The notes: generated from the sequence alone by a model not told the origin. Counted from the stretch's first letter, positions 1 through 64,000 are shown. The stretch: DNA of 64,000 nucleotides from Gammaproteobacteria bacterium (GCA_965237805.1 OZ250153.1:128001-192000), one strand, 5' to 3'. Made by a program: numbers and translations.

Positions 1-2
1 AC

Positions 3-203
3 CCCTCATCGCTGATCTTGTCCGCAGAGATGATGTTGCGCCACCTCGGTTGGGACGAGGCGGCCGAGCTGATCGTGCGCGGCATCGAGGGAGCCATCGC
101 TGCCAAAACTGTTACCTACGATTTCGAGCGCTTGATGGAAGGTGCCACCAAAGTCAGTTGCTCTGAATTCGGACGGCAGGTCATCGCTCGGATGGGCGAC
201 TAG
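3..203 (+). CDS. icd: NADP-dependent isocitrate dehydrogenase, C-terminal part (gene runs off window start)
   Basis: [17 protein letters not shown]...[11 protein letters not shown]...CSEFG is the conserved C-terminus of dimeric Icd. Confidence 0.95.
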
Positions 204-211
204 CGCATCCG

Positions 212-613
212 GTGTCCGCGCACTTAGGACTCAGATCTCCGTGCGGTACGCAGTCGCCGGAGCACGGCTTGCCGGAGCGCGGTGATGCGCCTCAGGGGCA
301 CATTGATGTACAGGAGCGGAGCAAGCTGTGCCGGCCGCCACTGTATGGTGTGTTGCTACTCAACGACGACTACACACCGATGGAATTCGTCGTCCATGTA
401 CTGCAGAAGTTCTTCTACATGGCGCAGCAGGAAGCGAGCCACATTATGCTACAGGTGCATCGCGAGGGGCGTGGGTTGTGCGGTGTGTTCCCGCGCGATG
501 TGGCGGAGACCTATGTCTCTAGGATCAATCACTACGCACGCAGTAACGACCATCCGTTGCTGTCGGAAGTCGAGGTCAACGACGCTGGTGAGGAAGACGA
601 TGCTGGCGACTGA
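212..613 (+). CDS. clpS: ATP-dependent Clp protease adaptor ClpS
   Basis: [13 protein letters not shown] and MLQVHREG motifs; directly upstream of clpA; exact start uncertain. Confidence 0.95.
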
Positions 614-645
614 GCACCGTCGCTCGCCTTAGCTGGATCCCAGCC

Positions 646-2949
646 ATGCCACAACTCAGCCCGAGCCCAGAATTGCAACAAACGCTGCAGAGCTGTTTCC
701 AGACAGCGGGCGAGATGCGCCACGAATATGTCAGCGTCGAGCACTTGGTGCTGTGTCTTTTGAAGGACAAAGATGCTGCCGAGGTGTTGCGTGTTTGCGG
801 CGCGGATATCGAGCAGCTGCGCGCTAAGCTGCAAGATTTCATCACCCGTCATCATCGGGTGCTGGATGCGGATATCCAATACGATCTGCGCCCATCGATG
901 GGTGTGCAGCGCATCCTGAGCCGTGCTGCCATGCATACTCAAGGCGCTGGTCGCGTATCCTTCAACGGAGCAGAAGTGTTGGCCGCAGTGTTCCACGAGG
1001 AGGATAACCACTCCGTTTATCTATTGCGTGAACAGGGCATCGAGCGGGTCAAAGTCACCAGCTATATCGCCCACGGCAATCGCCGCGATACACGCCGTTC
1101 CGCCGATCCCGACAGCACGCGTAGCGAGGTGGCTGAGGGAGAGTCGGGGCCCTTGGAAAAATACACGCGCGACCTTTGCCAAGCAGCACGCGATGGCGCG
1201 CTGGATCCTCTGATCGGACGCGAAGCGGAGCTGCTGCGCATCGAGCAGGTGCTATGCCGCCGCAACAAGAGCAGTCCACTGTTGGTCGGGGAGGTCGGCA
1301 TCGGCAAGACCGCCATCGCCGAGGGCTTGGCCAGTCGCATTGTGGCTGGCGAGGCGACGGCGGCCTTGGCCGACAGCACGGTGTATTCCTTGGATATGGG
1401 AGCCTTGCTTGCGGGAACCCGCTACCGAGGTGATTTCGAGGAGCGATTCAAGGAGCTGAGCGAGGCGCTGCGCACAAGCAAAAATTCCATTTTGTTTATT
1501 GATGAAATCCATACGGTGATCGGTGCAGGCAGTGCCTCTGGTGGTTTTATGGATGCTTCGAATCTTCTCAAACCGATGTTGTCAGGTGGCTTGCGCTGCA
1601 TCGGCGCCACCACTTTCCGTGAATTCCGTGCCATTTTCGAACGCGACCATGCATTGGCACGGCGTTTTCAAAAAATCCAGATCGAGGCTCCCGACAGCGG
1701 ACATAGCTTGAAAATCCTCAAAGGGCTCAAGAGCCACTTTGAGCAGCACCACGCATTGCAGTACACCGATAGCGCATTGCGCGCCGCGGTCGATTTGTCG
1801 GAGCGCTACCTGACGGATCGCTCCTTGCCGGACAAGGCCATCGATGTGATCGACGAGGCGGGTGCTTGGGTGCGCTTGGGACCGAAGTCGCGTCGGCGGC
1901 GTGTCGGTGTGCGCGATATCGAGAGCGTCATCTCCCAGATGGCGGGGGTGCCCACACGCATCGTCGGTGGCAGTGAGCGCCATAAATTACAGCATTTGGC
2001 GACCCAGCTCAAGCTCAGCATCTTCGGTCAAGATCGGGCGATTGCGGCTTTGGTCTCTGCCATCAAATTGGCGCGCACTGGCCTGAAGTCGCGCGAAAAA
2101 ACGATGGGATCCTTTTTGCTTTCTGGACCCACCGGTGTCGGCAAGACGGAGCTGTGTCGCCAGCTGGCGCGCCAGCTCGGTGTCGAGCTGATGCGTTTCG
2201 ATATGTCAGAATATATGGAGCGGCATACGGTTTCGCGCTTGATCGGTGCACCGCCTGGCTATGTCGGCCACGAGCGCGATGGCCTGTTGACCGCAGCGGT
2301 CAGCAAGAACCCCGCCGGTGTGCTGTTGCTCGATGAGATCGAAAAAGCCCATGCCGAGGTGTTCAACCTGCTGTTGCAGGTGATGGATCATGGCAAGCTG
2401 ACCGACAGCAACGGTCGCCAAGCCGACTTCCGCAATCTGATTTTGGTCATGACCACCAATGCCGGGGCGATTGATGCCGCGCGGCCCAGTGTCGGCTTCA
2501 CCGAACAGAGCCACTTGGAGGAACCCGATCGCGCCATCGAGCGCTTGTTCAGCCCAGAGTTCCGCAATCGGCTCGATGCCGTCGTGCGCTTTGTGCCGCT
2601 GAGCCCTGCGGTGATTACCAGTGTGGTCGAGAAATTCCTAGCCGAACTGCAAGCGCGGCTCGACGAGCGCATGATCACTTTGGATGTCGATGAGACGGCG
2701 CGAGCTTGGTTGGCCGAGCGAGGCTACGATCCGACGATGGGTGCCCGGCCGATGGAACGTCTGATACGCGAGCAGATCGCGACACCGCTAGCGGAACAAC
2801 TGGTGGAATTGCCGCCGGGACAAGCGCGCGTGGCTCAGCTGCGTGTGTCGGCGGATCGGCGCGATCTCGTCTTGCTATTGCGCTCGTCCGCTGATGATGA
2901 TAGCGTGACCGATGCCAGTTTGCATCGCCCCACCGAAGCGATCGAATAG
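646..2949 (+). CDS. clpA: ATP-dependent Clp protease ATP-binding subunit ClpA
   Basis: Clp N domain (RHEYVSVEHL), two AAA+ modules (GEVGIGKT, GPTGVGKT), RFDMSEY, 767 aa, follows clpS. Confidence 0.96.
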   Translation: MPQLSPSPELQQTLQSCFQTAGEMRHEYVSVEHLVLCLLKDKDAAEVLRVCGADIEQLRAKLQDFITRHHRVLDADIQYDLRPSMGVQRILSRAAMHTQGAGRVSFNGAEVLAAVFHEEDNHSVYLLREQGIERVKVTSYIAHGNRRDTRRSADPDSTRSEVAEGESGPLEKYTRDLCQAARDGALDPLIGREAELLRIEQVLCRRNKSSPLLVGEVGIGKTAIAEGLASRIVAGEATAALADSTVYSLDMGALLAGTRYRGDFEERFKELSEALRTSKNSILFIDEIHTVIGAGSASGGFMDASNLLKPMLSGGLRCIGATTFREFRAIFERDHALARRFQKIQIEAPDSGHSLKILKGLKSHFEQHHALQYTDSALRAAVDLSERYLTDRSLPDKAIDVIDEAGAWVRLGPKSRRRRVGVRDIESVISQMAGVPTRIVGGSERHKLQHLATQLKLSIFGQDRAIAALVSAIKLARTGLKSREKTMGSFLLSGPTGVGKTELCRQLARQLGVELMRFDMSEYMERHTVSRLIGAPPGYVGHERDGLLTAAVSKNPAGVLLLDEIEKAHAEVFNLLLQVMDHGKLTDSNGRQADFRNLILVMTTNAGAIDAARPSVGFTEQSHLEEPDRAIERLFSPEFRNRLDAVVRFVPLSPAVITSVVEKFLAELQARLDERMITLDVDETARAWLAERGYDPTMGARPMERLIREQIATPLAEQLVELPPGQARVAQLRVSADRRDLVLLLRSSADDDSVTDASLHRPTEAIE

Positions 2950-3009
2950 AGGGTATCGGCCCGGGCTCTGTTTACAGACCTCCCCAGCTATTGTCTCTGG
3001 AGGACTGAT

Positions 3010-3228
3010 TTATTGTTCGCGGTAGACGATGCGCCCCTTGCTCAGGTCGTACGGCGACACTTCGACGCGCACTTTATCGCCGGTCAGAATGCGGATGTAG
3101 TGCTTGCGAATGCGCCCTGAGATATGGGCTATGACCTTGTGTCCGTTTTCCAACTGGACGCGGAAAGTCGTATTCGGTAGGGTATCGATGACCTCTCCCA
3201 TCATTTCGATATAACCATCTTTGGACAT
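3010..3228 (-). CDS. infA: Translation initiation factor IF-1
   Basis: 72 aa, [14 protein letters not shown]...[19 protein letters not shown]. Confidence 0.98.
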
Positions 3229-3244
3229 GGTCTTGCTCTACCGC

Positions 3245-3772
3245 TCAGCCATTTTTGCCGAGCATGGCCATCAGCCGCGCTTTGGTCGGCACCACCCAAT
3301 TTTCACGCAGAGCTGGTGACAACAGATCGATCGCGTCCAGTTCGTCACACAGCCACATCTGGTGTGCCAAGTCGAATAGATCCAGCTGTTCGCAGATCTT
3401 TAAATCGTCGTCGAAGCGCAGAAAAGAGATGCCGGGTGTCTCATAATAACTGCCGTCTTCTTTCCGACCCGGGCCACGGTTCATCCAGTGGGTGATGACG
3501 CGGTTTTGATCCGCCACATAGACACCGATATAGGGGAAAGACCAACCCTCCCATCCGTGTTGCATATCGCGCCCATAATGGGTCGTTTTAATGTCCTCGA
3601 TGCCGCGAGCCTGCACCAACATGGTGCCAGCATACTCGCAGCTGTAGACGCAGTCTGTGGCATATAGCTCGTCGACGAAAAAAGTCCACTCGTTGCGTTG
3701 CTCGGCCTCGGCGTGGCAACGGATTAAGTGGTTGGTGCGCTCACGCAACTGCTCGTGGGAATGCTCTATCAT
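3245..3772 (-). CDS. SnoaL-like / NTF2-family protein
   Basis: ELYATDCVY...ARGIEDIK pattern typical of the NTF2/SnoaL fold; resembles the 33091-33585 product. Confidence 0.7.
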   Translation of the reverse strand: MIEHSHEQLRERTNHLIRCHAEAEQRNEWTFFVDELYATDCVYSCEYAGTMLVQARGIEDIKTTHYGRDMQHGWEGWSFPYIGVYVADQNRVITHWMNRGPGRKEDGSYYETPGISFLRFDDDLKICEQLDLFDLAHQMWLCDELDAIDLLSPALRENWVVPTKARLMAMLGKNG

Positions 3773-3852
3773 TCGTGCGCCACCTGTGCTGCCCAGTCAA
3801 TCATGCACTTCAGTGTACACCACCGCGGGGCGAGCGCGACGGTGCCCGTCCC

Positions 3853-4815
<963 letters not shown>

Positions 4816-4904
4816 TCACCGTCAACTGCTACGGCATTCTAAGGCACGCCCTCGGCAGCCTGATAAGTGGCCTAAAATAGTGCGGCAACTGAGGATGGTT
4901 ATAT

Positions 4905-7388
4905 ATGGAGCAGGAGCCGTTGGTGCCGGCTGAGAGCGATCGGCACGGCCTCCACTGGCGGCGTGAATTATTGCCGCTGGCGCTCGCTGTAGCCGCCTGC
5001 TATCTGCTGGCGGCGATGCTGAGTTACACGCCGTCCGATCCGGCGTGGACCACCAGCGGTAGCGGTGGTGGCCCGATTGGCAATTGGGGGGGGCCAGCTG
5101 GCGCTTGGTTGGTCGATGTGTTGTTCCACACTTTTGGCCAAGTCTCTTATTTGTTGGCGGTGGCACTGCTGGGTGTCAGCTATCAGCTGTTGCGCGGCGG
5201 CAGTTGGCGCTGGCATGGCATGGCGGGGCGCAGCTTGGCACTGGTGGTGTTTCTGTGCACGAGCTGTGCCCTCGCCGCGTTGGTGGCGGGGGAAATTGCA
5301 CCGGTAGCAGGTGGCGGCATGGCTCAGCTATTTGGTCCGCCGCAGGCTTTTTGCTCAGCGGTCGAAGGACCTTTGCCCTGTGGTGCTGGCGGCTTTGTGG
5401 GCTTGGAACTAGGGCGACGGGTGGCGGGTAGCTTTGGCGGTTTCGGGGCGCGTTTGTTGCTGTCCGCTGCCGCACTGCTGAGCCTGTCTTGGGTCGCACA
5501 CTTGTCTTGGTTGGCGACCACTGCGCGTAGTGGCGATTGGTTGCGGCGTGCGCTGGGTGCCGTGCTGGCCTGCGCTGCCCGCTTGGCGCTTTGGCTGGCT
5601 ACAGTCGGTCGGCGCGCGGGCACCTCACTGTGGACTGTGTTGCGTTACCGCAGCGGGCGGCTCATCGCCGCAGCGACCGCTCTCAAGCGGGTGTCGTCAG
5701 CTGTGCCGACACCAGTGACGGTGGCGCATTCGGACGATGCCGCGCCGCCATCCCCGTCATCGCCCGCGCCCCATCTCAGCACGGCAGCGATGCCGCCGGT
5801 AGCGCCAGTGCCAGCACGTCGCCCACCCGCCAAGGTGGCGCAGCGGGTCAAAGCGGGGGGCATGCCCTCCATCGAGTTGCTGGATCAGAGCAAAATCAAA
5901 GAGGATGTAGCTATCAGACGCGAGGAGTTGGCGGCGCTGGGTCAGCGCCTAGAGGGGCGCCTGAGTGATTTTGGCATCAGTGCCGAGGTGGTGTCGATCC
6001 ACCCGGGGCCGGTGATCACGCGCTTTGAAATCCGTCCGGCGGCAGGTATCAAAGTCAGCCGTATCAGTGCGTTGGCAAAGGATTTGGCGCGTTCGCTGGC
6101 GGTCATCAGTGTGCGTGTCGTCGAAGTGATTCCCGGGAAGTCGGTGGTCGGTATTGAGGTGCCCAACGAGCACCGCCAGCTGGTCACCTTGCACGATGTG
6201 TTGGCCTCGTCGGTCTGGCGCGAGTCGACCGCACCGCTGAGCTTTGCGCTCGGACACGACATCTCTGGGCGACCGGTGGTGGTCGATCTAAGCAAGATGC
6301 CGCACCTGCTGGTGGCGGGCACCACTGGCGCTGGTAAATCGGTGGGCATCAATGCCATGCTGCTCAGCCTGCTGCTCAAATCGCCGCCCGAACAAGTGCG
6401 CCTGATCTTGGTCGATCCAAAAATGCTTGAGCTGGCAGTCTATGAAGGCATCCCGCACCTGTTGACGCCGGTGATCACCGATATGAAAGACGCCGCCCGC
6501 GGCCTGCGCTGGTGTGTCGCCGAAATGGAGCGTCGCTATCAGCTGATGGCCGCGCTGGGTGTGCGCAATATGGATGGCTACAATCGCCGTGTGCGACAGG
6601 CGTTGGAGGCGGGTCAAGCCATGCACTTGGGGAGCGACGGCGTGTTGCTAGAGCACGACGACGAAGCGCTGGTGCCACCAGAGGAACTGTCCGCCGCGCT
6701 GGAGCCATTGCCTTTCATTGTTGTTGTCATCGACGAATTCGCCGATATGATGATGATCGTCGGCAAAAAAGTCGAGCAGCTGATCGCCCGCATCGCTCAG
6801 AAAGCACGAGCTGCTGGTATTCATCTGGTCTTGGCGACTCAGCGCCCCTCGGTTGATGTCATCACCGGCTTGATCAAAGCCAATATTCCCTCGCGCATCG
6901 CCTACCAAGTGCCGGCCAAGGTCGATGCGCGCACGATCATGGATCAGGCTGGTGCCGAGCAGCTGCTGGGGCATGGCGATATGCTCTACCTGCCAGCTGG
7001 TGGTAGCGTGCCGATGCGTGTGCACGGTGCCTTCGTTGCGGACGATGAAGTGCACCGAGTGGTAGCAGTTTGGAAAAAACAAAGTGAATCCAATTATTTA
7101 TCCGAAGTGCTTGAAGGTGTTATGCATGAAAATACAGGCGACTTCTCGTTGCCGGATAGCCGTGACGGTGGCTCCGAGAATGACGCAGCTGATCCGCTCT
7201 ACGATCAGGCGCTGAGCTTTGTCGTCTCATCGCGGCGCGGCTCGATCTCGGCCGTACAGCGCAAATTGCGCATTGGCTACAACCGTGCTGCCCGTCTGCT
7301 CGAAACCATGGAGCAGACAGGCGTGGTCAGCGCGATGGAGAGCAACGGCAGCCGCGAAGTATTGGCACCGGAGCCGCAGGAGGATTAG
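4905..7388 (+). CDS. ftsK: DNA translocase FtsK
   Basis: N-terminal TM region, Pro-rich linker, [33 protein letters not shown], gamma domain [14 protein letters not shown]. Confidence 0.97.
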
Positions 7389-7391
7389 CCA

Positions 7392-8039
7392 GTGTTGCGT
7401 TATTTGTTGATCAGCGCAGCGCTACTCGCCGTCGGGCCAGCGCAGCTGCGCGCTGGCGAGGGCGAGGGCGAGGGGCTACGCAGTTGCTTGGCAGCCACCC
7501 GCAGCCTGTCGGCGAATTTCAGCCAAAGCAGCCAGGAGTCGGGCGATAGTTTGCCGCTGCAGCTGGAGGGGCGGCTCTATCTGCGCACGCCGCATGATGT
7601 GCGCTGGGATATCTTGCGGCCGTACCGCGAATCGTTGCTCTACAACGGCAGCGAGCTGTGGCACCACGAGCAGGATTTGGAGCAGCTGAGCATTCAGGCA
7701 CTGAGCCCGTCAGAAGTGCCGTTGCTGTTGTTGCTCGACCCAGAGCGCAGCGATTGGCAAAGCCGCTTTGCCGTGCGCAGGGAAGTAGAGGGCACTGCTG
7801 TCAGCTACCATATCACCCCGCATCCAGTCGAGACGGAGCAGGCTGTGCACAGCGCGCTTTTCTCCGTTCTGCGCGCTGATTTCAAGGACTGCAGGCCGCG
7901 TGCAGTCTGGTGGCGCGATGGTCTAGGGCGCGAGACGCTGATCGAACTGAGCCAGCTGCGGGTCAATCCGCGCTTGTCCGATAAGCGCTTCCGTTTGCGT
8001 GTGCCACCGGACACCGATGTGTTGCGAGCCGAACCTTGA
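7392..8039 (+). CDS. lolA: Outer-membrane lipoprotein carrier LolA
   Basis: Signal peptide, SLSANFSQ, RWD..PY, LWHHEQDLEQ, F.LRVPPDTDV; located between ftsK and rarA. Confidence 0.85.
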   Translation: MLRYLLISAALLAVGPAQLRAGEGEGEGLRSCLAATRSLSANFSQSSQESGDSLPLQLEGRLYLRTPHDVRWDILRPYRESLLYNGSELWHHEQDLEQLSIQALSPSEVPLLLLLDPERSDWQSRFAVRREVEGTAVSYHITPHPVETEQAVHSALFSVLRADFKDCRPRAVWWRDGLGRETLIELSQLRVNPRLSDKRFRLRVPPDTDVLRAEP

Positions 8040-9379
8040 GCGGCGAGCTCTTTGGCAATGACCCGGTTGTGGCGGCGGTGCCGCTGGCGGAGCAGATGCG
8101 CCCCCAGCGGCTGTCCGAAGTCTATGGTCAGGAGCAGCTGCTGGCGGCGGGTTGTCCACTACACGAGCTCAGATTGGCACAGGGTTTGCACTCAATGGTA
8201 CTGTGGGGGCCGCCGGGCAGCGGCAAGACCACCATCGCCCGCTTGGCGTCGGCCTGTGCTGCAGCCGAGTTGATTGCATTGCCAGCGGTGCACTGTGGCA
8301 GCGCCGAGATTCGCCATGCAACCGAAAAAGCGCGCCTACGCTTGCGGCAAGGAGGGGGGCGCAGCGTGCTATTCGTCGATGAAGTGCATTGCCTCAATCG
8401 CGTCCAACAGAATATTTTCCTGCCGATCATCGAGGATGGCACGATTATCTTGATTGGCGCGACCACCGAGAATCCGGCTTTCGCACTGATCAACGCGCTG
8501 TTATCGCGGCTTCAGCTGCATGTATTGCAGCCACTGTCCGAAGACAGTTTGTTGCAGCTGTTGCGGCGTGCCGCCGAACGCTTGCGCTCGGAAGGGCGGG
8601 TGCTTGCGCACGGCGATGAGGCACTGCTCGGAGCCATCGCTGCCGCCGCAGACGGCGATGCACGGCGTGCGCTGAACCTGCTTGAGCAACTGCAAACATT
8701 GCCTCCGGATGACGACTCTGGGCGGCGCTTAGCCCAGCTGGTGGCGGCTCGCCCACCACAGGGCGACCGTCACGGCGATTTGTTCTACGAGCAGATTTCG
8801 GCACTGCACAAGGCGCTGCGCGGCAGTGACCCAGATGCCTCGTTGTTTTGGTTGGCGCGCATGTTAGAGAGTGGCTGTGATCCGCTCTACATCGCCAGAC
8901 GCTTGTTGCGCATGGCCAGCGAAGATATTGGCAACGCCGATCCCCGGGCACTGCAGTTGGCGCTGTGTGCTTGGCAGACCCAAGAGCGTTTGGGGAGTCC
9001 AGAGGGCGAGTTGGCGCTGGCGCAAGCGGTTGTTTTTCTCGCCTGTGCGCCCAAAAGCAATGCGGTGTACCGCGCCTTTGACGCCGCCCGTGCGGCAGTG
9101 CGTCGCCACTCTGCAGCCGCTGTGCCGATGCGTCTGCGCAATGCTTCGACTCGGCTGGCCGCACGGCTCGGCCACGGTGCTGGCTACCGTTATCCACATG
9201 ATGAGCCGGGTGCCCACGCGTCGGGCGAACACTATTTCCCAGACGAGATGTCGGCCGAGCTGTACTACCATCCCAGCGATCGCGGCCTTGAGGCGCGTAT
9301 CGCCGAGCGATTGGCACATTGGCGTGGGGCGGTGCGCGAGAGCGAGCGACCGGGCACAGCCCGAGCGGGGCAGCGGTGA
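8036..9379 (+). CDS. rarA: Replication-associated recombination protein A (MgsA/RarA)
   Basis: PLAEQMRP, LWGPPGSGKTT, GATTENP, ISALHKALRGSDPDA, ASEDIGNADP. Confidence 0.95.
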   Translation: MSGELFGNDPVVAAVPLAEQMRPQRLSEVYGQEQLLAAGCPLHELRLAQGLHSMVLWGPPGSGKTTIARLASACAAAELIALPAVHCGSAEIRHATEKARLRLRQGGGRSVLFVDEVHCLNRVQQNIFLPIIEDGTIILIGATTENPAFALINALLSRLQLHVLQPLSEDSLLQLLRRAAERLRSEGRVLAHGDEALLGAIAAAADGDARRALNLLEQLQTLPPDDDSGRRLAQLVAARPPQGDRHGDLFYEQISALHKALRGSDPDASLFWLARMLESGCDPLYIARRLLRMASEDIGNADPRALQLALCAWQTQERLGSPEGELALAQAVVFLACAPKSNAVYRAFDAARAAVRRHSAAAVPMRLRNASTRLAARLGHGAGYRYPHDEPGAHASGEHYFPDEMSAELYYHPSDRGLEARIAERLAHWRGAVRESERPGTARAGQR

Positions 9380-9734
9380 GTGCGCTATCGGTCGTGGCGG
9401 TTGCCGCTGGCGGTGCCGTCAGCCGTTGGTTGCTATTGCAGAGCATGCCGCACTGCCGCTGGGCGTGCTCAGCGGCGATGCCACCGGTTGCTTGGCGGCC
9501 GGTTTTCTATTCGTGTTGATCGAAGAGCGCATGGTGCTGCCACCGCTGTGGCGTGAGGCCTTGTTGCTCGGTGTCCTCGGCGCTTTCACCACTTTTTCTG
9601 GATTCACGCTGGAGCTGTGGTGCCTATTGCAGGATGTTGGCTGGGGGGCGGCGCTGTGACAGCTGTTGCTCAGCCTTGTGTTGTGCTTGGCGGCGACGCT
9701 AGCTGGCATCGCTTTGGCGCACACTCTCTGCTAA
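9376..9734 (+). pseudogene. crcB: Degraded fluoride exporter Fluc/CrcB (frameshift plus internal stop)
   Basis: GTG at 9376 gives VAVAAGGAVSRW. A second frame gives LPLGVL...GVLGAFTTFSGF, then TGA at 9657-9659, then QLLLSLVLCLAATLAG. Canonical rarA-crcB-serS position. Confidence 0.85.
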
Positions 9735-9747
9735 AGCGGTATTTGGC

Positions 9748-11046
9748 ATGCTCGATCTAAAACAACTGCGCGACGCGCCAGTGGAGGTGGCGAAGCGCCT
9801 CGCCGAGCGCGGCCACACGCTGGACATAGCGGCCTTTACGGCGCTCGATACCGAGCGGCGACAGGCGGATATCGCCAGCCAGCAAATGCAGGCTGAGCGC
9901 CGCAGCACATCGAAGCACATCGGCGACTTGGTGCGCGGCGGCATGTCGGCGCAGGAGGCGCGACAGAGCCAAGAGGCGACGCTGCAAAAAATTGCCAGTC
10001 AACTCGAGCAACTCGAGGCTCGCAGTCGCGAATTAAATGGCCAGATCGAACGCTTCATTGCCCTCATCCCAAATCCACCGCATACGCAGACCCCCGACGG
10101 TCTGGCCGAGGAGGACAACCCCGAAGTGCTGCGCTGGGGCGAGCCGCGCCTCTCTGACGATGGCTTGCGCGACCATATCAGCTTGGGCGGGGAGGGGGCA
10201 CTCAATCTTGAGCGCGCCGCCGTTTTGGCTGGTTCCCGCTTTGCTGTGCTTGAGGGGGTACTCGCACGCCTGCACCGTGCGCTCAGCCAATTGATGCTGG
10301 ATCTGCATACTGAAGAGCACGGCTATCGCGAGCTCTATGTACCCTATTTGGCCAATGCCGAATCGCTGTTCGGCACCGGCCAGCTGCCGAAATTCGAAGA
10401 CGAACTGTTCCGCACGCGGGGGAGGGACGGTTATTACCTGATCCCCACTGGCGAGGTGCCGCTGGCCAATATGTTGCGCGACTGCATTCTGAAACCACAA
10501 CAGATCGCCACGCCGCTGCGCTACACTTGCCACAGCCCCTGTTTTCGCCGCGAGGCTGGCAGCTACGGCCGCGATGTCCGCGGCCTGATTCGCCAACATC
10601 AATTCGACAAAGTCGAACTGGTACAAGTGGCGCGTGCCGAAGATGCCTCGGCGGCGCTGGAGGATATGTGCACCCACGCCGAGGAAGTGTTGCGCCGCTT
10701 GGAGCTGCCTTACCGCAAGGTGGTTTTGTGCGCTGGCGAATTGAGTTTCGCCGCCTGTCGCGGCTACGATCTCGAGGTATGGATGGCGGCCAGCGCTCGC
10801 TATAGGGAAATCTCCTCGTGTAGCGACTGCGGCGACTTTCAAGCGCGGCGACTGATGGCTCGCTGGCGAGATCCCGAGCGCGGTGACTTGGCCTATCTGC
10901 ATACGCTGAACGGTTCTGGTGTCGCCGTCGGACGGTGTTTGGCGGCGTTGATGGAACAACATCAGCGTGCCGATGGCAGTATCGCGGTACCGGTTGCGCT
11001 GCGCCGCTATATGGGCGGTGCCGACAGCATCCGACCGGGCGACTGA
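9748..11046 (+). CDS. serS: Serine--tRNA ligase
   Basis: LIPTGEVP, FRREAGSYGRD.RGLIRQHQFDKVE, YREISSCS, HTLNGSG. Confidence 0.98.
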   Translation: MLDLKQLRDAPVEVAKRLAERGHTLDIAAFTALDTERRQADIASQQMQAERRSTSKHIGDLVRGGMSAQEARQSQEATLQKIASQLEQLEARSRELNGQIERFIALIPNPPHTQTPDGLAEEDNPEVLRWGEPRLSDDGLRDHISLGGEGALNLERAAVLAGSRFAVLEGVLARLHRALSQLMLDLHTEEHGYRELYVPYLANAESLFGTGQLPKFEDELFRTRGRDGYYLIPTGEVPLANMLRDCILKPQQIATPLRYTCHSPCFRREAGSYGRDVRGLIRQHQFDKVELVQVARAEDASAALEDMCTHAEEVLRRLELPYRKVVLCAGELSFAACRGYDLEVWMAASARYREISSCSDCGDFQARRLMARWRDPERGDLAYLHTLNGSGVAVGRCLAALMEQHQRADGSIAVPVALRRYMGGADSIRPGD

Positions 11047-11059
11047 CAGGCGGTTCGCG

Positions 11060-12436
11060 GTGCGCTACCTGCCGCTGTGCCTCGATCTGAGAGGTCGCCG
11101 ATGCCTGCTATTGGGCGCTGGCGACGCTGCGCATCGACGCGCTGAATTGCTACTGCGCACCGGTGCCCAGCTGCGGCTGGTGGCACCGGCAATCGCCCCA
11201 TCTTTGGCAGCGGTGGTGAGCGCCAGCGGTGGCAGCTGCCACCAGCGCGACTACTGCGAGCAAGATTTGGAGTCAGTGGTGCTGGCTGTCGGTGCCAGTG
11301 GCGATGAGCTGCTTGATCAGCGCTTAGCTGCAGATGCCAGCCGCCGTGGCATCTTGGTCAATATCGTCGATCGCAGTGAATTGTGCAGCGCCATATTCCC
11401 AGCCATCATCGACCGATCGCCTTTTTTGATCAGCGTCACCAGCGGTGCTGAGGCGCCGGGGCTGAGCCGTGCTCTACGCGGGCGGCTTGAGGCTTGCTTG
11501 CCCGAGCATTGGCGCACGCTGGGCGATTTTGCCTCCGGGCTTAGGGAGTCAGTGCGTCGGCGTCTGCCGGAGGCCACACGCCGACGGCGCTTCTGGGAAT
11601 GGCTGGCGGATGGTCCTGTCGCCTCGCTGCTGGCAGCTGGCCGCCGCGAGGATGCCGCGCTGGCTGCCGAAAAGGCCTTGGCGGAGGGGGAGGGGGCGGT
11701 GTCTCAGGGCGAGGTATTCTTGGTCGGTGCCGGTCCGGGGGATCCCGATTTGTTGACTTTGCGTGCGCTCCAGCTGTTGCAATCCGCCGACATCATTTTC
11801 TATGACCGCTTGGTGAGCGATGCCGTGTTGGAGCGCGCACGGCGCGATGCCGAGCGGGTCTGCGTCGGCAAAGCGCCGAAATCCCACTCCGTGCCCCAAG
11901 AGCAGATCAATCAATTATTGATCGAGCGGGCGCGCTCCGGGCAGCGCGTGTTGCGACTCAAGGGCGGCAACCCCTTCATTTTTGGGCGCGGTGGCGAGGA
12001 GATCGAACAGTTGGCCGCCGCAGGCATTCCATTTCAAATCGTGCCCGGCATAGGTGCCGCAGAGGGGGCCGCTTGCCATGCGGGTATTCCGTTGACGCAT
12101 CGCGACTGCGCCGATTCGGTACGCTTCCTGTCGGGGCATTTGCGCGACGGCAGCTGTGATGCGCCGTGGGCACAGCTGATGGAGCCGCGTCAGACCTTGG
12201 TGTTCTACATGGCGCTCGGTGCACATGCGGAAATCTGTGGGCAGCTGATCGCTCACGGCATGGCCGCTGAGCGGCCAGCGGCACTGGTCGAGCGCGCCAC
12301 CATGCCAGACCAGCGCGTCACAGCCGCCACGCTGCACACATTGCCCGAGCAGCTGGCTGCCGATGTGTCCGGGCCAGCGCTGTTGATCATCGGCGAAGTG
12401 ATCGCCAAGCGCCGCATGCTCGCCTGGCGCAGCTAG
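11060..12436 (+). CDS. cysG: Siroheme synthase (multifunctional CysG)
   Basis: GTG start giving MRYLPLCLDL; dehydrogenase/chelatase N-domain; methyltransferase motifs LVGAGPGDPDLLT and GRGGEE. Confidence 0.93.
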   Translation: MRYLPLCLDLRGRRCLLLGAGDAAHRRAELLLRTGAQLRLVAPAIAPSLAAVVSASGGSCHQRDYCEQDLESVVLAVGASGDELLDQRLAADASRRGILVNIVDRSELCSAIFPAIIDRSPFLISVTSGAEAPGLSRALRGRLEACLPEHWRTLGDFASGLRESVRRRLPEATRRRRFWEWLADGPVASLLAAGRREDAALAAEKALAEGEGAVSQGEVFLVGAGPGDPDLLTLRALQLLQSADIIFYDRLVSDAVLERARRDAERVCVGKAPKSHSVPQEQINQLLIERARSGQRVLRLKGGNPFIFGRGGEEIEQLAAAGIPFQIVPGIGAAEGAACHAGIPLTHRDCADSVRFLSGHLRDGSCDAPWAQLMEPRQTLVFYMALGAHAEICGQLIAHGMAAERPAALVERATMPDQRVTAATLHTLPEQLAADVSGPALLIIGEVIAKRRMLAWRS

Positions 12437-12447
12437 CGGGGACACAG

Positions 12448-13815
12448 TTGATGTCTGAGCGGGCGGACTGCGATCTTTTTGTCATCGGTGGCGGCTCGGG
12501 CGGTGTGCGTGCTGCCCGCGTCGCGGCGGCGGCCGGTGCTAGGGTGTTACTCGCCGAGCGCGGTGCGTTGGGCGGCAGCTGTGTCAATCTCGGTTGCATC
12601 CCTAAGAAATATATGTATTACGCAGCTGAGTATGGTGCCAGCTTGAAGCAGGCGCAGGACTACGGCTGGCAGGGTGGCGGCGGCGAGGCGAGTTTTGACT
12701 GGCCGTATTTCCTCGCCGCCCGTGATGCCGAGCTGCGGCGGTTGAACGGTGTCTACGAGGCTGGCTTGGCCACTGTGGGTGTGCAGCTGTTGCGCGGTTC
12801 GGCGAGTCTGCGGGGGCCGCACAGCGTGGCGGTGGGCGATCGCGGCTATCGGGCGCAGTCTATTTTGTTGGCCGTGGGAAGCGAACCGTGGTTGCCGTCG
12901 CAGCTGGCGGGGCAGGCGGGGGTGCTGTCCTCGGATGAGTTTTTGCAGCTGCGCCAACTACCCAAACGCTTGGCCGTGGTCGGTGGTGGTTATATCGCGG
13001 TGGAACTGGCTTCGATCATGTCGGGGCTCGGCGTCGACTGCACATTGCTACACCGGGGTGAACTGTTCCTGCGTGGCTTCGACCACGGCCTGTGCGTTTT
13101 TCTGCGCGATGCCCTGCGTGCCACCGGTCTGCAGCTGCGCTTCAATACTGAGGTCGAGGGGCTGAGCGAGCGGGAGGAGGGTATCGAGCTGCGGTTGTCC
13201 CGTGGCGCACCCTTGCGCGTCGACTGTGTGCTGTGTGCCACTGGCCGCCATCCGGCATTAGGTGGTTTGGGGCTGGAGCACAGTGCCGTGACGCTCGATG
13301 CCAGCGGTGCCATTCGCGTCGGTTCCGATTGGCGCAGCGATGAGCCTTCCATATTTGCCGTCGGTGATGCCATCAGCGGTCCGGCGCTGACCCCGGTGGC
13401 GATCGCCGCTGGTGAGGCGCTGGCGCGCCGACTGTTCGAGAATGCTCCTTTGGCACCCGGCTACAGCGAGGTGCCGACCGCGGTCTTCTCGCGTCCCGCG
13501 CTGGCATCTGTCGGACTGAGCGAAGAAGAGGCGAGGGCGCTGCACGGTGATGACATCGTCGTGCGCGAATCTCGTTTTGTGCCGATGAAGCAACAGCTAT
13601 TCAGTGCGCAGCCGATCGCCAACCTGATCAAAATCGTGGCCTTGCCAGGCAGTTCAGCTCGGGTTTTGGGGCTACATATGGTTGGTGCCGACGCACCGGA
13701 GATCATTCAGTCATTGACGGTGGCGATGCAGGCTGGCTGTTGTCTCAGAGAGCTGCAGCAGAGCTTGGCTCTGCATCCGACCACAGCGGAAGAATTTTTG
13801 TTCTGTGCCCGTTGA
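12448..13815 (+). CDS. gor: Glutathione-disulfide reductase
   Basis: GGGSGGVRAAR, GGSCVNLGCIPKK, GGGYIAVE, C-terminal HPTTAEEF. Confidence 0.92.
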   Translation: MMSERADCDLFVIGGGSGGVRAARVAAAAGARVLLAERGALGGSCVNLGCIPKKYMYYAAEYGASLKQAQDYGWQGGGGEASFDWPYFLAARDAELRRLNGVYEAGLATVGVQLLRGSASLRGPHSVAVGDRGYRAQSILLAVGSEPWLPSQLAGQAGVLSSDEFLQLRQLPKRLAVVGGGYIAVELASIMSGLGVDCTLLHRGELFLRGFDHGLCVFLRDALRATGLQLRFNTEVEGLSEREEGIELRLSRGAPLRVDCVLCATGRHPALGGLGLEHSAVTLDASGAIRVGSDWRSDEPSIFAVGDAISGPALTPVAIAAGEALARRLFENAPLAPGYSEVPTAVFSRPALASVGLSEEEARALHGDDIVVRESRFVPMKQQLFSAQPIANLIKIVALPGSSARVLGLHMVGADAPEIIQSLTVAMQAGCCLRELQQSLALHPTTAEEFLFCAR

Positions 13816-13875
13816 GCTGGTGGGATCAGCATCCCGGTGTCCGCTCCATATTTGGCCTAGCTGGGTGGAGCTGTT

Positions 13876-15948
13876 TTACAATTGCCGCAACGCGATGAAA
13901 TCCAACAAAAGTTCGGCGCTTTCGTGCAATAGCGGTTTGGCATCGGCATCGTATTGGCGCAGATCGTTGAGCAATTTGTGCTCTTGCTCGCGCTGCTGAG
14001 ATAGCTGGCGACGCCCTTGCTCCCACAACGGGATGCGTGTGTCTTGTTGCTTGTGTTGTTTGAAGAGCTCGGCGCGCTTTCTGAGGTATTGAAACTCGGG
14101 CTGCTGTGCTGTGCGCACACGGTGCTGCCGACGCAGCTCGGGCAGATAGCGATCGATATCGTAGTAATGGCGATGGCGCACCGAGGCGATGAGATCCCAT
14201 TGCATGGCATTGTCCAAGCTGCTCTCGCCAATTTCAGCAGCATCGTAACTGGGCGGAAAGAGCACATCTGGTTTGATGCCATGCAGTTGAGTGCTGTCTC
14301 CGGAAATGCGGTAGAACTTGGCGTCGGTCAGCCTCACTTGGCCAGCGCTCAGACTTTGCAAAGACTGCACAGTGCCTTTGCCGTAGGAGGGAGTGCCGAT
14401 GATCAGACCGCGGTCGTAATCCTGTATCGCGGCGGTAAAAATCTCGGCAGCGGAAGCGCTGAGACGGTTGATCAGCACCACTAGTGGCCAGTCGTAATAA
14501 GGCCCCCGGCGGATCTTCCCTTGGCGCAGTATGTGGTTGTTGCTCTGGCGCACTTGGACCACCGGGCCTTGGGAGATGAACAGGCCGGTGAGTGCGTTTG
14601 CCTCCTGTAGCGAGCCGCCACCATTGCCGCGCAAATCGATGATCAGGCCGGTGATGCCATCGTCGTGTGCTTGATTTGTTTCGTCTTGCTGACGCATTTC
14701 GCTGAGCAGGCGTAGCACGTCCCGCGTCGTGCTGCGGTAACCGACCTCACCGTTTTCGTAGGCGCGGAAATCCAAATAAAAGGAGGGGATGCGCAGTACG
14801 CCGATGCGGTAGGTGCTACTGCTGCGGCGTAGTTCGATCACTTGGCTCTGTGCGGCTTGGCTCTCCAATTTGACACTATCGCGCACGATCGACACCACCC
14901 GCGTGCCCGTGGCATCAGTGATTTCGGCACCCGGTGCCAATAGCCGCAGACGCACGGTGCTGCCGCGCTCACCGCGTATGCGCGCGACGACATCATCCAG
15001 CCGCCAGCCGGTGACCTGAACGAAGTCGCCAGCGTCCCCTTGGGCGATGGCAACGATATGGTCACCAGCCTTCAATTCCCCTTGATGCTCTGCTGGCCCG
15101 CCCTTGACCAGCTGCACCACCTGGGTGTAATCGCCGTTGCGACGCAGGGTGGCACCGATGCCCTCTAACGATAAGCTCATCGAGATGCGAAAATTTTCAG
15201 AGGATCTTGGTGACATATAATATGTATGTGCATCATATAATTGTGCGTATGAATTAAGGAATAAATTGACCACATCGTCGGCTTTCATTTCGTGCGTACG
15301 ATCGCGTTCGGTCGTGATTTGTTGGCGCAGCTTGATCAATTGTGTCGCTGTGCTCTCGCCGCTGATAATCAATCCCAGCAGTCGGTGTTGTAGGCGTTGT
15401 CGCCAGCGTTCGCTCAATGCGGCATCGTCAGCCGCCCATGGTCGCTTGCCGGGATCGGACAGTAAATATTCTTCGTGTTGCAGCTGCAGAGTCGCCACGC
15501 GTGATTCCAAGCTGGCCAACTCTAAGTCGAGCAGGCTGAGCAGACGCTTGCGATAGTAGTTAAAAATAGTGAAGGCTGGCACCAGATTGCCAGCGCGCAA
15601 GGCATCATCGAGCGATTTTCGGTGTTGGCCAAAGGCGGCGACATCGCTCTTGCGGAACACTAGGCGTTCTCCGTCCACCTTGTCCACATAGCTTGCTAAG
15701 AGGCGCTCGGACAGGGCATCGTCCACTGATATTTTGAGGTAGTGGCGAGCCCGTAAGCGTTGTGTGAGCTCGCGCGTTACCCGCTGGTGTTGCAGGCTTG
15801 GCATCAAATGTTCTACTTTGTTGATAGCGACGGCGGGCGAGTCCTTGGCCATTGCTGTTGTGAAGAGGGCAGTTGCGCAGCTCGCCAACCCGAATGCGAT
15901 GCCCAGCCGCAATCGACGATGATTTAACATAATATATATTCTACGCAC
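13876..15948 (-). CDS. prc: Carboxy-terminal processing (tail-specific) protease, S41 family; start at GTG 15948, ATG 15930 or TTG 15912
   Basis: Signal peptide, DAHTYY, SLEGIGA, PDZ domain, DLRGNGGGSL, SASAAEI, GKGTVQ, STQLHGIKPD. Confidence 0.93.
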   Translation of the reverse strand: MRRIYIMLNHRRLRLGIAFGLASCATALFTTAMAKDSPAVAINKVEHLMPSLQHQRVTRELTQRLRARHYLKISVDDALSERLLASYVDKVDGERLVFRKSDVAAFGQHRKSLDDALRAGNLVPAFTIFNYYRKRLLSLLDLELASLESRVATLQLQHEEYLLSDPGKRPWAADDAALSERWRQRLQHRLLGLIISGESTATQLIKLRQQITTERDRTHEMKADDVVNLFLNSYAQLYDAHTYYMSPRSSENFRISMSLSLEGIGATLRRNGDYTQVVQLVKGGPAEHQGELKAGDHIVAIAQGDAGDFVQVTGWRLDDVVARIRGERGSTVRLRLLAPGAEITDATGTRVVSIVRDSVKLESQAAQSQVIELRRSSSTYRIGVLRIPSFYLDFRAYENGEVGYRSTTRDVLRLLSEMRQQDETNQAHDDGITGLIIDLRGNGGGSLQEANALTGLFISQGPVVQVRQSNNHILRQGKIRRGPYYDWPLVVLINRLSASAAEIFTAAIQDYDRGLIIGTPSYGKGTVQSLQSLSAGQVRLTDAKFYRISGDSTQLHGIKPDVLFPPSYDAAEIGESSLDNAMQWDLIASVRHRHYYDIDRYLPELRRQHRVRTAQQPEFQYLRKRAELFKQHKQQDTRIPLWEQGRRQLSQQREQEHKLLNDLRQYDADAKPLLHESAELLLDFIALRQL

Positions 15949-15949
15949 A
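15922..15949 (-). other. dif: dif site (XerC/XerD chromosome dimer resolution site)
   Basis: Minus strand reads TGTGCGTAGAA-TATATA-TTATGTTAAAT. The XerD arm is identical to E. coli dif, the spacer is 6 bp, and the XerC arm matches GGTGCGCATAA at 8/11. Confidence 0.88.
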
Positions 15950-16095
15950 ATCCACTATGGCAGATGTGCCAGTATAGCCGATGGTGGGCTATCAGGGCGT
16001 TTTGGCGGTGCTGGAGCTGCCTTGGATGCCTCCTCACCTATGCTAGAGTACGGGCACCTAGGCCGCGATGGGCGCGGCGATACGGTGCCATCCAT

Positions 16096-17646
16096 ATGTC
16101 TGATCACGACACTCCTCGAAGTTGGGGGCAATCCCTGTTGAGCTCGTTTTTGGGGAATAGCCCGCTTTGGTACAAATACACCATCATCGGCTTCTTGTTG
16201 CTAAACCCGCTGGTGTTGTGGGGCTTGGAGACCTTGCTGCCGTCTGCGAGTGCGCCCAGCTTGGGCATGAGCATCACCGCGTGGATGCTCCTGCTGGAGT
16301 TTATCTTCAGCTTGGCGATGGCGCGGCACTGTTATCCCTTGCAACCCGGTGGCCTGCTGGCGCTGGAGGCGGTGTTCCTCGGTCTCACCAGTCCCGGCCA
16401 TGTTTACCAAGAGCTATTACAGAACTTCGAGGTCCTTTTGTTGTTGATGTTCATGGTCGCGGGTATTTATTTCATGCGCCAGCTGCTGTTGATGCTATTC
16501 AGCCGTCTGTTGGTCTCTGTACCGTCGCAAACCCAGCTGTCGCTGATGTTTTGTGGAATGGCGGCACTGTTGTCGGCCTTTCTCGATGCGCTGACGGTGA
16601 TGGCCGTGCTGATCAGTATCGGTGTCGGCTTCTATCAGGTATACCACCAAGCGGTCACTGGTGTCGCGCTCGATCTGGACGCCCCGCAGCGCGAGGAGCT
16701 GCCAGACAGCGCACGTGTCGACTTGGAACAATTCGCCCGTGCGTTGCGCGGTCTGCTGATGCACGGTGCGGTGGGTACTGCGATCGGCGGTGTGTGCACC
16801 TTGGTCGGCGAACCGCAAAACCTGCTGATCGGCAGTCGTATGTCGTGGCATTTCATGGATTTCTTCTGGCATATGGCACCGGTCACGATGCCGGTGGTGG
16901 TGGTGGGTTTGCTCTGTTGCGTGTTGCTGGAGAGCAGTGGTCGCTTCGGCTACGGCACGGCCATCCCCCAGCGGGTGCACCAATGTCTGCGCGACTATGT
17001 GGCTCAGGAGCACGCCACGCGTACGCCGCGCCAAGCCCATGCGCTGGTCGTGCAGGCTGTTGGTGGCATGTTGCTGGTGGTAGCGCTGGCGCTACATATC
17101 GCGCCGATCGGGCTGATCGGGCTCGGTCTGATCGTGTTTCTGACCGCTTTCAACGGTGTGGTCAATGAGCGCGAGCTGGGGTCAGCCTTCCACGAAGCTC
17201 TGCCTTTCACTGCCTTGTTGGTCGTTTTTTTCGTCATTGTCGCTGTCATCGGCGATCAGCAATTGTTCAGTGCTGCGATCGCTGCAGCGCTGTCCTTGGA
17301 AAGCGCTGGTGCCCAGCGCATCGCTTTTTTCATGAGCAGTGGTGCCCTGTCCATCATCAGCGACAATGTCTTTGTCGCCACCATCTATATGAACGAACTC
17401 TCCGACAGCTTGCGCACCGGTGCCATCAGTCGTGCGCGAGCCGAGGAGCTGGCGGTGGCCATCAATACCGGCACCAACTTGGCCAGCGTCGGCACCCCCA
17501 ATGGTCAGGCGGCCTTCCTGTTTCTGCTGACCTCCAGCTTGGCACCCCTGATTGAACTGTCCTACGGACGCATGGTGTGGATGGCATTGCCCTACACCGT
17601 TGTGCTCAGTCTCTCTGGCCTACTCGCCTTGCGTTTCATGCTCTAG
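16096..17646 (+). CDS. nhaB: Na+/H+ antiporter NhaB
   Basis: FLGNSP.WYK, CYPLQPGGLLA, LSAFLDALTV, GEPQNL, ISDNVFV, GTNLASVGTPNGQAAFLFLLTS. Confidence 0.96.
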   Translation: MSDHDTPRSWGQSLLSSFLGNSPLWYKYTIIGFLLLNPLVLWGLETLLPSASAPSLGMSITAWMLLLEFIFSLAMARHCYPLQPGGLLALEAVFLGLTSPGHVYQELLQNFEVLLLLMFMVAGIYFMRQLLLMLFSRLLVSVPSQTQLSLMFCGMAALLSAFLDALTVMAVLISIGVGFYQVYHQAVTGVALDLDAPQREELPDSARVDLEQFARALRGLLMHGAVGTAIGGVCTLVGEPQNLLIGSRMSWHFMDFFWHMAPVTMPVVVVGLLCCVLLESSGRFGYGTAIPQRVHQCLRDYVAQEHATRTPRQAHALVVQAVGGMLLVVALALHIAPIGLIGLGLIVFLTAFNGVVNERELGSAFHEALPFTALLVVFFVIVAVIGDQQLFSAAIAAALSLESAGAQRIAFFMSSGALSIISDNVFVATIYMNELSDSLRTGAISRARAEELAVAINTGTNLASVGTPNGQAAFLFLLTSSLAPLIELSYGRMVWMALPYTVVLSLSGLLALRFML

Positions 17647-17689
17647 GGTGTCAGAGCGCTCGGTAGTGTCTGCATGCGGCACTGGCCGT

Positions 17690-18409
17690 TTAGGGTGCGC
17701 TGCGGTCGCCGGCACCATCCTCGTCCCATTGGCAGTGACCGTTGCGTTGTTGCAGCTCGCTTAGGAAAAGACGGTGTTGCTCCAGCTCCGCCTCGCTGGC
17801 TGCCAGCACCGGCGAGCCGCGGCACACCCTGCCTTTCTGAGCTGCGTGCACCACGCCGGGATTGAGGGTGTCCAAGCGCAGCTGCCCGCGACTCATCGCC
17901 AAGTAGACGCGGGCGAGCAATTGTGCATCGAGCAGCGCACCGTGGCGCTCACGCGCTGAGAGGTCGATTTGGTGGCGGCGGCACAATTCGTTCAGGCTGT
18001 TGCCCTGTCCCGGATGGCGTCGTCGTGCCAGCATCAAGCTGTCGATCACTTTGGCGGCATACTCGCTCAGGCATCGCACATCGCCAGCACGCTTCAATTC
18101 GGCATCGAGAAAGCCGATGTCAAAAGGCGCGTTGTGGGCGATCAGTTCTGCGCCGCTAACAAAGGCAAGGAACTCCTCGCGGATCTCGGCGAAACGCGGT
18201 TGCCCAGAGAGAAAATCGTCGCTGAGGCCGTGCACCGCCAATGCCGCTTCCGACACGGGGCGTTCGGGGTTCAGGAAGACTTGGTATTGCTGTCCCAAGC
18301 GCCGGTCGATGATCTCGACACAGCCGATCTCCACCACCCGGTGCCCTGCCGCCGGATCGAGGCCAGTGGTCTCGGTGTCGATGGCAATTTGGCGGCCAGT
18401 ATGATCCAT
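17690..18409 (-). CDS. dnaQ: DNA polymerase III epsilon subunit
   Basis: DTETTG, AHNAPFD, HGALLDAQLLA DEDDh motifs. Confidence 0.97.
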   Translation of the reverse strand: MDHTGRQIAIDTETTGLDPAAGHRVVEIGCVEIIDRRLGQQYQVFLNPERPVSEAALAVHGLSDDFLSGQPRFAEIREEFLAFVSGAELIAHNAPFDIGFLDAELKRAGDVRCLSEYAAKVIDSLMLARRRHPGQGNSLNELCRRHQIDLSARERHGALLDAQLLARVYLAMSRGQLRLDTLNPGVVHAAQKGRVCRGSPVLAASEAELEQHRLFLSELQQRNGHCQWDEDGAGDRSAP

Positions 18410-18421
18410 TGCTAACCCACC

Positions 18422-18907
18422 TCAGCCCGCGGGCGGCACGCTGGCGCGAGCCAGCTGATCGACGCGTTCATTTTCCGGGTGCCCGTCGTGGGCACGCACC
18501 CAAGCCCAGCGAACCCGGTGGCGCTGGACTGCCGCGTCCAAGGCGAGCCACAGCTCGACATTTTTGACCGGGCGCTTGGCACTGGTGCGCCAATTGTTGC
18601 GTTTCCAGCGCGGCAACCACTGGGTGATGCCCTGCTGCAGATAACTGGAATCTGTGGTCAGCACCACTTCGGATGGGCGCCGCAGCTGCTCTAGCGCCCG
18701 CAGCGCCGCCGTCATTTCCATCCGGTTATTGGTGGTCTGTGGGTCGCCTCCACACAGCTCCCGTTCCGTTGTGCCATAGCGTAGCAGCGCGGCCCATCCG
18801 CCCGGCCCTGGATTGCCCAAGCAGGAGCCGTCTGTGAAGATCTCGACCACTCCCTTCGCCAGCATCTCCGGCGGCTTATAATCTGTGGTGGGGTGTCGTT
18901 TAGTCAT
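18422..18907 (-). CDS. rnhA: Ribonuclease HI
   Basis: [33 protein letters not shown]; start may be 18865. Confidence 0.97.
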
Positions 18908-18974
18908 TCGAGCATGGTGGTCGGAGATTGCGCGATCCCATCGATTTGGCCGGGTGCAGGCAATGGGGCGGACG

Positions 18975-19763
18975 ATGTTGGAATTCTACCCGGTGCCCGC
19001 CTTCGAAGATAATTATCTGTGGCTGATCACGCGCGCTGGCAACGACGGGGCTTTTATTGTTGACCCCGGCGATGCGGCACCAGTGATCGCGGAGTTGGCG
19101 CGCCGCAGCTTGTCGCTGGCCGGTATTTTACTGACCCATCACCATTTCGACCACACCGGTGGTATCGATGCCCTGCTGAGCCGCTGGCCGGTACCGGTGG
19201 CGGGCCCCGACAATCCGGTGATTGGGCAGCTGAGCCAAGTGTTGGCCGAGGGCGATCGTGTGTCGGTGCTGGGGGCAGAGTTCGAAGTGTTAGCCGTGCC
19301 CGGTCACACCTTGGATCATATCGCACTGTTCTACCCCGGGGACGGGGGTGGAGAAGCACCCGCCCTGCTCTGTGGAGACACTTTGTTCGCTGGTGGTTGT
19401 GGGCGGTTGTTCGAGGGCACCGCGGCGCAGATGTGGGCATCGTTGTGCAAGCTGGCGCAGCTGCCGGCGGCGACCCGTGTCTACTGCGCTCACGAATACA
19501 CGCTGGCAAACCTGCGCTTTGCGCGTGCAGCTGAGCCGGACAATAGCGATTTGGAGCGGCGTTGGGACGCAGCCGATGCCAGTCGGCGGCAGGGGCAGCC
19601 AACCCTCCCCTCCACCATCGCTCTAGAGCGTGCCACCAATCCCTTTTTGCGCTGCATGGAAATCACCACTGGCTCCGCAATGCCAGCAGAGCTGGGTGCG
19701 GGGCCATTTGATACACCGGAACAGGCTTTTGCCGCCCTGCGTGAGTGGAAAGATCGTTTTTAG
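18975..19763 (+). CDS. gloB: Hydroxyacylglutathione hydrolase (glyoxalase II)
   Basis: [48 protein letters not shown]. Confidence 0.96.
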
Positions 19764-19816
19764 CGGCAATTGCCCAGATCGGTGTGCCGATGGGCGCGTT
19801 TTGCGTCTGATACGAT

Positions 19817-19846
19817 TTGACAACCCCGCGCTATGAGGCCGATAAT
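19817..19846 (+). promoter_or_regulatory. Sigma70-type promoter upstream of mltD
   Basis: TTGACA (19817-19822), 18-nt spacer, GATAAT (19841-19846); AAGAGGA RBS before ATG 19899. Confidence 0.6.
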
Positions 19847-19898
19847 AGGGCGGATAAGCATTGTCGCACCCCCTCCCCTCCATCAAGAGGATGCTGGA

Positions 19899-22205
19899 AT
19901 GAGCAAGGTCGTGGTTACCGCCCTGTGCCCAGAATGGCGATGGGGTTCGAGCCAGCTAAGCCCTAATCGTCGGGTAGGGTCCCCGTTCCTCGCGGCGTTG
20001 TTGGCTGTGGTCTTTTGTAGCATCGCTTGGCCGAGCTTGGCCAGCGCCCGTCCCGATCATGCCCGCATGGGTAGTGCGCGCAGCGACCAGCTGGGTACGG
20101 TGCAGCCTACCGACCAAGATGAGGCGGCAGAGCGGCGGCACAATCGCCGCGAGCAACGTGAGCTGGCACGGCAACAACGTCGGGAAAAACGAGCAAGTGC
20201 GTCGACACGGTTACCGCAATCCGCTCAGCCCGACAAGGCCGATAAGTCGGCGCTGACGGCAAAGCCGCGCAAGAATTGGCAGCGCTTTGTGCCAGCCTCC
20301 GATACCGTTGCCGAGGCCGATCTCTGGCAGCGGGTGCGGGCGGGCTTTTCGATGGATCTCGATGCGGTCTGCGATGCGGAGGTAGTCGCGCCTTTGCTGC
20401 GCCGTTACGAAGAGCGCACGGGCGTTTACTTGGAGCGCATTCTGGCGCGTGCGAATCCCTATTTGCACCATATCGTCGAGCGATTGGAGGAGCGCGGCAT
20501 GCCGCTGGAGCTGGCCGTCTTGCCCGTGGTGGAGAGTGCCTATGATCCCTTTGCCTATTCGCCGGGCAAAGCCGCTGGCTTGTGGCAATTCATCTCCCAC
20601 ACAGCTGCGCTTTTCGGGATGCACAGCGATTGGTGGATCGAGGGTCGCAACGATATCCGGGCCTCCACCGATGCTGCGCTGAGCTATCTGAGCAAATTGC
20701 ACACCCAAAATAAAGGCGACTGGTTGCTGGCGATGGCCTCATACAATGCCGGTTTGGGTGCCGTCAGGCGTGCGGTGTCCTATGTGCGTGCTGAAAACAA
20801 AGTGCTGTGGCGCCGTGCCCAGCAGCGCGTTAAGGATGGCCAGCGGCAGCTGCGCAAAGCCGAGGCGCGGGCTCGTGCCGCAACGCGACTGTCGGAGACG
20901 GCACAACAGCAGCTGCAAGTGGCACAGGTCCAGCTGGAGTACTTGCGTGCGGAGTTTGTGGCATTGATCGATGCCGCCGATATTGGTCAGACAGAGATCG
21001 AGGTGATCAGACCAGTCGCTGCTGGCGAAGTGATGGCAGTGGTCGTGCTGAGTACCGGCGCGGATGGTATGCACAGCGCCGAACAGGCGGTGACAGAGGC
21101 CGCCGCGCAGCTGGCAGTGGCGTCGGTGTCGGTGCGACGCACGCTGGACAAAGTGGCGCAAGCCGACGAGCGGCTGTTGCTGGTGCGCGCCAACCTTGAG
21201 CGCCAAAATGCTGCTGTGGATTTGGCCAAGGCCAAGTTTGAGCGCTGGCCTACTTTTGGTGAGCTGCGCAAACTGCCGCAGGAAACTCGCAGTTATATTC
21301 CAAAATTCTGCGCTATTGCGCAGATCGTTGCCACACCTGCCCGTTACGGCATCACGATCGCCCCAGTGCCAGATCTTCCCTACTTTTCTGAGGTCGATAT
21401 CGGGGCCCAGCTCGACTTGGCTTTGGCCGCCGAATTGGCTGGTGTCAACATCGAAGTCATCTACCGACTGAATCCATCCATGCGGCGCTGGGCAACGCCA
21501 CCGGATGGGCCGCACCGCTTGCTGGTGCCAGTCGCACAACGCGCATTGATGGAATCCAATTTGGCACAGCTAGCGCCAAAGCACCGACTGCGCTGGATCA
21601 ATCATCAGCTGCGCAAGGGTGAGGGGCTCAATAGCATCGCACGGCACTATCACACCACTGTCGAGGCGATCCAGCGTATCAACAGCTTGCCAGATGGTGC
21701 TAGCCTGCGACTGGGCGACCAGCTGTTGGTCATGGCACCCTTGTACGCACTCGATCGCTATGTGCTGAGCGAGGGGCAACAGCGCATGTCGCAGACCGCT
21801 CTGCGCAGCACTGCCAAGAAACGGCCTGTTCAGCAGCGCTTCCACCATGTGGTGCGTGATGGGGAGAGTTTGTGGAGCATTTCGCGCCAATACGGTATCG
21901 GCAGCTATGACCAGATCGCCATATGGAATCGTTTGGACAGCAATGCTCCTCTGCCGATGGGCACCCGTCTGTCGCTATGGATTCCCCCCAACAACACCAC
22001 GCAACGGGGAAATGCCGTTGCCACGGTGGTCGGCGATCGCGATTATGAGCGTGTGACCTACAAGGTGCGCAGTGGCGATTCGCTGAGTGGTATCGCCCAA
22101 CGTTTTGGTGTTGATATTCGGCAAATTGCCCAATGGAATTCCATTGATGTGCATCAATACATCCAGCCCCAACAAATTTTGGTGCTTTATCCGGCAACAC
22201 GTTGA
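19899..22205 (+). CDS. mltD: MltD-type lytic murein transglycosylase with three LysM domains and a ~150-aa helical insertion
   Basis: DLWQRVRAGF, LPVVESAY (catalytic Glu), AAGLWQF, DWLLAMASYNAG, LPQETRSYIPK, three LysM repeats; follows gloB. Confidence 0.9.
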   Translation: MSKVVVTALCPEWRWGSSQLSPNRRVGSPFLAALLAVVFCSIAWPSLASARPDHARMGSARSDQLGTVQPTDQDEAAERRHNRREQRELARQQRREKRASASTRLPQSAQPDKADKSALTAKPRKNWQRFVPASDTVAEADLWQRVRAGFSMDLDAVCDAEVVAPLLRRYEERTGVYLERILARANPYLHHIVERLEERGMPLELAVLPVVESAYDPFAYSPGKAAGLWQFISHTAALFGMHSDWWIEGRNDIRASTDAALSYLSKLHTQNKGDWLLAMASYNAGLGAVRRAVSYVRAENKVLWRRAQQRVKDGQRQLRKAEARARAATRLSETAQQQLQVAQVQLEYLRAEFVALIDAADIGQTEIEVIRPVAAGEVMAVVVLSTGADGMHSAEQAVTEAAAQLAVASVSVRRTLDKVAQADERLLLVRANLERQNAAVDLAKAKFERWPTFGELRKLPQETRSYIPKFCAIAQIVATPARYGITIAPVPDLPYFSEVDIGAQLDLALAAELAGVNIEVIYRLNPSMRRWATPPDGPHRLLVPVAQRALMESNLAQLAPKHRLRWINHQLRKGEGLNSIARHYHTTVEAIQRINSLPDGASLRLGDQLLVMAPLYALDRYVLSEGQQRMSQTALRSTAKKRPVQQRFHHVVRDGESLWSISRQYGIGSYDQIAIWNRLDSNAPLPMGTRLSLWIPPNNTTQRGNAVATVVGDRDYERVTYKVRSGDSLSGIAQRFGVDIRQIAQWNSIDVHQYIQPQQILVLYPATR

Positions 22206-22209
22206 AGTG

Positions 22210-24321
22210 ATGAGGGTGGGGCGCGAGTTACTTGCCTCGCTCTGCGTATTCGCCTTGGCAGCCTGTGCCGCTGAGGGTTCCGCCCCGCCCGTTGCCATCG
22301 TCAGCCCTCCCGCCGCAAACGCCGTCCCGATGGCGGTGTCTGCGCCGCTGGTCGCCCCGTCCCCTCCGCTGGCACAGGGCTTGTTGCCACTGTCGGATAC
22401 AGCTGCGCAAAAGCAGCGCTGTGCGATTGAGCTGGCGGCTATGCGCAACGCTTTCAGTCGTTTGGAACGTTACTCAGGTGTGCCGGATGCGGCACATTTT
22501 TTGGAGCCGCTCAGTGCCTTGTTGCGACAGATCGATGATATAGATGGTCCGATTAGCCTCTATGCCAATGTGCACCCCGCTGCCGAGATGCGAGAGGCGG
22601 CTGAGTCATGCCAGCGTGAGCTCAGTCAGATAGCGACCGAAGTCGGCTTGTCCGATGCCTTGTACCAGCGACTCAAGTTGGTCGATCTCGCGCCCCTGAG
22701 CAGAGATCTTCGCGCCAAGCGTTTTGTGACGGAAATGTTGCAGGACTTCCGCCGTGCCGGTGTGCAGCTCGGTGCCGAAGACCAAGACCAATTGCGCAAT
22801 TTGAACGAGCGCATCCTCGAGCTGTCACAGCAATATTCGCGCAATATTCGCGAGGATGTGCGCTCGGTCACGTCGAGCCGCAACGAGCTCGATGGTCTGC
22901 CGCAGGATTTCATTGACGGACTCTCCTTCGACGCATCTGATCGCACGGTTGTCACCACAGACTACCCTGTTTTTTTTCCGGTCATGCGCTACGCTCACAA
23001 CGATGCACTGCGCGAGCGTCTCTACCGCGAGTTCGCTAACCGCGGCTATCCCGTCAACGAAAAGGTGCTGTTATCCCTATTGCAGGCTCGTTACCAGCTG
23101 GCCACCCTGCTGGGTTACCCCAACTATGCAGCCTATGCCAGCGAAAAATTGATGGCCAGGGACGCGGATAGTGCCCAGCGTTTCATCGACCGGATCGATC
23201 AATTGGCCAGACCGCGTGCGGCGCGCGATTATCTGGAGCAGCTGCAACGATTACAGCGCCAGTACCCGGCTCGCCAATCGGTGGGCGAATGGCAGCGCTA
23301 CTACATCACCACTTTGCTCAAGGAAGAGCAACATGGTTTCGATTCCAAGCAGCTGCGTCAATATTTCCCCTATCAGCAAGTCAGAAATGGTATTTTTCGG
23401 CTTGTCGAGCGCCTCTTCGCAATTGAAGTCAAGCCTTGGCAGACAGAGACTTGGCATCCTTCTGTCACAGGCTATTCGCTCTATGAAGACGGTCGCCCCA
23501 TCGGTAATTTTTACCTCGACATGTACCCCCGCGAAGGCAAGTACAAGCACGCGGCTTTCTTCTCTATCCGCAATGACGGCGGCCCCGACAGGCCGCCGCT
23601 CGGAGCCTTGGTCTGCAACTTTCCAGCTCCCGGTTTTGGCAATGACGCCAAAGGCTTGCTGGATCACAGCCAAGTGGTGACTTTCCTACACGAGTTCGGG
23701 CATCTGTTGCATTTCATCCTCGCCAGTGCCCAACCTTGGGCCACCCAAGCTGGCATTCGTACCGAGCTGGACTTCGTCGAAGCCCCCTCGCAGATGCTTG
23801 AGGAATGGGCATGGGACTACAACACCTTGCGCGATTTTGCCGTCAACGACAAAGCGGAGCCGATCAGCGTCGAGTTGGTGGGCAGAATGAATGCGGCGCG
23901 CTATCTGGCCTATGGCACTTGGGTGCGCCGCCAAGGTTACTACGCCGCGCTGTCGATGGAGCTGTACCGCAACAATCCCGAGCTGCTCGATTTGGAGGGC
24001 GATATGGTACGCCTGCAGCACAAGTACTCGCCCTACCCGCCCACACCGGACACACATTTCTACGCCAATTTTGGCCATTTGATCGGCTATAGCTCCAATT
24101 ACTACAGCTATATGTGGTCCAAGGTCATCGCTACGGATATGTTCTCTTTCTTTAAGCAGGCACACACGCCCGCTGAGAAAACAACGGTGGCACGGCGTTA
24201 CCGCGATATTGTGCTCAAAGCCGGAGGTAGTCGACCGGCGATGGCGTTGGTAGAGTCTTTTCTCGGGCGCCCACTCGATTTCGAGGCTTTTCAGAGTAGA
24301 CTACAGGCCGATTCTCAGTGA
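22210..24321 (+). CDS. M3-family (thimet oligopeptidase-like) zinc metallopeptidase, predicted lipoprotein
   Basis: Lipobox LAAC, FYLDMYPREGKYKHAA, FLHEFGH, DFVEAPSQMLEEW, YYSYMWS. Confidence 0.9.
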   Translation: MRVGRELLASLCVFALAACAAEGSAPPVAIVSPPAANAVPMAVSAPLVAPSPPLAQGLLPLSDTAAQKQRCAIELAAMRNAFSRLERYSGVPDAAHFLEPLSALLRQIDDIDGPISLYANVHPAAEMREAAESCQRELSQIATEVGLSDALYQRLKLVDLAPLSRDLRAKRFVTEMLQDFRRAGVQLGAEDQDQLRNLNERILELSQQYSRNIREDVRSVTSSRNELDGLPQDFIDGLSFDASDRTVVTTDYPVFFPVMRYAHNDALRERLYREFANRGYPVNEKVLLSLLQARYQLATLLGYPNYAAYASEKLMARDADSAQRFIDRIDQLARPRAARDYLEQLQRLQRQYPARQSVGEWQRYYITTLLKEEQHGFDSKQLRQYFPYQQVRNGIFRLVERLFAIEVKPWQTETWHPSVTGYSLYEDGRPIGNFYLDMYPREGKYKHAAFFSIRNDGGPDRPPLGALVCNFPAPGFGNDAKGLLDHSQVVTFLHEFGHLLHFILASAQPWATQAGIRTELDFVEAPSQMLEEWAWDYNTLRDFAVNDKAEPISVELVGRMNAARYLAYGTWVRRQGYYAALSMELYRNNPELLDLEGDMVRLQHKYSPYPPTPDTHFYANFGHLIGYSSNYYSYMWSKVIATDMFSFFKQAHTPAEKTTVARRYRDIVLKAGGSRPAMALVESFLGRPLDFEAFQSRLQADSQ

Positions 24322-26084
24322 GTTGGCCAGCCGTACACATCGCGTGGTATCGCCAGTCGCAGTCGATGCGCTGCTATGCCACGCCTGCCGCTTGGCTGGT
24401 GCTCAGCACCCTATTTCTTGTTGCCTGTAGCAGCGACAGGCAGCTGCGCGAAGATGCGGTGACCCGTGGTAACCGAGCGAAAATCCTGCATATGGGCATC
24501 GGCGCAGAGCCCCAAGCCTTGGATCCGCACATCGTCACCGGCGTCACCGAGAGCCGCATCATCCACTCACTGCTGGAAGGCTTGGTTGGCAAGGACCCGG
24601 CGTCACTGGACGCTATACCTGGCGTAGCTAACTCTTGGAATATCGCTGATAATAAAACTACTTACACTTTTAATTTCAGGGAAGATGCAAAGTGGAGCAA
24701 CGGCGATACGGTGCGGGCTCAGGACTTCGTTTTTTCGTGGCGCAGGTTGCTCTCACCCGCATTGGCGGCCGAGTATGCATACAACTTATATGTTGTCAAA
24801 AATGCCCGTGATTACCATCGCGGCACCCTCAAAGATTTTGACAAAGTCGGTGTGCGTGCCATCGACGACCGCACGCTGGAAGTGCGCCTCGAGCATCCTG
24901 CCCCCTATTTTCTGCAACTGCTCGATCACACCAGTGCCCTGCCTGTACACCCTGCCACCATTGAGGGCCACGGTGCCACCCTGCGGCGTGACACCGATTG
25001 GACCCGACCCAAATCCTATGTCGGCAACGGTCCATTTCAGCTGGAGACATGGCAGATTGGCGAGGGCATTTTTGTTCGTAAAAACCGATATTACTGGGAC
25101 TATGACGGTGTCCAGCTGAATGGCATCCAGTTCTACCCGGTGGAAAATCAAAATACCGAGGAAAATATGTTCCGCTCTGGGCAGCTGCATATCACTAGCG
25201 GCGTGGCGATTCCCTATGTGCCGCTGTATTTAGAAAAACGCCCCGACCTGATCCGTATATCGCCTTATCTGGGCACTTATTATTACGAGCTAAATGTCAG
25301 TAAACCGCCGCTGGATGACCTGCGCGTGCGCCGCGCACTGATGTTGGCCACCGACCGCTACAGCATCACGGCGGCGATCACCCAAGCGGGCCAGAGGCCG
25401 GCCTATTCCTTCACGCCGCCGCTGCTCTCTGGTTACCGACCGCCGTCGGATCGCAGCCTCGCTTACAACCCCAAGCGTGCGCGCCGTCTGTTGGCCGAGG
25501 CGGGTTATCCCGGCGGTTTGGATTTTCCGGTGTTGCAGCTGTTGTACAACACCAGCGACGACCACCGCACACTGGCTGTCGCGATTCAGGAGATGTGGCA
25601 GAAGAACCTCGGTATTAAGGTCGAATTGAACAATCAGGAATGGAAGGTCTACCTCAACACGCGCAATAATTTGGAGCATCAAATCGCCCGTGCGGGCTGG
25701 GTTGCGGACTTTGAAGACCCGAGCAATTTCTTGGAAGTGTTGAGTGGCGACAGTGGCAATAACCGTTCGGCTTGGTCCAATCCGGAATACGACCATCTCG
25801 TCGCACGAGCCAAGCGTACATGGGATAGCGAAAAGCGCAACGAGCTCTTTGCCCGCGCCGAACGGCTGATGATCTCGCAAGCGCCGATCATTCCGATCTA
25901 CCACTATGCCAGCAAGCGCCTGTTGCGCCGCTCGGTGGTTGGCTGGAGTAGGAATGCACTGGATCACCAGCGCTACCAAGAGCTCCACTTGCTGGACAAT
26001 CCGAGTAGGCAGGAGCCCAAGGAGTCCCCGCAAGCGGGTGCTGCACCAGCGCAGGTCTTGCCGCAGCCGGGCGCAACGCGATAG
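24318..26084 (+). CDS. oppA: Oligopeptide ABC transporter substrate-binding lipoprotein (OppA-like)
   Basis: Lipobox LVAC, EPQALDPH, LEGLV, YTFNFREDAKWSNGD, GNGPF, ARAGWVADF. Confidence 0.88.
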   Translation: MSWPAVHIAWYRQSQSMRCYATPAAWLVLSTLFLVACSSDRQLREDAVTRGNRAKILHMGIGAEPQALDPHIVTGVTESRIIHSLLEGLVGKDPASLDAIPGVANSWNIADNKTTYTFNFREDAKWSNGDTVRAQDFVFSWRRLLSPALAAEYAYNLYVVKNARDYHRGTLKDFDKVGVRAIDDRTLEVRLEHPAPYFLQLLDHTSALPVHPATIEGHGATLRRDTDWTRPKSYVGNGPFQLETWQIGEGIFVRKNRYYWDYDGVQLNGIQFYPVENQNTEENMFRSGQLHITSGVAIPYVPLYLEKRPDLIRISPYLGTYYYELNVSKPPLDDLRVRRALMLATDRYSITAAITQAGQRPAYSFTPPLLSGYRPPSDRSLAYNPKRARRLLAEAGYPGGLDFPVLQLLYNTSDDHRTLAVAIQEMWQKNLGIKVELNNQEWKVYLNTRNNLEHQIARAGWVADFEDPSNFLEVLSGDSGNNRSAWSNPEYDHLVARAKRTWDSEKRNELFARAERLMISQAPIIPIYHYASKRLLRRSVVGWSRNALDHQRYQELHLLDNPSRQEPKESPQAGAAPAQVLPQPGATR

Positions 26085-26118
26085 CTCGCGCCCTCCCCGC
26101 TAGACGGGTGCCACGGCG

Positions 26119-27048
26119 ATGATACGCTTTATCTGTTGGCGGACTTTGCAGGCCATTCCGGTGCTGTTGGTCGTTGTCACCGTCACTTTTTTTCTGGTGC
26201 GCGCTGCCCCAGGTGGCCCTTTTGATGATGAGCGCCGCGTGTCGCCGCAGATCGAGCAGCGCCTCCTCGCTCACTATCAACTCGACCAGCCCATCTTTGA
26301 GCAGTATCTCTCCTATCTGTCAAACCTGTTGCGGGGGGATCTCGGCCCCTCCTTCCGCTATCCCGGTCGGCGCGTCAATGAGATCCTTTTGCAGGGCATG
26401 CCGGAGACGGTGGAGTTGGCTGGCTACGCGCTTTTGTTCTCGTTGATTTTGGGCATCGGTGCCGGTCTTATCGCCGCCCGTCGCCCGAACAGCAGCCAAG
26501 ATCGCATCACCATGGCGGTGGCGATGATCGGTATCTGCATGCCCTCTTTTCTACTCGGTCCGTTGCTGGTCTTAGTCTTTGGCATCTACCTCGACTGGCT
26601 ACCGGTGGCCGGCTGGGGGCGCTTGCCCGGTGACAAGGTGCTGCCTACCATCACCCTCGGTGCTGCCTACACCGCCTATATCGCCCGCCTGTGCCGCGGC
26701 AGCCTACTGGAGGTGATGAGCGCAGATTTTGTCCGCACCGCCCGCGCTACCGGACTGTCGGAGTCCGCTGTGCTACGCCGCCACGCCCTGCGCGGTGCGC
26801 TGTTGCCGGTCGCCGCCTTCCTCGGCCCCGCCATGGCTGGGCTGTTGAGCGGCTCCTTTGTCGTCGAAACGGTGTTCCAGATTCCAGGCATCGGGCGTTT
26901 CTACATACAGGGGGCATTCAACCGGGATTACACCTTGGTGATGGGCATGACCATCTTTTTCGCCACCTTGCTAGTGCTGCTCAACTTGCTCAGCGACATC
27001 CTGTCGGCTTGGCTCGACCCGCGCATCTGTATGGACCGTCGCCAGTGA
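26119..27048 (+). CDS. oppB: Oligopeptide ABC transporter permease (OppB-like)
   Basis: APGGPFD, GDLGPS, EAA-loop DFVRTARATGL, FNRDYTLV. Confidence 0.9.
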   Translation: MIRFICWRTLQAIPVLLVVVTVTFFLVRAAPGGPFDDERRVSPQIEQRLLAHYQLDQPIFEQYLSYLSNLLRGDLGPSFRYPGRRVNEILLQGMPETVELAGYALLFSLILGIGAGLIAARRPNSSQDRITMAVAMIGICMPSFLLGPLLVLVFGIYLDWLPVAGWGRLPGDKVLPTITLGAAYTAYIARLCRGSLLEVMSADFVRTARATGLSESAVLRRHALRGALLPVAAFLGPAMAGLLSGSFVVETVFQIPGIGRFYIQGAFNRDYTLVMGMTIFFATLLVLLNLLSDILSAWLDPRICMDRRQ

Positions 27049-27908
27049 AGATAGGGTGGTCTCCCTCCGCCTTATGGCACGACGCTTGGGGGCTGCTGAT
27101 GCGCGACGCTGCCGCCCGCCGCAGTTTGTGGCTACTCGGTGTGGTGGTGTTGGCGGTGCTGGTCGGTCCTTGGTTCAGTCCCTACAGCTACGAGACGCAG
27201 GATCTGCAACAGGGAGCCTCTGCCCCCTCGCTGGCGCATTGGTTTGGCACCGATATCTTAGGCCGCGATCTGTTGACGCGACTGCTCTACGGCGGGCGCA
27301 TTTCGCTGGCGGTGAGCTTATCGGCGACCGCGGTGGCGCTGTTGCTCGGAGTCAGTTGGGGGACGCTGTCCGCCTATCTCGGTGGCCGCGTCGATGCAGT
27401 GATGATGCGCATCGTTGATATTCTCTACGCGTTGCCATTCATGGTCGTCATCATTTTGCTGACAGTCAGCTTCGGGCGCAGCATGTTGCTACTATTTCTT
27501 GCCATCGGCTGTCTGGAATGGCTGAGTATGGCCCGTATCGTGCGTGCCCAAGTGCTCTCCTTGCGAGAGCGTGAATTCATTCAAGCGGCCGAGTGCATCG
27601 GTCTGCAGCGCTGGATGGTGATGCTGCGTCATGTGTTGCCGAATGCGCTCGGGCCGATCACGGTCTACGCCACGCTGACGGTGCCCAATGTCATGTTGCT
27701 CGAGGCTTTCCTCAGCTTTCTCGGCCTCGGCGTCCAAGCGCCCCACAGCTCGTGGGGCGTGTTGATTTCCCATGGCGTGCAGTATATGGAGATCCATCCT
27801 TGGCTGCTATTTTTTCCTGGCATCACGCTGACACTGGTACTGTTCGCCCTCAATGTGCTGGGGGACAGTTTGCGCGATGCTCTGGATCCGGCGCACGGCA
27901 AGCTGTAG
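27045..27908 (+). CDS. oppC: Oligopeptide ABC transporter permease (OppC-like)
   Basis: HWFGTDILGRD, GGRISL, ARIVRAQ, EAFLSFLGLG; GTG overlaps the oppB stop. Confidence 0.9.
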   Translation: MKIGWSPSALWHDAWGLLMRDAAARRSLWLLGVVVLAVLVGPWFSPYSYETQDLQQGASAPSLAHWFGTDILGRDLLTRLLYGGRISLAVSLSATAVALLLGVSWGTLSAYLGGRVDAVMMRIVDILYALPFMVVIILLTVSFGRSMLLLFLAIGCLEWLSMARIVRAQVLSLREREFIQAAECIGLQRWMVMLRHVLPNALGPITVYATLTVPNVMLLEAFLSFLGLGVQAPHSSWGVLISHGVQYMEIHPWLLFFPGITLTLVLFALNVLGDSLRDALDPAHGKL

Positions 27909-27910
27909 CC

Positions 27911-29494
27911 ATGGCTCTTTTGGAGTTGCGCCAGCTCGGTGTGCATTTTCCCGATAAGACCGTGGTGCGGGATTTGGATCTCAGCTTGGAGCGTGGTGCG
28001 ACTATCGGCATTATCGGCGAGTCTGGCTCTGGCAAATCGCTGAGCGGTTTGGCCTGTTTGGGGCTGTTGCCACCGACGGCGCGTGCCTCCGGCAGCATCC
28101 GCTTCGATGGCGAGGAACTGCTGAACATGCCGCCGAGGCGGCTCATCCAGCTGCGCGGGCGACGCATCGCCATGGTGTTTCAAGATGCCGGTACGGCTCT
28201 GACCCCTTGGCTGCGCATCGGCACGCAGTTGACCGATCCGATGCGCAACCATTTGGCGATTGGGCGTCGCGAGGCGCAGCGTCGGGCAGTGGTGGCGTTG
28301 GAGGAAGTCAGCATGCCGGAGCCGGAGCGTGCGCTCAGCCACTACCCACACGAGTTTTCCGGTGGTCAGCGTCAGCGCATCCTCCTCGCCATCGCCTTGG
28401 CGGGGCAGCCGGACTTGCTGATTGCAGACGAGCCGACCACCGCCCTCGATGTCACTATCCAAGCGCAGATCTTGGAATTGTTGAGCGCTCTGCAACGCGA
28501 GCGTGGCTTGGCTTTGCTGTTCATCTCACACGATTTGGCAGTGGTCAACCAAATTGCCGAAAACGCTGTGGTCATGGATGCTGGCGAGGCAGTGGAGCGC
28601 GGTCCGGTGTGGCAGCTATTTCAGTCGCCGCAACATCCCAGCACCCGTGCTCTGATGCGCGCCATCTCCCGTCGCGGTGCGATATCTCATCCGGGCACCC
28701 CGCGCCCGAGCGCAGCTGGCTCAGCCGCGCTGAGTATCAGAGGTCTGCGGGCTACTTACAGCCAGCGCACTCAGCCACAGGGCGTGTTGCACGGCATTGA
28801 TCTGGAGCTGCGCCGTGGCGAGATCGTCGCCTTGGTCGGTGAGTCTGGTGCTGGCAAATCGACGCTGGCGAGGGTGCTGTTGCAGTTGTTGCCCGCCAGC
28901 AGCGGCGAGCTGCGGATCGATGGCAAGCTGCTGAGTGCGGCTACTGGAGTGCGCCGCCAGAACCGCTCAGGGGTGCAGATGATCTTCCAAGATCCCTACG
29001 CTTCGCTCAATCCACGGCTCAGTGTTGAGGAGGCGCTGGCTGAGCCGATACGCTTCCACGGACTGGCGGCCAGCGGTGCTGAATTGACGGCGCGCGTGGT
29101 GGCGCTACTCGCCGCGGTGGGGCTGGACGCCTCCGCTGGCAGCCGTTATCCCCATGCCTTTTCCGGTGGTCAGCGCCAGCGCATCGCCATCGCCCGCGCA
29201 CTGGCTACCGAGCCAGAGCTGCTGGTGGCAGACGAGCCAGTCTCGGCTCTCGATATCGTCACCCAGTGCGAGATACTCGAATTATTGTTTAGAATCATCA
29301 CCGATAGGAGTATGTCGATGTTGTTGATCTCACACGATTTGGAAATGGTGCGTGGCTTGGCTGACTACACTGCTGTGATCCACGGCGGTGTGCTGGTAGA
29401 GCAGGGTCCGACCGAGCAGCTGTTTGCGGCACCGCGCGACGCACAGACCCGTCGCCTGCTGGCGGCCAGCCCCTCTTTGCCCGCCACTCGATGA
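27911..29494 (+). CDS. Peptide ABC transporter ATP-binding protein with fused double ATPase (OppD/OppF-like)
   Basis: Two Walker A motifs (GESGSGKS, GESGAGKS) and two FSGGQRQR signatures. Confidence 0.92.
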   Translation: MALLELRQLGVHFPDKTVVRDLDLSLERGATIGIIGESGSGKSLSGLACLGLLPPTARASGSIRFDGEELLNMPPRRLIQLRGRRIAMVFQDAGTALTPWLRIGTQLTDPMRNHLAIGRREAQRRAVVALEEVSMPEPERALSHYPHEFSGGQRQRILLAIALAGQPDLLIADEPTTALDVTIQAQILELLSALQRERGLALLFISHDLAVVNQIAENAVVMDAGEAVERGPVWQLFQSPQHPSTRALMRAISRRGAISHPGTPRPSAAGSAALSIRGLRATYSQRTQPQGVLHGIDLELRRGEIVALVGESGAGKSTLARVLLQLLPASSGELRIDGKLLSAATGVRRQNRSGVQMIFQDPYASLNPRLSVEEALAEPIRFHGLAASGAELTARVVALLAAVGLDASAGSRYPHAFSGGQRQRIAIARALATEPELLVADEPVSALDIVTQCEILELLFRIITDRSMSMLLISHDLEMVRGLADYTAVIHGGVLVEQGPTEQLFAAPRDAQTRRLLAASPSLPATR

Positions 29495-29504
29495 GAGTTT
29501 GCCG

Positions 29505-30443
29505 ATGACATTATGGCCACTGGAGCCCCGCCCTTGCTCCGCGTTGGTTCTGGTCTTGCTGCTCGGCGGCTGCGGTGGCCCGCCAGCACTGCCGCCCGCC
29601 AGCGAGCGCCAAGTGCCCGCCGAAGCTGCCGCCGCCACCGGCGCTGTGCCAGAGCGCCTGTTGCCCGTGGCCAAAGCGCATAATGTGCGCGATTTAGGCG
29701 GTTACACCACGGTCGACGGGCGGCGTGTCAAATGGGGCGAACTGTATAGAGCCGATTCGCTGGGCGAGCTAGACAGCGAAGATGTCTCCTATTTGGAGCG
29801 ACTCGGGCTGCGCCGTGTGGTGGATTTCCGCTCTGAGGTGGAGCGAGAACATGAGCCCGATCGCCTGCTGGCCGGGGTGGAATATCGTCTTCGATCGATC
29901 ACGGCACGCAATGCGGAGGGCGAGGACATCGTCGCGCTATTCCGTGACCCCAAGCGGCTCAATGCTACCGACACAGCCGAGGTGATGCGCGAGATCAACC
30001 GGCAGCTGGTGCGCGACCACACGCCGCTGTACCGCGATTGGTTGCATCAGCTGGCCACCGAGGAATCCGCTTCTCCGCAGCTGTTCCACTGCACCGCTGG
30101 CAAGGACCGCACCGGCTTCGCCGCCGCCATTCTGTTGGGCGCACTCGGTGTGCCGCGCGAGCAACTGATGGCCGATTATTTGTTGAGCGCGGACTATAGA
30201 GCGGGGCACAACGCGCGCCGTTTGCGCGTGATCCGATTGCTCTCGCTGTGGCGTATCAAGGCCGAGGCGCTGCGTCCGCTGATGACGGTGGAGGCGAGTT
30301 ATCTGCAGGCCGCCTTCGATGAAGCCGAGCGGCGCTATGGCTCTTTCGAAGTCTATTTGGTCGAGGGTCTGGGCATCGACGCAAAGCTGCGCCGCCAGTT
30401 GCGGGCACGTTTTCTCGAGCCCGAGTCAGCGGTCGGCGGCTGA
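29505..30443 (+). CDS. Tyrosine/lipid phosphatase of the MptpB/LipA/IphP family, predicted lipoprotein (copy 1)
   Basis: Lipobox LGGC, NVRDLGGY, LYRAD, DFRS..E, active-site HCTAGKDRTG, DYLLS. Confidence 0.88.
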   Translation: MTLWPLEPRPCSALVLVLLLGGCGGPPALPPASERQVPAEAAAATGAVPERLLPVAKAHNVRDLGGYTTVDGRRVKWGELYRADSLGELDSEDVSYLERLGLRRVVDFRSEVEREHEPDRLLAGVEYRLRSITARNAEGEDIVALFRDPKRLNATDTAEVMREINRQLVRDHTPLYRDWLHQLATEESASPQLFHCTAGKDRTGFAAAILLGALGVPREQLMADYLLSADYRAGHNARRLRVIRLLSLWRIKAEALRPLMTVEASYLQAAFDEAERRYGSFEVYLVEGLGIDAKLRRQLRARFLEPESAVGG

Positions 30444-31108
30444 GCCGATTGCTATCCTCGAAGGCACCGTCGACGACTGCTGATGAAGTTTGCCACGTTG
30501 CGCCCGAGCTTAGTGACCGTGGCTTTGTCGATTGTGGCCGCGCTGCTCAGCGCTTGTCATAGCCCTGCCCTGCCGCCAGCCGATGCGCGCCAATTGCCCT
30601 TTGCCCTCGCCGCCAGCGGCGCTCGGCCAGAGCGTCTGTTGCCGTTGGCCAAAACCTACAATACGCGCGACTTGGGAGGCTATACCACGGTCGACGGGCG
30701 GCGCGTCAAATGGGGCCAACTGTATAGAGCCGATGCGCTGGATGGCTTAGATAGCGAAGATGTCGCCTATTTGGCGCGGCTCGGATTGCGTCGTGTGGTG
30801 GATTTCCGCTCCGAGCGGGAGCGAGAAGCCGCGCCCGACCGCCTGCCTGCAGGGGTGGAATATCAGCCGTACCCGATCACGCCGCGTCGCGATGAGGGCT
30901 CGGCCAGCTATCGACTATTTCGCAATCCCGAGCAGCTCAGCGCCGCCGCCGCCGTCGAATTGGTGCGCGAGGGCAACCGGCAGCTGGTGCGCGTCCACAC
31001 GCCGCTGTACCGTGAGTGGTTGCGTCAGTTGGCCAGCGAGGATTCCGCTTCCCCGCAGCTGTTCCACTGCACCGCTGGCAAGGACCGCACCGGCTTCGCC
31101 GCCGCCAT
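30075..31108 (+). repeat. 56-bp identical block shared by the two phosphatase paralogues (30075-30130 and 31053-31108)
   Basis: ccgcagctgttccactgcaccgctggcaaggaccgcaccggcttcgccgccgccat occurs in both genes. Confidence 0.85.
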
Positions 31109-31418
31109 CCTGCTGGCCGCGCTCGGTGTGCCACGCGAGCAAATCATCGCCGATTATCTATTGAGCGCGGGCTTTGCCGGGAACGAGGAGCGGCGCCAGC
31201 GCATCATCCGGCAGTTCTCGATGGAGCGTATCAGCGCCGAGGCGCTGCGTCCGCTGATGACGGTGGATGCGAGTTATCTGCAGGCAGCCTTCGAGGAAGC
31301 AGAGCGGAGCCATGGCTCTTTCGATGCCTATTTGGCCGCGGGTCTGGGTGTCGACGCGAGCCTTCGCAGCCAGCTGCGGGCGCGTTTTCTCGAGCCCGTC
31401 CCGCCAGCTGGCAGCTGA
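30483..31418 (+). CDS. Tyrosine/lipid phosphatase of the MptpB/LipA/IphP family, predicted lipoprotein (copy 2)
   Basis: Lipobox LSAC, NTRDLGGY, HCTAGKDRTG; tandem paralogue of 29505-30443. Confidence 0.88.
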   Translation: MKFATLRPSLVTVALSIVAALLSACHSPALPPADARQLPFALAASGARPERLLPLAKTYNTRDLGGYTTVDGRRVKWGQLYRADALDGLDSEDVAYLARLGLRRVVDFRSEREREAAPDRLPAGVEYQPYPITPRRDEGSASYRLFRNPEQLSAAAAVELVREGNRQLVRVHTPLYREWLRQLASEDSASPQLFHCTAGKDRTGFAAAILLAALGVPREQIIADYLLSAGFAGNEERRQRIIRQFSMERISAEALRPLMTVDASYLQAAFEEAERSHGSFDAYLAAGLGVDASLRSQLRARFLEPVPPAGS

Positions 31419-31449
31419 GTCAGACCGGGCTACCGGATTTGGCCGGCAG

Positions 31450-31458
31450 TGCTAAACT
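31450..31458 (+). promoter_or_regulatory. Candidate extended -10 promoter element
   Basis: TGcTAAACT about 90 nt upstream of ATG 31548; the same 9-mer is on the minus strand upstream of bcp (43176-43184). Confidence 0.35.
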
Positions 31459-31547
31459 GAGAGCCGAGGCTGTTTTGAGGCTGTTAACCGAGTGTTGGCA
31501 GCTTTTCTTCAGCTTTTTCCATACCCTCCGAGATCACTAGCTAGGCC

Positions 31548-33053
31548 ATGAATAGCAACGCCCAAGACAACCGCATTTCTGCCATCGAGGCGCTGCCAGA
31601 GGCAGCGGTCTCCACTTGGGACATCGAGACCGATGTCATCGTTGTCGGCTTTGGTTCTGCCGGTGCCTGCGCCGCCATCGAGGCCAGCGACCAAGGTGTC
31701 GATGTGGCGCTGTTCGAAGTAGCCAGCGGCAGCGGTGGCACTTCGGCGCTGTCCAGCTCTGAGATCTATATGGGCGGCAATGGCGGCACCCCGGCACAGC
31801 GCGCAAATGGCTTCGAGGACAGCACCGAGGCGATGCGCGACTACCTGATGATGGCCAGTGGCCCCAACGCCGATGCCGACAAGGTCTCGCTCTACGCCGA
31901 GCAGAGCTTGGAGCATTACGCTTGGTTGACGGCACAGGGGATGGAGTTCAATACCACTTTTATCGCCGAAAAGACCATCATTCCCCTGACAGACGACTGC
32001 CTGTTGTTTACCGGCAGCGAGGAGGCCTATCCCTTCAATGCCGCCGCCACCCCTTGTCCGCGCGGGCACAAGCCCAAGGTGGAAGGTGACACCGGTGGCC
32101 CCTACCTGATGAATATCCTCACCGAACAGGTCAAAAAACGCGGCGTAGACATTCACTTTGATGCCCGCGTCAAAACCCTGATCCGAACCGCCGATCGCCG
32201 GGTGGTCGGCCTGGTCGTGCGCGAGGACAAAAAAGATCTCTATGTGCGGGCGCGGCGCGGCGTGGTGCTATGTGCTGGCGGTTTTGCGATGAATCGGGAG
32301 ATGATTCGCCGTCACGCCCCGCAATTCCTGCGCCTCGGCAGCGAACAGGCGATCGGCAATCCATTCGACGACGGCAGCGGTATTCGTCTCGGCATGGGTG
32401 CCACTGGAGCTGCGATCAATATGCATGAGGGATTTACCAGCCTGCCCTTCTACCCCCCTGCGGGTTTCGTCAAGGGCATCTTGGTCAATGCTCAGGGGCA
32501 ACGCTTCATCAACGAGGACTGCTATCACGGTCGGATCGGCCATTTCTGTCTGCGCCAGCGCGATGACGCGATCTACTTGGTATTGGATCAAGAACTCTAT
32601 GACAAGCCCAACGAGTACATCGGCATGACGCTGGCCGGTAGCGGCGAAAGCGTGGCCGAGCTGGAAGCGGAGATCGGCTTGCCAGAGAAATCGCTGCAGG
32701 CCACACTCGAGGTCTTCAATCATCACGCCGGCCAAGGCAGCGACCCGCTATTCGGCAAGAATCCCAAATATATCAAGGCGCTGGATCAAGGCCCCTACGC
32801 CGCCTTCGACTGCTCGATCGGCAAGACCTACTACCCGTATTTCACCCTCGGCGGCTTGGATACGCTACCCAGCGGCGAGGTGCTGGATGCAGATCGCCAA
32901 ATCGTGCCCGGGCTCTACGCCGCCGGGCGCAATGCCTGCGGTTTGCCGCGCACCGGTGCTGGTTACAGCAGTGGCATGTCGGTTGGAGATGCCACTTTTT
33001 CAGGCCGTCAAGCTGGCCGTCAAGTCGGCAAAGCCGAGCCGTACAGCGGCTGA
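31548..33053 (+). CDS. FAD-dependent oxidoreductase, 3-ketosteroid dehydrogenase-like (FAD_binding_2)
   Basis: VVGFGSAG..AA, GGTSALS, GVVLCAGGF, GQRFINED, FTLGGL, GLYAAG, YSSGMS.GD. Confidence 0.75.
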   Translation: MNSNAQDNRISAIEALPEAAVSTWDIETDVIVVGFGSAGACAAIEASDQGVDVALFEVASGSGGTSALSSSEIYMGGNGGTPAQRANGFEDSTEAMRDYLMMASGPNADADKVSLYAEQSLEHYAWLTAQGMEFNTTFIAEKTIIPLTDDCLLFTGSEEAYPFNAAATPCPRGHKPKVEGDTGGPYLMNILTEQVKKRGVDIHFDARVKTLIRTADRRVVGLVVREDKKDLYVRARRGVVLCAGGFAMNREMIRRHAPQFLRLGSEQAIGNPFDDGSGIRLGMGATGAAINMHEGFTSLPFYPPAGFVKGILVNAQGQRFINEDCYHGRIGHFCLRQRDDAIYLVLDQELYDKPNEYIGMTLAGSGESVAELEAEIGLPEKSLQATLEVFNHHAGQGSDPLFGKNPKYIKALDQGPYAAFDCSIGKTYYPYFTLGGLDTLPSGEVLDADRQIVPGLYAAGRNACGLPRTGAGYSSGMSVGDATFSGRQAGRQVGKAEPYSG

Positions 33054-33090
33054 CGTGGCGCACACGAGCGCCCGATTGAGCCGATAGCGA

Positions 33091-33585
33091 TCAGTCGCTT
33101 CGCGTTTGCGTGTACTTCATCTTGACCTTGAGCGGAGTGGCAAACTTGCCGCCAGCTGCCAGCCAGCCTTTCATCACGCGCGGGGCATCCCTGAAAGGAT
33201 TGTAGATGTCTTCCTCAGCGGAAAACTTGCCGTCGCCAGCGTAGACCAAGCGCGTCCAGTTCGGGAAACCGAAGTCATGGTTTGCCGGATCTGTGGGGTG
33301 CAACCAGACATTCTGCACACACATCACGATGGCGCCATTCTCTTCATCAAAAGCTACCCAGTCCTGTGGGAACGACATTTTCGGGTAGGGTGCCATGACA
33401 TCGACGATCCATTTGCGGATCTCTTCACGGCCGTGGAATTCGCCGTAGGCATGCTCTTTGTAGACGGCGTCTTCGGTGAATAGATCGGCCCAAGGATTCC
33501 AGTCACCGGTTTGGCTGGCGCGCTCATGTACTTTGTTGTACATCGCCAGTGCCTCTTCGAGTTCGGTTCGGGTGAATTTTGGCAT
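33091..33585 (-). CDS. SnoaL-like / NTF2-family protein
   Basis: DWNPWADLFTEDAVYKEHAYGEFHGREEIRKW. Confidence 0.8.
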   Translation of the reverse strand: MPKFTRTELEEALAMYNKVHERASQTGDWNPWADLFTEDAVYKEHAYGEFHGREEIRKWIVDVMAPYPKMSFPQDWVAFDEENGAIVMCVQNVWLHPTDPANHDFGFPNWTRLVYAGDGKFSAEEDIYNPFRDAPRVMKGWLAAGGKFATPLKVKMKYTQTRSD

Positions 33586-33630
33586 GGTGTTTTTTCCTTT
33601 ATGGCTGGTGGCGATGCATGGGGTGTCCGA

Positions 33631-35127
33631 TCAGAAGGGCGGCGCTTGCGATGCGGAGTTATCTGTTGGCTGGCGGCGCACAACGGCTGGCAGCATGTAG
33701 GAGCCGTCCAAGGCTGCTGGCAAGGGCGCATAGATGCGGGCGACCAAGAAGAAAGGCCGCTTGCCGACCGGCAACCAATTGGCGCGCAGTTTTGGGTCTG
33801 CTGGTGCTTCACTCGCGATATGGATCAGCAAGGAGCCGTCGTCGTCGTAGACCAAGTCTGCGGTCTTCGTGCCGATGCCGAAGCGATCGATAGCGTTGGG
33901 CATCAGGAAATTGTTGTCGGCATCGTAGGCTGCAATACTCCAATAGGCATTGGTCGGCGGATAGCGCCCGCGCGGGAAGCGCAGTTGGTAATCGTGCCGG
34001 CCATGGAGCAGCCGCCCTTCCCGGTCGTAGTAGGCATTTGGGTAGACCGCCTCCGCGATGATATTGGCACCGATGCCACCGAAGGCGGCGATGGCGCGCA
34101 ACAGATAATCGCTACCGTATTTGCCCAGATGCGACGGTGCATGACTCCAGCCATTAGCGTCCATTGCGGTGGGTCTAAAGCGCATATCTCGCACGATGCG
34201 CTCGCCGATGCGGGCCCCCCGCTTTAGCGCCTCCAGCAAGGGCTTGGGATAGCGCTCTGGAGCGAAGACGCGCCCGGGGCCGAAGCCAGCCAAGTCCATC
34301 ACGGACATCAGCGCGCTCTCCGAGGCGGGGATATCGATGCGCCGCAACAGCTGGTTGACGACGCGGAAATAGTCCAAGCTGCCGCGCATATTGGCCGTGG
34401 CCTTTGGTGCTGGTGCCCCGCCGCGCTGCGTGCGCGGCGGCTGATCCAGCGCCCGCTGCGGATCTTTTGCATAGCGCTCCAGCGACAACAGGCGGAAGCG
34501 CGACTGGTAGCGCACCATGAGCTGCTGATTGCGCTGGGTGGCGGAGATGCGCAACAAGACCCAAGCGGTGGCGGTCGGCACCCGCACCACATCGCGCACT
34601 CCCCACGGCATCTCACCGGACCAGTCACTGTCGGCGATTAGATAATAGCCGCCGTCATTGCCGATGGTGCGTGAGCTGAGATAGCCGACATTGTTCATGA
34701 ACATATCTTCGATCTGCACGCTGTACCAATGTTCGTCCATCGGTGGAATGTGGATGACCATCGGCCCATCGCTGAGCCACAGCCAAGCGGAGGAATACAG
34801 CACATCGGGGTTTGGCACCCCGAACCAGCGGGTGCGGTCGGTGCTCAGTCCACCTTTGAAATGAGCGAACACACCGAGCGGGCCGGAGACGAGTTCGTCG
34901 AGGCCATTGACTTGTCGGTACTGGGCCAGCGAGAGTTCGAACAGAGGTGAGGCATAGATATAGCCGATGACAGCGGCCGCTTCGTGCAGATTGGCCAGTG
35001 CCGTCATAAATACCGGCGACTGAGCCCCGCGCTGTGTTTCGGCTTGCTGCGCGACCGCCTGCGTCGATAGCCCGACCAGCACAACACAGCTGAGCAGCAT
35101 CGCGGGCAATAACCATTTACGCGACAT
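33631..35127 (-). CDS. Exported DUF1254/DUF1214-domain protein
   Basis: Signal peptide, PNPDVLYSSAWL, EAVYP, PP.NAYWSI..YD, ANWLP, RIYAP. Confidence 0.85.
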   Translation of the reverse strand: MSRKWLLPAMLLSCVVLVGLSTQAVAQQAETQRGAQSPVFMTALANLHEAAAVIGYIYASPLFELSLAQYRQVNGLDELVSGPLGVFAHFKGGLSTDRTRWFGVPNPDVLYSSAWLWLSDGPMVIHIPPMDEHWYSVQIEDMFMNNVGYLSSRTIGNDGGYYLIADSDWSGEMPWGVRDVVRVPTATAWVLLRISATQRNQQLMVRYQSRFRLLSLERYAKDPQRALDQPPRTQRGGAPAPKATANMRGSLDYFRVVNQLLRRIDIPASESALMSVMDLAGFGPGRVFAPERYPKPLLEALKRGARIGERIVRDMRFRPTAMDANGWSHAPSHLGKYGSDYLLRAIAAFGGIGANIIAEAVYPNAYYDREGRLLHGRHDYQLRFPRGRYPPTNAYWSIAAYDADNNFLMPNAIDRFGIGTKTADLVYDDDGSLLIHIASEAPADPKLRANWLPVGKRPFFLVARIYAPLPAALDGSYMLPAVVRRQPTDNSASQAPPF

Positions 35128-35207
35128 TAGGAGCTTTCCGCAACAGTGGGCAGATGGGGCTATGTTAGCCTATAGCGCAGTTGCGTATCTGCCGTGCGTG
35201 GACGAAT

Positions 35208-35963
35208 ATGGCGACCGAGAGAAAACCGGGCTTGGGGGCGGCTGTGGTCACTGGTGGAGGCACCGGTATCGGTGCGGCAATATGCCGCGCCTTGGCGTTT
35301 GCCGGCCATCCGGTGCTGGTGGTGTGGTCGCGCTCGCGCGACGGTGCCTTGGCCACCGTCAGCGCTATTTTGGAGGCTGGCGGCGAGGCCAGCGAACAAT
35401 GTACCGATATCGGTGACGAAGAGCAGGTGGCACAGCTGTTCAGGGTCTGTCTCGATCGCTACGGTCGTCCGACCGTGGTGGTCAACAACGCTGGCATTGG
35501 CCACATGGCCGCCGTTGCCGATACCTCCACTGAGGACTACGAGCACCTCTTTGCGGTCAACTCCCGCGGCAGCTTTTTCATGTGTCGGCAAGCGGCGCAG
35601 CATGTCGCTGACGGCGGTGCCATCGTCAATATTTCCACTGGCCTCACCGCCGCCTCGGGTGCTGGCATGGGGCTGTACACCGCCAGCAAGATGGCGATGG
35701 AGGGCTTGAGTAAGGCCTTGGCGCATGAGCTGGGGGCACGCGGTGTGCGGGTCAATTGCGTCTCTCCGGGCATGACCGACACGCCGATGCTGGAGCGGGG
35801 AGACGCCGAGGCTTTGCGCGAATACGGGTGCCGGACAGCGGCGATGCGGCGCTGTGGGGAGCCCGAGGACATCGCCGATGCCGTGGCCGCGTTGGTCTCC
35901 ACCGCTGGCCGTTGGATCACCGGCCAGAATATCCATGTCGATGGCGGCAGCGTCATCCGCTGA
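35208..35963 (+). CDS. Short-chain dehydrogenase/reductase
   Basis: TGGGTGIG, VNNAG, YTASK, VNCVSPG, ITGQNIHVDGG. Confidence 0.92.
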   Translation: MATERKPGLGAAVVTGGGTGIGAAICRALAFAGHPVLVVWSRSRDGALATVSAILEAGGEASEQCTDIGDEEQVAQLFRVCLDRYGRPTVVVNNAGIGHMAAVADTSTEDYEHLFAVNSRGSFFMCRQAAQHVADGGAIVNISTGLTAASGAGMGLYTASKMAMEGLSKALAHELGARGVRVNCVSPGMTDTPMLERGDAEALREYGCRTAAMRRCGEPEDIADAVAALVSTAGRWITGQNIHVDGGSVIR

Positions 35964-35973
35964 GTGCCGAGTG

Positions 35974-36849
35974 ATGTCATTTCCCAGTGAGACCATCGCC
36001 TGTCAGCTGGACGATGATGGCTTGTTGCGCTTGCAGCTCAATCGCCCAGAACAGCTGAATGCTTTTACGGTGCGCATGTCTGAGGAGCTGGAGCAGGCCT
36101 TTGATCGCGCCTCGGTCGAGGACGCCGTGCGCGTCATACTCGTCAGTGGTTCAGGTCGCGCCTTTTGCGCTGGCATGGATCTGTCCTCGGATGGCAATGT
36201 CTTCGGTTTGGACGAGAGCCAGCGACCGCTGTCGCTCCAAGAGTTCCGCACCGTACGCGATACGGGCGGTCGCGTCGCCCTCGCCATCTACCGCTGCACC
36301 AAGCCGGTGGTCGCTGCCGTAGATGGGGCGGCCATCGGCATCGGAGCGACCATGTTGCTGCCGATGGATATACGTTTTGCCTCCGATCGCTCGCGTTTTG
36401 GCTTTGTGTTCTCCCGCCTCGGCATCGTCAATGAGGCCTGCTCCAGTTGGTTCCTGCCGCGCTTGGTCGGCTTGCCGAAGGCTATGGAGTGGCTGCTACG
36501 GGGTCATATCTTCGATGCGGAGGAGGCTTTGTCGGCAGGCTTGGTGCGCGAAGTCTGCCCGGCGGAGGAGCTGATGGAGCGCGCCGAGACGATGGCGCGG
36601 GAGATCGCATCCAAGACCTCGGCGGTGTCGAGCGCGCTAATCCGCCAAATGGTCTACCGCGCCAGCGGTGCGCCGTCACCATTGCTGGCTCATCAGCTGG
36701 AATCGCTGGGCGTTTTCTACACCAGCATGGGTGATGGGCGCGAGGGGGTGTCGGCTTTTTTGGAAAAACGCTCAGCGACATATAGCGCTAGCGTGGCACG
36801 GGATATGCCGCCGTTCTACCCGTGGTGGGAAGGAGATGGCGAGGACTGA
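35974..36849 (+). CDS. Enoyl-CoA hydratase/isomerase (crotonase) family protein
   Basis: LNRPEQLNAF, GRAFCAGMDLS, KPVVAAVDGAAIGIG, EACSSWFLPRLVG. Confidence 0.92.
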   Translation: MSFPSETIACQLDDDGLLRLQLNRPEQLNAFTVRMSEELEQAFDRASVEDAVRVILVSGSGRAFCAGMDLSSDGNVFGLDESQRPLSLQEFRTVRDTGGRVALAIYRCTKPVVAAVDGAAIGIGATMLLPMDIRFASDRSRFGFVFSRLGIVNEACSSWFLPRLVGLPKAMEWLLRGHIFDAEEALSAGLVREVCPAEELMERAETMAREIASKTSAVSSALIRQMVYRASGAPSPLLAHQLESLGVFYTSMGDGREGVSAFLEKRSATYSASVARDMPPFYPWWEGDGED

Positions 36850-36885
36850 TCGGCGGTTGCCACGCGACCGGATAGAGCGCCCAAG

Positions 36886-37017
36886 CACTGGAGAGAAGTG
36901 TTGGCACCAGCTGTCGCACGCCCTTGGAACAAGCGTTCCGAGTACGATGCCTACCAAGCGGTGTTAGAAGAGGCGGTGCTTGCCGAGCAATGCGGTTTCG
37001 ATGCACTATGCGGACGG
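36886..37017 (+). repeat. Relic direct-repeat copy of the 5' region of the downstream LLM gene
   Basis: 36913-37007 matches 37348-37442 at 93/95 nt. The upstream cactgga...ccagctgt also resembles the LLM leader, but the RBS and ATG are deleted. Confidence 0.9.
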
Positions 37018-37255
37018 CTATTTTTGCCATGTCTTGCCACTTGACAAATTTTTGAAAGATACTGTGCCATGGTCGCGTCCGGTGCTGGCATGGGTGGCGC
37101 GTGGCGACACCGATATAGGTGGTTGCTGAGCGAGATTTTTTGAGATTGTAATCGCTGATGTCGGCAGCGCGCAGCTCCGATCCGACATGCGCTTTTAGCC
37201 GCTGTCTGGTCCCGCATTGGGTGGCCATGCCGCATCATTAGGCTGGCTCCCACTG

Positions 37256-37264
37256 TGCTACAAT
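37256..37264 (+). promoter_or_regulatory. Candidate extended -10 promoter of the LLM gene
   Basis: TGcTACAAT, followed by an AGGAGAGG RBS before ATG 37318; ctgtgctaca is repeated at 37253 and 37289. Confidence 0.45.
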
Positions 37265-37317
37265 CCACTGGAAATGCGGCCATACCAGCTGTGCTACATA
37301 CCGCAGGAGAGGACCAC

Positions 37318-38442
37318 ATGCAATTTGCTTTGTTTTACGAGATTCCAGTCGCACGCCCTTGGCACAAGCGTTCCGAGTACGATGCCTACCAAGCGGTGTT
37401 AGAAGAGGCGGTGCTTGCCGACCAATGCGGTTTCGATGCACTGTGGACGGTCGAGCACCATTTTTTGGAGGAGTATTCGCATTGCTCCAACCCCGAAGTG
37501 CTCTACGGTGCCATCGCCGCACGCACCAAGAATCTGCGTTTGGGTTACGGCGTGCGCTTGATGCCCAAGCCCTACAACCACCCAGTGCGCACCGCCGAGT
37601 CGGTGGCAGTCTTAGATCTGATCAGCAATGGTCGCGTCGATCTTGGTACCGGTCGTTCGTCGACTCGCGCCGAGCTCGAGGGCTTCGGTGTCAAACCGAG
37701 TGAGGCTCGTCCGATGTGGCGCGAGGCCATCCAGCATATGGTCGGTTGTTGGACTGAGGACGAGCATAGCTTTGACGGCGAATACTGGCAGATGCCAAAG
37801 CGTCGCGTGTTGCCCAAACCCATCCAAGAGCCGCACCCGCCGCTGTGGGGTGCCACCAGTAGCGAGACCGGCCACCGCCAGGTCGGCGAGAGCGGGCTCG
37901 GTCTGTGCTCCTTCGCCGTCGGCACGCCGCCGGATGACATCAAGAAGCGCATCGATATCTACCGGGAGGGTATCGCCAACTGCACCGAGCCGCTGGGCAA
38001 GTTCATCAATGACCGCGCCGCCACTTTCAGCATGGTGTGTTGTGCGCCGACCACTGAAGAAGCGGTGGCAACTGCCACCGAGTCCTTTGAGTGGTATTGC
38101 TCCTACGGTGCCGAGCTCATCGGTTCTGTCGCCACTTGGCTGGAAGAGGAAAAGCGTGAGCAAGAGCTCGAAGCGGGTCACTACCAGTACACCAGCGAGC
38201 TCAAGAAGGCTGTGGATCAAGGGCTACACAAGCTGTTTACGATGGATATGTTGCGCGAACTCAACGCCTGCGTGGCTGGCGAGCCAGAAGACTGTGTCAG
38301 GATGTGCCGCGCCTATGAAGCAGTCGGCGTCGACCTGCTCTTGTGCTTGGTCAACCCCTACAAGATTCCCCACGATAAAGTCATGCAGACGATCAAACTG
38401 ATGGGCGAGGAAGTGTTGCCGCATTTCAGGAATGGCAGCTGA
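37318..38442 (+). CDS. Luciferase-like monooxygenase (LLM) class flavin-dependent oxidoreductase
   Basis: GFDALWTVEHHF.EEYSHCSNPE, HPVRTAE..AVLDLISNGRV.LG.GR, PKPIQEPHPPLW. Confidence 0.92.
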   Translation: MQFALFYEIPVARPWHKRSEYDAYQAVLEEAVLADQCGFDALWTVEHHFLEEYSHCSNPEVLYGAIAARTKNLRLGYGVRLMPKPYNHPVRTAESVAVLDLISNGRVDLGTGRSSTRAELEGFGVKPSEARPMWREAIQHMVGCWTEDEHSFDGEYWQMPKRRVLPKPIQEPHPPLWGATSSETGHRQVGESGLGLCSFAVGTPPDDIKKRIDIYREGIANCTEPLGKFINDRAATFSMVCCAPTTEEAVATATESFEWYCSYGAELIGSVATWLEEEKREQELEAGHYQYTSELKKAVDQGLHKLFTMDMLRELNACVAGEPEDCVRMCRAYEAVGVDLLLCLVNPYKIPHDKVMQTIKLMGEEVLPHFRNGS

Positions 38443-38488
38443 AGAGGAACCATCGTTCCGACATCCGCGCAATGGCGGTGATCAGCAC

Positions 38489-39598
38489 ATGCCCAAGCGG
38501 TCATTGCGCGTCGCCTATTCTGGCTTTGATCGCGATATTAAACCAAGTTTTATGGCATGTGTGGAAGAGCGCTACGACATTGTCGAGAGTGATGAGAATC
38601 CGGATCTGTTGCTGTATTCGATCTTCAACGGCGTGGATCACCTCCGCTATGATTGCCATAAACTGGTTGTGCTTGGAGAGAATATGGATCCGGATCCCGC
38701 TATCTGCGACTTTTCTGTCAGCATGAGAGAAAACAGCGAGCGCAATTTTTATTGGCCGTTATTTGAGCCTGAGCGGGTGTTGGCCATGTTGCCCGAGAGT
38801 GAACCCAGAGCTATCGATCCACGGCACGCCCAAGACAAGACACGCTTTTGTTGCTTTTTATATTCAAATAGAGCACCCCAAGAGCGCATTGAACTGTGTA
38901 AACTCCTGATGCAGCGCAAGGCTGTCGATTGCCCCGGTCAGGTGTTGAATAACATGCCGATGCCCGACCGGGTGCGGCTGATCGAGAACCGGGGAGCAGA
39001 CCAATGGGAAGAGGCCAAACGGGAGCTGTACTCGCGCTACCGCTTCACCATCTCCTTTGAGAACGAGCGCGAGCCTTTGTATATCACTTCCAAGATATTC
39101 ACTCCCTTGACAGTTGGAAGTATTCCAATCTATTGGGGTGCCCCGGAAATCACCGAGCTTTTCAATCCACGATGTTTTGTCAACTGCCATGACTTCGACA
39201 GTTTGGAGGCGGTGTCGGATCATGTGATGGCAATCGAGAATGATCCGGAACTCTACCGACAATACCGCGAAGCGCCACCCGTATTGCCTAGCTCTAGGCT
39301 ATATCAGATGACACCGGATGCCGTGGTGGGACTCTTTGACCGCATCGTCTCCGAGCTGGACACCAGTACACCGGTGTCGCGCACTGTGCGCGGTCGCATC
39401 CGGAGCCGGATCCGTCGAGCATTGTTTTGGTCCATGGACTGCATGCAGCGTTTCAATCGCAAACTCAGAGTGGTCGCGCCATGGCTACGACCGCTGCACT
39501 GGGCGTTTCAATTGGCGCCCCGTCACATGACATTGCTTCGCGCCAAGTATTGGAAATGGCTTCGCGTCAAGTATTTTTGGACTTGGCGGAGGCATTAG
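38489..39598 (+). CDS. Glycosyltransferase family 10, alpha-1,3/4-fucosyltransferase-like
   Basis: PDLLLYSIF, GEN..PD...D, KTRFCCFLYSN, G.VLNN, YRFTISFEN...YITSKI......GSIPIYWG, FNPRCFVN; basic aromatic C-terminal tail; alternative start 38432. Confidence 0.85.
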   Translation: MPKRSLRVAYSGFDRDIKPSFMACVEERYDIVESDENPDLLLYSIFNGVDHLRYDCHKLVVLGENMDPDPAICDFSVSMRENSERNFYWPLFEPERVLAMLPESEPRAIDPRHAQDKTRFCCFLYSNRAPQERIELCKLLMQRKAVDCPGQVLNNMPMPDRVRLIENRGADQWEEAKRELYSRYRFTISFENEREPLYITSKIFTPLTVGSIPIYWGAPEITELFNPRCFVNCHDFDSLEAVSDHVMAIENDPELYRQYREAPPVLPSSRLYQMTPDAVVGLFDRIVSELDTSTPVSRTVRGRIRSRIRRALFWSMDCMQRFNRKLRVVAPWLRPLHWAFQLAPRHMTLLRAKYWKWLRVKYFWTWRRH

Positions 39599-39616
39599 CC
39601 GCCTACGAGCTCTTTG

Positions 39617-39777
39617 CGGCTCGCCTCATGCGGAGCCTAATCCGTCTCGTGTTGTCTGAGGACATGGCCTTGCATGCAGATCCTCAAGCATGCACTCAGA
39701 GTTGCCGGCCATGGCTGCGGGTGTTGCTGATCTGAGGGCAATTCGCGCCAAGTATTTTTGGATTTGGGTGGCGCAGG
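39617..39777 (+). pseudogene. Degenerate fragment of a second fucosyltransferase 3' end
   Basis: Across frameshifts it reads LMRSLIRLVL..MA/CMQILKHALRVA/PWLRVLL/IRAKYFWIW, aligning with RIRSRIRRAL..MDCMQRFNRKLRVVAPWLRPLH...LRVKYFWTW of 39391-39598. Confidence 0.7.
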
Positions 39778-39789
39778 ACGAGTGCTGCG

Positions 39790-40062
39790 CTCACTCAAAC
39801 GGCTACAGTCTCCGTCATCAGCGCTGAAATAGGTCTGCTCGTCGCTCAAATCCGAGGATAGATCGTAGTCTGAGCAAAAACACTTGCCAGCGCCGCGCAC
39901 GACTGACACGCAGCTGCTGATCGTGCTCATGCTCCTGTACGCCGTGCATCGCGTTGTTCAGCGCATTGCGTTGCTCGGGGCGGTTCAGCGTCATGCGCCG
40001 CACATGCTCGGCGGGGGTCATCGATCAGCAAGTGCGGTCCCCTCCGCCACACCCGCGGCCAT
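39790..40062 (-). pseudogene. Truncated, frameshifted enoyl-CoA hydratase
   Basis: ATG overlaps the upstream LLM stop. Fragments LLIDDP / AEHVRRMTLNRPEQRNALNNAM / VVRGAGKCFCSDYDLS lie in different frames, and the 3' two-thirds is missing. Confidence 0.85.
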
Positions 40063-41087
40063 CACGCTGTCTTCGCCAATAGGCGCATGGCGCGCTCATC
40101 GGCACCGTGTACGATGAGCCCGGTGATACCGCAATCGAGCCAGGCTTTGAAGCGTTCGCGCAGGCGCTGTGGCGGGCCGATCAGCGCCGCGTCATCGACA
40201 TATTCATCCGGCACCGCCGCCGCCGCTTCATCGCGTTGTCCGGCCAGAAACAATTCCTGCACCCGCTCCGCCTCCTGCGCGTAGCCGCGCCGCGCCATCA
40301 GTTTCTTGTGGAAGTTTAGCCGCTCGTGTCCCATGCCGCCGACATAGAGTGCGTAGAACGATTTTTGGCGATCCAGCGCCGCCCGCACATCCTCGGTGTA
40401 GCAGACATGGCAGGAGGCCTGCAGTTCGAAGTGCTTGGGACGTCCGCCGCGGGCGGCGAAACCTTGCTCCAGCGCTTGGCTGTAGTGCGGCATCATGCCG
40501 GGCACAAAGCCGAAAGGTAGCCAGCCGTCAGCCAGTTCTGCAGTCAGCCGCACATGGGGCCCGGCACCTGTGCCGAGCCAGATCGGGATGTCTGGATTGG
40601 CGTGCAGGATACTGCGCAGGGGTTTGGCCAGGCCGCTGGCAGCTGCTCCTCGGTATGGCAGCTGCAGCTCCTCACCATCGTGGCTCAGCGGTCCCTCGCG
40701 TCGCCATGCCTTACGCATGATGCGCACATAGTCGGCCAATCGTCGCCCCGGCTGCCCCCACGGCTGCCCGTACCAGCCCTCGACCACCTGTGGGCCGGAC
40801 AGTCCCAGCCCGACGATGACCCGCCCTTCTCCGGCCAAGGCATCCAGTGTGGCAGCTGTCATCGCCGTTGTGGTGGCGGGTCGCGCCGCCACAACGGCGA
40901 CCGAGGTGCCCAAGCGCAGGCGCTCGGTATGGGCAGCGATAAAGCTCAGCGGCGTGAAAGCATCACTGCCGTAGGCCTCGGCGGTCCACACCGAGTCGAA
41001 GCCGATCTGCTCGGCCAGCTGGATGCGCGCCATCGGCAGGCTCGGGTGCGCTTGATCCCACGGCATGCCGAGGCCCAGTTTTAGCAC
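40062..41087 (-). CDS. LLM-class oxidoreductase, probably F420-dependent
   Basis: AEQIGFDSVWTAEAYGSDAFTPL, GLGLSGPQVVEGWYG, LYVGGMG...NFH. Confidence 0.85.
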   Translation of the reverse strand: MLKLGLGMPWDQAHPSLPMARIQLAEQIGFDSVWTAEAYGSDAFTPLSFIAAHTERLRLGTSVAVVAARPATTTAMTAATLDALAGEGRVIVGLGLSGPQVVEGWYGQPWGQPGRRLADYVRIMRKAWRREGPLSHDGEELQLPYRGAAASGLAKPLRSILHANPDIPIWLGTGAGPHVRLTAELADGWLPFGFVPGMMPHYSQALEQGFAARGGRPKHFELQASCHVCYTEDVRAALDRQKSFYALYVGGMGHERLNFHKKLMARRGYAQEAERVQELFLAGQRDEAAAAVPDEYVDDAALIGPPQRLRERFKAWLDCGITGLIVHGADERAMRLLAKTA

Positions 41088-41166
41088 GACACACCTCAGC
41101 TCGGAGCGAGCTGGCCCCCGCTGGCACGGGCGGGGACAGAGCTGCTCACTTTTCCTGGCATCGGGC

Positions 41167-42039
41167 TTAGTGATCCAGCTTGAATACCCGTATGGCGTTT
41201 TCGCGCAGGAACTTCGGCCACACTTCATCGTGGAACGGCACATCGCGCAGCTCGCGGAAAATGCGTTCCAGCGATAGTCCCATCGGGAAATAGCCTGCAT
41301 ACATAATCTTGTCTGCGCCGCGAGTGTTGGCGAAGTGGATGATATCCTTGGGATAGTGCTTGGGCGCAAAAGCGCTGGTCGAGTAGTACAAGTTCGGGTA
41401 TTTGAGCATCAATTTCACCGCCAGCGCCGTCCACGGCTCACAGCCGTGGCGGGTGACGATTTTGAGCTCGGGGAAGAACCAGCAGACCTCATCCAACAGC
41501 TCCACATGTTGCGGTGCCATTGGCAGGCGTGGCCCGGGCACCCCCATACAGACGCACAATGGCAAATCCAGCTCTACCAGCTTGGCGTAGACCGGATACC
41601 ACTTCTTGTCATTGATCGGCACCTGTGGGAATAGCCCGGAAGGAAAGGCCGTCACCGCTTTAATATCGTGCTCACGGTGCATTTTTTCGATACGCCGCAC
41701 CTCGTCCATCGCATTGTTGGGATTGGCCTCAATGGAGAGGAAGAAGCGATCTGGATAGCGTTTGACCGCAGCTTTGCTGGTGTCTGGATCGGCACCGAAG
41801 CCGAGCATGGCGCGCTCGATGCCGTATTTATCCATCTCGTCGACGGTGAATTGAATATAGTCGTCGTGTTTGCCGGTTTTGGGGATGTCCTTGAACATGT
41901 ACTGGGCCGGCATTTTGAACAGCTCGCGGCTCTCTCGGTCGAGCAACAGTGGCTTGATGAACTCATACCAGCCGCTAGTATCTTCCCCTGGCACGCTCAG
42001 CATCAGGTCTATCGCTTTGATATCTGTAGGCATTGTCAT
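41167..42039 (-). CDS. Amidohydrolase_2 family protein
   Basis: MDKYGIERA, YP.YAKLVELDLP, GVPGPR, FPELKIVTRHG.EPW, NLYYSTSAFAPKHYP, GADKIMYA. Confidence 0.88.
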   Translation of the reverse strand: MTMPTDIKAIDLMLSVPGEDTSGWYEFIKPLLLDRESRELFKMPAQYMFKDIPKTGKHDDYIQFTVDEMDKYGIERAMLGFGADPDTSKAAVKRYPDRFFLSIEANPNNAMDEVRRIEKMHREHDIKAVTAFPSGLFPQVPINDKKWYPVYAKLVELDLPLCVCMGVPGPRLPMAPQHVELLDEVCWFFPELKIVTRHGCEPWTALAVKLMLKYPNLYYSTSAFAPKHYPKDIIHFANTRGADKIMYAGYFPMGLSLERIFRELRDVPFHDEVWPKFLRENAIRVFKLDH

Positions 42040-42081
42040 GATGATATTCTCTTATTTCTGAGGCGACTAAGCGGGCAGCCA

Positions 42082-42098
42082 CAGCCATCCGATGGCTG
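42082..42098. promoter_or_regulatory. Perfect 17-bp palindrome (candidate operator or hairpin)
   Basis: CAGCCATC-C-GATGGCTG, upstream of the amidohydrolase gene. Confidence 0.35.
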
Positions 42099-42113
42099 AG
42101 TGCAGCGCCACAC

Positions 42114-42578
42114 TTAGTAGCTCACATTTAATTTCCCGTGATCCCAGCTGATGATTTTTTCTGGACGCACGACGATGGCAGTCTTCTTGGGGGCCATACT
42201 GGCAGAGGCTTGCTCAATCAGCTCTTCACCGATATCCGCGCTGTTGCGGAGCAACACCGCTTTGTGCAGGCGGTGCACGGTTGGCACATCGTTGTGCAGC
42301 TCGGCACGGGCGTGGATCACGACACCGCGCAGCTGTTGGTACTCAAGGCCATTCTCAAACATCACCGTGAGCCGCACGTCGCGTTCCAAGTTCTTAACCT
42401 TTTGCGATTTGCGGAAGGTTTCCAGTACGATGTTGCCATCGACCAAAGCAAACCACAGGGTGGTCAGATGTGGTGTGCCGTCGCGGTTGATCGTGGCGAC
42501 GTGGATATTTTTGCGCTCGGCGATATAGGCCCACACTTCCTCATCGCTCATGCGGATCGAGTCGCGTCGTTTGGGCAT
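42114..42578 (-). CDS. Pyridoxamine 5'-phosphate oxidase-like (PPOX/FDOR) protein, possibly F420-binding
   Basis: RRDSIRMSDEE, VATINRDGTPH...WF, KSQKVKNLERD, ISWDHGKL. Confidence 0.85.
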   Translation of the reverse strand: MPKRRDSIRMSDEEVWAYIAERKNIHVATINRDGTPHLTTLWFALVDGNIVLETFRKSQKVKNLERDVRLTVMFENGLEYQQLRGVVIHARAELHNDVPTVHRLHKAVLLRNSADIGEELIEQASASMAPKKTAIVVRPEKIISWDHGKLNVSY

Positions 42579-42641
42579 TGGCTCCTACCTCTTGCTATCA
42601 GTCAGTGTTGCGCGGTGTCTGCTCAGAGTTCAGATCAGAGA

Positions 42642-43121
42642 TCAGAGATTTTGCTCGATCCAGCTGAGCACATCCTCGTGGTGTTGGCGCGTGCGCACTT
42701 TTGGCATCGCGTGGCGCAGGATGCCGTTGCGGTCGATGATAAAAGAGCTGCGGTGTTGGCCGATGAACTCGCGTCCCATGAACTTCTTCGGTTTCCAGGT
42801 GCCATAGGCCGTGGCGGCCAGATGCTCTTCATCGCTGAGCAGATCGAAGTCCAAGTTGTGCTTAGCGGCAAAGCGCGCCAAGCGCGACACCGGGTCGGGG
42901 CTGATGCCGAGTGCCACCGTCTGCGCGGCTTGCAGCGTCTTTCGACTGTCGCGCAGAGCGCAGGCCTGCACCGTGCAACCCGGTGTCAGCGCACGCGGAT
43001 AGAAATAGACCAGAACATTGCGCCCTTTGCAGTCGGCCAGCGAGACGCTCTCGCCGCGCTGGTTTTGCAGGCTAAAGGACGGTGCCACAGCGCCAATTTC
43101 CAGTTCCATCTGTTCAGCCAT
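42642..43121 (-). CDS. bcp: Thioredoxin-dependent thiol peroxidase BCP
   Basis: VYFYPRALTPGCTVQAC.LRD, GISPD, LLSDE. Confidence 0.95.
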   Translation of the reverse strand: MAEQMELEIGAVAPSFSLQNQRGESVSLADCKGRNVLVYFYPRALTPGCTVQACALRDSRKTLQAAQTVALGISPDPVSRLARFAAKHNLDFDLLSDEEHLAATAYGTWKPKKFMGREFIGQHRSSFIIDRNGILRHAMPKVRTRQHHEDVLSWIEQNL

Positions 43122-43204
43122 AGTGCGACATCTATGCCACCAATGCCAGCGCATTACACCGCACCAGTGGCCGCCAGTTTAGCACGGCAATCAACGCGAG
43201 CCGC

Positions 43205-44614
43205 TCAGTTTTGGGCATCGGTAGTTTCGACGATGCCCACGGGGGGCTTCCCTATTGATTCCGCCGACTCGGCCAGCCCCTCGTCGATTTCTTCGAGTGC
43301 CTCGAGCTCGAGGCTGTCCAAATAGTTTTTGGGCAGGGATTTTTTGGGACTGATGCCGAGATTGCGGATTTTTTCTGCCCGGCGCACCAAATTGCCACGG
43401 CCCTCGCTCAGCTGGCTGCGCCCACCCTCCCAAGCTTGTTGGGCTTTGTTGAGTGCTTGTCCGACGCCCTCGTAGGAGGCGACAAAATTCACGAATTTGT
43501 CGTACATGTCCCCGGCCAGCTTGGAGAGCTGCTCCACATTGCGATTGCGCTGATCGATGCGCCACATGCCGGCGACCATCAGTAATACCGGTAACAGGGT
43601 GGCCGGTGAGAGCAATGCGACCTTGCCCACTCTGCTCTGCTCCAGTAATTTAGGCTGTGCTTGATAGGCGGCGATATAGGCCGCCTCCAGCGGTACAAAC
43701 ATGAAGACGAACTCCAAGTTTTTGCCTTCCAGTTCCTCTATTTCTTGATAATTCTTTGCCGAGAGTTGCTTGATATGCGTCTCGACGGCCTTGACATGGG
43801 CTTTTATTTCCTGCTCGCGCTCATCGGCCTCTTTGGCACCCACTGCACGCTCGTAGGCATTGAGCGAGACTTTGGCATCAATGACGACATAGCGCTCGCC
43901 CGGCAGCTTCAACACCACATCCGGGCGCTTGCTCTGGTTCTGTTCGCTGCGGAATGTCTGCTGCGCTATGTAGTGCTGCCCCTGCACCAGACCAGCATTT
44001 TCGAGCAATTTCTGCAAGATCATCTCACCCCAATAACCGCGTGTCTGGCTTTCGCCTTTGAGCGCCTGGGTCAATTGTCGCGCCTCGTCGCCGATATTGA
44101 TATTGGCTTGGTGCAGCTGGTTGACCAAGGTCTTCAGCTCGGTGCGTTCGGTGCTGGCCTGGCCCTGATTGTGTTCTATTTTTTCGCGGAAGGCCTTGAT
44201 ATCGCTTTGCAAGGGATCGATCAACCGTTTGATCGCCAGCTCGCCAGCCCCTTGAATTGCTTCGCGCTTTTGCTCCAACGCCTTGCCGGCCATCGTTTGG
44301 AAACGCTCGCCGAGCTGATTGATCATCGCTTGGCGATCCTTTTCGCGCTCCAGCGTGGCTTCGCTCTCAGCTGCGTCCCGAGCCTGTAGCTGGGCTTTTA
44401 TTGTGTCGCGCTCGGTTTCGCTGCGCACGCGCTCCTCCACAGCTGTTTGCAGCTCGGCACCCAGCCGCTCCAGCGCGGCCTCGGCCCGGCGCCGGTTGCG
44501 CTCGGTGATGATGGACCAAACGGTGGTCCCCAAGGCCCACAGAGCCAAGATGATCAGGCTCCAGAGCACATAGAGCGCCCAGGTACTCATCCAGCTGCTG
44601 AGGATAGCGCTCAC
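43205..44614 (-). CDS. rmuC: DNA recombination protein RmuC
   Basis: N-terminal TM and coiled coil, RG.WGEMIL, RPDVV..LP, IDAKVSL, FMFVP.E, GRGNL. Confidence 0.93.
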   Translation of the reverse strand: MSAILSSWMSTWALYVLWSLIILALWALGTTVWSIITERNRRRAEAALERLGAELQTAVEERVRSETERDTIKAQLQARDAAESEATLEREKDRQAMINQLGERFQTMAGKALEQKREAIQGAGELAIKRLIDPLQSDIKAFREKIEHNQGQASTERTELKTLVNQLHQANINIGDEARQLTQALKGESQTRGYWGEMILQKLLENAGLVQGQHYIAQQTFRSEQNQSKRPDVVLKLPGERYVVIDAKVSLNAYERAVGAKEADEREQEIKAHVKAVETHIKQLSAKNYQEIEELEGKNLEFVFMFVPLEAAYIAAYQAQPKLLEQSRVGKVALLSPATLLPVLLMVAGMWRIDQRNRNVEQLSKLAGDMYDKFVNFVASYEGVGQALNKAQQAWEGGRSQLSEGRGNLVRRAEKIRNLGISPKKSLPKNYLDSLELEALEEIDEGLAESAESIGKPPVGIVETTDAQN

Positions 44615-45165
44615 GATTGTTTTTCTCCGCTAAACCACGAGATGGCGGCGTGCTGTACCGGATAGCCGTCGCCCGTGCTACGATCGTGGAAAAAATCGCG
44701 TAGGGTTCGCTCCACCACTGGGAAAGCCAGCTCGGCCCACGGGATATCTGCTTCGCTAAACAGCCCAACTTCTTGGCTTTCCGCGCCAGGGGAACAGTCT
44801 GCATTGTCCATCCGCGCACGGAAGAAGGCATAGACTTGGTTGATGCGGGTAATGTCGTAGACCCGGTACAACTGCTCGTCACCGATGCTCGCACGGGCTT
44901 CTTCCAAAGTCTCTCGCCGTGCGGCTTGAGCCAGCGTTTCGTGGTTCTCTAGATAGCCGGCAGGCAAGGTCCAGAAACCGATGCGCGGGATGATGGCGCG
45001 TCGGCACAACAACAGCTGATCGTCGATCACCGGCAAGGCACCGACGACGACGCGCGGATTTTGGTAGTGGATGTAGTTGCAGATGGTGCAAATATAGCGG
45101 TGGCGGTTGTCCTGCTCGGGTACGCGCCACGACAGAGAGCCACTGCACTGGCTACAAAAATTCAT
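44611..45165 (-). CDS. NUDIX hydrolase with N-terminal zinc ribbon
   Basis: MNFCSQC...CTIC..IHYQNP; Nudix box PAGYLENHET..QAARRETLEEA. Confidence 0.92.
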   Translation of the reverse strand: MNFCSQCSGSLSWRVPEQDNRHRYICTICNYIHYQNPRVVVGALPVIDDQLLLCRRAIIPRIGFWTLPAGYLENHETLAQAARRETLEEARASIGDEQLYRVYDITRINQVYAFFRARMDNADCSPGAESQEVGLFSEADIPWAELAFPVVERTLRDFFHDRSTGDGYPVQHAAISWFSGEKQS

Positions 45166-45656
45166 TGCACGGGCTGGCCAGCTTCTGCCAGCTGCCCGTA
45201 ATGGCCACTGTAGAACAGCAGAGGCAGCCCCTCACTGTGGCGGTGGTGCACCACCGCGCCGATCATGATGATATGGTCTCCACCGGGATGGTGTGTTCGC
45301 AGCTCACATTCAAAACAGGCCAAGCTGGTTGCCAGCACCGGGCAGCCACTGCCGCCGACGGTGGCATCGCCCGCATCCAGCTCATGCGCCCCTTGGCGCG
45401 TATAGCGGGTCGACAAGGCCTGCTGGTCGGCTCGCAGCACATTGACTGCATAGTGCGAAGCCGCCTCGAAGTCGGCTAGGCACTCCGAGTCGCGCTGCAG
45501 ATTCCAAAGCACCAGCGGCGGATTCAAGGACAGCGAGGCAAAAGAGTTCACTGTCATGCCAAAGGCGACGCCATCGCGGCGAGCGGCTGTGACCACACTC
45601 ACTCCGGTGGCAAAGCGCCCCAGCGAGTCGCGTAGTGCGCGGGCGGCTTCAGACAT
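45162..45656 (-). CDS. Flavin reductase-like protein
   Basis: LGRFATGVSVVT, GMTVNSFASLSLNPPLV, GGDH...G. Confidence 0.92.
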   Translation of the reverse strand: MSEAARALRDSLGRFATGVSVVTAARRDGVAFGMTVNSFASLSLNPPLVLWNLQRDSECLADFEAASHYAVNVLRADQQALSTRYTRQGAHELDAGDATVGGSGCPVLATSLACFECELRTHHPGGDHIIMIGAVVHHRHSEGLPLLFYSGHYGQLAEAGQPVQ

Positions 45657-46158
45657 CGGATGCCACCTTGCCAGCCCCCGCGACTCGCCAGCGTGCGGCG
45701 AGTTGTGTATCGCTGTCGCGCGTGCCAACCCAGTGCTCGCCATCGGCGCGCAGCTCCTTTTTCCACAGCGGCGCTTGGGTTTTCAGATAGTCCATGATGA
45801 AGGCGGCAGCATCGAATGCCGCCGCGCGGTGATGTGCGGCGACGACCAGCTGCACCACCACATCGCCCATCGGCACTTCGCCGACCCGGTGCACAATGCG
45901 GGTGCCCAGCAGTGGCCAACGACACTTTGCGCGTTCGGTGATTTCGGCGATAGATCGTTCAGTCATGCCGGGGTAGTGTTCCAAATAGAGTGCTCGGACT
46001 AGTGTACCGCTATCGGTCTCGCGCACCAAACCGGTGCAGCTGACGATGGCACCAGCCCCGGCCGCATCGCGGCGCAGGGCACCCTCCTCGGCCGCCGTAT
46101 CCCAAGGCTCGTGCTCTATGCGCACCGAGGAGCCCGTCGTCACCTGTGCCATCACCAT
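45649..46158 (-). CDS. moaE: Molybdopterin synthase catalytic subunit
   Basis: GAIVSCTGLVR, LEHYPGMT, HRVG, MDYLKTQAPLWKKE. Confidence 0.95.
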   Translation of the reverse strand: MVMAQVTTGSSVRIEHEPWDTAAEEGALRRDAAGAGAIVSCTGLVRETDSGTLVRALYLEHYPGMTERSIAEITERAKCRWPLLGTRIVHRVGEVPMGDVVVQLVVAAHHRAAAFDAAAFIMDYLKTQAPLWKKELRADGEHWVGTRDSDTQLAARWRVAGAGKVASDV

Positions 46159-46412
46159 CAGCCGCCAGAGACAGGCGGATAGAAGGCCACTTCATCGCCT
46201 GGCCGCAACGGTCTATCTCCGTGCACCACGCATTGGTTCACCGCTACCACCAGTTGCTCGTCGTCCAGCGCAGAGCCGCGCTCGGTGCCGAAATGGCTGC
46301 GCAGATGGGCGCGCAGGCGCTCGGTGCCAGCCAGTTCATCAGACCACGGCAACTGCAGCTCGCCGCAATCCAGCTGTTCGCGGAGCAGAGCGAAGAACAA
46401 TAGCCGCAACAT
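46158..46412 (-). CDS. moaD: Molybdopterin synthase sulfur carrier
   Basis: LFFA.LRE, AVNQ, GDEVAFYPPVSGG with C-terminal GG. Confidence 0.93.
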   Translation of the reverse strand: MLRLLFFALLREQLDCGELQLPWSDELAGTERLRAHLRSHFGTERGSALDDEQLVVAVNQCVVHGDRPLRPGDEVAFYPPVSGG

Positions 46413-46438
46413 ATGCGCACCCAGCCCCGCGCTCAGCG

Positions 46439-46927
46439 CTAAGCCTTGCAGCGCTGCCAATCGCCCGAGCGGCCACCGCTTTTTTGCACTAGGCGCAGCT
46501 CGCCGATCTCCATGCTGCGATCCACCGCCTTGCACATATCGTAGACCGCCAAAGCGCCGACTGAGACCGCCGTCAGCGCCTCCATCTCAACTCCGGTGCG
46601 CCCGTACAGGCGGCAGCTGGCCCGCAGTCGCAGACAGCTGGTGGCCAAGTCGGGCTCCAGCTCCACCGTCACTGATGACAGCATCAGCGGATGGCACAGC
46701 GGCAGCAGATCGGCACAGCGCTTTGCCGCTTGGATGCCGGCGATACGCGCCACAGCGGCGACATCGCCCTTGGGATGCCCGCCCTCGACGACCAAGCGCA
46801 GCGCCTCCTCACTCATATAGACGCAGGCTTCAGCCACCGCTTCGCGCTCGCTGGGAGCCTTGCTACCGATATCGACCATCTGAGCCCGACCTGCGGCATC
46901 GAGGTGGCTCAGTGTGGCGGTGGCCAT
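46439..46927 (-). CDS. moaC: Cyclic pyranopterin monophosphate synthase
   Basis: LSHLD..G.A.MVD, KGDV...[39 protein letters not shown]. Confidence 0.97.
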
Positions 46928-46944
46928 GGACTATTTGCCGCCGC

Positions 46945-47424
46945 TCAGGGGCGGAACTCGATGCCGCGCATATGCGGTGGCAGGTTGAAGGTGTGGCCGG
47001 GTTCTTCGACTCGTTCCGTCATGCGCCAGCCCTGTTCGGTGCGTAGCAGCTTGTCCACATACCAGATACCGAAGAAGCTCAGCTGAGTGCGCCCTTGTTC
47101 CTCTCCCTCGACCGTTGGTAGTGGCACGTACATCGGGTTATGGCAGATGGTTCTAGCGCGCGCTCGATCGCCCTCCAAGAAGATACGCGAGGGGCCGATC
47201 ATATGCTGGTAGGCAGGGAAACCAGGCAGCGCCTCTTGCAAGAACTTCTTGATTTCCGGGTACTGTCCTTTGGGGCCGCCAAAGCAAGTGTAGTCGATAA
47301 AAGCATCCGCAGTGAAGATATCGTCGAGCTCATCAAATTGGCCGCTGTCGATGGCGATGCAGTAGTCGAGCAATAGCTCTTGAATCTCGAGGCGGTCGGA
47401 GATTTGCTGTGTTGACAGCGGCAT
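46945..47424 (-). CDS. SnoaL-like / NTF2-family protein
   Basis: ISDRLEIQELL..Y..AID, FTADA.IDY, WYVD...RT..GWRM..R. Confidence 0.85.
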   Translation of the reverse strand: MPLSTQQISDRLEIQELLLDYCIAIDSGQFDELDDIFTADAFIDYTCFGGPKGQYPEIKKFLQEALPGFPAYQHMIGPSRIFLEGDRARARTICHNPMYVPLPTVEGEEQGRTQLSFFGIWYVDKLLRTEQGWRMTERVEEPGHTFNLPPHMRGIEFRP

Positions 47425-47558
47425 GTTTGCCCCTTTCATTCTGGATATGTGGATATTTGCCCGCTAGTATGAGGGATGCGAGTGCCTTGGGCAAGCGCCT
47501 CGGTGATCATCAGCCCAATCCGTATAATTCATGCCAAGACATTCTGCTAGGCAGTGCC

Positions 47559-49280
47559 ATGTCAGCGTCCCTCCCAGACCGCTATCGCCAAATCCTGCAT
47601 CGTCTCACCGCTGCCGGAGAGACTTTCGCTGTCGAAGAGCGCAGTATCGAAGGACGCCAGTACCGCGTCTATAGCAATGCGGCGAGCAGCTTGGCCGAGG
47701 CGCTGGAAGTGGGTCGCGCTCACGGCGAGCGTATTTTTCTCCACTATCTGGGCGAAGACATCAGCTTCGCCGAATTCTTCCGCCGCGCCGATGCCATCGC
47801 CCACCAGCTGCACCACCGGCTCGGCTTGGCCCCCGGCGCACGCATCGCCATCGCCATGCGGAACTACCCCGAGTGGATGATCAGCTTCACCGCCGCCGTC
47901 TTGGCGCGCTTGGTGCCGGTCGGTGTCAATAGCTGGGGCAAGGCAGCGGAGCTGGAATGGGTGGTCGGCGATGCCGATGCCAGCGCGGTATTCTGCGATG
48001 CCGAGCGCCACCGCGCCCTGCAACCGGCACTGGAGCGGCTCGGCACCAGCGCTGTGCTGGTGCGTCCCGACGACGATGGGCCGCACGGTGAGCACACCCA
48101 CTTGTGGCAAGAGCTGCTGGCGGCTGGCAGTGGCCAGCCGCCCCTGTCGCTGCCGCCGCCGGAGACCGAGGAGCAGGCGATGATGCTCTACACCTCCGGC
48201 ACCACCGGTCGCCCGCGTGGCGTGATGACGCGGCACCGGCAAATCTGCCAATCGATCAGCGATTTCGAATGTACCGGTACCGCTATGGCCGAGATCAACG
48301 GTGATATCTTGATGGCGGCAGTGGAGCGCGGCTGTGATTTCAGCACGCTGATGGCCGTGCCGCTATTCCATGTCAGCGGTTGCCATGCGCTGTTCATGCG
48401 CTGCCTGCGAGCCGGTCAGCGCATCGTCATGATGTACAAATGGGATGTCGACGAGGCGGCGCGGCTGATCGCCGAGCAGCGTCTCAATGTCGTCAGCTTG
48501 GCACCGTTCATGTTGTTGCAGCTGCTGGAGTCCGAGGCCTTTGCCAAGCTGGGTAATACTGGCTTGGTTGCCTTGGGTGTCGGCGGCTCGGCGATGCCAG
48601 CGCAGTTGCCTGGCATCATCGAGGATCGCTGTCCCAATCAGCTGCCCGGTTGCGGTTACGGCTCCACCGAGACCAACGCCACCGGTGTATCGATGAACGG
48701 TCATATATTCCGCGACCGGCCCGCGGCCACTGGCTTGATGTCGCCGATTTGCCGCATGGAGATGCGCGCTGAGGATGGCGCGCCGCTACCCGATGGCAGT
48801 GTGGGCGAGATCTACATCTATGGATCCGCCGTTGCCGACGGCTATTGGCGAAAGCCCGAGCCCAGCGCTGCCGCTTTCTGCGACGGCTGGTTGCGTAGTG
48901 GCGATTTGGGGTATTTCGACGCTGATGGCTATGTGCATATCGTCGGGCGCGTCAAAGAGCAGATTATCCGCGCCGGTGAGAATATCGCGCCAGCCGAGAT
49001 AGAAGACAGCCTGCGCGAGCACCCGGCAGTGGCAGATAGCGCAGTTTTTGGGCTCCCTCACGACCAGTTGGGCGAAGAAGTGGCCGTGCGCGTGGTACTC
49101 GCCGACGGTGTTGTCGGCGAGGTCGAGGCGCTACGCGCTTGGCTAGGAGAGCGCATCGCCCATTTCAAAGTTCCCGCACATTGGCAGCTGGGTTCGGCAC
49201 CGTTGCCGCGCAACCCCAGCGGCAAGGTGCTAAAAAAGCAGCTGATCGCGGAGGCGCAGACGGCTGTGGCTGGCGGATGA
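47559..49280 (+). CDS. Class I adenylate-forming enzyme (long-chain acyl-CoA synthetase-like)
   Basis: YTSGTTGRPRG, PLFHVSG, GYGSTET, GWLRSGDLG, GRVKE.IIRAGENI, LPRNPSGKV; TATAAT at 47523-47528 upstream. Confidence 0.92.
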   Translation: MSASLPDRYRQILHRLTAAGETFAVEERSIEGRQYRVYSNAASSLAEALEVGRAHGERIFLHYLGEDISFAEFFRRADAIAHQLHHRLGLAPGARIAIAMRNYPEWMISFTAAVLARLVPVGVNSWGKAAELEWVVGDADASAVFCDAERHRALQPALERLGTSAVLVRPDDDGPHGEHTHLWQELLAAGSGQPPLSLPPPETEEQAMMLYTSGTTGRPRGVMTRHRQICQSISDFECTGTAMAEINGDILMAAVERGCDFSTLMAVPLFHVSGCHALFMRCLRAGQRIVMMYKWDVDEAARLIAEQRLNVVSLAPFMLLQLLESEAFAKLGNTGLVALGVGGSAMPAQLPGIIEDRCPNQLPGCGYGSTETNATGVSMNGHIFRDRPAATGLMSPICRMEMRAEDGAPLPDGSVGEIYIYGSAVADGYWRKPEPSAAAFCDGWLRSGDLGYFDADGYVHIVGRVKEQIIRAGENIAPAEIEDSLREHPAVADSAVFGLPHDQLGEEVAVRVVLADGVVGEVEALRAWLGERIAHFKVPAHWQLGSAPLPRNPSGKVLKKQLIAEAQTAVAGG

Positions 49281-50800
49281 GTAGCTCTGACTGGCAGCCC
49301 ACCCTAGCAGAGTACCGTCGCCGTCTCGCAGCCGGACGTGCTATGGGCGGCTCCGAGCGGGTGGCCAAGCGCCACCAGCGCGGGCAGGCCAACGCCCGTG
49401 AACTAATCGAGCTGTTATGCGATCTCGGCAGCTTCAAAGAGCTGGGTACACTGGCTGGTGGCTATAGCTATGACGGTGGCCTGACGGCTCCGGCCGACGC
49501 CCTGATCGGTGGTACCGCCACCATCGATAGCCGTCCTATCGTGCTTGGTGCCGAGGATTTCACCGTCATGGGTGGCTCCATCGGTGCCGCTACCAATGCC
49601 AAGAAAGTGCGTTTGGCCACGCTGGCCGCGCAGGAGGGGGTGCCCTATCTGATGTTCCTCGACGGTGCCGGTGAGCGCCTCGGTGGCAAGCCCGAGCGGC
49701 GCGCCTATTCACCCAATGACATGCAGTTGGTGGCACAGCTGTCGGGATTGGTGCCGACCATCGCCGTCATCATCGGTTCCTCGGCGGGGCACGGTGCCAT
49801 CACCGGATTGTTGATGGACTTTGTCATCATGTTGCGCGGTAGCGTTTTGTTTTCGGCCGGGCCGCCGCTGGTGCGTGCTGCCATCGGCGAAGAGGTCAGC
49901 AAGGAGGAGCTGGGTGGTGCCGAGATGCATACGGCGCAGAGCGGTGTCGCACACAATTTGGTCGAGGATGCCGCCGAGGCCTGTCTGCTGGTGCGGCGCT
50001 GGCTGTCCTTTCTGCCGAGCAGCGCACGAGAGCGGCCGCCAGCGGCGCGTAGCGGCGGCGCACAACGCGCTCCCAGAACGCTGAACAAGATTCTCGATCT
50101 GATTCCTAATTCCAATGAAATGTCCTATGATGTCACCAGTGTGATCAAAGAGTTGATCGATTCACCGGAGGAATGGCTTGAGTTTCAGCCGGCCTTTGGC
50201 AAGGCCATCATTTGCGGCTTGGCACGGCTCGGTGCTCACAGCGTGGCTCTGGTTGCCAATCAGCCGCTGGTGCAGGCCGGGGCGATCACTAAAGATGCTG
50301 CCGACAAGGCGACCCATTTCCTCAAGCTCTGCGATGCCTACCACCTGCCGGTGATCTTCTTGGCCGACAATCCCGGGGTGATGTCTGGCAGCCAAGCCGA
50401 GCGCGCCGGCACACTGCGGGCGGCGGCCGCGATGTATGCAGCGCAGTGCCGTTATCGGGGTGTCAAATTACATGTCACGCTGCGCAAGGCCTTCGGTTTT
50501 GGCAGCTCGCTGATGGGCATGAACCCCTTTGATGGGCAGACTGTCTCCTATGCACTGCCCGGCATCTCGCTGGGGGCCATGCCAGCCAGCGGTGGTAGCG
50601 ACGCCGCCAATTTGGATGCCGAGGCGCGTCGGGCAGCGGTGGAGGTGCAAAACCAGAGCACTTGGACTGCGGGCGACAATATGGCCTTTGATGAGATCAT
50701 CGAGCCGACTGAACTGCGCAATGCGCTGTTGCGCGGTTTGCTGCTGAGCGCACGGCGGCGCGCACTGGCACCAGAGCCCGGCCCCGGCGTGCTGCCCTGA
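49277..50800 (+). CDS. Acyl-CoA carboxylase carboxyltransferase (beta) subunit
   Basis: MGG.ERV...H..G...ARE, DFTVMGGSIG, LDGAGER, EELGGAEMH...SGV, ANQP, DNPG. Confidence 0.9.
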   Translation: MSSSDWQPTLAEYRRRLAAGRAMGGSERVAKRHQRGQANARELIELLCDLGSFKELGTLAGGYSYDGGLTAPADALIGGTATIDSRPIVLGAEDFTVMGGSIGAATNAKKVRLATLAAQEGVPYLMFLDGAGERLGGKPERRAYSPNDMQLVAQLSGLVPTIAVIIGSSAGHGAITGLLMDFVIMLRGSVLFSAGPPLVRAAIGEEVSKEELGGAEMHTAQSGVAHNLVEDAAEACLLVRRWLSFLPSSARERPPAARSGGAQRAPRTLNKILDLIPNSNEMSYDVTSVIKELIDSPEEWLEFQPAFGKAIICGLARLGAHSVALVANQPLVQAGAITKDAADKATHFLKLCDAYHLPVIFLADNPGVMSGSQAERAGTLRAAAAMYAAQCRYRGVKLHVTLRKAFGFGSSLMGMNPFDGQTVSYALPGISLGAMPASGGSDAANLDAEARRAAVEVQNQSTWTAGDNMAFDEIIEPTELRNALLRGLLLSARRRALAPEPGPGVLP

Positions 50801-50816
50801 ACGGCGGCGCAGCGCG

Positions 50817-51377
50817 ATGGTGACATCACAACCCGCTGCAGAGGCGGCTCCCATCGCTGTGCTCTTTGTCTGTTTGGGCAACATCTGCCGTTCGCCCAGC
50901 GCCGAGGCGATTTTCCGCCAGCGAGCCGAGCGGCGCGGCTGGGCGCGGTATTTCCACATCGCCTCCTGTGGCACGGCCGCTTTCAATCAAGGCCACGCTG
51001 CCGACCCGCGGGCGCGTGCCGCCTGTGAGCGCCGCGGCTATGATCTGAGCGGTCACTGTGCGCGGCAGATCCTCGATGAAGATTTCGAGCGCTTCGATTA
51101 TTTGCTCGCGATGGATCAGCAGAACCTGAGCTCGCTACAGGCGTGGCAAACTGCTACTTTCAGCGGCACCATCGCCCTGCTGCGCCAGTACGAGCAGAGC
51201 CGAGGCAGCGGTAGCCAGATCGGTGACCCCTACTACCAACAGGGTGAAGTATTCGACAGCATGGTCAGCTTGTTGGAGCGCTGCTGCGATGGCCTGCTCG
51301 ATCATTTGCAGCCACAGCTCGCAGCTGGCGATGCAGTCGATGTCCCTGCGGCGGGCAGCGGGCAGCCGCGGCGATGA
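50817..51377 (+). CDS. Low-molecular-weight protein-tyrosine phosphatase
   Basis: VLFVCLGNICRSPSAE P-loop, DYLLAMD, DPYY. Confidence 0.95.
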   Translation: MVTSQPAAEAAPIAVLFVCLGNICRSPSAEAIFRQRAERRGWARYFHIASCGTAAFNQGHAADPRARAACERRGYDLSGHCARQILDEDFERFDYLLAMDQQNLSSLQAWQTATFSGTIALLRQYEQSRGSGSQIGDPYYQQGEVFDSMVSLLERCCDGLLDHLQPQLAAGDAVDVPAAGSGQPRR

Positions 51378-52225
51378 AATTTGTGCTGTCCACCTTCATG
51401 ACCCCGGTGGCCGAGTTGCCGGCCTTGGCACCAGTGGCCGAAGAGAGCGGCTGGGAGGCCGTGGCTTTCTCCGACCACATCGTGCATCCGGAGCGGATCG
51501 ACATGCCCTACCCTTACACCGAGGATGGCTCGCGCCGCTGGGAAGCTTTCACCGACTGGCCCGATCCGCTGGTGATGATCGGAGCCTTGGCGACCGTGAC
51601 CGAGCGCCTGCGTTTCACCAACAACGCCTTTGTGTTGCCGATACGCAATCCCTTTCTCGTTGCCAAGGCGGTGTCCACCTTGGCGGTGCTGTCGGACAAT
51701 CGGCTGACGCTGACCATCGGCGTCGGCTGGAGCAAGGATGAGTTCGGTCTGATGGGGCAGGATTTCCACAACCGCGGGCGGCGCGCCGACGAGATGGTTG
51801 AGGTGATGCGCAAACTGTGGAGCGGCGAGATGGTCTCGCATGAAGGGAGCTATTACCGCTTCGGCCCGCTGGAGATGAACCCAGCACCCAGTGCGCCGAT
51901 ACCGATCTGGGTCGGCGGTATCTCCGAGGCCGCTCTGAGCCGTGCGGCGCGCATCGGCGATGGCTGGCTCAGCGACTGGCAGAGCAGTGAGGAAATCCTC
52001 AGCAGCGTCGCCAGCGTGCGCCGCCAGCGGCTAGCACTGGGACGCAGCGAGCATTTTGATGTGATGGCCACGCCCAGCGATGCCTTCGATGTGGCTGGCT
52101 ACCAGTGGCTCGAGGCCGGTGGCGTGACCCATATCCTCTTCCAGCCCTACGCCCACGACGCGCCGTTGGCCGAAAAGCAGGATGTCTTGCGCAGCTTCGG
52201 GCAGCAGGTGATCGGAGCGTTTTAG
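51374..52225 (+). CDS. LLM-class oxidoreductase, probably F420-dependent
   Basis: AEESGW....SDHIVHP, YPY..DG, DPLV...ALA.VTERL, GVGWSKDEF, PIWVGG.SEAAL.RAARIGDGW. Confidence 0.85.
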   Translation: MKFVLSTFMTPVAELPALAPVAEESGWEAVAFSDHIVHPERIDMPYPYTEDGSRRWEAFTDWPDPLVMIGALATVTERLRFTNNAFVLPIRNPFLVAKAVSTLAVLSDNRLTLTIGVGWSKDEFGLMGQDFHNRGRRADEMVEVMRKLWSGEMVSHEGSYYRFGPLEMNPAPSAPIPIWVGGISEAALSRAARIGDGWLSDWQSSEEILSSVASVRRQRLALGRSEHFDVMATPSDAFDVAGYQWLEAGGVTHILFQPYAHDAPLAEKQDVLRSFGQQVIGAF

Positions 52226-52519
52226 GCGCAGCTCCAGTGACCCAGACCCGGTGATAGTTCCCAGCGACCACCAAACACGATAGGGATTCAAGGATTCTAT
52301 ACGGGTGAATCTTAGCGATTTCCAGCTGCTCGGTGTTTTTCAGTCTTTGCCACTCTGCAGGAAGTCATCGCTCGGGCGCAGTGCCTTAGCTGTTGTGCCC
52401 TATAGTCGCCTTGGGTGGGCGTGTAAGAGCCGATGCAGATGAGCAGTCAAGGCGACAGTGCCGCTCTGTAGTGCCATCTGCAGGGGCAGGACAGACACTG
52501 TGAATCGCCCATTCTCCGA

Positions 52520-53542
52520 CTAGCCGCTCTTGCTGCGCACGGCAGCGCCCAGCTCGCAGAGCACATCCAGCCCACCGCTCAGCATACTCAGGCAGAGCCG
52601 GTCGGCCATCGGGCCACGGGTGGCGATCAGCTGCTCTGCCGCCTCCTCCGGGTCGCCGCTGACCACGACGGCATCAAGCAGCTCATCGTCGATCAGGGCA
52701 CCCATGCGCGCCCAGTCACCGCTGCGCGTCAGCTCCCGCAGCTGGGGTTGCAAATCGCCCCGGCCCATGCAGTCCAGCACCGGTTTGTAGGCCGGGGTCG
52801 AGCCGTAGAAAGCCAGCTGTGCACGCGCCACTTCGCGCGCTTCTCGCAGCTCCTTGGCATCGCGCCCCACCGCTGTCATCACTTGGCAGCAACGCTGCAC
52901 ACTGTCGGCACTGCGGGTGGCCCGCGCCAAGCCGCGATCCAGCGAGGCCTGTGTTAACTGTTCCAAGCTCTCGGCCGTGTGCAAGGGGTGGATCAGGAAG
53001 CCATCGGCGATCTCCGCCGCCATCGCGGTCATGGCCGGGCCGACGCCAGCCAAGAAAATCGGCGGTCGACCGTGCGGATTGGGCCCCGGATTGAACAGTG
53101 GTGGCATCAGGGTATGGGAGTAGAACTCGCCGCGGAAATCCAGCGCCCCGCCCTTTTCCCAGACATCCCAGATGGCGTGGATTGCACGCACCATTTCCCG
53201 CATCCGCGCCACCGGCTTGGACCAAGGCATGCCGAAGCGTCGCTCGATATGGGGTTTGATCTGGGTGCCCAAACCCAGTGCGAAGCGGCCATCAGATACC
53301 AGCTGCAAGTCGTTGGCCAGCTGCGCGAGCACGGTTGGTGTGCGCGCAAAACCGACGGCGATGGCCGAGTAGAGCAAGACGTGCTGGGTGTGGCGGGCGG
53401 CGATGGCCAGCGGTAAAAAAGGCTCGTGCGGACCCTCAAAACTGTAGAGGCCATCGAAGCCAGCATCCTCTAAGCGTTCGGCGACCGCGGCGGCCTCGGC
53501 CGGATTGCCGACCAGCAATGGAGCATCTATCTTCATTGTCAT
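52520..53542 (-). CDS. LLM-class oxidoreductase, probably F420-dependent
   Basis: EGPHEPFLPL, GRFALGLGTQIKPHIERRFG.PWS.P, FYSHTLMPP.F.PGP, AFYGSTPAY. Confidence 0.85.
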   Translation of the reverse strand: MTMKIDAPLLVGNPAEAAAVAERLEDAGFDGLYSFEGPHEPFLPLAIAARHTQHVLLYSAIAVGFARTPTVLAQLANDLQLVSDGRFALGLGTQIKPHIERRFGMPWSKPVARMREMVRAIHAIWDVWEKGGALDFRGEFYSHTLMPPLFNPGPNPHGRPPIFLAGVGPAMTAMAAEIADGFLIHPLHTAESLEQLTQASLDRGLARATRSADSVQRCCQVMTAVGRDAKELREAREVARAQLAFYGSTPAYKPVLDCMGRGDLQPQLRELTRSGDWARMGALIDDELLDAVVVSGDPEEAAEQLIATRGPMADRLCLSMLSGGLDVLCELGAAVRSKSG

Positions 53543-53634
53543 GGCATTTCATTAGACGACGAGTGGGGATCTTAGGCAGTGCTCTACGCACCGGCTGGCC
53601 ACTATCAATATATCAGCTGCGTTGCTGCGCTCCA

Positions 53635-56600
53635 TCAGTCGGCGACCTGCACGCCGGCTCGATCCAGCGCCAGCTCGTGCAGCTGGGCTAACAGTGGAAA
53701 ATATAATGCACAACGCAGCACTCGCCCTGGATCCAATGCACGCAGCGCCACTGCGTAGAGCCCGAGCTGGGCGCGGTAGCTGTCTTCTTCACTTTGCAAA
53801 AAGTCCGCCAAACTCTGCCCAGCACGCGGTTCGCTGCTCTTATAGTCGATGATCCAGCGCTCGCCGTCGGCGACAAAGCTGCGATCGACACGCGCCTGGC
53901 GCAGCGCCCCGCCCTCGTCGAAGTAGAGTAGCGACAACTCGCTCTCGGCCTGTTCGCGCGCCGGATCCAACAGCCAGCGTCCGCGTTCGTCGGCCAGTGC
54001 GCCGCGCACTCCGCGCCGCAGCTTGGCCAAGCCCGCGCGCAGCACCTCAGTGGCCAGCCCCGCCTCGCGCAGCTCAGCTGCCCACACCCGCTCTGCCGCT
54101 TGCAGGCGAGTCTCGTCGCCGTGCCAGCGCGCCGCCCCCTCCAGTGAGATCTGCTCCAGCGCATCGTGCATGACGGTGCCGATGCGCCGCGCCGCCCAGT
54201 TGTCACTACCGAAGCGGGTCTCTACAGTCGTCGGCGGCGCATCGCTGCGGGCACCGGAGAATAGCTGCGGCCCGGCTCGCGCCAGCGGCGGGCGCTGCCA
54301 GCTGGCGTGCAGCCGCCGCTGGCCGGGCGGGTGGCCGGGCGCACTGAGCCCGATCGTTGCGGGCATGATCGCCAGTTTTTCTGCTCCTGTTGTCGCCGGT
54401 GCTACCGGTACGAATGCCGCGCGCAGCGCTGGCAGCTGCCACAGCAAGTGCAGTGCGCTACCGCCTCTCGCGCCGCCCTGTGCCTCGTCGCGCTTGACTT
54501 TGGTGCAGGCCGATAGATGCAGGCGACGAATGGCGCGCGTCGCGGCGACATAGAGTAAGCGCTGCTCTTCCAGCTGCGAGCGAGCCCGGGCCTCGTCTGT
54601 CAGGAATCGATAGAGCCCGTCCTCGGTGCAAGCCACCGGTGGCCGCAGAGCGAAGAGCAGGGCTTCGCTGGCCTCAGCGTCGTCGAAATGGCGGCTCTCC
54701 CAGCGTATCAGTGGTGCTGAGTCGTGGCGATGCCCCCGATGCAAACCACAGAGGATCACGGTGTCAAATTCGAGGCCTTTGGCGTTGTGGATGGTCATCA
54801 GCTGCAGGCTGTCATCGCCAGCCGGTGCCGCATAGAGCTGTTGCAGGCGCTGCGCGAGCTGCGTCGCCGATGGGGTACCGTCCCATTCGCGCAGCAGTGT
54901 GAACAGTGTCTCCACATCTTCCAACTGATCCACATCCGGCAAGAAACAGGCTGGGCCGCTCAGTGCCAGCCACGCGCTGTACACCAAGTCGGTGTGGGTG
55001 ACGCGCCCGCGCCGTGCCATCGCTGGTGACAGCGCCGCCACAAAACGCGCCAAGCGCTCTCGCTCGGCAGTGGCCAGCGCCCCCCCGTCGCGCTCCACTG
55101 CGGCGAGGCAACGCTGCCAAAGCGACTGCGGTGCCCCGGTTGCCAGCCATTGCAACGCGGCATGACCGAGGCCGCACCACGGTGCGCGCAGCAGCGCCAG
55201 CCATGCCAGCCGATCCGCGGGGTCGGCCAGTGCCGCACTCAGCGAGGCCAAGTCGAGCACTGCCGGGCGCGTACTCAGCAGATCCATCGCCTCGGCGCTC
55301 CAGCTCAGCCCGGCCCGCGCCATCGCCGGCAGCAGCGCACGCAGATGGCTGCGGTTGCGCACCAGCACCGCGATGCGCCCCTTTGGGCGCTCAGCCCGTG
55401 CCTGTGCGATCCAGTGCAAAACCCGCGCCGCCTCGGCTCGTTCCGCTTCGGTCTGTGTCTTCAGTTGCTGTTCCTCGCCGTAGGGCAGCAGCTCGCAACG
55501 CACTTCGGAGCTTGCGTCGCCACCGTCGAGTATCGCTGTCGCCGAGTGGTACGGCACTACGCCGCGGGCAAGATCTTGCCGCGAGCCGAATAGCGGCCCA
55601 AAATTGTTATTGACCCAGTCGACCAGCTGGGGGCGGGAGCGGAAGTTGGCACTGAGCGTCACAGTTTGCAGTGACAGATCGTTGATGCCCCGCTCCTGCA
55701 AGCGCAGAAATAGCTGCGGGTCGGCATTGCGGAAAGCGTAGCATGACTGCATGCTGTCACCGACGGTGAACAGAGTACACGGTGCCTGCGGGTCGGCCTC
55801 GTTGTACTCTGCCCAGCCCGCCACCAATCGCTCGATCAAATGGAACTGGCTGTGCGAGATATCTTGGAACTCATCTACCAAGATGTGTTTGAGGCGACAG
55901 CCCAGCGCGATCGCCAATTCGCTGGGCGCGGTATCGGCGGCACCCAGCGCACGCGTCGCTGCCATCGCCTGGCTGCTATAGTCGATCTCGCCGCGTTCTC
56001 CAAAAACCAGCTCGAGCCGCGCCGCACTGTGCCACAGCAGTAGCTGAACTGCTGATAAAGCGCGCCATTCGGCATCGTTCAAGCCGCCTGCAGGTAGCTG
56101 AGACAGCGCCCTCAGCGGGGCACTGTCAGCGCCGTGCTGCGACAGTACCTCGAGCAAGATCATCAGCTCCTTTTTGTCTGCATCAGCTGTGCTGTCGGCT
56201 GGGAAACCGGTGCGCCTGTCGATTTTTTTACGCCAAGTGCCCGCGCTGCTTAGCAGCAGGGCGGCGACAGCTGCCCAGACAGCGGCGGCGCGCTGCTCCT
56301 CAGCCACCGTGGGCTGCTCGGTGTGGAGTAGCTGGCGGCACTCCACAGTCAGCTGCTCAGGGGTGTCCTGTCTGGCCAGCGCAATCAGCGTCACTGCCGC
56401 TGGCGATGAGTTCGCACTGTGGCGCAAGTTGCAGGCCGCCGTGGCCAGTAGCGAGGCCACTGTGTCCAGTTTGACGTCTCCCAACAGAGCGCGTGCGGCG
56501 GCGGCTTGTTCGCGCCACAGCTGGCGGCGTCCCGCCTCCAGCGCTGTGCGTGCGTGCAGCCCGTGTTCAGCTGCGTCTATTCCCACATCGAAATAAGTGA

Positions 56601-57201
56601 TCAGCGGCAGCCAGTGGTCGCGCCGTGCCAACATCTCGCTGCATAGATTAAGCACTGATTCGGTGTTGTTATCCTCGCGTGCGAGCAAGATTTCCAAGGC
56701 CGAACCCAGCTCGCCACCCCGTTCCAGCTCGCCGAGCAATCGCCGCGCCGCCTCGTGCCGGCAGCCCGCCTCGTCCTCGCTGATCGGCATCGCGCCGCCG
56801 AGTGTCGACAGCACTGGCAATTGCGATGACAGCCAAGCGCAAAAAGCATCGATGGTCTGCACCTTGAGGCGGGCGGGATCGCTCAGCAGCTGCCAGCCTC
56901 GCTCACGGTCGCGCACCAGCGCTGCATGCGCCAGCGCAAGCGTCTCATCGTGCTCCCCGGCATCGCTTGCGGCGGCGGCCCTGAGGTGCAGCAGCACTCG
57001 CTCGCGCATTTCGGCGGCGGCTTTGCGGGTAAAGGTGAATGCGAGGATCTCTTCGGGTTCCTGCACCCGCGCCAGCAGCGTCAAGTAGCGCCGTATCAGC
57101 AGTTCGGTTTTGCCGGAGCCAGCCGGAGCGACTACGCAGAGGGAGCGCTGCGGATCCAGTGCCAAGCGCCGCGCTTCGGCATCCGGCAGCGTCGTGCTCA
57201 T
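53635..57201 (-). CDS. UvrD-family helicase-nuclease, AddA-like
   Basis: APAGSGKTELL, TFTRKAAAEM, LVDEFQD, VGDSMQSCYAFR, MTIHNAKGLEFD, YVAATRA, C-terminal RVDR...IIDYKS nuclease. Confidence 0.9.
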   Translation of the reverse strand: MSTTLPDAEARRLALDPQRSLCVVAPAGSGKTELLIRRYLTLLARVQEPEEILAFTFTRKAAAEMRERVLLHLRAAAASDAGEHDETLALAHAALVRDRERGWQLLSDPARLKVQTIDAFCAWLSSQLPVLSTLGGAMPISEDEAGCRHEAARRLLGELERGGELGSALEILLAREDNNTESVLNLCSEMLARRDHWLPLITYFDVGIDAAEHGLHARTALEAGRRQLWREQAAAARALLGDVKLDTVASLLATAACNLRHSANSSPAAVTLIALARQDTPEQLTVECRQLLHTEQPTVAEEQRAAAVWAAVAALLLSSAGTWRKKIDRRTGFPADSTADADKKELMILLEVLSQHGADSAPLRALSQLPAGGLNDAEWRALSAVQLLLWHSAARLELVFGERGEIDYSSQAMAATRALGAADTAPSELAIALGCRLKHILVDEFQDISHSQFHLIERLVAGWAEYNEADPQAPCTLFTVGDSMQSCYAFRNADPQLFLRLQERGINDLSLQTVTLSANFRSRPQLVDWVNNNFGPLFGSRQDLARGVVPYHSATAILDGGDASSEVRCELLPYGEEQQLKTQTEAERAEAARVLHWIAQARAERPKGRIAVLVRNRSHLRALLPAMARAGLSWSAEAMDLLSTRPAVLDLASLSAALADPADRLAWLALLRAPWCGLGHAALQWLATGAPQSLWQRCLAAVERDGGALATAERERLARFVAALSPAMARRGRVTHTDLVYSAWLALSGPACFLPDVDQLEDVETLFTLLREWDGTPSATQLAQRLQQLYAAPAGDDSLQLMTIHNAKGLEFDTVILCGLHRGHRHDSAPLIRWESRHFDDAEASEALLFALRPPVACTEDGLYRFLTDEARARSQLEEQRLLYVAATRAIRRLHLSACTKVKRDEAQGGARGGSALHLLWQLPALRAAFVPVAPATTGAEKLAIMPATIGLSAPGHPPGQRRLHASWQRPPLARAGPQLFSGARSDAPPTTVETRFGSDNWAARRIGTVMHDALEQISLEGAARWHGDETRLQAAERVWAAELREAGLATEVLRAGLAKLRRGVRGALADERGRWLLDPAREQAESELSLLYFDEGGALRQARVDRSFVADGERWIIDYKSSEPRAGQSLADFLQSEEDSYRAQLGLYAVALRALDPGRVLRCALYFPLLAQLHELALDRAGVQVAD

Positions 57202-59909
57202 GCGCCGCTCTCGGCGATACGGCACAGCGCGGCACAGGCACAGTTCCGGCAGCTATTTTGATCACGCGGAGTCACCGCTGCCTCTCCGGCGGCAAATTGT
57301 GCTGCCAAGTCTCCCAGGGAATCCCGCCAACGCTGCAGCTGCTGCGTCCAGCTCAGCTGCTCTGGTGCTTGTGGTATCGGTGGGTTAGCCCAGCACTCCA
57401 CTGCACCACGCCAGCGCAGCTGGGCAGCGCGCAGCTCGGCGTAGGCCAAGCCGCGCACTGGTATGCCCTCCTCCTCCAAGGCCAATGCGTAGAGTGGCAA
57501 CTGGGGATTGCTGGGACGCTTTCCACCCCAGTGCCTTTGCAGAGTGCCCTCGTTGGCACCACTCTTGTAATCGATGATGAACAGGCTGGGTATGCCCTGT
57601 TTTGTCAGGGTATCGACACGATCCACGCGCAGGCTGAATGGCACGCCAGACAAGCGCAGCTCGCGCCGCACCTCGCGCAGCGTCACTTGGAAATCCTCCT
57701 CGCGGATCAGCTCGATCTCTTGCAGCCAGCGCATCAGCAGGGCGCGATTACGCTGCGTTTCCAAGTGCCAGAAACGCTGGCGCTCCGGGCTGCCCCAGCG
57801 CCGTTGATCGTTTTGTATTCCGAGCACTGCCGTCGCCACCGAGCTCGCGATCAGTGCCTCCAAGCTGTGCTGCTCGCACTGCTGCAAGCCGTCGCGATCA
57901 CCCAGCACACCCCACAGCTGCTCCAGTGCCGAGTGCAGCAGCTGGCCGCGCACGGCGTTGAACTGCCGCTGTGCCGCTGCCGCCGCGTCCGGCATCGCAC
58001 CGTGCTCGGCGCGCAGTCGGTGCCGGGCCAAGGCACGGAAGGGGCAATCGGACTGGTCGCTCAGCGCACGCCAGGCAAAGCTGCCCTCGGCCTCAGCCAG
58101 CGGTGCGGCTTGCGGCGTGGCGTATTCCTGGGCGTATGTGGCAGCCTTGCTCTGGCTTGTACACCAGCCGATCAGCTCCTTGTCAGGGGCGGTGGCCTGC
58201 GGTGTGGGCATGGCCGCCCATGTTCCAAACAGCACACTGGGGCGAGCGCTCTCGGCATCCTGCGCGCCTTCGGCATAGCTGATGACCAGCTTGTCTGCGG
58301 CGTTTAAAAAAGAATCGCTGAGGCAGCGGGCGTAGTCCAATTCGCGGTGACGATCGGCTCGTGGCATGCCGAGATTGGCCTGCAAGCTACGGGGCAACAG
58401 CGGGTTGGGTTGTTGTTGCAAGGGCCAGTGGGCATCATCCATCGAGCACAGCCACAGATGCGAAAAACGTAGCTGGTCGGCCTCCAATGCGCCCAGCACT
58501 TGTAGCCGTGCCGTGCCGCTACGGGGCTGGAACAGACAGCGTCTGCTGCTGCGGTGCAGCAGGGACAGCGCCTCGGTGCCAGACATCTCGGCGTGGACTT
58601 CATCGCCAGCGGCCAGTTCATCGAGTAACTCACCCCAGCGTCGCAGCAGCTGATACTCGCGGCTGTCCAAAGTGCCCATCGGCCAGCGACAGGCATCGAG
58701 CTGGTCTCGCCACGCCCGCACCCAAGCCGATATCGGGGCACGACGCTGTGGTGCCTTGCGCTGCATCTCAGCCAAGTGGCGACACAAGCCGAGGCCCGCC
58801 CGCTCATCGCTCAGCCCGCGCAGCTGGTGGGGGGCGATCATCTCGCCCAGCCACCGTGTGAGGCGCTCGGCCAGCAGTGTGCACTCGCCATCGTCTATGC
58901 CGAGTGAGAGCGTCGCTGACTGCAACAGGCTGCGCAGCTCCGTCGGTGCTAGGCCCGTCGTCACTAGGCGCAGCAGGGCGAGCGCTGGTGTGATGAGCGC
59001 CTCCCGCGACAGCACCGTGCCGAGCGAGAGGTTGAATGGTAGTTCCGCGCCGTCAGCGGACTCGAGCAAAGCGCCGGGATCGAGCACCTCCAACAGCGTG
59101 GTGCGCAGCTCGGCGCGTCGCTGGGCCAAATTTGGCACCACGATGGCGACGCTGTGCGCTGGATCATCGGCCAGCGCAGCGTGTGCCCAGCGCGCAGCAC
59201 AGCGCAGCTCCTCGCGGGCATCTTCACAGACGACCAACTGTGGCGGCGAGTGCCGCGGGCGCGGGGGTGCGCGCAGCTCGCGCAACGGCGCAGCAGCTTC
59301 GAGCAGTTGGCGGCGCAGCGGTGAGAGTTCGATGAATCCGAACAAGGCGATGGGCTCGCGGCGCGGCAGGCTGCCGTCGACAAAGGCCTCAAGCAGCAGC
59401 TGGGGCAGCGCGGCGCGGCTCTGCCAGCCGCGCTGGCGGCAATGCGCGACGAAGCGCTGTCGCCAGCGCAGGAAGGCCACGCTGTCAGCGCTGGCGGCAA
59501 ATGCAACGGCCTCGGCCGCATGCTCCGGCTGCAGCTGCCATTGCAGCAGCAGATCGTAGGCATCTCGCGCCGATTGCGCCGCCCGTTCGGGGTGCAGCAA
59601 GGCCGTGCCTGTCGCGTCGGTGTCGGCAGCGATGGCCGCCAGCCACAGCGTGAGTTCTTCGCCCTCGCTCAGCAGGCGAAGCGACAGTGCTGTCTCGCCG
59701 CCACGCCAGCGCAGCTCGCGCCACAGTGCGAGGCACCACGGTTGCAAGGCCTGCACCCGCGGCACACGCAATGCGCCCTTGCCATCGTCGCGCTCGCGCG
59801 CGGCGGCGGCGGCGTGCAGGGCATCCGCTAAGCGCTGGTTGGGTGTCAGCAGCTGCATGCCGTCCCGCAGTGCCTCTGACACGCAATCCAAGTCCAATAG
59901 GCTATTCAT
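57198..59909 (-). CDS. PD-(D/E)XK nuclease DNA-repair protein, AddB-like
   Basis: LTPNQRLA inactive helicase N-domain, DCPFRA...RVDRVD...IIDYKSG, QLPLYA, C-terminal CRNC.....C Fe-S staple; coupled to the AddA-like gene. Confidence 0.87.
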   Translation of the reverse strand: MNSLLDLDCVSEALRDGMQLLTPNQRLADALHAAAAARERDDGKGALRVPRVQALQPWCLALWRELRWRGGETALSLRLLSEGEELTLWLAAIAADTDATGTALLHPERAAQSARDAYDLLLQWQLQPEHAAEAVAFAASADSVAFLRWRQRFVAHCRQRGWQSRAALPQLLLEAFVDGSLPRREPIALFGFIELSPLRRQLLEAAAPLRELRAPPRPRHSPPQLVVCEDAREELRCAARWAHAALADDPAHSVAIVVPNLAQRRAELRTTLLEVLDPGALLESADGAELPFNLSLGTVLSREALITPALALLRLVTTGLAPTELRSLLQSATLSLGIDDGECTLLAERLTRWLGEMIAPHQLRGLSDERAGLGLCRHLAEMQRKAPQRRAPISAWVRAWRDQLDACRWPMGTLDSREYQLLRRWGELLDELAAGDEVHAEMSGTEALSLLHRSSRRCLFQPRSGTARLQVLGALEADQLRFSHLWLCSMDDAHWPLQQQPNPLLPRSLQANLGMPRADRHRELDYARCLSDSFLNAADKLVISYAEGAQDAESARPSVLFGTWAAMPTPQATAPDKELIGWCTSQSKAATYAQEYATPQAAPLAEAEGSFAWRALSDQSDCPFRALARHRLRAEHGAMPDAAAAAQRQFNAVRGQLLHSALEQLWGVLGDRDGLQQCEQHSLEALIASSVATAVLGIQNDQRRWGSPERQRFWHLETQRNRALLMRWLQEIELIREEDFQVTLREVRRELRLSGVPFSLRVDRVDTLTKQGIPSLFIIDYKSGANEGTLQRHWGGKRPSNPQLPLYALALEEEGIPVRGLAYAELRAAQLRWRGAVECWANPPIPQAPEQLSWTQQLQRWRDSLGDLAAQFAAGEAAVTPRDQNSCRNCACAALCRIAESGA

Positions 59910-60088
59910 CTTCGGGCGGCGGTGGCTTCGGCGAGTTTAGTTTAACCATGGCTCAGCGCGGGCGTCGCAGTGCTGCGGGCGGCATTGCGATTTCGATGCC
60001 GAATGACGCTCGCCGCTTCGCATTGGCTATAATTGTCGGCACAGCAAAATATGGTGCCGGCACGCAGTGGCGGTGCGATGGTTTTCCC

Positions 60089-61162
60089 ATGCCCAGTCAC
60101 AGCGACATTGAAGATTTACGCATCAGCGGCAAAAGGCGGCTGATCACGCCGCGTGCGCTGAAGCAGGCCTTGGCGGCCAGCGACGAGGTGCGTGCGCTTG
60201 TCGCCACCAGCCGCAAGCAGCTGCGGGCGATTTTTGACGGTCGCGACCAGCGCCTGTTTGTCGTCGTCGGCCCCTGCTCGATTCACGACCCCGAGGCGGC
60301 GTTGGAATATGCCCGGCGGCTCAGCCAGCTGAATGCGGAGATCGGAGATACCATCATGTTGCTGATGCGCGTGTATTTCGAAAAGCCGCGCACCACTACT
60401 GGTTGGAAAGGTTTGGTCAATGATCCTGATTTAGACGATTCTTTTCAGGTCGAAAAAGGCATCCACACGGCTCGCCAGCTGATGTTAGATATCACCGCAC
60501 TGGGCTTGCCGATGGCCACCGAGGCCTTGGATCCGATCATGCCGCAATATTTGCACGATTTGATCACTTGGTCGGCGATCGGTGCGCGCACCACCGAATC
60601 GCAGACACACCGCGAAATCGCCAGCGGCCTGTCTTCGCTGGTGGGTTTCAAGAACGGTACTGACGGCAGTCTGTCGGTGGCGATCAACGCGTTGTTGTCG
60701 GCGCGCCACCCGCATCGCTTCCTCGGTGTCGACGACGATGGCCGGGTAGCGGTGATCGAAACCACTGGCAATCCTTATGCGCATATTGTGTTGCGCGGTG
60801 GGCGCAGCGGGCCGAATTACAATGCCGACAGCATCCGCCGCTGCGAGGACGCTTTGCAAGCCATCAATGCATCGTGCAAAATTGTTGTCGACTGCAGTCA
60901 TGCCAATTCCGATAAGGACTATCACAAGCAACCGGCGGTATTCAAAAATTTGATCAAGCAGCGCTTGGCGGGCACTCAATCCATTGTCGGGGTCATGCTC
61001 GAGAGCCATCTGCACGCTGGGCGCCAAGATTTAAATGGTGATCTGAGCACCCTGCGTTTTGGCGTGTCGATCACCGATGCCTGCATCGATTGGGCGACCA
61101 CCGAGCTGTTGTTGCGCAATTCGGCGAAGCAATTGCGCGATCACATGACACGGCTCGGCTAG
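60089..61162 (+). CDS. 3-deoxy-7-phosphoheptulonate (DAHP) synthase, class I-alpha (AroF/G/H family)
   Basis: GPCSIHD, RVYFEKPRTTTGWKGL, IGARTTESQTHRE, GFKNGTDG, DCSHANS, SITDACI. Confidence 0.96.
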   Translation: MPSHSDIEDLRISGKRRLITPRALKQALAASDEVRALVATSRKQLRAIFDGRDQRLFVVVGPCSIHDPEAALEYARRLSQLNAEIGDTIMLLMRVYFEKPRTTTGWKGLVNDPDLDDSFQVEKGIHTARQLMLDITALGLPMATEALDPIMPQYLHDLITWSAIGARTTESQTHREIASGLSSLVGFKNGTDGSLSVAINALLSARHPHRFLGVDDDGRVAVIETTGNPYAHIVLRGGRSGPNYNADSIRRCEDALQAINASCKIVVDCSHANSDKDYHKQPAVFKNLIKQRLAGTQSIVGVMLESHLHAGRQDLNGDLSTLRFGVSITDACIDWATTELLLRNSAKQLRDHMTRLG

Positions 61163-61181
61163 ATCGCTCAGCGGTAGCGGC

Positions 61182-62114
61182 ATGGCAGCTGCTGAGGCAG
61201 CGACTAAGATGCGGCATTTCCTCTATCTGATGCAGGGCGATGCAGCCTCGATCGAGGCTTATGCCCATCTCGCCGAGCGGGAGCACGCCGATGCCATTTT
61301 CCTGACTTATGACAAGCCATTGGAAGGTGCCCTCTTTGCCCCGGAGACCCGCTGGGGTGAAGGGAGGAACAGACTGCTCGAAGCGGCTTTGGAAAAATCA
61401 GACTATCTGTATTATATTTTCTGTGACAACGATATAGAATTTGAGCGCGGCAGTTGGGATCTCTTCGAGCAACAGCTGTTGCGCTATCGCCCGGCCATCG
61501 CCGTGCCGATGGTCATCCCCAAAACTGCCCCCCTCGCTATCCGTTGGCTTAATTACCAAGCCTGTCTTCTCAATGACGAACAGCTGATCGCCGTTCACCG
61601 TCAAGTGGTCGAGGATCGCATCGCGGTACCATATCAAGAACAATTTGATAGGTATCATTATTGGAGTACTGGCTTGAGCCAACAAATTATCTTGAAAAAT
61701 ATTTACTTCTACGATTTTATACAATTCAATACGGTTTCAGTCAGCAATGAAGCCGAGAGTAGTCATCGTGGCACGCGGGAACAGGCCGTACTGGCCAAGT
61801 CAAAAGCCAGAGAGTGGCTCGGCACCGAATTCAAACGCGCTTATAAATCGGATTGGGAGCATATCCTATACATGCCCCCTTGCTTAGTACGCTGGAGGAG
61901 ACATCTCTTCCAGTTGCGGCGGCGTTGGTACTTTCAGGTGGTAGCCCTATGGCATACGGCGGTGATACGCTTGCGTCGTCTGTTCGGTATCGGCTCAGAC
62001 CACGCCCTAGACGAGCGCAAGCTGAGGCGATTATTGACTCCGGACTCGAAGCTGTTGCGGCAATATTTGCAGTCCGACCCGGCGGGTGGCGATAGCGCTG
62101 GCGATCAGCTGTAA
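61182..62114 (+). CDS. Hypothetical protein, possibly GT-A fold glycosyltransferase-like
   Basis: 310-aa ORF with lower GC; WGEGRN.LLE.A...[10 protein letters not shown] (DxD-like); Arg/Trp-rich C-terminal amphipathic segment; start may be 61209. Confidence 0.55.
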
Positions 62115-62689
62115 TAGGCTTGGCTGCGGTCGCTGTGGTCGGTCACATCCCGTACGCCGCCCAGTTCTGGAAGTTTTTCCATCATCATTTTTTCGACACC
62201 GTCTTTGAGTGTCACATCGACCATGCCACAACCTTGGCAGCCACCGCCAAAGCGTAACACGGCGATTTGGTCATCGGTGAGCTCGACCAGTGATACCATG
62301 CCGCCATGCTGTGCCAAGTTGGGGTTGATTTCCGTTTGCAGCAGATAGTTGATGCGATCTGGCAGTGGGCTGTCGTCGTCGATGCGCGGTAATTTGGAGT
62401 TGGGTGCCCGGATGGTCAGCTGGCCGCCCATGCGGTCGCTGAGGAAATCAACGCTGGCTTCGGCCAAAAAAGGCATACTGCGTCGATCAAACCAAACGAT
62501 GAAATCTGCATATTCTTGCTGCTCGTCGTCCTCGCTCTTATCCTCGGTGCGACAGTAGGCGATGCAGGTTTCGGCTTGTGGCGTACCGGGGTCGTTGACG
62601 AATATGCGGATACCGATGACCGCATCGTCCTGTTGCTTGTCCAGCAGATCATGCAGATATTGCTGCGCTTCCGCGCTGATTGAGACCAT
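62105..62689 (-). CDS. nfuA: Fe/S biogenesis protein NfuA
   Basis: [60 protein letters not shown]. Confidence 0.96.
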
Positions 62690-62778
62690 GGCACAAGCTC
62701 CGCAAGCGCATAGCGACTGGATACATATATAGTACCTCAAACAGGCGCTCTGTCCACAGTGTACGGCGAGAACTACGG

Positions 62779-64000
62779 ATGCCCTCTATTCTGGCCAGTA
62801 GCGAGGCGTTGCGAGGCGCGATGGCGCAACGCATTCTGCTCATCGATGGTGCCATGGGCACGATGCTACAACGCCATCAGCTCGGTGAGGCCGATTTTCG
62901 CGGTCAGCGCTTCGCCGACCATCCCGTAGATCTGCGCGGCAACAATGATTTGCTGAGTTTGACGCAGGCGGATTTGGTCAGCGAGCTGCACCGTCAGTAC
63001 TGCGAGGCAGGTGCCGACATCATTTGCACCAACAGCTTCAATGCCAATGCCATCTCTCAATCCGATTACGGACTGGAGAATTTGGTGGGCGAGTTGAATC
63101 GCGAGAGCGCCCGCCTCGCCCGCACAGTCGCCGACGAATTTTGCCGCGCTTCGCCGCAGCGTCCGCGCTTCGTCGCCGGTGTGCTCGGCCCCACCAATCG
63201 CACCGCCAGCCTGTCGCCCAAAGTCGAGGATCCGGCCGCTCGCAATGTAGATTTTGAGACCCTGCGTGCAGCCTATTCCGAGGCCGCCCATGCCTTGGTC
63301 GAGGGTGGTGCCGATCTATTTTTGGTGGAGACGGTGTTTGACACGCTCAATGCCAAGGCCGCCCTCTTCGCCCTGCTCGAATACCGTGAGAGCAGTGGCC
63401 GCGACTGGCCGATCATGGTCTCGGTGGCGATTACCGACAACAGTGGCCGCACGCTTTCCGGGCAGACCATCGAGGCCTGTTGGCACTCGCTGCGCCATGC
63501 CGAGCCACTGGCAGTGGGACTCAACTGCTCGCTGGGTGGGAAACAGCTCAGACCACATATCGAGTCCTTGTCGCGCTGTGCTGACACCGCGGTCAGCATG
63601 CACCCGAATGCCGGCCTGCCCAATGCCTTCGGCGGCTATGACGAGACCCCAGAGCAGAGTGCGGCCATCCTTGGCGAAATCGCCGCCGATGGTTATTTGA
63701 ATATGGTTGGTGGCTGTTGTGGCACGACACCTGCGCACATCGCCGCCATCGCCGAGGCCGTCGCCGGGTGCCCTCCCCGCCATTGGCAGGCAGACACGGT
63801 ACCCAGCTGCCGCCTCAGCGGCTTGGAGCCGGTGCGTATCGACGCGCGTGGCGGCAGTTTTGTCAACATTGGCGAGCGCGGCAATATCACCGGATCTGCC
63901 CAATTTGCCGCATTGATCCGAGCTGAGGATTACAGCGGCGCGTTGTCGGTGGTACAGCAGCAAGTCGAGGCCGGAGCGCAGATCATCGACATCAATATGG
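62779..64000 (+). CDS. metH: Cobalamin-dependent methionine synthase, 5' part (runs off window end)
   Basis: [80 protein letters not shown]; absent from the ORF track because it has no stop in the window. Confidence 0.96.

Follow-up and report, generated by a model that had tools for sequence, protein, structure and literature searches.

A dif site that likely doubles as the translation start of prc in an order of compact Gammaproteobacteria

Can the same 28 bp of a bacterial chromosome serve as the recombination site dif and as the front end of a housekeeping gene? The question is raised by the 5′ end of prc in the gammaproteobacterial genome G000 (a single contig of 1,725,584 bp, i.e., 1.73 Mb, with 61.6% G+C). 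We analyzed this region within a window of 64,000 nucleotides (G000:C1:128001-192000), along with the corresponding loci in four further species of the same order, i.e., G001 (same genus), G002, G003, and G004. On the minus strand, window positions 15949..15922 (genome 143,922-143,949) read TGTGCGTAGAA TATATA TTATGTTAAAT, with the 11-6-11 layout of a XerC arm (15949-15939), a central region (15938-15933), and a XerD arm (15932-15922). The frame of prc, which encodes an S41 C-terminal processing peptidase, runs through this 28-mer. An initial annotation of this DNA had proposed that the 28 bp are both dif and the translation initiation region of prc, which is supported by all computational evidence at hand. 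The reading that we regard as likely is that of a working dif and the front end of prc with its start at ATG 15930, joined in a passive overlap that has been frozen since the ancestor of the order.

The match to dif is far beyond chance. Compared with E. coli K12 dif, as given in Table 1 of PMC2731167 (Carnoy & Roten 2009), 24 of the 28 bases are the same (11/11 in the XerD arm, 8/11 in the XerC arm, and 5/6 in the central region), and the XerD arm is likewise identical (11/11) to that of most gammaproteobacterial sites in this table. Position 9 of the XerC arm is G in G000 and G001 (TAGAA rather than CATAA). With 6 G+C among 28 bases (21%), the site lies well below the 61.6% of the genome. 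A degenerate gammaproteobacterial dif pattern, allowing up to 3 mismatches, matched once in the window and in none of 100 shuffles. No second copy of the 28-mer was found genome-wide at up to 8 substitutions, and the exact XerD arm occurs only once in the whole G000 genome. A PWM derived from 28 dif sites, all of other Gammaproteobacteria, scored the site at 46.1 bits in a whole-genome scan, against 11.1 bits for the runner-up; no better dif was found. Re-reading of the sequence, the 11/11 match, and this uniqueness bear out the identity of the site and the E. coli-like XerD arm reported earlier. Regarding RNA features, Rfam returned no matches at E ≤ 1 in 15500-16500, and the predicted fold of 15970-15891 (−18.4 kcal/mol; z = 0.15) revealed no special structure.

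FtsK is the DNA translocase that activates XerCD at dif. We mapped octamers resembling KOPS, the consensus of which is given as GGGNAGGG in PMC2680272. In the window, they occur on the plus strand at 10189, 10419, and 11687, and then on the minus strand at 19603 and 19871. The last rightward-pointing octamer before dif (GGGNAGGG, 11687..11694, plus strand) and the first leftward-pointing one after it (19603..19610, minus strand) correspond to genome positions 139,687 and 147,603, with dif between them. Within ±200 kb of dif, 19 plus and 2 minus octamers lie on the left, and 9 plus and 23 minus on the right. The cumulative GC skew of G000 has its minimum near 1,088 kb, climbs to ∼150 kb, and is flat thereafter; its formal maximum, at 225 kb, is 81 kb away from dif, without any peak at the site, and so the skew alone is a loose locator here. 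The expected coincidence of dif with the skew inversion was thus borne out by the KOPS-like switch at the site but not by the skew maximum of G000, bearing in mind that G-rich octamer polarity partly mirrors GC skew, so that both signals are not fully independent. In the complete genome of G003, where dif is at 932,694, the cumulative GC skew is maximal in the bin that ends at 932,000, with the KOPS-like flip between 932,045 and 932,859 (72 plus and 15 minus octamers on the left, and 10 plus and 53 minus on the right). Similarly, the flip in the complete genome of G002 takes place between 12,047 and 18,380, with dif at 16,491 (45 plus and 14 minus versus 9 plus and 50 minus).

The enzymes expected to act at dif are encoded in G000. 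The ftsK gene (4905..7388, plus strand) lies 8.5 kb from dif (NF007615, E = 1.2e-207; PF01580, 246.7 bits), and its alignment covers positions 865-1354 of the 1355 in the NF007615 profile, thus including the C-terminal gamma region. XerD passed its cut-off (352 versus 329.6 bits), and XerC scored slightly under its own (330.4 versus 335.15 bits). Sequence, uniqueness, position, and enzyme genes together support the 28-mer as the chromosome's single dif, to which XerCD would bind. In its 11-6-11 layout, single copy, low G+C content, KOPS polarity junction, and accompanying xerC, xerD, and ftsK genes, it resembles the E. coli-type dif/XerCD-FtsK system.

Read from ATG 15930 in the XerD arm, prc spans 13876..15930 on the minus strand and encodes 684 amino acids. 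The protein passed the TIGR00225 profile (270.1 bits; cut-off, 218.6) and failed the narrower NF008388 (529 bits; cut-off, 825). Its predicted signal peptide, MLNHRRLRLGIAFGLASCATALFTTAMA, is encoded by 15847..15930 (minus strand), and the XerD arm supplies the first three codons. A basic stretch and a hydrophobic core are recognizable in this leader by eye and with a Kyte-Doolittle window, the most hydrophobic 12-mer being IAFGLASCATAL; we read the leader as a putative standard signal peptide with cleavage after A-M-A.

Upstream of prc, TATACT (15971..15976, minus strand) is a candidate −10 box located ∼20-21 nt upstream of dif, and a block common to G000 and G001, ATCGGCTATACT, coincides with this region. 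A sigma-70 promoter scan gave no match on the prc (minus) strand. Inside dif, two sigma-70 consensus matches, and consensus matches only, occur on the plus strand towards nhaB (TCGACG-16-TATATT and TTAACA-16-CACAAT). This divergent gene (16096..17646, plus strand), which encodes a Na+/H+ antiporter (NF007093, 703 bits; cut-off, 640), likely starts at ATG 16096, with the NF007093 match extending from residue 52 of the long ORF, and the start codons of prc and nhaB are 165 bp apart. A leaderless prc mRNA whose first codon is the ATG, with a TAGAAT in the XerC arm as its −10-like element, was also considered and rejected, as no usable −35 was seen by eye.

To place the prc start codon, we compared all ATG, GTG, and TTG codons that lie in frame from the upstream stop as far as the hydrophobic core. 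The frame in G000 offers GTG 15948-15946 in the XerC arm, ATG 15930-15928 in the XerD arm, and TTG 15912-15910, which is 9 nt past dif; a further candidate absent from the initial annotation, ATG 15852 (Met27), gives a Prc without signal peptide. G001 has extra candidates upstream of dif (GTG at −59, ATG at −35, and GTG at −5), and the XerD-arm ATG is the only start common to G000 and G001 that leaves a charged N-region. As previously noted, the codons ATG-TTA-AAT of the XerD arm read M-L-N in frame with the Prc signal peptide. Shine-Dalgarno pairing was poor for the four prc candidates, and this test does not discriminate among them because the longest-ORF starts of several neighbor genes also pair poorly. 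None of three candidate Prc proteins had an exact match in the protein collection. On these comparisons, ATG 15930 is favored as the putative start of prc.

A genuine dif lying only in the 5′ UTR, with prc starting downstream at TTG 15912 or ATG 15852 and an open frame through dif that is incidental, is the first alternative, and we regard it as unlikely. Initiation at TTG 15912 would yield MRLGIAFGLASCATALFTTAMA, which in G000 would make a short yet workable signal peptide of 22 residues; however, this codon is CTG in the same-genus G001, a finding that speaks against a start there, and codons 6 and 7 differ between the two genomes only synonymously (CGA/CGG and TTG/CTG), as expected if they are translated. 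ATG 15852 is where the G000 gene call in the protein collection begins (P0002, 658 amino acids), but this start strips the whole hydrophobic leader from a periplasmic protease and has no counterpart in G001. Open frames arise by chance in GC-rich genomes; G004, though, is AT-rich, and no start codon exists there between dif and the hydrophobic core. Its only in-frame starts before the core are a TTG in the XerC arm and the ATG in the XerD arm, so that prc of G004 must start within dif. In addition, the upstream gene in G004, sohB, ends 3 nt before dif, and RNA polymerase must therefore read through the site.

The dif ATG is not needed in two members of the order, which also counts towards a downstream start. 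In G003, a stop follows the ATG of the XerD arm (ATG-TAA) and the frame of prc is a different one, with a GTG 5 nt after dif as the sole candidate; the coding overlap is thus not universal in the order. In G002, a 27-bp in-frame tandem duplication (the XerD arm plus 16 nt; 21/27 identical) has created a second ATG-TTA-AAT just outside dif, and the signal peptides from later starts (GTG at +117 and TTG at +138) look better than that from the dif ATG. An IMEX relic was considered as the source of this doubled XerD arm and rejected, since the 27-bp repeat (21/27) carries a second copy that lacks a XerC arm.

The association of dif with prc extends across the order. In 5/5 species genomes available for the order, dif adjoins prc at its 5′ end and the XerD arm faces the gene, and each genome contains exactly one dif match; the pattern was written from these five sites, and so it is the uniqueness, not the presence, that is informative. 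The dif-prc linkage, which the initial annotation had suggested checking in related genomes, was recovered throughout, once per genome. In an alignment of the five upstream regions, dif alone stood out as a conserved block, and 20 of the 28 positions in it are invariant, whereas the Prc proteins of the order are 42 to 65% identical. G000 and G001 share the same gene order (gor, prc, dif, nhaB, dnaQ, and rnhA). G003 has nudC added between dif and nhaB, and G002 keeps nhaB-nudC-dif-prc and differs beyond prc. In G004 (sohB-dif-prc-bcp), both flanks have changed while dif-prc is retained. The only constant across the five genomes is dif-prc. Given that these genomes are kin, the arrangement was inherited and counts once rather than as five independent events.

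Outside the order, none of 121 Prc loci (10 same-class, 79 from named genomes, and 32 metagenomic) had dif beside prc. The same-class loci accounted for 0/10. Among named-genome contigs, a Prc-alignment search retrieved 80 loci, 79 of them without dif at prc, and the 80th, L037, is G004 itself. Two weak dif look-alikes, with 4 and 6 mismatches, were noticed ∼2 kb from prc in L072 and L094. A dif-like site was found in 0/32 loci of the metagenome contigs retrieved with P0012 as the query, a set that does not comprise P0012's own contig. As a separate observation, P0010, a protein 80% identical to the Prc of G003, carries an N-terminal extension, IRIIHIMSN, that reads like translated dif. A search of the full-text literature, with subscription journals outside its coverage, yielded no report of a dif-prc junction.

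Known dif sites provide a yardstick for this arrangement. The cited parts of two surveys place 96.3% of 161 proteobacterial dif sites (PMC2731167) and 93.9% of predicted dif sites (PMC3025954) in non-coding DNA, describe the coding exceptions as mostly hypothetical or phage ORFs (PMC2731167, PMC3025954), and ascribe to dif "no apparent specific genetic environment" (PMC2731167). Unlike a canonical dif, the site of G000 is not intergenic, as the prc frame runs through it and the best-supported putative start is in the XerD arm; and relative to the sites described in those parts of the surveys, the overlap here involves the start of a conserved housekeeping gene in a pairing kept across an order. 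Among 67 other published gammaproteobacterial dif sites, a sample that leaves out the unpublished G043 and also G121, an ORF of at least 100 codons extends from an arm ATG at 8, and only 2 of the 67 sites have such an ORF with family support. These are G076, with a P-loop kinase ORF (PF01202, 42 bits) from a XerC-arm ATG and an alternative start at GTG, codon 9, and G086, with a Peptidase_M90 ORF (275 bits) from a XerD-arm ATG and Met23 as an alternative. In contrast to the G000 order, both are single genomes with plausible downstream starts and lack comparative support.

How would the two functions coexist? In the favored reading of a passive overlap, FtsK, guided by polar G-rich octamers, would reach dif after replication and activate XerCD, and chromosome dimers would be resolved. 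In the transcript, the XerC arm and the central region would form the final ∼19 nt of the prc 5′ UTR, followed by the codons ATG-TTA-AAT from the XerD arm, with pre-Prc predicted to start M-L-N and to continue into the basic stretch and the hydrophobic core. Because a crossover between two identical dif sites regenerates the sequence, dimer resolution would never alter prc. Constraint is almost absent at the beginning of a signal peptide, which would make the near-invariant XerD arm readable as protein. The overlap probably arose once, in a compact ancestor of the order (genomes of 1.5-2.1 Mb), and would have been frozen because any rearrangement parting dif and prc breaks one of them.

A functional coupling, in which XerCD at dif or FtsK at septation gates prc, or in which IMEX insertion is penalized by promoter loss, appears improbable to us. 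The junction has been kept across the order even though both flanks changed in G004, a point in favor of a coupling, but physical overlap alone explains this linkage. The XerCD-dif block is described as strong enough to stop FtsK (PMC2800217), and ColE1 cer offers a precedent for a Xer site with a role also in gene expression: according to PMC4393325, it holds the promoter of a small RNA, Rcd, that is active in plasmid dimers, and it can thus drive state-dependent expression. In our case, the Xer site would instead contain the start codon of a protein gene along with a portion of its 5′ UTR, and the state-dependent expression is that of cer. Furthermore, the 27-bp duplication that put a second ATG outside dif in G002 and the displaced start of G003 suggest that the overlap is tolerated rather than required. 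The overlap is therefore probably passive rather than regulatory, a view that we infer from these comparisons.

Mobile elements bear on the same issue. IMEX elements that use dif as an attachment site include CTXphi, VGJphi, and the Cf/phiLf phages (PMC2731167), and the G000 site, having the same target sequence, would in principle be open to them. Judging from the known Xer mechanism, insertion would exchange strands in the central region. The claim that an IMEX would rewrite the prc 5′ end may thus hold in part: XerC arm, 5′ UTR, and promoter would be replaced, but prc would keep its coding sequence and the chromosomal XerD arm, including the ATG. Neither an integrated element or its relic nor a hybrid or second dif-like site was found at dif in any of the five genomes, a finding that counts against the functional coupling; the flanks consist of housekeeping genes (prc and nhaB; in relatives, nudC or sohB).

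The remaining start candidate is GTG 15948 in the XerC arm, from which dif would be coding as of its second base (13876..15948, minus strand; 690 amino acids beginning MRRIYIMLN...). This start we consider distinctly unlikely. Following the upstream stop, no other in-frame start precedes it, and it is the only candidate with any SD-like pairing, albeit weak (−3.1 kcal/mol), with a spacing of only 2 nt between GGA and the GTG that speaks against its use. G002 and G004 have a TTG at the same XerC-arm position, directly after stop codons, yet G001 has GTT there. The gene calls of the relatives point the same way as this GTT, i.e., the Prc of G001 begins at MLN and that of G002 at the second MLN, although these are merely gene-caller choices. 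Of the two start codons inside dif that had been put forward as the strongest, ATG 15930 is the one favored, and GTG 15948 is weaker than claimed on account of the GTT.

A broader reading joins several of these elements: the outward ATGs inherent in the dif palindrome (TTATG in the XerD arm, mirrored in the XerC arm) would repeatedly have supplied compact Gammaproteobacteria with start codons, ribosomes in a GC-rich genome would be able to land on the AT-rich, unstructured 28-mer independently of an SD, and in this order the 28-mer would also be a switch, with XerCD occupancy or FtsK arrival gating Prc and IMEX insertion punished by promoter loss. As a whole, we think this quite doubtful. Finally, that the 28-mer is a chance or relic look-alike with the working dif elsewhere is scarcely credible, as the distance of the G000 skew maximum is outweighed by a genome holding nothing else above 11.1 bits, by KOPS-like switches at dif in three complete genomes (G000, G002, and G003), and by 20 invariant positions next to such divergent Prc proteins.

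Collectively, dif-prc would be a clear-cut example from nature in which translation starts within a recombination site, a moderately surprising one in that a known dif system appears in a new arrangement. The near-invariant XerD arm can, on this evidence, double as coding sequence, with the N-terminus of the protein fixed as Met-Leu-Asn. Whereas dif is usually viewed as intergenic and without a particular gene neighborhood, here it would carry the start of a conserved housekeeping gene, in a junction that has outlasted the divergence of Prc to 42% identity and the reshuffling of both flanks. For annotators, the locus carries a warning, as the recorded G000 gene call skips the Prc signal peptide. 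IMEX insertion in this lineage is predicted to have a built-in cost, and the junction lends itself to studying in nature whether transcription and translation are disturbed by XerCD or FtsK at dif. A purely passive overlap would be a neat instance of genome compaction tying two essential features to each other, and nothing more.

The gene call for prc in the genome under study (P0002 of the protein collection, 658 aa) starts at Met27, the ATG at window position 15852, and lacks the entire signal peptide. This start was probably mis-called because the true one is AT-rich and has no SD sequence. Within or across dif, two σ70-like hexamer pairs directed at nhaB lie on the plus strand (window 15913-15951); these are consensus matches only, and in one of them the −35 element, TTAACA, is provided by the XerD arm read on its complementary strand.

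In the complete relative G002, a 27-bp segment made up of the XerD arm and a further 16 nt is tandemly duplicated in frame (contig C1, 16491-16545; locus L003:1176-1230). The two copies, identical at 21 of 27 positions, yield two successive ATG-TTA-AAT stretches. The public gene call places the prc start at the second copy, and the duplication may represent an escape from the dif-prc overlap. Candidate start codons supplied by dif arms were also found at other genes. In G076, an unrelated gammaproteobacterium, a P-loop kinase ORF of the shikimate-kinase family (contig C4, L184:1492-2032; PF01202, 42 bits) begins at an ATG that the XerC arm of the genome's single dif match carries on its complementary strand, with a stop six codons upstream of this ATG and an alternative GTG start at codon 9. 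Similarly, the XerD-arm ATG of the G086 dif is in frame with an ORF for an MtfA-like Peptidase_M90 (contig C189, L224:1516-2454; 275 bits), for which Met23 is an alternative start.

To the right of dif in the genome under study, cumulative GC skew forms a plateau of ∼75 kb (genome 150-225 kb, covering window 22000-64000 and continuing past the window) before falling, and the polar KOPS-like octamers in this stretch are already oriented leftward. This could be due to gene-strand composition or to an earlier rearrangement. Other irregularities are an abrupt, local reversal of the skew ∼145 kb to the left of dif in G003, another complete relative (contig C1, 782000-792000; L114-L115), and single 10-kb bins of very high G excess at ∼1,600-1,610 kb of the genome under study (+1833) and 100-80 kb before the contig end in G002 (+1809 and +1947). 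Close to dif in the window are ftsK (4905-7388, plus strand; 8.5 kb away), in the gene order trxB-ftsK-lolA-rarA-serS, and, at less than 6 kb, mltD (19833-22205) and likewise dnaQ/rnhA; several chromosome maintenance and cell envelope genes are thus clustered at the terminus.

P0010, a Prc protein from a 55-kb ENA contig, is 80% identical to G003 Prc and carries the peptide IRIIHIMSN in its annotated N-terminal extension. Judged from the protein sequence, this peptide would be the expected translation of an in-frame dif with the XerD arm TTATGTCAAAT. If the extension is indeed translated dif, the frame relationship between dif and prc would be variable within the genus of G003.
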